Shown: one piece after another, positions 1-16,121 of the stretch | Position numbering within the stretch: position 1 is the first letter of the stretch | Layout: each line of letters begins with the position of its first letter | Source of the DNA: an uncultured Victivallales bacterium | GTDB taxonomy: Bacteria; Verrucomicrobiota; Kiritimatiellia; UBA8416 | DNA: 16,121 nt | Direction of reading: 5' to 3' | NCBI GenBank assembly: GCA_964598575.1 | Contig: CAZRCN010000019.1 | Location: 1-16,121, forward strand | Position numbers and translations under genes: made by a program | The notes under the pieces: generated by a model | Told to the model about the DNA's origin: nothing | The model's input: the letters and a program-made list of their open reading frames with translations, nothing else | Database searches by the model: none

Positions 1-98
1 TCACAAACCGGCCATCAGAATGCAAGCGATAATGAGGGGAGAGCACGGGGAGTGCGGTTCTCAAATGTAACTGACTGATAGTACGGTGAATCGAATAG

Positions 99-207
99 CC
101 AATATCCAACAAGGAATAACCAACTGAACAAGGACTTGAGAATGGTCAGTCAGGCTGAAGTAATGCGCATTTTACTTGGATATGGGATATTCCTTGTTGG
201 CTGTTGG
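99..207. repeat. Imperfect 23-bp inverted repeat (99-121 and 185-207, 20/23 matches, perfect 13-bp core CCAACAAGGAATA / TATTCCTTGTTGG) flanking a 63-bp spacer, inside an AT-rich island. An additional direct AACAAGGA copy lies at 127-134.
   Basis: Read directly. The reverse complement of 99-121 is ggttattccttgttggatattgg; 185-207 is ggatattccttgttggctgttgg. Local GC is about 40% against about 58% for the window. Confidence 0.45.
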
Positions 208-280
208 ACATTGAAACGATTCGACATACATGCTTCAAGCCATTGATAATGAATGTATTACCTTTGTACAGTGCACTCCC

Positions 281-308
281 GTGGGCGTGTGGGCGTACGT
301 GGGTATAC
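281..308. repeat. Short tandem repeat: GTGGGCGT / GTGGGCGTAC / GTGGGTATAC (three units).
   Basis: Read directly at 281-288, 289-298 and 299-308. It lies in the non-coding leader upstream of the 494 CDS, which also contains the direct repeats GCACGTTGC (about 337 and 466) and TGCGGGGCAGA (about 380 and 447). Confidence 0.5.
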
Positions 309-493
309 TGCGGAGGTGGCTCCGGCAAATGGAGCTGCACGTTGCGGATATGCCGGTCTGGGGGAATTGGCAGCAACATTTGCGGGGCAGACTGATACGC
401 ATCCGCGGTTGTTTTCGGCTATCGTGCCGCATGGGAAAACTACCATGCGGGGCAGATGCAGCAGTTGCACGTTGCCGTGCAGGAAAGGAAGGT

Positions 494-1171
494 ATGACGT
501 TGGAAGTTGTCTCGGTTGCCACGAATGTTTTCATGGCGATGATCTGGGTAATCTATCTGCAGAAGTTTATGACGCAATACCGGCGGACGAATCGTCCGGT
601 CCTGATTATCCACCATGCGCAGGGCAATGATCCGTCCGCATTATGTCTTTTTGTGAACATGAGCAAGGAGCCGATACATGTCGTGGGCGTATTTGCGAAT
701 ATGCACGGTTCGAATGGCCATATAAGTCGGCATGTGACGGAGTATCACCGCATGAATCCATACGACCAGAACCTTGAGTCTCATCTGCGCCAGGGGCCGC
801 TCCAGCCGGGGGGGTACCTGGTGCTGGGATCCTTTGAAGATATCATACTGGGGCGGCAGTCTGATCCCGAGGATGATCAAGATGTCGCTACGATGCTTTC
901 AAGCCTACGCGAAATCCACAGCCTGGAAATATGCGTGGCTGCCATCCATGGGCCCAGCAAGCACTATATCGGTGCCCGCAGGCACTTTGCGGTGGAAAAT
1001 GAAGAGGGTGAAGTGGTGCTGCGTGCGCACAGTATCTATACGGAGCAGCTAGTCAACCGCTGGAAACGAAAACTTGTTCGGCAGTGGGCCGAAACGTTGC
1101 TGGAGCCACAACATCGCGGAAAAATGCAAACCCAGCATACCAGCCAGGGAGAAGATGCCGAATCAAACTGA
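494..1171 (+). CDS. Hypothetical protein, 225 aa. It has an N-terminal hydrophobic segment (VVSVATNVFMAMIWVIYL) and an acidic C-terminal tail. I do not recognise the family.
   Basis: The ATG at 494 is preceded by AGGAAAGGAAGG at 481-492. The in-frame extension upstream to 230 is rich in R, C and W, typical of a high-GC non-coding read-through, and has no RBS. Confidence 0.55.
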   Translation: MTLEVVSVATNVFMAMIWVIYLQKFMTQYRRTNRPVLIIHHAQGNDPSALCLFVNMSKEPIHVVGVFANMHGSNGHISRHVTEYHRMNPYDQNLESHLRQGPLQPGGYLVLGSFEDIILGRQSDPEDDQDVATMLSSLREIHSLEICVAAIHGPSKHYIGARRHFAVENEEGEVVLRAHSIYTEQLVNRWKRKLVRQWAETLLEPQHRGKMQTQHTSQGEDAESN

Positions 1172-1270
1172 GCGTGGGGTTGTCAGTTATTACGTCATGG
1201 CACGCCAGAAAATGTCAAACCTTTGCCAGGAAGCGCTTACGTGCGTGTCATTCCGGATAAGCCTTTTGTA

Positions 1271-1858
1271 TCATAGGAATTGCGAACCGATGAAAACATA
1301 GGTGGACAGGGTGAGCAGAAAGGCGAGGAGGGCGAGGAGTCCATCGCGGGCGGTCAGGGACAGCCCGAAGATGGTGAGGACGAGTCCGGCGCTGCTGGCG
1401 GAAAAGAGAATGAACTCCATGAGTGGCAGACTCAGTGCGATGATGATGCAGATGGCGGCAATCACATCAGCGCCGATACCCCGCACAAGAAAGGAAAATC
1501 GGGGTTTCAGCATGCGGTCGATGACCCGGGCTGGTTTACGAAGCCATCGCAGCGACCGGATCAGTTTTTTTCGCCGCACTGTGCGGTCCAATAGCCAACG
1601 CGGCAGCCAAAGGGCCTGCCGCCGAAACAAGATTTGAAGACTGATCAGCAGCGTGAATACGCCCATTGTCGTTGGAACAGTGGGAATGCCACTGAGCGGG
1701 GAAAATAATATGAGTCCCGGCAATAACAGCAGGGTGCCGAACGAACGCGTGCCGACAGCTTCCAGGATGGCTTCTAACGTGACATGTCGCCGAATACCCG
1801 TGGTTTCTGTTGCTATCCGCTCCAGTACTTGCTGCATGTTTTTGGGTTCGTCATTCAT
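1271..1858 (-). CDS. ExoD-family membrane protein (exopolysaccharide synthesis ExoD, PF06055-like), 195 aa.
   Basis: Multi-span hydrophobic protein with the ExoD-like N-terminal motif RSFGTLLLLPGLILFSPLSGIP and LQILFRRQALWLPRWLL. It is convergent with the upstream hypothetical gene. Confidence 0.75.
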   Translation of the reverse strand: MNDEPKNMQQVLERIATETTGIRRHVTLEAILEAVGTRSFGTLLLLPGLILFSPLSGIPTVPTTMGVFTLLISLQILFRRQALWLPRWLLDRTVRRKKLIRSLRWLRKPARVIDRMLKPRFSFLVRGIGADVIAAICIIIALSLPLMEFILFSASSAGLVLTIFGLSLTARDGLLALLAFLLTLSTYVFIGSQFL

Positions 1859-2016
1859 GATTGGAAGCTACTATAGCTGTTAATCTGGCTGTGAACAATT
1901 ATCGATGTAGGGTCTAAGAAAGATCGAACCCTTAAGTCAGTCTCTCCCCTATGGTGTACAGGGGGAGGGTGTGTTTATGGTGATCCACGCGTTTGCGGGT
2001 AGCAGTGCGAAGCGGG

Positions 2017-2073
2017 CATCACGGTGATGTGTGATGCCAGAATCCATAAACATGCCGGCACATCACCGGTCAT
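2017..2073. promoter_or_regulatory. Candidate operator: perfect palindrome CATCAC-G-GTGATG (2017-2029). A further GTGATG follows at 2031-2036 and a CATCACCGGTCAT at 2061-2073, 30-85 bp upstream of the EncFtn start.
   Basis: The palindrome was read directly. Its position in the divergent exoD/encFtn promoter region suggests regulator binding. I cannot assign it to a known box such as Fur, PerR or IdeR. Confidence 0.3.
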
Positions 2074-2102
2074 ACAGTCCGATACAAGAAGGAGAGTGGC
2101 AT

Positions 2103-2462
2103 ATGCCAAGCGCCTATCATGAAGACAACCTGTCCGAAGACGTCAAGGATACACACCGGGCTCTCGTCAGCCTGCAGGAAGAACTGGAGGCGGTGGATTG
2201 GTACAACCAGCGCGCCGATGTGACGACGGATGCGGAGTTGAAAGAGGTCTTGATTCATAATCGCAATGAGGAGATCGAGCATGCGGCCATGCTGCAGGAG
2301 TGGCTCCGTCGCAAGGTGCCCGCCTTTGACGAACAACTGCAAACATACCTCTTCGCGACACTCCCCATTACCGAGGTGGAAGAGGCGGCCGAGGCGGCTG
2401 AAGCCGAAGAGGGTGCGCCCGAAGCCGGAGATGGCTCGCTCGGCATAGGAACCAGTACATAA
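2103..2462 (+). CDS. Encapsulated ferritin-like protein (EncFtn / Flp), the cargo of a family-1 encapsulin. It has a ferritin-like four-helix core with an EEIEH-type metal-binding motif, an Ala/Glu-rich linker, and a C-terminal targeting peptide GSLGIGTST.
   Basis: The protein reads ...LQEELEAVDWYNQRADVTTDAELKEVLIHNRNEEIEHAAMLQEWL...AEAEEGAPEAGDGSLGIGTST. The ATG at 2103 is preceded by AAGGAGAG at 2088-2095. The ORF-track start at 2031 lacks an RBS. The encapsulin gene starts 23 nt downstream. Confidence 0.85.
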   Translation: MPSAYHEDNLSEDVKDTHRALVSLQEELEAVDWYNQRADVTTDAELKEVLIHNRNEEIEHAAMLQEWLRRKVPAFDEQLQTYLFATLPITEVEEAAEAAEAEEGAPEAGDGSLGIGTST

Positions 2463-2485
2463 CAGAGAAAAGAGGAGATACCGTC

Positions 2486-3292
2486 ATGACAGATATGCTA
2501 AGAAGAAACCTTGCCCCCATCACAGCGGAGGCATGGAAGGAAATCGATGAAGAAGCCACCCGTACGTTGCGGACGCATCTTACGGCCCGGAATATCCTGG
2601 GTGTCAATGGTCCACATGGATGGTCACTGGGTGCAATCAATCTAGGCACACTGGATTTGGGTAAGCAAGAGCTAGTGCCTGATGTGGGGTGGGGGATGCG
2701 CAATGTCCTTCCGCTAACGGAAATACGGGTTCCCTTTCTTCTCGATACCTTCGAGTTGGATGATATAACCCGCGGCAGTAAAACACCGGATCTGGATGCG
2801 GTGGACGAAGCCGCGCAGAAGGCGGCGCTTTTTGAAGAAACGGCTATCTATAAGGGCTTTGCGCCAGCCGGTATCCAGGGGATATTGACGGCCAGCGCGC
2901 AAGAGGCTGTATCGCTGTCCGGAAAACCCGAGAATATGATCAAGGCGATCGAGCGAGGCGTGCATGCCCTGCAGCGCAGTGGCATTGCAGGACCGTATGA
3001 ACTGGTGCTCGGCGACGAGCCGTACCAGAAGCTGTATGCAGGAGAGGAAAGCTGCTATCCATTGTATCGCCAAGCAACCGAGATTCTGGGAGGAGGCATC
3101 CATTGGAGCCGGGCCTTGGAGGGCGGTGTGATTGTGAGTGCGCGTGGCGGGGACTTTGAGTTTAGTTGCGGGCAGGATCTCTCGATCGGGTACGCCATGG
3201 TGCAGGAGCAGCAGGTACATCTCTACCTGACCGAATCTTTCACCTTCCGGGTACTCGAACCGGAGGCGGCTGTACCGCTGACGGCGCAGTAG
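2486..3292 (+). CDS. Family-1 encapsulin shell protein (Linocin M18-like, HK97 fold), 268 aa.
   Basis: It is collinear with Thermotoga maritima encapsulin throughout, including the RGGDF, GQDLSIGY and TESFTF blocks at the matching C-terminal positions. The RBS AAGAGGAGA lies 6 nt before the ATG at 2486. Confidence 0.9.
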   Translation: MTDMLRRNLAPITAEAWKEIDEEATRTLRTHLTARNILGVNGPHGWSLGAINLGTLDLGKQELVPDVGWGMRNVLPLTEIRVPFLLDTFELDDITRGSKTPDLDAVDEAAQKAALFEETAIYKGFAPAGIQGILTASAQEAVSLSGKPENMIKAIERGVHALQRSGIAGPYELVLGDEPYQKLYAGEESCYPLYRQATEILGGGIHWSRALEGGVIVSARGGDFEFSCGQDLSIGYAMVQEQQVHLYLTESFTFRVLEPEAAVPLTAQ

Positions 3293-3369
3293 ATCGGAGG
3301 GCGGCTCACCGGGGTTCTGGAGTCGGTCCGTTCCCGGGCCGTAGCAGATGGCTGGCGGGGCAGCGCGTA

Positions 3370-3439
3370 GGATGCGGGACGGAGGGCGTCCTGGTACCAG
3401 ATTGGGATGCGGGACGGAGGGCGTCCGGGTGCAGATTCG
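3370..3439. repeat. Two tandem copies of a 35-bp unit, GGATGCGGGACGGAGGGCGTCC-N-GGT-N-CAGATT, at 3370-3403 and 3405-3439. Each contains a GGACG-GAGGG-CGTCC hairpin (5-bp stem, 5-nt loop). A third CGGAGGGCG motif lies at 3295-3303.
   Basis: Read directly in the 167-bp spacer between the encapsulin stop (3292) and the radical SAM start (3460). The unit length is not a multiple of 3, so it is not a peptide repeat. Confidence 0.5.
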
Positions 3440-3459
3440 AGGTTGGTGGGAGAGATGCG

Positions 3460-4464
3460 ATGAAAGAGGCGATGTTCTGGGAGAAGGAATCGGCGGATAC
3501 GGTTCGCTGCACGTTGTGCTATCAGCGCTGCCGGATCAAACCGGGGGCGCGGGGCATCTGCGGTGTACGTGAAAACCGCGCCGGCGAGCTGGTTACACTT
3601 GTGTATGGGCGTCCCATTTCCATCGCGGTAGATCCCATCGAAAAAAAGCCGTTGTACCATGTCCTACCCGGCAGCACCGCGCTTTCCCTTGGTACCGTGG
3701 GTTGCAATTTTCGGTGTCTGAACTGTCAGAATTGTTCTATTTCGCAGCTTCCGCCTGCTGGGGAGATAGGCGGGCATGAGGGGGTAACGCCTGAAACCAT
3801 TGTCGCTACCGCCAAGGCGAAGGGTTGCGAGAGTATTGCCTACACCTATACCGAGCCGACCATCTTCTTTGAATATGCCTACGATATTGCCAGGCTTGCC
3901 AAGCGCGAAGGCATCAGGAACCTGTTCGTTACAAATGGATATATCATGCCTGAAGCCCTTGAGAAGATGGCGCCCTATCTGGATGCTGCCAATATCGATC
4001 TCAAATTCTTCCGTGATGACCTGTACCGTGAGGTGGCTGGAGCCCGGCTGCAACCGATTCTTGATACGATCCGGCTCTATCACAAGCTGGGGATTTGGAT
4101 CGAAGTCACCACGTTGGTGATTCCCGGTTACAACGATGATGACGAACAGCTCGGCACCATGGCGTCATTCATATCTGACACGGATCCGAGTATACCGTGG
4201 CATCTATCCGCCTTTTTTCCGACCTACAAGCTCACCGATGCCGCCCCGACCCCGCTTGCAACACTGGAAAAGGCCCGAGCCATTGGCCACGCTGCCGGAC
4301 TTCAGCATGTCTACCTCGGAAATGTCCGGGAAGCTGCACATACTATCTGTCCCTCTTGTGGCACGGTGCTGGTAGAACGCCATGGCACGCATGTGCAGAT
4401 GCAGGGTCTGGCAGATAAGCGCTGTTCATCCTGCAAAACCCCAATCGGAGGCGTCTGGACATGA
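3460..4464 (+). CDS. Radical SAM enzyme, PflA-like / AmmeMemoRadiSam-system-type activase, 334 aa. It has an N-terminal Cys cluster (CTLCYQRC), the canonical SAM-cluster motif GCNFRCLNC (C-x3-C-x2-C), and a C-terminal CPSC...CSSC zinc-ribbon-like pair.
   Basis: Motifs were read from the translation, including EKKPLYHVLPGS and the C-x3-C-x2-C cluster. The start is the ATG at 3460 after GGTGGGAGAG. The upstream in-frame stretch 3166-3459 overlaps the encapsulin gene, crosses the tandem repeats and is Gly/Arg-rich, so I treat it as non-coding. Confidence 0.7.
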   Translation: MKEAMFWEKESADTVRCTLCYQRCRIKPGARGICGVRENRAGELVTLVYGRPISIAVDPIEKKPLYHVLPGSTALSLGTVGCNFRCLNCQNCSISQLPPAGEIGGHEGVTPETIVATAKAKGCESIAYTYTEPTIFFEYAYDIARLAKREGIRNLFVTNGYIMPEALEKMAPYLDAANIDLKFFRDDLYREVAGARLQPILDTIRLYHKLGIWIEVTTLVIPGYNDDDEQLGTMASFISDTDPSIPWHLSAFFPTYKLTDAAPTPLATLEKARAIGHAAGLQHVYLGNVREAAHTICPSCGTVLVERHGTHVQMQGLADKRCSSCKTPIGGVWT

Positions 4465-5105
4465 CCTTCAAGGATAGATCTGATGCAGGGCATCAAGTAG
4501 GATTGGCGTTGAAAGCCTATGGTGACAAGGGTCCGCTGGTTCTAGGCATACCACGGGGCGGGGTCGAGGTGGCCTATCAGGCAGCAAGGCTCTGCAACGC
4601 CGACTTTTCCATCCTGATTGTGAGGAAGCTGCCGTTTCCCGATAATCCCGAGGCTGGGTTTGGTGCGCTGGCAGAAGACGGCAGCCTGTATCTTATTCCC
4701 GATGCGGAACGTGCGATACCCCGCTCGGTTGTCGAGAACATTGTCCAGGCACAACGTACGGAAGTCAGGCGGCGCGTCGAGGTGCTGCGTGAGGGGCGGA
4801 AGCTTCCGTCGCTAGCTGGGCGCAACGTGGTGCTGGTCGATGACGGCATTGCAATGGGGTCGACGACGCAAGCGGCGGTCTTGTGTTGCCGCAATCTGCA
4901 TGCGGCCCATATAACGGTGGCAGCACCAGTAGCGTCCCCTCGAGCTGTGGATGCCCTGTATCCCGTTGCGGACCGGGTCATTGCGCTCCATGCCCCCGAC
5001 GCCTTCAGGGCCGTGGCGGCCTTTTACCAAAACTGGTATGACGTTCCCGATGACGAGGTTATTCGTATATTGAGAATGGCAGAGCAAGAAGCACTGCTGC
5101 AATAA
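4461..5105 (+). CDS. Phosphoribosyltransferase-family protein (COG1926-type predicted PRTase), 214 aa. Its PRPP-binding loop is VVLVDDGIAMGSTTQAA.
   Basis: The type-I PRTase signature (hydrophobic-DDG-x-A-x-GST) is present, and the overall layout matches the stand-alone predicted-PRTase family. The ATG at 4461 overlaps the radical SAM TGA at 4462-4464 (ATGA). Confidence 0.75.
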   Translation: MTFKDRSDAGHQVGLALKAYGDKGPLVLGIPRGGVEVAYQAARLCNADFSILIVRKLPFPDNPEAGFGALAEDGSLYLIPDAERAIPRSVVENIVQAQRTEVRRRVEVLREGRKLPSLAGRNVVLVDDGIAMGSTTQAAVLCCRNLHAAHITVAAPVASPRAVDALYPVADRVIALHAPDAFRAVAAFYQNWYDVPDDEVIRILRMAEQEALLQ

Positions 5106-5123
5106 TGAGAAAGGAAGTATAGC

Positions 5124-5690
5124 ATGCAAGTACCACTGGAAATCGCCTTTCGGGATGTATCCCGAACGCCCGAGATCGATCGGCTCATCGAGAAGAAAGT
5201 TGCGCGACTTGAGCAAGTCTGCAACAATCTCATCAGTTGCCGTATTGCGATAGAACAGCCGCAGAAGCATCAGCAGCAGGGCAACCCGTACCGCGTCCGC
5301 ATCGAGATGCATGTCCCACCCAAACATGAGCTCATTGCAAAAAGCAAGCCGGGAGACAATCCGATGCATGAGGGGCTGCATGCTGTGATTACGGACACAT
5401 TCGACACCGCCGAACGCAGACTGCGCAAGCAGATGGGCAAGCTCCAGGGCGAAACAAAGCGTCATCCCGATCAAGAGCCGATGGCCTTCATCGGGAAGAT
5501 CTTCAAGGACGAGGGCTACGGATTTATCTGGGGTATGGATGGCACGGAATATTACTTCCACCGCAATAGTGTGCTGCACGATGCCTTCGATCGGCTCGAA
5601 AAGGGCACGGGAGTCAATTTCGTTCCCGAGAGCGGCGACGAAGGACCCCAGGCTAGCAGCGTTGAAATGATCGACAAGCCATCCCTATAG
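5124..5690 (+). CDS. Fusion of an HPF/RaiA (YfiA-fold ribosome-associated inhibitor) domain with a cold-shock domain, 188 aa.
   Basis: The N-terminal roughly 105 aa match the HPF/RaiA fold (LIEKKVARLEQVCNNLISCRIAIE...YRVRIEMHVPPKHELIAKSK...AVITDTFDTAERRLRK). The C-terminal roughly 65 aa are a cold-shock domain with the FIGKIFKDEGYGFIWGMDGTEYYFHRNSV RNP-like motifs. The RBS AAAGGAAG precedes the ATG at 5124, which is 18 nt after the PRTase stop. Confidence 0.75.
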   Translation: MQVPLEIAFRDVSRTPEIDRLIEKKVARLEQVCNNLISCRIAIEQPQKHQQQGNPYRVRIEMHVPPKHELIAKSKPGDNPMHEGLHAVITDTFDTAERRLRKQMGKLQGETKRHPDQEPMAFIGKIFKDEGYGFIWGMDGTEYYFHRNSVLHDAFDRLEKGTGVNFVPESGDEGPQASSVEMIDKPSL

Positions 5691-5774
5691 TTGATCCAGG
5701 AAATGGGCGCAAGCGGGAGATACGATTACCGCTTGGATAGCAGTTGCCCGTCTGCCATCTGGATGGAAGCCGGC

Positions 5775-6464
5775 TTAGGCTCTTACGCCAAATACACATC
5801 CGACACCGTAGGTGAGCCCCATAGCCAGTGCACCCCAAAACGTCACCCTGATAGCACCGATCATAAGGGGTGCGCCCCCCGTTCGTGCAGCCGCTCCACC
5901 AAGAAACGCCAAAAACACGAGCGATAAGGTTGCAACGGCAGGGATCAGATAGTTGCCTGGCATAGCCCATGCGATAACAAGCGGCAGGGCCGCACCAACG
6001 GTAAAGGAGGCCGCCGACGAGCATGTTGCTAGCACCGGCTGAGCCCTGACAGTTCCCGATATGCCGATGTCATCCCGGGCGTGCGCATCCAGGGGGTCTT
6101 TGGCCATGAGCTGTTCTGCAACTTGTCTGGCCAGAACAGGTTCAACACCCCGATGTTGGTATATCGTTGCAAGCTCATCCTTTTCGGACTCGATGTCGTT
6201 CTCTAATGATTTCTTTTCGAGGTCTAGATCTGCTTTTTCGGTGTCCGATTTAGAACTGACGGACACATACTCGCCAGCCGCCATAGACATGGCCCCAGCA
6301 ACTAATCCCGCAAGACCCGCAAGAAGAATGTTCTCTTGTGCTGCACCTCCAGCCGCAACGCCAATAATAAGACTGGCCGTAGACACGATTCCGTCATTCG
6401 CGCCTAAGACGACTGCACGCAACCACCCCCCGCGTTTCGATCTGTGTCTTGCATGATGGCTCAT
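5775..6464 (-). CDS. VIT1/CCC1-family iron/manganese transporter (vacuolar iron transporter-like).
   Basis: The conserved motif WLRAVVLGANDGIVSTASLIIGVAA is present, with two hydrophobic blocks separated by a charged central loop. The ATG at 6464 is the first Met. The ORF track extends to a TTG at 6503, which would overlap the DUF2267 gene. No strong RBS is visible for either start. Confidence 0.75.
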   Translation of the reverse strand: MSHHARHRSKRGGWLRAVVLGANDGIVSTASLIIGVAAGGAAQENILLAGLAGLVAGAMSMAAGEYVSVSSKSDTEKADLDLEKKSLENDIESEKDELATIYQHRGVEPVLARQVAEQLMAKDPLDAHARDDIGISGTVRAQPVLATCSSAASFTVGAALPLVIAWAMPGNYLIPAVATLSLVFLAFLGGAAARTGGAPLMIGAIRVTFWGALAMGLTYGVGCVFGVRA

Positions 6465-6486
6465 GTGCCTGCACGGGGATATGGGG

Positions 6487-6852
6487 TTAGAAGAGGGAGG
6501 CAAAGTCGTTGGGTAGTTGAGACCAGATGTGCTGGAATTCGCCTGTGCTTACGGCTTCCGACAGGACCGAGAGCACGATCTTGATGTGCTGTTCGGCCGT
6601 GGGCGTATTGACACCTTCGCGCTCGGCTACCATCTGCACGAAGGTATCGCGATCGAAGGGCTGATTGGCCTCTGCCGGAATCAGGTAGTCCTTGACGCCA
6701 TCGGGTAACTGCGCCGCCAGATCGGAGGATTCGCCTCCATAGAGTCGTTTGCCAAGCACTTCCAGGGTTGCCCGGGTTGCTTTTTCGGCTGCAGGTTCAT
6801 CGGCCAGCTCGGCGCGGTTTCTTACTTGCGAGATGAATGTATTGCGATCCAT
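6487..6852 (-). CDS. DUF2267 domain protein, 121 aa.
   Basis: It matches the DUF2267 family along its whole length (FISQVRNRAELADEPAAEKATRATLEVLGKRL...DLAAQLP...REGVNTP...HIKIVLSVLSEAVSTGEF). A strong RBS GGAAGGAGAAC precedes the ATG on the minus strand. Confidence 0.85.
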   Translation of the reverse strand: MDRNTFISQVRNRAELADEPAAEKATRATLEVLGKRLYGGESSDLAAQLPDGVKDYLIPAEANQPFDRDTFVQMVAEREGVNTPTAEQHIKIVLSVLSEAVSTGEFQHIWSQLPNDFASLF

Positions 6853-6883
6853 GTCGTTCTCCTTCCGGGGTTCGTGTTTTCAC

Positions 6884-7010
6884 GTTGATTGCATACTGTC
6901 ATGTTTGGTAAGGAGATACTATCGGTGCAACCATGAGACAAGGGGTTGATATTCCTGAAATGCAATCAGGGATATCGAAGCATTGCATCAGGGGTTCTCT
7001 GATTCAACTA
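6884..7010. promoter_or_regulatory. Divergent promoter region with three TTGCAT / ATGCAA half-sites (6889-6894, 6960-6965, 6983-6988). The last two form ATGCAAT-N15-ATTGCAT. Direct repeats TGCA(A)TCAGGG and AGGGGTT... are also present.
   Basis: Read directly. It lies between the divergent DUF2267-VIT and tolC-RND operons, and no regulator gene is adjacent. Confidence 0.3.
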
Positions 7011-7104
7011 AGTACGGATGCAGGATAGACTTGCGAGCAGTATGGCAAAAACCCCTGATAGGCGGGCAGAGACTGCGGGATTGTATCTTCACGAAGGAGG
7101 TGTT

Positions 7105-8421
7105 TTGAGAGTTGTTGGGCTATGTATGGTACTGTTGTTGGGTGTAGGGTCTGTGCAGTCACGGGACCTCACGCTCGAGCAGGCGCTTGCGGTAGCGGAA
7201 GCGCAGAGTACCACGCTGCAAAAGCTGGATGCAGGGCTATCTCTGGCAAAGGCCAGGCACCTGCGTTCTGCCCAGGCGTTCCTGCCCAAGGTGTCGATGG
7301 ATGCAACGTGGTTTCGAGCGGATGCAACGTTGCTGGAAGATGTGCCGTTTCCGTCCCTGCGCCCACAGCCACGCTTGGCGTATCGCGATCTCGGACCGCT
7401 GGAGGGTGCGATGGGCGGTGTTCAAATTCTGCAACCGCTTTTGTATGTCTCGGGGCTGCAGGCGCGCCGGCAGGCTGACCATATCGTTGCGGCGCAGCAA
7501 CAGTCGCACACCTGGGGCCGTCTGCAAATGCGTTTCGAGGTGGTCCGGCTCTATTATGCGGTTACGGTACAGGAGGAGCATGAACGTGCGGCCGAAGACG
7601 CGCTGGCCGCAGCGCAGCAAGCACATCAGATGGCAAAGGCCGCCTATCAAGAAGGGCTTGTTCCCAAGCTGGATGTGATGCGGGCTCTGGCGGAGTTGGA
7701 AGCGAGCCGGGCACGACGTACGAGTGCTGCAGCCGATGTGCAGGCAGCCCGCATTGCATTGGCGACCCTGCTTGGGCTTTCGCCGCAAGAGCGCCAGGTT
7801 CTTGTAGATGCTTTTCCGGAGCCAATCCCCCCACTTGAACAACCCCTGTCATCTATGGGGCGAAGCGATCTTGGGGCGCAGGAGGAGCGGCAAAAAGCGG
7901 CGGCGGCGGGGCTGGACAAGGCACAGGCGCGCTGGGTACCCAAGGTTGTGTTGCTGGGGCGGCAGCAATGGATAGATGGTGAAGATGCTCTGACGTCCGA
8001 TGCGGATAGCTGGCTGGTGGCGCTTCAGTTGCAGTGGTCCTGGTTTGATGGACTGGATCGCGAAGGCGAGATCCGGGAAGCGCGTGCAGAATATCGACTG
8101 GCACAGACTGAGCTAGAGGCTGCCCAGCGCCGTGTGCAGGAAGAGCAACTTCTGGCAGCTAGTACGTGGCGTTCGGCTTGGTCTGCCTGGCAGGCGGCCG
8201 TAGGCGCACGGGATGCGGCGGGCGAAGCCTTGCGTCTTGCCCAGCGGCAATATGAGGAGAATCTTGTTTCCATGACGGATTTGCTTGCTACCCAGGCCAC
8301 GTTCTATGCGCAGCAACGAGCCTATACCTGCAAGCGCTACAACGTGCTACTGGCCTCCATGAACTATTATCTGCGTTATGGTATGGATCCATTAACGGCT
8401 CTACCCGGAGAGACACCATGA
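7105..8421 (+). CDS. TolC-family outer-membrane efflux protein (OEP), the outer-membrane channel of an RND system.
   Basis: It has the OEP-family coiled-coil/beta repeat layout with an N-terminal signal peptide (RVVGLCMVLLLGVGSVQS) followed by LTLEQALAVAEAQS. I chose the TTG at 7105 with AAGGAGG at 7094-7100. The ORF-track ATG at 7018 would add 29 non-signal residues and has no RBS. The stop overlaps the next start (ATGA at 8418-8421). Confidence 0.8.
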   Translation: MRVVGLCMVLLLGVGSVQSRDLTLEQALAVAEAQSTTLQKLDAGLSLAKARHLRSAQAFLPKVSMDATWFRADATLLEDVPFPSLRPQPRLAYRDLGPLEGAMGGVQILQPLLYVSGLQARRQADHIVAAQQQSHTWGRLQMRFEVVRLYYAVTVQEEHERAAEDALAAAQQAHQMAKAAYQEGLVPKLDVMRALAELEASRARRTSAAADVQAARIALATLLGLSPQERQVLVDAFPEPIPPLEQPLSSMGRSDLGAQEERQKAAAAGLDKAQARWVPKVVLLGRQQWIDGEDALTSDADSWLVALQLQWSWFDGLDREGEIREARAEYRLAQTELEAAQRRVQEEQLLAASTWRSAWSAWQAAVGARDAAGEALRLAQRQYEENLVSMTDLLATQATFYAQQRAYTCKRYNVLLASMNYYLRYGMDPLTALPGETP

Positions 8422-9545
8422 AACCTAGGGATGTGAATGTTCGCTTGATTCTTATTGCCGCAGCTATGACAGCCTTTACCGCTGCCGGTTGTTCTGAGGC
8501 ACAGGATGAGCAGGCGTCAGCGGATGGGCATCCGGATGCAGTTGCTTCCGTGCAGGTGGCAAAGATTACACCGTGGCAGCAGGACGGAACCCGCCGTTTT
8601 CCGGGGGTGGTACACCCCATCCGGCGCGCCGTTCTGAGTACGCGGGCGAACGGCACGATCCACGCGATCAAAGTTGCAGCCGGGGACAATGTGGCAGCCG
8701 GGACGGTGCTGGCAGAAATGGAAGCACGCGATCTGGAGGCAGCCATTGCCGGGATCCGGGAACGGTTAAAGGCTGCAGAGGCTGCCGACGAACAAGCCGG
8801 GCGCGACGTACAGCGCCTGGAGGCTCTAGCCGCAGAGGACCTGATTGCCAGGAATCGTTTGGAAAAGGCCAGGGTCCGTAAACGCGAGACAGAGGCGCAG
8901 GTGGAAACGATTCGCGCGGAAGTAGATGTCCAGGAGCTGAATCGGGACTATGCACATGTTACGGCACCTTTTGACGGGATTGTGGGCGAGGTGATACGGG
9001 ATGAAGGATCATTTGCAGGCCCGGGGCAGCCCATTGTGATCCTGGACGACCGCTCGGCGTTGCAAATAGATGTGCCGGTGCCTGCAAATATTGCCAGCCG
9101 GGTGCATCCGCAAGCGGTCCTGCTTGCAAATGACGCCTCCTTGCCGGATCCCTTGCCGCTGCACGTTGTAGCGGTCGTGCCAGCTTTTCCCGGTAAGCGT
9201 GGTGGCCAGATCCTGCAGCTTTTGCTCGAGAATCCTCCTGAGGCGATACAGCCCGGACAGGTGGTAGAGGTAGCCCTGCAAGTGCCGACAGAGGATGAGC
9301 TGGTTGCCTTGCCGCAAGCCGCGCTGATTCGTCGAGGCCAGCTGACGGGTGTTATGGTTGTGGAAAAAAGAGATGACAAACAGGTCATGGTGCTGCGATG
9401 GATCCAGACTGCTGCGCCAAGTGTCAGGGCAGATGATGTGCTACCCGTTCGAAGAGGATTGCAACCGGGTGAACGGGTCGTGCTGCATCCTTCGCCCGAT
9501 GCGCGCGACGGCCAACAGGTACGGGTCGAGAAGGGGGCTCCCTGA
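8418..9545 (+). CDS. RND efflux periplasmic adaptor subunit (membrane fusion protein, HlyD/AcrA family), a lipoprotein.
   Basis: A lipobox ...FTAAGC follows a hydrophobic signal segment. The protein has coiled-coil-rich lipoyl and beta-barrel regions typical of membrane fusion proteins. Its stop overlaps the RND start (TGATG at 9542-9547). Confidence 0.85.
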   Translation: MKPRDVNVRLILIAAAMTAFTAAGCSEAQDEQASADGHPDAVASVQVAKITPWQQDGTRRFPGVVHPIRRAVLSTRANGTIHAIKVAAGDNVAAGTVLAEMEARDLEAAIAGIRERLKAAEAADEQAGRDVQRLEALAAEDLIARNRLEKARVRKRETEAQVETIRAEVDVQELNRDYAHVTAPFDGIVGEVIRDEGSFAGPGQPIVILDDRSALQIDVPVPANIASRVHPQAVLLANDASLPDPLPLHVVAVVPAFPGKRGGQILQLLLENPPEAIQPGQVVEVALQVPTEDELVALPQAALIRRGQLTGVMVVEKRDDKQVMVLRWIQTAAPSVRADDVLPVRRGLQPGERVVLHPSPDARDGQQVRVEKGAP

Positions 9546-12500
9546 TGGAAACCGAACTGGGCCTGGCCGGGCAGATTGCAAAGCGGGTTCTAAACGCCCC
9601 GCTGGTTCCCCTGTTCGTGGTTGCCTGTCTTGTTTTGGGCAGCTACAGTTTGATGATTACGCCCCGTGAGGACCGTCCGGATATCGACGTACCAACGGCC
9701 GTGGTTGTTATTCCGTGGCCGGGTGGTGGCGTGGAACGTGTGGATGATCAGTTGGCCCGACGTGTAGGGGGGTGGGTACGTGCCATTCCATCTGTCACGG
9801 ATATACGCAGCAGCAGTACCGACCATGCCGCCTTACTGATCGTGGAATTTGAGACAGGAACAGCCGAAACAACCGCGTACGCCGAATTGGATGAGCAGTT
9901 GCGAGGTCACGCCGCAGCGATGCCCGTGGGAGCGGGGTCTCCACATATCGAGACGTTTGGGGCGGAACGCCTGGTCATGTTTATGGCCACCTTGAGCAGC
10001 AAGACCCATAGTCCCCGTGAGCTGGATCAGATTGCCGGTGAGTTTTCCGCCCGCTTGGCATCGGTCCCGGGGGTGCGCACCATCACGCGTTATGGTGGGG
10101 AGCAGAAGGCGATTGAAATCCTGCCGCGACTGGAACCGATGGCTGGCTACGGTATTTCGCTGCCACAGATGGCCGAAGTCATTGCGGCGGCAGGGATGCA
10201 GCGCCCTTTGGGCCATTTGGAACAATCGCCGGTGCGGTCCGTCCAAGCGGGCATCGATAGCAGTAGTACAGCCAAATTGGCCCGTCTTCCCGTGGGAAAG
10301 AGTGCTGCGGGGCCCGTGTATTTGGAGGATGTTGCGGATATCCGCGATGGAGTCGTTCGCCGGAACCAGGCGGTTTTGCATGGGCGACGCGGGCAATCCG
10401 CCCTGTACCCAGCCGTTACGCTGGCCGTGACGACCCTTGCGGGTGAAAATGTAAGTGATGTGACGCGCAGGCTACAGGAGCAAATGGCCGTGCTGCGTGC
10501 CGAACTATTGCCATCGGATGTGGCGCTCACGGTCAGCTATGATGCGGGCCGTGAGGCGACCAAACGCGTCTTTAACGTACTGCGACAATTGCTGATGGGC
10601 ACATTGATCGTCGTGGGCATTATCCTGGTCGGGCTCGGTCTGCGTGCCGCCCTGATTATTGCCCTGATGATGCCAGTCTCCTTGGCCGTGGTTCCCTTTC
10701 TGTATTATCGCTTTGATTTTACGCTCAATCCCGTCTCCATAGCAGCGATGATATTGGCGATTGGTATTCTTTCCGATGATGCTGTGGTGATGCTCGAAAA
10801 CATGTATCGGCATTTTCGCAGGGCAGGGGAGAAGACCCGGGAACTGACGGTGAAAGCGGTAAACGAGGTTGGCAATCCGACGATTCTTGCCGATTTGCTG
10901 GTGGTGGCGACGTTGCTGCCGACGGCATATATTACCGGTGAAATGGGCCAGTATGTTCGTGCCCTCCCGGTCGGGGCATCGGCCGCCGTGCTCTTTTCCC
11001 TGCTGGTCGCTCTTACGATTACGCCGTACTTCGGTATTCGGTTGCTCCGGGTGCATAGCACTCGTCATCAGGGGCCTTCTGCGACTAAGCATAGGCAAGA
11101 ATCGAGAGAGAATCAGCAGCAGAACAAGATGGGCTATGACCGCATCTATCGTACGATTATGGCACCACTGATGCACCATGCTGTCTTGCGCTGGATTTTG
11201 TATATCTGCCTTATCTGCCTGCTTGTTTCAGCATTTGCGCTGGTAGGATTCCGCAGGGTGCAGATTGGCTTAACCCCTTTGCTGGATCGTCAGGTCTTTG
11301 TCGTGCATGTAGAGCTTCCACCGGGTGCCTCCCTGACAGAAACGCTTGCCGCAACTTCAGATGTCATGCATCAACTGCGTAAGCTGCCAGACATTCATTC
11401 CGTGACCCTATATGCAGGTACGGATGCGCCGCAGATCTACCCCGCCTCCCATATCAACATTCCGAGGGAAACCCCGCCGCATATTGCCCGCATACATGTG
11501 GAAATGGTGCCGAAATCGGAACGTCAGAAACGCAGTTACGAGGTAAGTCGCACCGTTGCGCACCAGTTGGGGGATTGGCTGACACCTTATGATGCGACAG
11601 GGTATATTGCCCGCATTCCCTCCGGGCCATCCAGCCACCGCGATATCACTGCTGAAATCTATGGACAGGATGCTGCTGCGCGTCAGGCGGTGGCCGACCG
11701 GGTCGCAGTGTGGTTGCGCACGCAGCCCGGTGTTGTTGTGGTGGAAGAGCGTCCTGATGCGCCGTTGGACAGGCTCAATGTGTGGGTGGACCCGCAGCGG
11801 GCTGCTACATTGGGCGTCATCCCCGCGAACGTAACGCAGACGCTCTCGCTGACGGTGCACGGCAGTATCCTGACCGATTGGGCCGGGACAATCTCCCGCG
11901 AACCGGTTCCGGTGGTCCTGCGGTTGGAGAAAACGCGCCGTGATCGTGTCGAAGCCCTACAGGAAATCTACGTGCAGGATAGAGCCGGCCATCCGGTCCC
12001 CCTGGAATATCTGGTTACCTTTGAATACAGGCAAGGGGCTCCGGTGCGATACCGCCGCAACTTGCTGCCGATTACGACGGTCTTTGCCGATCTGGACCGA
12101 TCAGTGGTGCAGCCGGTGACCATCCAAATGGCGGCTGATGCAGAGATGCAGGCAGATATGTCTGACGAGCCGCTTGCCGTGCGTTGGCTTGCCCCACCCG
12201 AGGTGTCCTCTCAAAAGGCAGAGCTGTACTGGTCCGGGGAATGGGAAATGACACGCGACGTCTACCGCGATCTTGGTGCAGCCGGTCTTGTGGTTATGCT
12301 GCTGATCTATTTGCTGTTGGCTGGGTGGTTCAAGTCCTACGCGCTGCCATTGCTGATTATGCTACCCATCCCACTGATCGGTATCGGGGTCATCCCTGCA
12401 CATTGGCTATGGGGGATACCTATTGCCGGAACCGGTGTGCTCGGTATGATTACCCTCGCTGGCATCGTGGCGCGCAATTCGATTCTTCTGGTGGATTTCA

Positions 12501-12766
12501 TCAAGCAGCGCGAGGGTGAAGGCATGGAGCTACGGGAAGCTGTGCTACAAGCTGGCGTGATTCGCACGCGCCCCATTCTGCTGACGGCTGCGACGGTCAT
12601 GTTCGGGAGCGGGGTCCTGATCTTTGAACCCTCGTTGAAACCGCTGGGCCTGACCCTGGCCAGCGGTGTATTGTTTTCCACGCTCGTGACGCTCGTACTG
12701 ATCCCCATTCTCTATTTTCATGTCCATCAGCACAGCAATGCCGGATACATCCGCCAGCTGATGTGA
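9545..12766 (+). CDS. RND-superfamily efflux permease (AcrB/CzcA-like), 1073 aa.
   Basis: It has the 12-TM RND architecture with two large periplasmic loops and is the third gene of the TolC-adaptor-RND operon. The N-terminus (METELGLAGQIAKRVL...) is atypical for either the HAE1 or HME subfamily. Confidence 0.9.
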   Translation: METELGLAGQIAKRVLNAPLVPLFVVACLVLGSYSLMITPREDRPDIDVPTAVVVIPWPGGGVERVDDQLARRVGGWVRAIPSVTDIRSSSTDHAALLIVEFETGTAETTAYAELDEQLRGHAAAMPVGAGSPHIETFGAERLVMFMATLSSKTHSPRELDQIAGEFSARLASVPGVRTITRYGGEQKAIEILPRLEPMAGYGISLPQMAEVIAAAGMQRPLGHLEQSPVRSVQAGIDSSSTAKLARLPVGKSAAGPVYLEDVADIRDGVVRRNQAVLHGRRGQSALYPAVTLAVTTLAGENVSDVTRRLQEQMAVLRAELLPSDVALTVSYDAGREATKRVFNVLRQLLMGTLIVVGIILVGLGLRAALIIALMMPVSLAVVPFLYYRFDFTLNPVSIAAMILAIGILSDDAVVMLENMYRHFRRAGEKTRELTVKAVNEVGNPTILADLLVVATLLPTAYITGEMGQYVRALPVGASAAVLFSLLVALTITPYFGIRLLRVHSTRHQGPSATKHRQESRENQQQNKMGYDRIYRTIMAPLMHHAVLRWILYICLICLLVSAFALVGFRRVQIGLTPLLDRQVFVVHVELPPGASLTETLAATSDVMHQLRKLPDIHSVTLYAGTDAPQIYPASHINIPRETPPHIARIHVEMVPKSERQKRSYEVSRTVAHQLGDWLTPYDATGYIARIPSGPSSHRDITAEIYGQDAAARQAVADRVAVWLRTQPGVVVVEERPDAPLDRLNVWVDPQRAATLGVIPANVTQTLSLTVHGSILTDWAGTISREPVPVVLRLEKTRRDRVEALQEIYVQDRAGHPVPLEYLVTFEYRQGAPVRYRRNLLPITTVFADLDRSVVQPVTIQMAADAEMQADMSDEPLAVRWLAPPEVSSQKAELYWSGEWEMTRDVYRDLGAAGLVVMLLIYLLLAGWFKSYALPLLIMLPIPLIGIGVIPAHWLWGIPIAGTGVLGMITLAGIVARNSILLVDFIKQREGEGMELREAVLQAGVIRTRPILLTAATVMFGSGVLIFEPSLKPLGLTLASGVLFSTLVTLVLIPILYFHVHQHSNAGYIRQLM

Positions 12767-12898
12767 GGGCTTAGATGAAAGTGGCCACCGTGTAAGGTTT
12801 TACGAAGACGAAAATACCTGATTCTACTGATAGAGCAAGCTCGGGTGCCCGTGTAGGTTGACAGGGTGAAAGCAGATACGAAAAGGAGATAAGAAGCC

Positions 12899-13699
12899 AT
12901 GATCAGAACCGTCACCGTTTATACAGGCGATAGCGATTGTGCACAGGCTGCACAGCAACACGCGATTGCATTGGCGAAACACGTTTCGGCCCGCTTGAAG
13001 ATTGTTGGTCTTGGCGACGCGAAACAGGGCTTTCGTGATGGAAGTAGCACGGAATCGGTTGCAGACCTTATGCAGCGTAAACGGGCGTCGCTAGCTGAGA
13101 CGGCGGAAAGAGCCGGAGTCCGGGTTGTCTCCGATGTACGGGGCAATGGGCTGAAGCGGGGCTTGCTGGAAGAGGCACGGGAAACGGATGTGCTTGTTCT
13201 GGGGCTGCCCACGGAGGCCGATATGGCATCCGACGATGCTGCCACACATCTTGTCCGGAAGGAACGACCTGTTCTCCGGAAGGCCCATTGCGCGCTGCTG
13301 CTTGTCAATCAGCCTCCCGTGCCCGTAAAGCGCATCCTGGCATGCTACGATGATGAGCCTGTGGGCCAGCGGATGCTGCAGATGGCTGGTAGCATCGCCG
13401 AGGCATATCAAGCACGTATCGGGGTCTTTGCCAATGAAAACGACTTGGCCAAGGCGCGGGAGCTTGCTGATGCAGCCAAAGCATATCTGGAAGGTTATGA
13501 TGTTCCTGCCATTGACACGATCGCCGTATCACGGCCGAAAGGTTCCAGGGTAGAGATTCTCCATGCAGCCGAGTCTTTCGAAGCGGATCTGATCACCATG
13601 GGCGAAGAGGGACATAACTGGCTGGAACGGATGTTTTGTAAAAACGTGGCCGAACGAACGGCAATGGCGACACCGGTTCCGCTTCTCATCGTCAGGTGA
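12899..13699 (+). CDS. Universal stress protein with tandem UspA domains, 266 aa.
   Basis: There are two Usp domains. The second ends in the typical ...ADLITMGEEGHNWLERMFCKNVAERTAMATPVPLLIVR. The RBS AAAGGAGA precedes the ATG at 12899, and a possible TTGACA -35 element lies at 12858-12863. Confidence 0.85.
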   Translation: MIRTVTVYTGDSDCAQAAQQHAIALAKHVSARLKIVGLGDAKQGFRDGSSTESVADLMQRKRASLAETAERAGVRVVSDVRGNGLKRGLLEEARETDVLVLGLPTEADMASDDAATHLVRKERPVLRKAHCALLLVNQPPVPVKRILACYDDEPVGQRMLQMAGSIAEAYQARIGVFANENDLAKARELADAAKAYLEGYDVPAIDTIAVSRPKGSRVEILHAAESFEADLITMGEEGHNWLERMFCKNVAERTAMATPVPLLIVR

Positions 13700-13800
13700 A
13701 GCGGAGGAGTTGTAGACTGTGTGGCGGGCGCAGTGGATGGTCTCGGCGCGGAGCGACGTGGGGCCTTCGAACAACAGGGCTGCCCCATAGGTTTGCATGC

Positions 13801-14776
13801 TCAACATAATGGTGGTTCAGGGCATGTCTCGCCATAGCGCAACTCCGTCAGATCCTGCGCTTGCGGCAATTGTCTGGCTGCTTCACGCAAGGCGCTTCGC
13901 AGTCCTTCTTCCAGCGTAGGATGATAGAAGGGCATGCTCATCAAGTTCCACGCCTAGTTTCTCTAGTCGCAGTCCGTCCAGATTAGGGCGCACACCCATG
14001 GCGACGAGTACCCGGTCAACCGTAACATGTGTCTCCCCGGCTTTTACTATGAGTGCCCTGTTATTCGCCTCAACCTCGGCTTTCTGTCCCACATGTATGG
14101 GGAATTCCTTGTTGATACGAGAAACCAGAGTGGCATTTACCTCAGGATCACTGAGTCCACCAAGGGTATCCAGTGCATCGAATCCGGTAACAGCTACGCC
14201 CAACCGGGAGAGGGCTTGACTCAACTCCAGTCCGATGGCTCCCAGCCCGATCACCGCCATTCGATGTGGCAGATCTGTCTGTTCGAACAGGGATTCGCTC
14301 GTCAAGACCCGCTTGCCGAAATCACGCCAGGCGGATGGAACGATCGGTTGCGCCCCAGTCGCAATGATAAACCGGTCCGCATGGATGATCTGATCATTCA
14401 CCTGTATGTGATGGGGGGATACAAATGTTGCATGCCCTTCAATCAGGTGATCCCGGGCTCGTTCACGTGTGGCCTCAATCATCCCATTCGTGAAAGCGTC
14501 GCGACTGGCACGAACCTGTTTCAATACGGCGGGAATATGGACAGCAGGTCTGGACGTCTCATCCGCGGTTTGATTGTACTCATGAGCCGCCCGGTCGATA
14601 TCATGCGCAATCCGGATGAAAGCCTTGGACGGCATACAGCCAGTCCGGGCACAGGTTGTTCCCAACGGCCCCTGATCTATCAGCAGGTAGTCATCGGTGA
14701 TGTTTTGCACCTGCCGCAGGGCCGCAATCCCGGCACTCCCGGCACCAATAATAACAATGTTCGTTTTTTTGTTCAT
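13801..14776 (-). pseudogene. Class-I pyridine nucleotide-disulfide oxidoreductase (lipoamide dehydrogenase / mercuric reductase-like) disrupted by an internal deletion and frameshift. The N-terminal FAD and NAD domains are intact (297 aa, 14776 down to 13883). The C-terminal HPTLEE-containing tail is in another frame (about 13935 down to 13801).
   Basis: The N-terminal redox-active motif GTTCARTGCMPSK and the GxGxxG NAD fold are present. The ORF stops right after GVELDEHA. Shifting one frame at about 13930-13940 gives ...PFYHPTLEEGLRSALREAARQLPQ..., the conserved C-terminal His-Pro-Thr...Glu dimer-interface segment. Roughly 140 aa of central and interface domain are missing between the two parts. 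Confidence 0.6.
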
Positions 14777-14782
14777 GATGAT

Positions 14783-15835
14783 CTACGCAATCGTGACATC
14801 GTCGCAGAGGTATACGTTCTGTACGGCATTGAGGATGGCTACGCCATCGCGTCTGGGTTTTTGAAAGGCCTTGCGCCCCGTAATCATGCCCATGCCGCCG
14901 GCGCGCTTATTGATGACGGCCGTGCGTACGACTTCCTCCAGATCATCCTTGCCGGATGAAGCGCCACCGGAGTTGATCAGTCCGGCGCGTCCCATATAGC
15001 AGTTTGCCACCTGATACCGGGTCCACTCGATGGGATGCTCCTGTGCAAGTTCCGAATATACCTTGTCATCGGTCTTGCCAAAGGACAGATCGCGGAAGCC
15101 CCCATTGCAGGAGGGTTGTTTCTGTTTGATGATATCGGCTTGCATCGTAACGCCGATGTGGTTGGCTTGGCCGGTAAGATCGGCCGAACGCTCGTAGTTC
15201 TGGTCATCGGTGCGAAAGGCGGCATTGCGCACATAGCACCATAGTACGGTGAAAAGACCGAGGCGATGCGCGTGCTCGAAAGCCTGTGCAATTTCCACAA
15301 TCTGCCGTCGGCTTTCCCGGGAGCCGAAATACACCGTGGCACCAACCCCGACCGCCCCCATGTTGAAAGCCCGTTCGACACTACAGAACAGGGTCTGATC
15401 GTAGATGTTCGGATAGGTCAGCAGCTCGTTGTGGTTCAGTTTTACAATAAAGGGTATCTTGTCTGCATACGCCCGGGCAACGGAACCCAGTACGCCGCCG
15501 GTGGATGCAACCGCATTGCAACCACCCTCGATCGCCAGTTCGACAATATTTGCCGGGTCAAAATAGTCTGGATTGGCGGCAAAGGCGGCTCCGGCGGCAT
15601 GTTCAAGACCTTGATCCACGGGCAGGATCGACAAATACCCCGTTCCTCCCAGGCGTCCGTGCCCGAAGACGGTGCGCAGGTTACGGATGACGGCTTCAGA
15701 GCGATCCGAGGCATGTACGACCCGGTCCACAAAATCGGACCCCGGCAGGTGTAGACGTTCCTGGCCGATGCCTTTGCATTTGTATGACAATAAACCGGTG
15801 TCCTGACCAAGCAGCTCTTCAATTCTCTGGATCAT
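14783..15835 (-). CDS. fbaB: Class I fructose-bisphosphate aldolase (DhnA/FbaB type), 350 aa.
   Basis: It shows near-collinear similarity to E. coli FbaB, for example the [48 protein letters not shown] and [13 protein letters not shown] blocks. The RBS AAAGGAGGATAAGAG precedes the ATG at 15835. Confidence 0.9.
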
Positions 15836-16032
15836 GATCTCTTATCCTCCTTTTCGATTGGCTTGCCTGCGATTGCGACAGGCATCCGCTGATGGGCATG
15901 CCAATGTTCGGCACGTAACAGCAGAATCCTATCGAACCTGCCGGTGCCTGAATATCAGGAGATGGTGTATGTAGCACTTCCTTTTGCCTTAGAACCGATC
16001 GTTTCGGGCTAGGGTTTCTAGAAGAGCAATAT

Positions 16033-16067
16033 ACCGCCTTGTGCCGATAGCATGATGAGGCGGTTTT
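16033..16067 (+). terminator. Terminator-like hairpin on the + strand: stem ACCGCCT / AGGCGGT (7 bp) with an 18-nt loop, followed by TTTT.
   Basis: Read directly. There is no + strand gene upstream of it in the window. It lies in the leader of a + strand gene whose RBS (GAAAGGAGA) sits at the window end. Confidence 0.25.
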
Positions 16068-16121
16068 ACATAGGCTTGCATCACATTGGAAAAGGTAGCA
16101 ACACGAAACAGCGAAAGGAGA

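Follow-up and report, generated by a model that had tools for sequence, protein, structure and literature searches.

Five co-oriented genes at an EncFtn encapsulin locus of an uncultured Victivallales bacterium suggest a lineage-restricted stress cluster

Results

The window analysed here, a 16,121-nt stretch of DNA from an uncultured Victivallales bacterium, carries five genes on its plus strand, the first two of which form an encapsulin pair. The first (2103-2462) encodes EncFtn, an encapsulated ferritin-like ferroxidase cargo (PF22277, 128 bits; TIGR04535, 140 bits against a cutoff of 125), and lies 23 nt upstream of the gene for the 268-residue family-1 encapsulin shell (2486-3292; NF041155, 280 bits against a cutoff of 100; PF04454, 260 bits). 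Beyond a 167-nt spacer (3293-3459) follow an AmmeMemoRadiSam-type radical SAM enzyme, hereafter rSAM (3460-4464; TIGR04337, AmmeMemoSam_rS, 352 bits against a cutoff of 220), a TT1426-type (COG1926-like) phosphoribosyltransferase, or PRTase (4461-5105; PF00156), and HPFcold, a fusion of an S30AE domain with a cold-shock domain (5124-5690; PF02482 and PF00313). As read directly from the sequence, the rSAM stop and the PRTase start share an ATGA at 4461-4464, and the PRTase-to-HPFcold gap is 18 nt; no credible opposite-strand gene lies between the five in the window. An earlier note on this DNA had given the same gene identities, positions and spacing, and the family profile matches and direct reading bear it out throughout. 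Homologues in L004 (MP... and MKEAMFWE) back the starts at 2103 and 3460, as do the gene calls made independently in L001 and L002, which come from the same organism as the window and are not counted as a separate lineage. GC3 is homogeneous over the five genes, at 0.61-0.67.

The alignment of EncFtn with its counterpart from Haliangium ochraceum (7OE2, E=5e-33) takes in the localisation sequence GSLGIGS. Because its C-terminal targeting peptide, GSLGIG, is present at residues 111-116 of 119 (nt 2433-2450), EncFtn is assigned as the packaged cargo of the shell. The shell itself matches the encapsulins of H. ochraceum (7ODW, E=1.4e-65) and T. maritima (3DKT, E=2e-56), and its length is the size of T=1-type shells. 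With the shell model, the upstream same-strand cargo gene and the cargo targeting peptide all in place, the two genes are, judging by their sequences, a standard family-1 pair of the EncFtn type, closest to the solved H. ochraceum system. A division of labour in which EncFtn would oxidise Fe2+ and the shell would store the ferric mineral is strongly supported by homology to the systems of Haliangium and Rhodospirillum. That EncFtn and shell normally form a two-gene unit, as the earlier note held, is supported by 20 metagenomic encapsulin loci: in 19 of them the EncFtn gene immediately precedes that of the shell, and the downstream trio is found in none.

Neither terminus of rSAM, PRTase or HPFcold carries an (S/T)LGIG- or TVGSL-type targeting peptide, and the sole motif match in the trio is an internal LSLGTV at rSAM residue 75, beside the cluster motif. 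Since they lack such a peptide, the three proteins are taken to be neither cargo nor secondary cargo.

In rSAM, the CX3CX2C motif reads CNFRCLNC, and the protein also has N- and C-terminal cysteine clusters; its best PDB match is only PflA (E=8e-10). The TIGR04337 score above the curated cutoff, together with this motif, marks it out as a genuine AmmeMemoRadiSam member. Neither AMMECR1 nor Memo was found among the main ORFs scanned in the 16-kb window. The earlier note was correct as to this absence, but not in regarding it as unusual: over 80 genome loci, AMMECR1 lies within 10 kb of rSAM in one and Memo in none, and separation is thus the usual state in this rSAM subclade. Partners of the system are nearby in L117 and L110, and in L117, the closest relative (77% identity), a Memo gene (PF01875, 122 bits) runs convergently to the rSAM gene.

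The PRTase matches TT1426 of Thermus thermophilus over residues 1-204 (1WD5, E=8.7e-38), and the PRPP-loop motif VLVDDGIAMGST is visible in its sequence. In Deinococcus deserti the PRTase gene overlaps an erythromycin-esterase gene, and in Rhodococcus opacus the PRTase is fused to an alpha/beta hydrolase, one of the actinobacterial PRTase-hydrolase fusions.

The fifth protein aligns over residues 1-181 with chain 9 of 9T0Z, the Coxiella burnetii protein CBU_0020 (E=2.5e-35, 38% identity). Its N-terminal PF02482 domain, C-terminal PF00313 domain and full-length similarity to CBU_0020 place it in the HPFcold family, which is widespread (1815 clusters). The Coxiella HPFcold has been solved on the ribosome (9T0Z/9TZE), where it occupies the decoding centre of the 30S subunit, and the anti-Shine-Dalgarno end of 16S rRNA is held by its cold-shock domain (bioRxiv 10.1101/2025.11.08.686982). 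By homology, it is strongly supported that the window protein would be a hibernation factor engaging the 30S subunit at these two sites. The S30AE and cold-shock fusion named in the earlier note is thus of a characterised kind, the match to 9T0Z showing it to be this recently described factor.

Downstream of the cluster and convergent with it, a VIT1-family (CCC1-like) iron/manganese transporter gene lies on the minus strand (5775-6503; PF01988, 215 bits), with its start placed at 6464 by an independent gene call in L001. On the same strand and upstream of it lies a gene for a DUF2267 protein (6487-6852; PF10025, 123 bits). The VIT1 gene is absent from the L004 block; the DUF2267 gene is kept beside that block, again convergent, at 84% identity. 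The stress context of the window comprises VIT1, DUF2267, Usp and a thioredoxin-reductase-like gene, and that of L004 desulfoferrodoxin, ferredoxin and BON-domain genes. In L119, desulfoferrodoxin, ferredoxin and rSAM occur together, without encapsulin, PRTase or HPF.

Within the spacer at 3293-3459, a consensus scan found no terminator-like or promoter-like site, and the folding of this DNA is not significant. The scanned spacer region of the L004 lineage likewise has no terminator-like site; the shell-to-rSAM gap there is 64 nt, and the sequence of the window spacer is not conserved in it. According to the earlier note, a terminator and an independent promoter in this interval, with no read-through, would have made the arrangement adventitious; at the level of consensus sites, the scan yielded neither. 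A 26-nt unit occurs twice in the spacer as direct repeats on the plus strand (3370-3395 and 3405-3430), with GGACG-N5-CGTCC in both. There are no other copies in the window and none in L004, which marks the unit as lineage-specific. Comparison of the window with L004 revealed a single conserved non-coding segment, which lies not in the spacer but upstream of EncFtn: 27 nt at 1914-1940 on the plus strand, common with L004 8584-8610 (20/27 identical), whose local alignment score of 24 is as high as the best of 200 shuffles, and no higher. This is weak evidence for a candidate promoter/operator region.

One sister lineage (L004-L006) has the identical five-gene order at 67-82% amino-acid identity (67-84% for the block together with the convergent DUF2267 gene) with different flanks, the ATGA overlap being kept and the PRTase-to-HPFcold gap being 19 nt. 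The order is therefore present in two lineages, this one and that of the window (with L001 and L002); a third was not found. Encapsulin does not occur within 10 kb of the rSAM homologues in any of the 80 genome loci, nor does the trio lie downstream of encapsulin in any of nine independent encapsulin lineages. Beyond the immediate clade, a conserved five-gene system is not supported, whether approached from rSAM or from encapsulin. Furthermore, six of the seven closest rSAM relatives (L117, L003, L107, L110, L108 and L119; 65-77% identity) are apart from encapsulin, PRTase and HPF, and the three closest HPFcold relatives (64-76% identity) stand alone, elsewhere than in the block. The immediate neighbours of rSAM over the 80 genomes fall into 174 Pfam families, none of them in more than 6 of 150 ORFs. 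In one unrelated metagenomic lineage (L101/L102), EncFtn-encapsulin is preceded on the same strand, at a distance of 3.5 kb, by a full Memo-AMMECR1-rSAM set. Six independent lineages of encapsulin have 3 kb or more of sequence upstream, and this co-location is found in one of them.

Discussion

The earlier note had raised a general association of encapsulin with rSAM and PRTase, and the gene-neighbourhood check does not bear this out: no rSAM locus among the 80 has encapsulin, and the closest relatives of each gene are unlinked. The sign of an adventitious arrangement that the note had named, an rSAM-PRTase pair lying away from encapsulin, is seen in all relatives but one. In line with the note, no association between encapsulins and radical SAM enzymes was found in the literature searched. 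Since the block is kept in a sister lineage, where just 64 nt separate shell and rSAM, it is not purely accidental; since its order is found in only that one sister lineage, a local cluster of stress genes seems a better description of the five genes than a new encapsulin system.

The explanation that we favour, at a probability of roughly 55%, is that of a lineage-restricted cluster around a standard EncFtn encapsulin, probably co-expressed and concerned with iron/oxidative stress and dormancy, with no physical link between encapsulin and rSAM. The host would be an anaerobe, and the cluster would serve its survival under stress. A promoter upstream of EncFtn would drive joint expression of the five genes, or at a minimum their expression in the same situations (oxygen or iron stress, or growth arrest), with iron sequestration and ribosome parking taking place simultaneously. 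The rSAM and the TT1426-type PRTase, themselves linked by translational coupling, would be co-produced with the encapsulin and HPFcold. Under such co-expression, the tie between encapsulin and trio would therefore be regulatory and positional, neither physical nor metabolic. It presumably dates back to a single event in the ancestor shared by the window and L004 lineages, and the encapsulin pair probably came to lie beside an rSAM gene already in a desulfoferrodoxin-ferredoxin oxidative-stress neighbourhood. Several points tell against this explanation. The 167-nt spacer could contain a promoter of a type outside the consensus scan, and retention of the block could reflect shared ancestry alone, since only two lineages carry it. 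Calling the rSAM and PRTase stress enzymes draws on their neighbours only, and the second, independent co-location of AmmeMemoRadiSam with EncFtn-encapsulin, in L101/L102, hints at more than position.

It is rather unlikely, although worth serious consideration, that the adjacency is adventitious, the EncFtn-encapsulin pair and the rSAM-PRTase-HPFcold trio being separate transcription units brought together in one clade with no shared regulation. The unrelated contexts in which the closest relatives of all three downstream genes sit, the diversity of rSAM neighbours, and the length and lack of conservation of the window spacer are all consistent with this. However, the block has outlasted rearrangement of both flanks at approximately 70-80% amino-acid identity, the gap in L004 is merely 64 nt, and the window spacer is without a terminator-like site.

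More doubtful, yet compatible with the co-expressed stress cluster, is the idea that rSAM and PRTase constitute a separate two-enzyme pathway, for example one that ribosylates a small molecule or RNA and then modifies it by radical chemistry. Such a pathway would be independent of encapsulin and have HPFcold as a passenger. The ATGA overlap is kept in the window and L004, the order in L115/L116 is rSAM, CDP-alcohol phosphatidyltransferase, PRTase, and a PRTase gene lies immediately upstream of rSAM in L077 (Smithellaceae) and 4 kb from it in L007. Yet PRTase occurs within 10 kb in just 2 of the 80 genome loci and is adjacent in one of these, and L115, having been found by seeking co-location, is not an unbiased sample. 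The hydrolase partners of PRTase in D. deserti and R. opacus, and AMMECR1 and Memo as the recognised partners of rSAM, likewise argue against such a pathway.

We consider it improbable that EncFtn encapsulins and AmmeMemoRadiSam are functionally linked and came together twice independently, in the window block and in L101/L102, with the window representing one co-transcribed dormancy programme. If true, the window would hold a compact operon in which iron storage inside encapsulin is joined to an orphan radical SAM/PRTase pathway and to ribosome hibernation by HPFcold. Least probable of all is the coupling proposed in the earlier note, in which encapsulin iron would supply or protect the Fe-S clusters of rSAM and the five genes would form one biochemical system: the order kept in two lineages and the L101/L102 set (one of six lineages) speak for it, but encapsulin is within 10 kb at 0/80 rSAM loci, the trio is downstream in 0/9 independent encapsulin lineages, the link is missing in six of the seven closest rSAM relatives, the three proteins are without a targeting peptide, and no support was found in the literature searched.

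The favoured stress cluster has a parallel, by analogy only, in the DosR regulon of M. tuberculosis, where a putative PRTase (Rv0571c) and a ribosome-stabilising factor (Rv0079/RafH) are co-induced by hypoxia with universal stress proteins (PMC5309233). A Usp gene is present in the window too, although Rv0079, unlike the hibernation factor of the window, is not an HPFcold. The latter has the same S30AE and cold-shock architecture as Coxiella CBU_0020, aligned over its full length; its gene follows the PRTase, whereas those of its closest relatives lie alone, beside uvrB or a sulfatase gene. The PRTase is similar over its full length to TT1426, the predicted PRTase of T. thermophilus, but it is paired with a radical SAM enzyme, and relatives of TT1426 elsewhere are paired with or fused to erythromycin-esterase or alpha/beta-hydrolase proteins. 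The rSAM scores as a member of the AmmeMemoRadiSam system (TIGR04337 rSAM, AMMECR1 and a Memo-like protein), of which L101 has the canonical triple; unlike in that set, its gene overlaps the PRTase gene, and neither AMMECR1 nor Memo was found in the 16-kb window. Finally, the EncFtn systems of H. ochraceum and Rhodospirillum rubrum (7OE2, 7ODW, 5DA5) likewise have the cargo gene directly upstream of the shell and share with the window EncFtn a C-terminal localisation sequence of the GSLGIG type. While these described systems consist of two genes, the window adds three more on the same strand, in an arrangement kept in one sister lineage only.

Gene content and layout

The locus comprises five co-directional genes, each belonging to a known family. 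The first encodes the encapsulated ferritin-like protein EncFtn (2103-2462, + strand), which matches PF22277 at 128 bits and TIGR04535 at 140 bits (cutoff 125), and the second a family-1 encapsulin shell (2486-3292, +; NF041155, 280 bits). These are followed by a trio consisting of a radical SAM enzyme (rSAM; 3460-4464, +; TIGR04337 (AmmeMemoSam_rS), 352 bits, cutoff 220), a phosphoribosyltransferase (PRTase; 4461-5105, +; PF00156), and a protein carrying both S30AE and cold-shock domains (5124-5690, +; PF02482 and PF00313). As confirmed by the sequence and the profile matches, the earlier note had placed all five genes exactly; the ATGA overlap of the rSAM and PRTase genes (4461-4464) and the 18-nt gap ahead of 5124 can likewise be read in the sequence, as can the 167-nt gap between the shell and rSAM genes (3293-3459). 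Furthermore, the genes of L001 and L002, two Logan contigs of the same organism, were called independently with identical starts. The rSAM frame is open from 3166, but reading this stretch as an N-terminal extension was rejected, both because homologues and independent gene calls begin with MKEAMFWE, and because the extra sequence is a Gly/Arg-rich spacer. GC3 is even over the five genes (0.61-0.67) and the same as that of their neighbours.

The EncFtn-shell pair is typical of its family. EncFtn aligns with that of Haliangium ochraceum (7OE2) at E=5e-33, and within this alignment lies the localisation sequence, which reads GSLGIGT in the window and GSLGIGS in H. ochraceum. Similarly, the shell aligns with H. 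ochraceum 7ODW at E=1.4e-65 and with T. maritima 3DKT at 2e-56. A motif search of the five window proteins located a terminal targeting peptide on EncFtn only, as it did for the homologues in L004, a contig of the sister lineage. No targeting peptide was found at the termini of the rSAM, the PRTase or the S30AE-cold-shock protein, and these three are therefore predicted not to be cargo. Encapsulins misfiled as capsids were rejected as a source of relatives, with none recovered when viral contigs were scanned with an encapsulin alignment.

The best match of the rSAM among solved structures is PflA (8e-10), and there is no close solved relative. The window enzyme is nevertheless a genuine AmmeMemoRadiSam member. 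The gene of its nearest relative (L117, 77% identity) converges with one for Memo (PF01875, 122 bits), and AMMECR1 lies 3 kb upstream of the rSAM in a further relative (L110). It had been claimed that the rSAM lacks its usual partners. While neither AMMECR1 nor Memo is indeed present among the window's identified genes, this is no departure from the usual, as AMMECR1 lies within 10 kb of the rSAM in only one of 80 genome loci and Memo in none. Separation from the partners is therefore normal for this rSAM subclade. A defence system was also considered and discarded, PADLOC having given only weak generic rSAM and cold-shock-domain matches.

The S30AE-cold-shock fusion is not an oddity. Its residues 1-181 align with chain 9 of 9T0Z/9TZE (E=2.5e-35, 38% identity), a full-length match to the protein named HPFcold, and a homology search returned 1815 clusters at E<=1e-10. 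This chain is Coxiella CBU_0020, which, as described in a 2025 preprint, occupies the 30S decoding centre, its cold-shock domain binding the anti-Shine-Dalgarno sequence and shielding it; the fusion is reported there over many phyla (bioRxiv 10.1101/2025.11.08.686982). The nearest relatives of the window protein are solitary (L118, 76%; L113, 68%; L111, 64%), and no PRTase remnant was found upstream of the stand-alone gene in L118.

Conservation of the arrangement

The five-gene order is kept in one clade, and the linkage is gone beyond it. In the sister lineage, represented by contigs from three JGI samples (L004-L006), EncFtn, shell, rSAM, PRTase, HPFcold and a convergent DUF2267 gene occur in the same order as in the window, with amino acid identities of 69, 82, 69, 67, 78 and 84%, respectively. 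The ATGA overlap is kept, the PRTase-to-HPFcold gap is 19 nt, and the shell-to-rSAM gap is 64 nt. Neither flank is shared: desulfoferrodoxin, ferredoxin and an LDH-family dehydrogenase face an ABC sugar transporter in L004, whereas in the window ExoD lies on one side, and VIT1 and RND efflux genes on the other. Sulfatase and glycoside-hydrolase neighbours were seen on related contigs and, together with best named matches in Verrucomicrobiota and Kiritimatiellia, hint at a PVC-group anaerobe.

The earlier note had suggested searching related genomes for encapsulin alongside this rSAM and PRTase; the three occur together in L004-L006 and at no other locus scanned. A search of the genome collection with the rSAM recovered 80 loci at 47-59% identity and none above 59%, which places the window lineage outside the collection's species representatives. 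Encapsulin is near the rSAM in none of these 80 loci, a PRTase lies within 10 kb in two (adjacent in only one), and HPFcold occurs in one, 5 kb off; the immediate rSAM neighbours span 174 different Pfam families, the most frequent accounting for at most 6 of 150 ORFs. The nearest metagenomic rSAM relatives also stand in unrelated contexts (L117, 77%; L003, 73%; L110, 70%; L107, 69%; L108, 66%; L119, 65%). A metagenome scan with the shell yielded 20 loci from about 13 lineages, with a best identity of 58% and without recovering the L004 lineage. EncFtn is directly upstream of the shell in 19 of the 20, and trio genes are downstream in none of the nine independent lineages with 2 kb or more of sequence on that side. 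A comparison of the three homologue lists for genes sharing a contig matched those of the window, L004 and L115 and no others. The arrangement is undescribed but narrow, being confined to two related lineages.

The spacer and transcription

Short same-strand gaps predict operons, and by this rule the 64-nt shell-to-rSAM gap in L004 favours co-transcription, while the 167 nt of the window are ambiguous. A terminator and independent promoter in 3293-3459 had been named as grounds for regarding the arrangement as adventitious; a consensus scan of 1800-6100 detected neither in the spacer, its totals being at shuffle level. Plain adjacency, with the encapsulin pair and the trio transcribed separately, would accommodate the window gap more readily than that of L004, and we regard it as possible but somewhat unlikely.

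Spacer folding was no better than shuffled in either the window or L004 (z-scores not significant), and Rfam, at E<=1 over the whole window, returned only a chance IRES match far from the locus. Sigma-54-like and Fur-box-like sites in the spacer and upstream region were rejected as by-eye matches of too poor quality. The spacer shows no conservation between the window and L004, with an alignment score of 13, under the shuffle mean of 18. It does contain two direct copies, at 3370-3395 and 3405-3430, of a 26-nt unit, GGATGCGGGACGGAGGGCGTCC(T/G)GGT, which are 25/26 identical, 35 nt apart, and each bear a GGACG-N5-CGTCC palindrome. The window holds only these two copies and the 64-nt spacer of L004 none, and they account for much of the extra spacer length; the unit may represent a small insertion or an operator specific to this lineage. 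Outside their genes, the two loci resemble each other only further upstream, where 1914-1940 matches L004 8584-8610 at 20/27 positions, with a score equal to the maximum of 200 shuffles, approximately 165-190 nt 5' of the EncFtn start and at a similar distance in L004.

Stress neighbourhood and probable origin

DUF2267 and VIT1-family iron/manganese transporter genes (5775-6852, - strand) are closely paired, being 22 nt apart according to the L001 gene call, and are convergent with HPFcold; DUF2267 adjoins the block in L004 too, where VIT1 is absent. ExoD is encoded elsewhere in the window, also on the - strand. Genes that fit a general stress neighbourhood occupy 7018-15835: an OEP-MFP-RND efflux operon in which starts overlap, and then a Usp with tandem domains, a thioredoxin-reductase-like flavoprotein and an aldolase of the DeoC/LacD family. 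A 225-aa ORF (494-1171, +), called as a gene in L001 and with a coding-type GC3 of 0.61, has no Pfam match, and its enclosing ORF (230-1171) has none in Pfam, NCBIfam or PADLOC.

In the contig L119 (6202-8920), genes for desulfoferrodoxin and a small ferredoxin are found a short way 5' of the rSAM, in a locus free of encapsulin, PRTase and HPFcold. The same pair, up to 83% identical, is found in L004 (5291-11011) some 3 kb 5' of EncFtn, upstream of EncFtn-encapsulin-rSAM. This suggests that the rSAM stood in an oxidative-stress neighbourhood first, and that the encapsulin pair came later into this older setting. Both this pair and the PRTase-HPFcold pair may have joined the rSAM in a forebear common to the lineages of the window and of L004.

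Interpretation

The best explanation, to which we assign a probability of roughly 55%, is an iron/oxidative-stress and dormancy cluster, lineage-restricted and probably co-expressed, with no physical link to the shell. In such a cluster the encapsulated ferroxidase would sequester iron and HPFcold would park ribosomes, with the rSAM and PRTase as two translationally coupled enzymes alongside. The interpretation offered in the earlier note is partly upheld, in that the arrangement is kept in the L004 lineage; a general encapsulin-rSAM link is not.

A self-contained rSAM-PRTase pathway, which would be compatible with such a cluster, is doubtful, though it has some support. The two genes are close together in other arrangements lacking encapsulin and HPFcold: the PRTase, of the TT1426 type, is immediately 5' of the rSAM in a Smithellaceae MAG (L077, 9289-11005), and in L115 (8124-10732; also L116) the order is rSAM, CDP-alcohol phosphatidyltransferase and TT1426-type PRTase. 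However, L115 came from a search for co-location, a biased sample, and just 2 of the 80 unbiased loci have a PRTase within 10 kb. Moreover, a PRTase relative overlaps an erythromycin-esterase-family gene on Deinococcus deserti plasmid 2 (L121, 6989-8978), and another is fused within a gene annotated as an alpha/beta hydrolase on a Rhodococcus opacus plasmid (hit H4), which suggests that this PRTase family is more usually partnered by a hydrolase.

That encapsulin supplies iron to the rSAM, as first proposed, is highly improbable, the co-location in its favour being suggestive but not significant: in L101 (1313-8149) and L102, a complete Memo/LigB-AMMECR1-rSAM set lies 3.5 kb 5' of EncFtn-encapsulin on the same strand, with aminotransferase, TMEM164-family and methyltransferase genes between and ribosomal protein S4 beyond. 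The shell there is only 41% identical to that of the window, and the co-location is an independent one. Such a set is near encapsulin in one of six independent lineages having at least 3 kb of upstream sequence, against a chance rate reasoned rather than computed at about 1% per locus.

Comparison with known systems

The passages on family-1 operons in a large encapsulin census describe a shell with one upstream cargo, and accessory genes in some operon types, and leave radical SAM unmentioned; the term 'phosphoribosyl' is absent from the paper (PMC8346489). A literature search found no paper connecting encapsulins with radical SAM enzymes. It seems improbable that the arrangement represents a true variant in the form of an encapsulin operon whose accessory genes are conserved. 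Were the five genes one operon, this EncFtn encapsulin would be the first to have accessory genes of this type that are conserved and are not cargo, and would provide a physiological handle (iron/oxygen stress, growth arrest) on three little-understood families, namely the AmmeMemoRadiSam rSAM, TT1426 PRTases and the recently described HPFcold. At present, it is a textbook encapsulin pair within a stress island of an uncultured anaerobe, with an apparent operon extension in two related lineages.

Over its full length, the PRTase is related to the structural-genomics protein TT1426 of Thermus (1WD5; E=8.7e-38). In M. tuberculosis, the DosR regulon likewise includes Rv0571c, a putative PRTase, and the ribosome-associated Rv0079/RafH (PMC5309233); the likeness to the window is solely one of functional analogy.

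What the first reader, a model, noticed from the sequence alone, without database searches (positions are those of the whole stretch)
3460..5105. Radical SAM enzyme with extra Cys clusters, start-stop coupled to a predicted PRTase
Besides the canonical CNFRCLNC cluster, the rSAM has an N-terminal C-x2-C-x3-C (CTLCYQRC) and a C-terminal CPSC-x20-CSSC pair. These suggest one or two auxiliary metal sites. The 4-nt ATGA overlap with the PRTase implies stoichiometric co-expression. A PRTase partner suggests the radical chemistry acts on or generates a ribose-5-phosphate-linked base or cofactor. I am not aware of a characterised pathway pairing these two families.
Basis: partly seen in the sequence, partly recalled or inferred. 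Interest (0 to 1): 0.5.

Follow-up and report, generated by a model that had tools for sequence, protein, structure and literature searches.

The report
AmmeMemoRadiSam radical-SAM gene beside phosphoribosyltransferase
The radical SAM gene is an ordinary member of a large, already catalogued but biochemically uncharacterised family; its extra cysteines are present in every homologue checked, and its overlap with a phosphoribosyltransferase gene is a local arrangement seen in only a few related lineages, so it is a weak clue to function.

Summary
Window 3460-4464 encodes a 334-aa radical SAM (rSAM) protein. Its stop overlaps by ATGA the start of a 214-aa type I phosphoribosyltransferase (PRTase, 4461-5105).

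The rSAM is a clear member of NCBIfam TIGR04337, the AmmeMemoRadiSam system rSAM (352 bits, cutoff 220). All 11 motif cysteines are invariant in 90/90 homologues from many phyla, so they are family hallmarks. These are N-terminal CX2CX3CX9C, the CX3CX2C SAM cluster, and C-terminal CX2C-x21-CX2C.

The PRTase is a TT1426/COG1926-type protein of unknown substrate (PDB 1wd5, E=9e-38).

The pairing is not a family feature:
- None of 80 species-representative rSAM loci has this PRTase within 10 kb.
- The closest relative (77% identity) is flanked by MEMO.
- Another relative (70%) has AMMECR1 nearby.
- One Verrucomicrobiota MAG carries both genes on different contigs.

The pairing does recur in two other rSAM lineages. 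A divergent rSAM paralogue also sits beside a PRTase homologue elsewhere.

The gene context here is EncFtn-encapsulin, S30AE-CSD hibernation factor, DUF2267, VIT1 and USP. This looks like a low-oxygen/stress cluster. Co-regulation is the most likely reading. A shared pathway is not excluded.

The parts
2103..2462 (+). EncFtn, the encapsulin-associated ferritin-like cargo. It ends in ...GSLGIGTST, which resembles a targeting peptide. The mechanical ORF starts at GTG 2031; the gene called on the identical contig corresponds to 2103.
   Evidence: TIGR04535 139 bits (cutoff 125), PF22277 E=1.4e-37; gene call on L001
2486..3292 (+). Family 1 encapsulin shell protein
   Evidence: NF041155 280 bits (cutoff 100); PF04454 E=3e-77
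3370..3430 (+). Two copies of a 26-nt direct repeat (GGATGCGGGACGGAGGGCGTCC...), 35 nt apart, in the 167-nt spacer upstream of the rSAM. Possibly a regulator site. Function unknown.
   Evidence: 0 of 200 shuffles give 2 matches. No Rfam hit. RNA fold z=0.10.
3460..4464 (+). AmmeMemoRadiSam-system radical SAM enzyme (TIGR04337), 334 aa. Cysteine sets: N-terminal C17/C20/C24/C34, SAM cluster C82/C86/C89, C-terminal C297/C300/C322/C325.
   Evidence: TIGR04337 352.2 bits (cutoff 220). PF04055 E=8e-24. Cys invariance. AF2 model pLDDT 91.5, best PDB fold PFL-AE 3c8f with TM 0.81 on the target.
4461..5105 (+). TT1426/COG1926-type type I phosphoribosyltransferase, 214 aa. PRPP loop V123-LVDDGIAMGST is intact. 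Its start overlaps the rSAM stop (ATGA).
   Evidence: PF00156 37.9 bits (cutoff 26.3). PDB 1wd5 E=8.7e-38 over residues 1-204. Invariant D127 D128 G129 G133 T135 in 10 homologues.
5124..5690 (+). S30AE (HPF/RaiA-like) domain fused to a cold-shock domain, 188 aa. It lies 18 nt after the PRTase and is probably the third gene of the operon.
   Evidence: PF02482 E=3.4e-11 and PF00313 E=2e-8. The same trio is present in L004-L006.
5775..6503 (-). VIT1/CCC1-type iron/manganese transporter, convergent with the operon. The called start on the identical contig corresponds to 6464.
   Evidence: PF01988 E=1.6e-63
6487..6852 (-). DUF2267 protein, also retained next to the module in L004-L006
   Evidence: PF10025 E=1.1e-35; 84% identical in L004
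12899..13699 (+). Tandem universal stress protein (context)
   Evidence: PF00582 E=4.5e-20, 2 stretches

Best explanation
**What it is.** Window 3460-4464 encodes a standard AmmeMemoRadiSam-system radical SAM enzyme (TIGR04337). It has a PFL-activase-like core that binds the SAM-cleaving [4Fe-4S] cluster on CX3CX2C. It also has two family-wide Cys4 modules: an N-terminal beta-rich CX2CX3CX9C and a C-terminal ribbon-like CX2C-x21-CX2C. These presumably bind extra Fe-S or Zn (inferred).

**The operon.** In this lineage, probably Verrucomicrobiota-like, the rSAM heads a three-gene operon: rSAM, then PRTase, then an S30AE-CSD hibernation-factor-like protein. The operon lies just downstream of an EncFtn-encapsulin operon. 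The surrounding genes (VIT1, DUF2267, USP, efflux pump) give the region a stress / metal-homeostasis character.

**What the overlap means.** The ATGA overlap gives co-transcription and probably translational coupling with a TT1426/COG1926-type PRTase of unknown substrate. Most likely this reflects shared regulation of oxygen-sensitive, growth-arrest functions, comparable to the mycobacterial DosR regulon or the Burkholderia lxa locus. It is less likely to be an obligate two-enzyme pathway.

**The rSAM's real partners.** By family membership these are AMMECR1 and MEMO, presumably encoded elsewhere in the genome (inferred; not testable from 16 kb).
For: **Family membership.** TIGR04337 scores 352 bits against a cutoff of 220. 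All 11 Cys are invariant in 90/90 homologues.

**Canonical partners appear in the nearest relatives.**
- P0002 (77% identity) has TIGR04336/MEMO as its convergent neighbour.
- P0025 (70%) has TIGR04335/AMMECR1 3 kb upstream.

**The PRTase is not a conserved neighbour.**
- 0 of 80 GTDB loci have it, by tblastn and by an iterated HMM. Of these loci, 67 have at least 1 kb of downstream flank.
- It is absent next to P0003, P0005, P0007, P0008 and P0009.
- Linked and unlinked rSAMs are interleaved in the NJ tree.
- One Verrucomicrobiota MAG (GCA_964475205.1) has both genes on different contigs.

**The PRTase family also occurs where no such rSAM is nearby.** Examples are Deinococcus, Paracoccus, Ralstonia and haloarchaea.

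**Stress character of the context.**
- Window: USP, S30AE-CSD, DUF2267, VIT1 and EncFtn-encapsulin.
- L113: BON, HSP20 and CBS beside the rSAM.
- L004: BON, desulfoferrodoxin.
- Azospirillum plasmid: the PRTase lies among Hsp20, a BCAM0308-family protein, HPF/RaiA, PRPP synthetase and PpsA.
- L097: a class II-like RNR lies beside the PRTases.

**Literature parallels.**
- The DosR regulon includes Rv0571c (PRTase), Rv0570 (RNR), Rv0079 (ribosome-associated factor), the RtcB homologue Rv2631, and USP-containing blocks (PMC5309233).
- The lxa locus includes USPs, Hsp20, a class II RNR and a cation ATPase (PMC3721108).
Against: **The pairing does recur.**
- The same ATGA overlap, plus the S30AE-CSD gene, is present in a lineage with only 67-69% identity and different outer flanks (L004-L006).
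- A 58-59% lineage has rSAM, then a CDP-alcohol phosphatidyltransferase, then PRTase on one strand (L109/L110).
- A separate lineage pairs a divergent TIGR04337-like rSAM head-to-head with a 51-54% PRTase homologue, with variable flanks (L093/L094/L097).

**Seen from the PRTase side the association is not negligible.** About 4 of roughly 17 sampled lineages with at least 50% identity have such an rSAM nearby.

**Gaps.** There is no expression data. No regulator was identified. The 'stress island' label rests on gene content and analogy only.
Confidence: 0.6

Rival explanations
1. The rSAM and PRTase form a real two-step pathway. The PRTase would attach ribose-5-phosphate from PRPP to a base or heterocycle that the rSAM makes or modifies, or the rSAM would modify the resulting nucleotide. 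This is formally like TubB/QueE plus TubE in 7-deazapurine nucleoside biosynthesis. The S30AE-CSD protein might be related to the target, for example RNA or the ribosome.
For: - The ATGA overlap is conserved in L004.
- Both genes lie on the same strand in L109/L110.
- An independent head-to-head pairing exists between a TIGR04337-like paralogue and a PRTase homologue in L093/L094/L097, with differing flanks.
- The PRTase catalytic-type motifs are intact.
- There is a precedent for an rSAM + PRTase pathway (PMC6112128).
- AMMECR1 was predicted to act in an RNA base modification together with the rSAM (PMC2034487).
- rSAM neighbours elsewhere include archease-RtcB, TruA and methyltransferases.
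Against: - 0 of 80 GTDB rSAM loci, and 7 of 10 sampled lineages in the immediate clade, have the PRTase adjacent.
- Both genes are unlinked in one MAG.
- The PRTase family is widespread in organisms and contexts without this rSAM.
- Linked rSAMs do not form a separate subfamily.
- The co-directional cases may all descend from one ancestral arrangement in related genomes.
Confidence: 0.22
2. The rSAM is a glycyl-radical-enzyme activase (PFL-AE-like) for an enzyme encoded elsewhere.
For: The best solved-structure relative is PFL-AE (3c8f; phmmer E=8e-10; Foldseek TM 0.81 on the target). JGI annotates many homologues as 'pyruvate formate lyase activating enzyme'.
Against: - All activase models score far below their cutoffs: PFLA 55 bits against 232, and PFLE_PFLC 49 against 174. 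TIGR04337 passes at 352 against 220.
- No glycyl radical enzyme is present in the window or in the related loci surveyed.
- The N- and C-terminal Cys4 modules are absent from the 245-aa PFL-AE.
Confidence: 0.03
3. The rSAM and/or the PRTase are functionally tied to the upstream encapsulin, as cargo or as cargo-maturation factors.
For: EncFtn-encapsulin lies directly upstream in both the window and L004-L006.
Against: - Neither protein ends in a targeting-peptide-like sequence. The rSAM ends ...PIGGVWT and the PRTase ends ...EQEALLQ, whereas EncFtn ends ...GSLGIGTST.
- No encapsulin lies near the rSAM in the other 80+ loci, or near the PRTase in its other loci.
- A 167-nt spacer separates the two units.
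Confidence: 0.03

Closest known systems
AmmeMemoRadiSam system radical SAM enzyme (NCBIfam TIGR04337; partners AMMECR1/TIGR04335 and MEMO/TIGR04336)
   Same: - Full-length HMM match above cutoff.
- All family-invariant Cys motifs are present.
- The nearest relatives sit beside MEMO or AMMECR1.
   Different: - No AMMECR1 or MEMO lies within this 16-kb window.
- Here the gene heads an operon with a PRTase and an S30AE-CSD protein.
- The family itself has no demonstrated reaction.
Pyruvate formate-lyase activating enzyme (PDB 3c8f / 3cb8)
   Same: It is the closest solved fold (TM 0.81 on the target). It shares the CX3CX2C cluster and the partial TIM-barrel SAM core.
   Different: - About 20% identity.
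- PFL-AE lacks the ~60-residue N-terminal Cys4 domain and the C-terminal Cys4 ribbon.
- Activase HMMs are far below cutoff.
- No glycyl radical enzyme is nearby.
TT1426 of Thermus thermophilus (PDB 1wd5), a COG1926-type predicted phosphoribosyltransferase
   Same: Aligns end to end (E=8.7e-38). It shares the type I PRTase PRPP loop and the other conserved motifs.
   Different: TT1426 is itself deposited as a hypothetical protein, so the match gives fold and family but not substrate.
Tubercidin / toyocamycin 7-deazapurine pathway: radical SAM TubB (QueE-type) plus the CDG-PRPP phosphoribosyltransferase TubE
   Same: It is a characterised case in which a radical SAM enzyme and a type I PRTase act in one pathway. 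This is a model for the rival explanation.
   Different: - Different rSAM family (QueE-like, not TIGR04337).
- Different PRTase family (purine PRTase-like).
- It needs GTP cyclohydrolase I and CPH4 synthase genes, which are absent here.
Low-oxygen / dormancy gene sets: M. tuberculosis DosR regulon and B. cenocepacia lxa locus
   Same: The gene content overlaps: USPs, a ribosome-associated S30AE-type factor, a putative PRTase (Rv0571c), a class II RNR, small heat-shock and BON proteins, and a cation ATPase. These appear in the window or in related loci.
   Different: - No DosR-type regulator was identified here.
- No expression data exist.
- Those regulons are not reported to contain a TIGR04337 rSAM or an encapsulin.
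- That Rv0571c belongs to the same PRTase family rests on my memory, not on a test run here.

Membership tests
TIGR04337 AmmeMemoRadiSam radical SAM enzyme | Full-length match to the family HMM above the curated cutoff | tested here: met
   352.2 bits against cutoff 220; residues 5-333 match model positions 2-333 of 349
TIGR04337 AmmeMemoRadiSam radical SAM enzyme | Radical SAM CX3CX2C motif plus the family's N-terminal CX2CX3CX9C and C-terminal CX2C-x21-CX2C cysteines | tested here: met
   All 11 Cys are present and invariant in 90/90 homologues
TIGR04337 AmmeMemoRadiSam radical SAM enzyme | Co-occurrence in the genome with AMMECR1 (TIGR04335) and MEMO (TIGR04336) | not testable with these tools
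   Neither is in the 16-kb window, and the whole genome is not available. In relatives, MEMO is adjacent in L119 (77% identity) and L039, and AMMECR1 is near in L090 and L010.
Glycyl-radical enzyme activase (PFL-AE, TIGR02493/TIGR02494) | HMM score above cutoff and a glycyl radical enzyme partner | tested here: not met
   55.2 bits against 231.75, and 48.7 against 174.35. No GRE gene in the window or in related loci.
Type I phosphoribosyltransferase (PF00156), TT1426/COG1926 subgroup | Pfam match above gathering score; PRPP-binding loop (hydrophobic-DD-G-x-x-x-G-[ST]-T); end-to-end similarity to TT1426 | tested here: met
   37.9 bits against 26.3. VVLVDDGIAMGSTT is conserved. 1wd5 E=8.7e-38, residues 1-204.
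PRTases of known specificity (Upp, PRPP synthetase and others in NCBIfam) | Score above the equivalog cutoff | tested here: not met
   Best is upp at 22.2 bits against cutoff 208
Family 1 encapsulin cargo | C-terminal targeting peptide of the ...SLGIG... type | tested here: not met
   By inspection, the rSAM and PRTase C-termini lack it, while EncFtn ends ...GSLGIGTST
HPF/RaiA ribosome hibernation factor (for the third operon gene) | S30AE domain; NCBIfam TIGR00741 above cutoff | tested here: inconclusive
   Pfam PF02482 passes at 44.2 bits against 23.7. TIGR00741 is below cutoff at 26 against 40.9. The C-terminus is a cold-shock domain rather than the long-HPF dimerisation domain.

The most novel reading that the evidence does not exclude
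In a subset of lineages the AmmeMemoRadiSam-type rSAM, or a divergent paralogue, works together with a COG1926 PRTase, possibly on a nucleobase, a nucleotide, or an RNA- or ribosome-linked substrate under anoxic growth arrest. If so, the operon rSAM-PRTase-S30AE/CSD would offer the first tractable biochemical handle on the unknown chemistry of the AMMECR1/MEMO/rSAM system, and on the orphan TT1426 PRTase family.
Probability: 0.15. Interest if true: 0.6.

Novelty: new member of a known kind. Interest (0 to 1): 0.27.

Why it matters
As it stands this is a correct gene call for two catalogued but uncharacterised families, in a lineage-specific operon.

Both families are long-standing orphans:
- AMMECR1 and MEMO1, the usual partners of this rSAM, have human homologues. 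From my own memory of the literature, not checked here, those homologues have been linked to human disease.
- The TT1426-type PRTase has had a crystal structure for years (PDB 1wd5) but is still deposited as a hypothetical protein.

If the sporadic rSAM-PRTase linkage reflected shared chemistry, it would suggest PRPP or a nucleobase as a substrate class to test. The survey here indicates that this is a minority possibility. The more useful result is negative. The extra cysteines and the PRTase neighbour should not be read as marking a new rSAM subclass.

Tried and rejected
1. **Search for a PRTase-specific rSAM subfamily.** The NJ tree of 50 homologues interleaves PRTase-linked and unlinked members. 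Rejected.
2. **AMMECR1/MEMO as the usual neighbours in bacteria.** Only 1 + 1 of 80 GTDB loci have them within 10 kb. 'Normally flanked by AMMECR1/MEMO' is therefore also untrue for this clade. The commonest neighbour is a class I methyltransferase.
3. **Riboswitch or structured RNA in the 167-nt leader.** No Rfam hit, and folding is no better than shuffles.
4. **Promoter/terminator scan of 1800-7100.** Counts are at or below shuffle expectation, so it is uninformative.
5. **Identifying the source organism.**
   - Exact cluster look-up gave no names.
   - The taxon is inferred only from 77% identity of the class I aldolase, and 60% of the PRTase, to a Verrucomicrobiota MAG.
6. **Measuring Cys-Cys distances in the AF2 model.** Model coordinates are not exposed to the script sandbox. 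Whether each Cys4 set forms one site is not verified.
7. **Burroughs et al. 2019 (PMC6664185) on Memo-AMMECR1 systems.** The paper is not held. What I recall of it is unverified memory: that it links the system to nucleotide-base and isoprenoid modification.
8. **Literature searches.** Searches for COG1926 and TT1426 returned nothing that assigns a function to this PRTase family.
Full report
**1. The observation**

The region was read and translated.
- Window 3460-4464 (+) encodes 334 aa. It carries CTLCYQRC (C17, C20, C24), CNFRCLNC (C82, C86, C89), and CPSC...CSSC (C297, C300, C322, C325).
- Window 4461-5105 (+) encodes 214 aa with a type I PRTase PRPP loop (VVLVDDGIAMGSTT).
- The two genes overlap by ATGA.

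Two details differ from the finding.
- The C-terminal spacer is 21 residues, not 20.
- A fourth N-terminal cysteine, C34, belongs to the motif.

The mechanical ORF begins at TTG 3166. Homologues are 331-340 aa and begin at the equivalent of ATG 3460. The PRTase start is fixed by residue-1 alignment with PDB 1wd5.

**2. What the two proteins are**

The rSAM:
- It matches NCBIfam TIGR04337, 'AmmeMemoRadiSam system radical SAM enzyme', at 352 bits (cutoff 220).
- All glycyl-radical activase, MoaA, viperin and other models fall far below their cutoffs.
- The nearest solved sequences and folds are PFL-activating enzyme (phmmer E=8e-10; Foldseek TM 0.81 on the target at about 20% identity). The comparison used an AF2 model with mean pLDDT 91.5.
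- No member of TIGR04337 itself turned up among solved structures.

The PRTase:
- It passes PF00156.
- It aligns end to end with TT1426 of Thermus thermophilus (1wd5, E=8.7e-38), which was deposited as a hypothetical protein.
- No NCBIfam model of known specificity comes near its cutoff.
- The PRPP loop and several other residues are invariant across ten homologues down to 34% identity.

**3. The extra cysteines are family hallmarks**

- In 50 database homologues (56-77% identity, bacteria and archaea), C17, C20, C24, C34, C82, C86, C89, C297, C300, C322 and C325 are all invariant.
- The same holds in 90 sequences that include 80 species-representative genomes from many phyla. The CxxC-x21-CxxC spacing is kept in 87 of 90.
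- The AF2 model places the N-terminal cysteines in a beta-rich ~60-residue domain. The C-terminal pairs flank a beta hairpin. This is consistent with two extra metal sites.
- The inference of auxiliary sites is reasonable, but it says nothing specific about this gene.

**4. Is the PRTase a conserved partner? The rSAM side**

The GTDB species-representative scan returned 80 loci at 49-59% identity. Of these, 67 have at least 1 kb of downstream flank and 58 have at least 3 kb.
- None has a TT1426-type PRTase within the fetched ±10 kb. This was tested by tblastn and by an iterated HMM over all ORFs.
- Immediate neighbours are heterogeneous. Class I methyltransferases account for 10, HhH-GPD for 4, and archease (with RtcB) for 3. 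AMMECR1 and Memo are not among the top families.
- MEMO and AMMECR1 each appear once (L039, L010).

Contexts in the immediate clade (tree):

| Relative | Identity to window rSAM | Neighbourhood |
|---|---|---|
| P0002 | 77% (closest) | convergent MEMO/TIGR04336 neighbour, no PRTase |
| P0003 | 73% | solitary |
| P0025 | 70% | AMMECR1/TIGR04335 3 kb upstream |
| P0005 | 69% | no PRTase |
| P0004 | 69% | EncFtn-Enc-rSAM-PRTase-S30AE/CSD-DUF2267 with the same ATGA overlap and different outer flanks |
| P0007 | 66% | no PRTase |
| P0008 | 64% | no PRTase |
| P0009 | 64% | no PRTase |
| P0026 | 59% | DHH-rSAM-CDP-alcohol phosphatidyltransferase-PRTase |
| P0074 | 59% | Verrucomicrobiota MAGs GCA_964475205.1 and GCA_048617635.1: rSAM beside BON/HSP20/CBS/aldolase; the MAGs' PRTase (P0126, 60% identical to the window PRTase) is on another contig behind a Cu-ATPase |

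Linked and unlinked rSAMs are interleaved in the tree, so there is no PRTase-specific rSAM subfamily.

**5. The PRTase side**

- Fifteen analysable metagenome loci with PRTase homologues (39-55% identity) have very diverse neighbours.
- None has a true TIGR04337 member.
- Three loci (L093, L094, L097) carry a divergent TIGR04337-like rSAM head-to-head with the PRTase.
  - Their rSAMs are closely similar to one another on inspection, so they count as one lineage.
  - These rSAMs score 65-79 bits on TIGR04337 where full length (L094, L097; the L093 copy is cut at the contig end).
  - The zinc-ribbon-like CxxC pairs are moved to the N-terminus.
  - Flanks differ between the three loci.
- L097 continues with a methyltransferase, a class II-like ribonucleotide reductase and a second PRTase paralogue.
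- On plasmids of cultured organisms the PRTase family occurs widely without any such rSAM:
  - with an erythromycin-esterase-family gene (Deinococcus deserti);
  - with HdeD (Ralstonia);
  - with OsmC and, further downstream, USP (Haladaptatus);
  - in Azospirillum, among Hsp20, a BCAM0308-family protein, NAPRTase, PRPP synthetase, PpsA and HPF/RaiA.

**6. Reading of the locus**

The window reads as follows:
- ExoD
- EncFtn and family 1 encapsulin
- a 167-nt spacer with a 26-nt tandem direct repeat
- rSAM, PRTase, S30AE-CSD
- convergent VIT1 and DUF2267
- a TolC/MFP/RND efflux operon
- a tandem USP
- a degraded pyridine-nucleotide disulfide oxidoreductase
- a class I fructose-bisphosphate aldolase

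Points bearing on the interpretation:
- The aldolase is 77% identical to the one near the rSAM in the Verrucomicrobiota MAG. The genomes are therefore probably related, and the same gene set is being reshuffled among them.
- The gene content parallels low-oxygen or dormancy sets.
  - The DosR regulon contains the putative PRTase Rv0571c, the RNR Rv0570, the ribosome-associated Rv0079 and the RtcB homologue Rv2631 (PMC5309233).
  - The B. cenocepacia lxa locus contains six USPs, an alpha-crystallin, 'phospholipid-binding' proteins, a class II RNR and a cation ATPase (PMC3721108).
- An oxygen-labile rSAM fits such a regulon.

I therefore consider co-regulation, with translational coupling as an operon-level consequence, the best explanation (confidence about 0.6). 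ATGA overlaps are commonplace from general knowledge, and the window's own OEP/MFP junction has one.

**7. Why a functional link is not dismissed**

- The overlap is retained at 67-69% identity with changed flanks.
- A third lineage keeps the two genes one gene apart.
- A different rSAM paralogue pairs with the PRTase in another lineage.
- rSAM + PRTase pathways exist in principle, as with TubB and TubE (PMC6112128).
- AMMECR1 was predicted to catalyse an RNA base modification together with this rSAM and the Memo-type dioxygenase (PMC2034487).
- rSAM neighbours such as archease-RtcB, TruA and methyltransferases, and S30AE-CSD in L056 and L076, lean toward RNA or ribosome biology.

I give this rival about 0.2.

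**8. Verdict**

- The finding is accurate as an observation.
- Its emphasis on the cysteines and on the PRTase as distinguishing features is not borne out.
- The gene is a new member of a known, uncharacterised family in a lineage-restricted operon.
- Interest is modest.

Noticed in passing
window 3370-3395 and 3405-3430: A 26-nt direct repeat (GGATGCGGGACGGAGGGCGTCC..) occurs twice, 35 nt apart, in the spacer between the encapsulin and the rSAM. Each copy contains a small GGACG/CGTCC palindrome. It occurs nowhere else in the window and is absent from the 64-nt spacer of L004. It may be a regulator binding site.
   Followed up: partly
window 13804-14776 (-): The pyridine-nucleotide disulfide oxidoreductase gene matches its L109 homologue at residues 1-289 and 425-473, in different frames. 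This indicates an internal deletion of about 135 codons plus a frameshift, so it is probably a pseudogene or an assembly error.
   Followed up: partly
window 5124-5690; L056 15214-15780; L076 9245-9775: The unusual S30AE (HPF-like) + cold-shock-domain fusion also lies within 5 kb of TIGR04337 rSAMs in an Omnitrophota MAG and a Desulfobacterales MAG. In the Omnitrophota MAG it is followed by a baeRF release-factor-like gene. With the window and L004, that makes four lineages.
   Followed up: partly
L093 1-921, L094 397-1494, L097 5661-6794 (all minus strand): A divergent TIGR04337-like rSAM subfamily. It has an N-terminal CKKCG...CxxC ribbon, then CRLCQNxCRI...GYCGVR and CTFNCLFC. It is transcribed divergently from a 51-54% homologue of the window PRTase. 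L097 continues with a methyltransferase, a class II-like RNR with an ATP-cone, and a second PRTase.
   Followed up: partly
L007-L086 (80 GTDB rSAM loci): The commonest immediate neighbour of TIGR04337 rSAMs is a class I SAM methyltransferase (10 loci; CMAS-like in L056). Next come HhH-GPD (4) and archease with RtcB (3-5); TruA appears in about 3. AMMECR1 and MEMO are adjacent in only one locus each.
   Followed up: partly
L109 7141-7731, L110, L111 7168-7746, L112: A small CDP-alcohol phosphatidyltransferase sits directly upstream of the PRTase in two lineages. In L109/L110 it lies between the rSAM and the PRTase.
   Followed up: no
L125 (Azospirillum brasilense plasmid NZ_CP059451, 375522-386043): A PRTase homologue is embedded among Hsp20, a BCAM0308-family protein, nicotinate PRTase, PRPP synthetase, PEP synthase and HPF/RaiA. 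This gene set resembles the Burkholderia low-oxygen-activated (lxa) locus.
   Followed up: partly
window 230-1171 (+): A 313-aa ORF with no Pfam or NCBIfam match. On the identical contig it is called as 225 aa, corresponding to window 494-1171.
   Followed up: no

Follow-up and report, generated by a model that had tools for sequence, protein, structure and literature searches.

What does a protein do that joins a ribosome-binding domain of the HPF/RaiA type to a cold-shock domain (CSD), and is it a new kind of hibernation factor or a member of a family that already has a name? The question is raised by an open reading frame (ORF) at positions 5124-5690 of the window, i.e., the whole stretch of 16,121 nucleotides from an uncultured Victivallales bacterium that was analysed here. 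An earlier note, made from the sequence alone, had read this ORF as an HPF/RaiA domain fused to a CSD in the place of the usual dimerisation domain of long HPFs, and had suggested a hibernation factor tethered to mRNA or rRNA rather than one that dimerises ribosomes. Sequence comparison, structure models and analogy with a solved ribosome complex together indicate that the 188-aa product is very probably a ribosome hibernation factor of the HPFcold class, orthologous to CBU_0020 of Coxiella burnetii and working as a 70S-type factor. Publications of 2025-26 already cover the HPF-CSD architecture, how it sits on the ribosome, how it works and how widely it is distributed, and the gene in the window is a further copy of a known family. 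The gene and its parts are listed below.

5124-5690, plus strand: gene of a putative ribosome hibernation factor of the HPFcold type, 188 codons and a stop (ORF translation, two-domain Pfam match, full-length CBU_0020 match)
5111-5117, plus strand: Shine-Dalgarno-like AAGGAAG, 6 nt 5′ of the ATG (read from the sequence)
5124-5450, plus strand: N-terminal HPF/RaiA domain (Ribosomal_S30AE, PF02482), residues 1-109 (Pfam, AlphaFold2, Foldseek, N-domain profile)
5451-5483, plus strand: inter-domain linker, residues ~110-120 (pLDDT and conservation)
5457-5468, plus strand: K112-x-H114-P115 linker motif, residues 112-115
5484-5669, plus strand: C-terminal CSD, residues 121-182 (Pfam, PDB Csp matches, contact residues aligned to CBU_0020)

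The ORF starts with an ATG located 18 nt downstream of the stop codon of a PRTase gene. A promoter consensus scan returned sites at or below the level of shuffled sequence and none upstream of the HPF-CSD gene, a terminator scan of positions 3292-5690 found none, and a hairpin at ~5710-5735, downstream of the gene, was not better than its shuffles (z -0.9). A promoter or terminator proper to this gene found no support in these scans. No structured RNA turned up when the window was scanned with Rfam models and for tRNAs; the 16S rRNA gene of the organism lies outside it. On the opposite strand, a 255-aa ORF without Pfam match (4812-5579, minus strand) overlaps the HPF-CSD gene; in a sequence of ~56% GC it is probably a chance ORF, and it was discarded as a gene.

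Both domains proposed for the protein score above their Pfam gathering thresholds, and the fold models agree with the fusion. Ribosomal_S30AE (PF02482) covers residues 6-108 (E 3.4e-11, 44.2 bits where 23.7 are required), whereas the C-terminal part is recognized as a CSD (PF00313) by profile search at residues 125-181 (E 2e-08, 34.4 bits against 27). The long-HPF dimerisation domain PF16321 (Ribosom_S30AE_C), which the earlier note had held to be missing, has no match in the 188-aa protein in a Pfam scan at E<=1, and the aromatic motifs that it had pointed out in the CSD are indeed present, YGFI at residues 132-135 and YYFH at residues 143-146. By NCBIfam standards, both halves depart from the canonical stand-alone proteins: with TIGR00741 (yfiA) the 188-aa protein reaches only 26 bits, below the cutoff of 40.9, and the NCBIfam Csp models give 13-29 bits, far under their cutoffs of 115-152 (29 against 130 for the best of them).

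An AlphaFold2 model built from an alignment of 52 homologs (mean pLDDT 80.3 for the 188-aa protein) predicts an N-terminal domain at residues 5-109 with the order beta-alpha-beta-beta-beta-alpha and a C-terminal domain at residues 121-182 folded as the five-stranded barrel of a CSD. The two are joined by a linker of low confidence (~110-120), in which pLDDT falls below 50 at residues 111-115, and the mutual orientation of the N-domain and the CSD in the model is uncertain (pTM 0.53). The linker, estimated beforehand at roughly 25 aa, turned out shorter: the model gives ~11 residues, and the two Pfam envelopes are 16 residues apart. With Foldseek, run against PDB entries up to April 2026, the N-terminal half matches ribosome-bound RaiA/HPF (8rd8_D, 4v8i, 6h4n, 4y4o) at target-normalised TM scores of 0.75-0.89 and the C-terminal half matches Csp proteins at ~0.8. 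Sequence profiles point the same way: a profile restricted to the N-domain finds PDB chains of HPF and RaiA bound to ribosomes, aligning with them in helix alpha1 and in the basic motif of alpha2 (R98 R99 L100 R101 K102), and for the CSD the best PDB Csp matches have E values of 1e-6 when the sequence is searched singly and 3e-11 when the family profile is used.

The family to which the protein belongs is indicated, on the basis of sequence, by a single PDB entry pair. A phmmer search of the PDB gives a full-length match to 9t0z_9/9tze, a chain of 183 aa annotated as “Ribosome hibernation promoting factor” (E 2.5e-35), in which query residues 1-181 align with chain residues 6-179; the family profile matches 9t0z with an E value of 1.2e-47. 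This chain is C. burnetii CBU_0020, named HPFcold (PDB 9T0Z, 9TZE; Stuart et al., Nat Commun 2026;17:7049, PMC13392368). BLASTP aligns the 188-aa protein with CBU_0020 over 180 aa, of which 38% are identical and 58% positive (E 5e-43). The two proteins thus share an N-terminal S30AE/HPF-RaiA domain, a short linker, a C-terminal CSD and collinear homology over their full length. Chimeric HPFs had been described earlier by Chan et al. (bioRxiv 10.1101/2025.11.04.686544), who reported fusions to Csp, SigE or CBS domains; according to them, horizontal transfer has dispersed these chimeras, which are found alongside a canonical HPF and occupy variable loci, often adjoining Balon genes. Among the ORFs scanned in the 16-kb window, no second HPF, RMF or Balon gene was found.

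The cryo-EM structure of CBU_0020, which was seen on ribosomes purified from cells, places the PF02482 domain in the 30S decoding centre, with the protein filling the mRNA path, and the CSD in the mRNA exit channel, where the 16S anti-Shine-Dalgarno (anti-SD) 3′ tail is wrapped round it through the sequence ACCUC (PMC13392368). U1534 stacks on Y142, while C1535 stacks on F132 and is paired to R123 (PMC13392368 supplement); R177 forms a salt bridge to 16S G924-925/C1530, and bS21 and uS7 hold the CSD, bS21 acting as a pincer (PMC13392368). Only 70S particles were observed and no dimers were seen, and Stuart et al. proposed that the CSD keeps RNases away from the 16S 3′ end, a protection otherwise provided by RMF or by long-HPF 100S formation (PMC13392368).

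In a pairwise alignment, F132, Y142, R123 and R177 of CBU_0020 correspond to F134, Y144, K125 and S179 of the window protein, i.e., the residues that contact the anti-SD tail are kept, with lysine for arginine at position 125, and the residue of the R177 bridge is not. The same pattern holds across the 52 homologs: 51 have F at position 134, 50 have Y at position 144, and 45 have K or R at position 125. At position 179, T occurs 37 times, S 14 times and N once, and R never. The R177 bridge therefore looks specific to the Coxiella lineage, and is probably a detail of that lineage rather than a family-defining trait, judging from the alignment. Around the contact residues, none of the homologs departs from G133, F145, H146 or N148, and at least 96% of them keep Y132, F134 and Y144. 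Over the same 52 sequences, the mean majority frequency is 0.73 for the CSD against 0.66 for the N-domain, in agreement with Stuart et al., who found the CSD to be more conserved than the N-domain (PMC13392368).

The linker bears a conserved element as well. K112, H114 and P115 are each conserved in at least 90% of the 52 homologs, forming a nearly invariant K-x-H-P motif that is maintained despite the disorder predicted there (pLDDT <50), and CBU_0020 carries K-T-H-P at the aligned position. The motif probably contacts rRNA along the mRNA channel. Compared with CBU_0020, the window protein carries six additional residues in its N-domain (approximately residues 76-81, in the loop that leads into helix alpha2), and its linker is longer by one residue; compared with canonical HPFs, the HPF-CSD family has an extended beta2-beta3 hairpin (PQKHQQQGNPY).

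Transposed to the window protein by analogy with CBU_0020, these observations suggest the following course of events. The N-terminal HPF/RaiA-fold domain would bind the 30S decoding centre and overlap both the A-site tRNA and the mRNA path, which would block translation, and the short KxHP linker would run along the mRNA path to the C-terminal CSD. Lodged in the mRNA exit channel, the CSD would hold the single-stranded anti-SD 3′ tail of 16S rRNA on its aromatic face, a clamp in which F134 and Y144 are predicted to stack and K125 to pair. The predicted outcome is a 70S monomer, idle and protected from RNase, and no 100S dimer, and the CSD would take on the protection of the 16S 3′ end that is ensured elsewhere by RMF or by the long-HPF dimer interface. 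Ribosome binding, anti-SD binding and the 70S outcome are all carried over to the 188-aa protein from the Coxiella complex.

Identification of the protein as an HPFcold is favoured by the two Pfam domains, the full-length homology, the contact residues, the predicted folds and the lack of PF16321. On the other side of the balance lie the identity of only 38% to the sole structurally characterised member of the family, the replacement of R177 by S179, the N-domain insertion and the TIGR00741 score below cutoff. Three other readings of the ribosome-related evidence and one technical explanation were weighed against it.

The CSD might have another ligand. With the N-domain seated on the ribosome, it could bind the 5′ leaders of mRNAs or other single-stranded RNA, such that selected mRNAs would be held on idle ribosomes or the protein would act as a tethered RNA chaperone. 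CSDs are general binders of single-stranded nucleic acids and the RNP1/RNP2-like motifs are intact here; moreover, the rRNA bridge made by R177 in Coxiella is absent from the clade of the window protein, and the linker is slightly longer than that of CBU_0020. These points are outweighed by the fact that the residues stacking on the anti-SD in 9T0Z are the most conserved of the family. In CBU_0020 the N-domain and linker fill the mRNA path and leave no room for mRNA, and a linker of ~11 aa would confine the CSD to the region of the exit channel. We consider such an mRNA-binding role improbable. As for the suggestion of a tether to mRNA or rRNA in a factor that does not dimerise ribosomes, the CBU_0020 structure, with its anti-SD rRNA ligand and its 70S particles only, speaks by analogy for the rRNA and for the monomer and against the mRNA. 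The reading of the earlier note, that of a tethered factor that leaves ribosomes undimerised, is supported in this respect and agrees with the mechanism as published.

A second possibility is that the CSD itself drives ribosome dimerisation, through contacts between two CSDs or between the CSD and the 30S subunit of the partner ribosome, which would amount to a new route to 100S particles. Some Csp proteins, e.g., CspD, form dimers. Furthermore, Stuart et al. state that dimers could have been lost while the sample was prepared, and leave room for dimerisation through the CSD (PMC13392368 supplementary discussion). However, no dimers were seen for CBU_0020, the face of its CSD is taken by the anti-SD, with bS21 and uS7 gripping the domain, and the 188-aa protein lacks any PF16321-like domain. 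This scenario is quite unlikely.

Least plausible of the functional readings, and very unlikely in our opinion, is a protein that does not act on the ribosome at all and uses its S30AE fold and CSD to bind nucleic acids as a regulator of transcription or RNA stability of the adjoining radical SAM (rSAM), PRTase and encapsulin genes. The divergence of the N-domain, which scores below the TIGR00741 cutoff, lends it some credit, as do the single-sequence phmmer search, in which 9t0z is the sole match among the PDB HPF chains, and the variable genomic location of the family. It is contradicted by its direct homolog CBU_0020, found on ribosomes purified from cells, by the N-domain profile and fold, which match ribosome-bound HPF/RaiA down to the basic alpha2 motif, and by the rSAM and encapsulin context, which is not conserved across the family.

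HPFcold, the preferred identification, sets the window protein apart from the better-known classes of hibernation factors and cold-shock proteins. CBU_0020 is the closest of the known systems: 183 aa against 188 aa, with PF02482 followed by PF00313, collinear at 38% identity, the same KxHP linker, no dimerisation domain, and F132, Y142 and R123 conserved as F134, Y144 and K125. The differences reside in S179 for R177 (T or S across the window clade), in the 6-residue loop insertion and in the one extra residue of the linker. Furthermore, the window gene comes from an uncultured environmental bacterium, whereas Coxiella is an intracellular pathogen, and it lies in an EncFtn-encapsulin-rSAM-PRTase string. 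With the chimeric HPFs of Chan et al., the family shares a variable genomic location and, in some relatives, Balon-like (baeRF) neighbours.

Long HPFs, exemplified by those of S. aureus, L. lactis and B. subtilis (PDB 5ngm, 5myj, 5njt), have a homologous N-domain of the same fold, joined by a linker to a second domain, and their C-terminal part also lies near the mRNA exit and the 16S 3′ end of the 30S subunit (PMC13392368). In the window protein, the linker is shorter, the C-terminal domain scores and folds as a CSD, i.e., an OB fold and not PF16321, and the predicted product is a 70S monomer and not a 100S dimer. RaiA/YfiA and the pair formed by short HPF and RMF in E. coli (PDB 4v8i, 4v8h, 6h4n) resemble it by the fold of the N-domain and by its predicted binding to the decoding centre; the predicted 70S-type hibernation is shared with RaiA, and the predicted occupation and protection of the anti-SD region with RMF. 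Here, one polypeptide would do both jobs, with a folded CSD in the place of RMF or of the C-terminal tail of RaiA. Short HPF/RaiA proteins consist of a single domain of ~95-115 aa that scores above the TIGR00741 cutoff, unlike this two-domain protein of 188 aa, whose score with that RaiA/YfiA model lies below it. Finally, CspA, CspB and CspE have the same five-stranded OB fold with RNP1/RNP2-like aromatic motifs (TM ~0.8, 27-38% identity), but are stand-alone proteins of ~65-75 aa, whereas the CSD of the window protein is not free-standing and forms the C-terminal third of 188 aa. Its N-terminal strand is shorter and devoid of the tryptophan of the CspA “KWF”, and its predicted ligand is a fixed rRNA tail in lieu of a range of mRNAs. 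By analogy with CBU_0020, such genes would best be annotated as HPFcold-type factors making 70S monomers, and neither as long HPF nor as CspA.

The combination of Ribosomal_S30AE and CSD, for which a search of its taxonomic spread had been suggested, is widespread. A homolog search of 5.8 billion proteins returned 1826 with an E value of 1e-3 or lower; among the 120 best of them, nearly all are proteins of 186-244 aa that carry both Pfam domains. When species-representative genomes were scanned, at least 591 proved to encode a relative, and they belong to at least 15 named lineages: Lentisphaerota/Victivallales, Calditrichota, Zixibacteria, Desulfobacterota, Planctomycetota, Omnitrophota, Bacteroidota/Ignavibacteria, Nitrospirota, Cyanobacteria, Fibrobacterota, Chloroflexota, Gemmatimonadota, Latescibacterota, Sumerlaeota, and Hydrogenedentota. 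The nearest relative among GTDB species representatives is encoded by a Victivallales MAG and is 64% identical. The chance that the fusion is an assembly or sequencing artefact, in which a frameshift joined separate hpf and csp genes, is negligible: two other assemblies, obtained independently, contain the identical 188-aa protein in the same gene order, nearly all of the 120 best homologs have both domains and a similar length, a relative is encoded in the species counted above, and the structure of a fused protein has been solved (9t0z).

The HPF-CSD architecture, as published, answers the question of how the 16S 3′ end is protected in bacteria that possess neither RMF nor a dimerising long HPF. 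The window contributes an environmental member of the family, which indicates that the residues stacking on the anti-SD are kept far from Coxiella and that the R177 bridge is not. What the present analysis adds to the published work is minor: the conservation of the anti-SD-stacking residues, but not of R177, across distant phyla, the KxHP motif, and a recurrent and apparently unreported PRTase/DUF2267 neighbourhood. The genes surrounding the HPF-CSD gene in the window are as follows.

2103-2462, plus strand: EncFtn (encapsulated ferritin, TIGR04535)
2486-3292, plus strand: family-1 encapsulin shell (NF041155)
3460-4464, plus strand: AmmeMemoRadiSam-type radical SAM enzyme (TIGR04337, 352 bits against a cutoff of 220; start according to the gene call of locus L001)
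4461-5105, plus strand: TT1426-like type I PRTase (Pfam Pribosyltran; PDB 1wd5, E 8.7e-38)
5775-6503 in the ORF list, or 5775-6464 in the L001 gene call, minus strand: VIT1 iron transporter, convergent with the putative HPFcold gene
6487-6852, minus strand: DUF2267 gene (Pfam DUF2267, 123 bits)

The 3′ end of the rSAM gene overlaps the start of the PRTase gene by 4 nt (ATGA). Because of this overlap and of the 18-nt gap that follows the PRTase gene, the rSAM, PRTase and HPFcold genes are likely co-transcribed. The placement of the gene in one operon with the rSAM and PRTase genes, as formulated in the earlier note, holds in this sense locally, whereas across the family only the PRTase recurs (17/80 loci) and the rSAM linkage (1/80) is specific to the lineage of the window. 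The rSAM gene is translationally coupled to the PRTase gene through the ATGA overlap; no AMMECR1 or Memo partner gene of the rSAM is visible in the window. Upstream and on the same strand, EncFtn and the encapsulin, together with the convergent VIT1 gene, lend the region an iron/oxidative-stress theme. The EncFtn-encapsulin-rSAM-PRTase-HPFcold string is kept in a relative with 78% identity (L003), VIT1 being the exception, and DUF2267 is present there. At 64% identity or less the string is lost, the homologs at 64%, 63% and 54% sitting in unrelated contexts.

Conservation of the neighbourhood was examined at 80 related HPF-CSD loci, whose fetched flanks were searched by tblastn with the neighbour proteins of the window. 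A PRTase homolog was found in the flanks of 17 of the 80 loci, mostly directly upstream and on the same strand, DUF2267 in 9, and the rSAM in one, plus close relatives; encapsulin, EncFtn, VIT1, Usp and ExoD were found at none of the 80. A family-wide operon with the rSAM and encapsulin genes was rejected on these counts (1/80 for rSAM, 0/80 for encapsulin and EncFtn). Unbiased clustering of all ORFs within 3 kb of the HPF-CSD genes of the 80 loci produced a single dominant neighbour cluster, PRTase/DUF2267, present at 23 loci. Many of the PRTase-linked loci come from Nostocales cyanobacteria, so that these counts are not phylogenetically independent. Of its 25 ORFs, 24 are on the same strand as the HPF-CSD gene, 23 lie upstream and 19 are located within 500 bp. 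The PRTase, often accompanied by DUF2267, is upstream and co-oriented in the lineage of the window, in Calditrichaceae, in Zixibacteria and in many Nostocales cyanobacteria (loci with a co-oriented upstream PRTase: L012, L030, L044, L059, L061, L067, L070, L071, L075, L077, L079, and L085; loci with DUF2267: L003, L013, L030, L043, L077, and L083). In the Zixibacteria locus L030, of which the sequence is partly masked, the order HPFcold-DUF2267-PRTase is found on one strand, and the two downstream genes are possibly fused. The next most frequent neighbours are a PRC-barrel protein (9 loci, in cyanobacteria), FtsH (7 loci) and baeRF-family, Balon-like proteins of the aeRF1 type (6 loci, i.e., a gene at 4725-5876 on the plus strand of L025 and five other loci), the last being consistent with the Balon neighbours described by Chan et al. 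(bioRxiv 10.1101/2025.11.04.686544).

The PRTase/DUF2267 linkage is not mentioned by Stuart et al. (PMC13392368) or by Chan et al. (bioRxiv 10.1101/2025.11.04.686544), and a literature search for DUF2267 together with phosphoribosyl returned nothing. This recurrent neighbourhood could point to regulators of the HPFcold mode of hibernation. The TT1426-like PRTase, often with DUF2267, is conceivably a functional partner of HPFcold, governing, for instance, how hibernation begins or ends by means of a nucleotide signal or of a phosphoribosyl modification, a proposal that we regard as speculative and rather unlikely; under it, the modified target could be either the factor or the ribosome. In the lineage of the window, the PRTase module is moreover joined to an encapsulated-ferritin nanocompartment and an AmmeMemoRadiSam-type rSAM in one stress gene string. 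The neighbours found in the window and in relatives are related to stress (Usp, DUF2267, EncFtn/encapsulin, hemerythrin, BON, CBS, Lon, SOD, HtrA, and baeRF/Balon-like proteins), and these genes and the literature on the family suggest that the HPF-CSD gene may be expressed under stress or in stationary phase.

The remainder of the window contains, at positions 230/494-1171 on the plus strand, an ORF without Pfam match that is yet called a gene in L001, and, at 7018-12766 on the same strand, a complete RND efflux operon that codes for an OEP outer-membrane factor, an HlyD/CusB-type periplasmic adaptor and an AcrB-family pump. Further downstream, a tandem universal stress protein with two Usp domains (12899-13699, plus strand) adds to the stress-gene character of the region.
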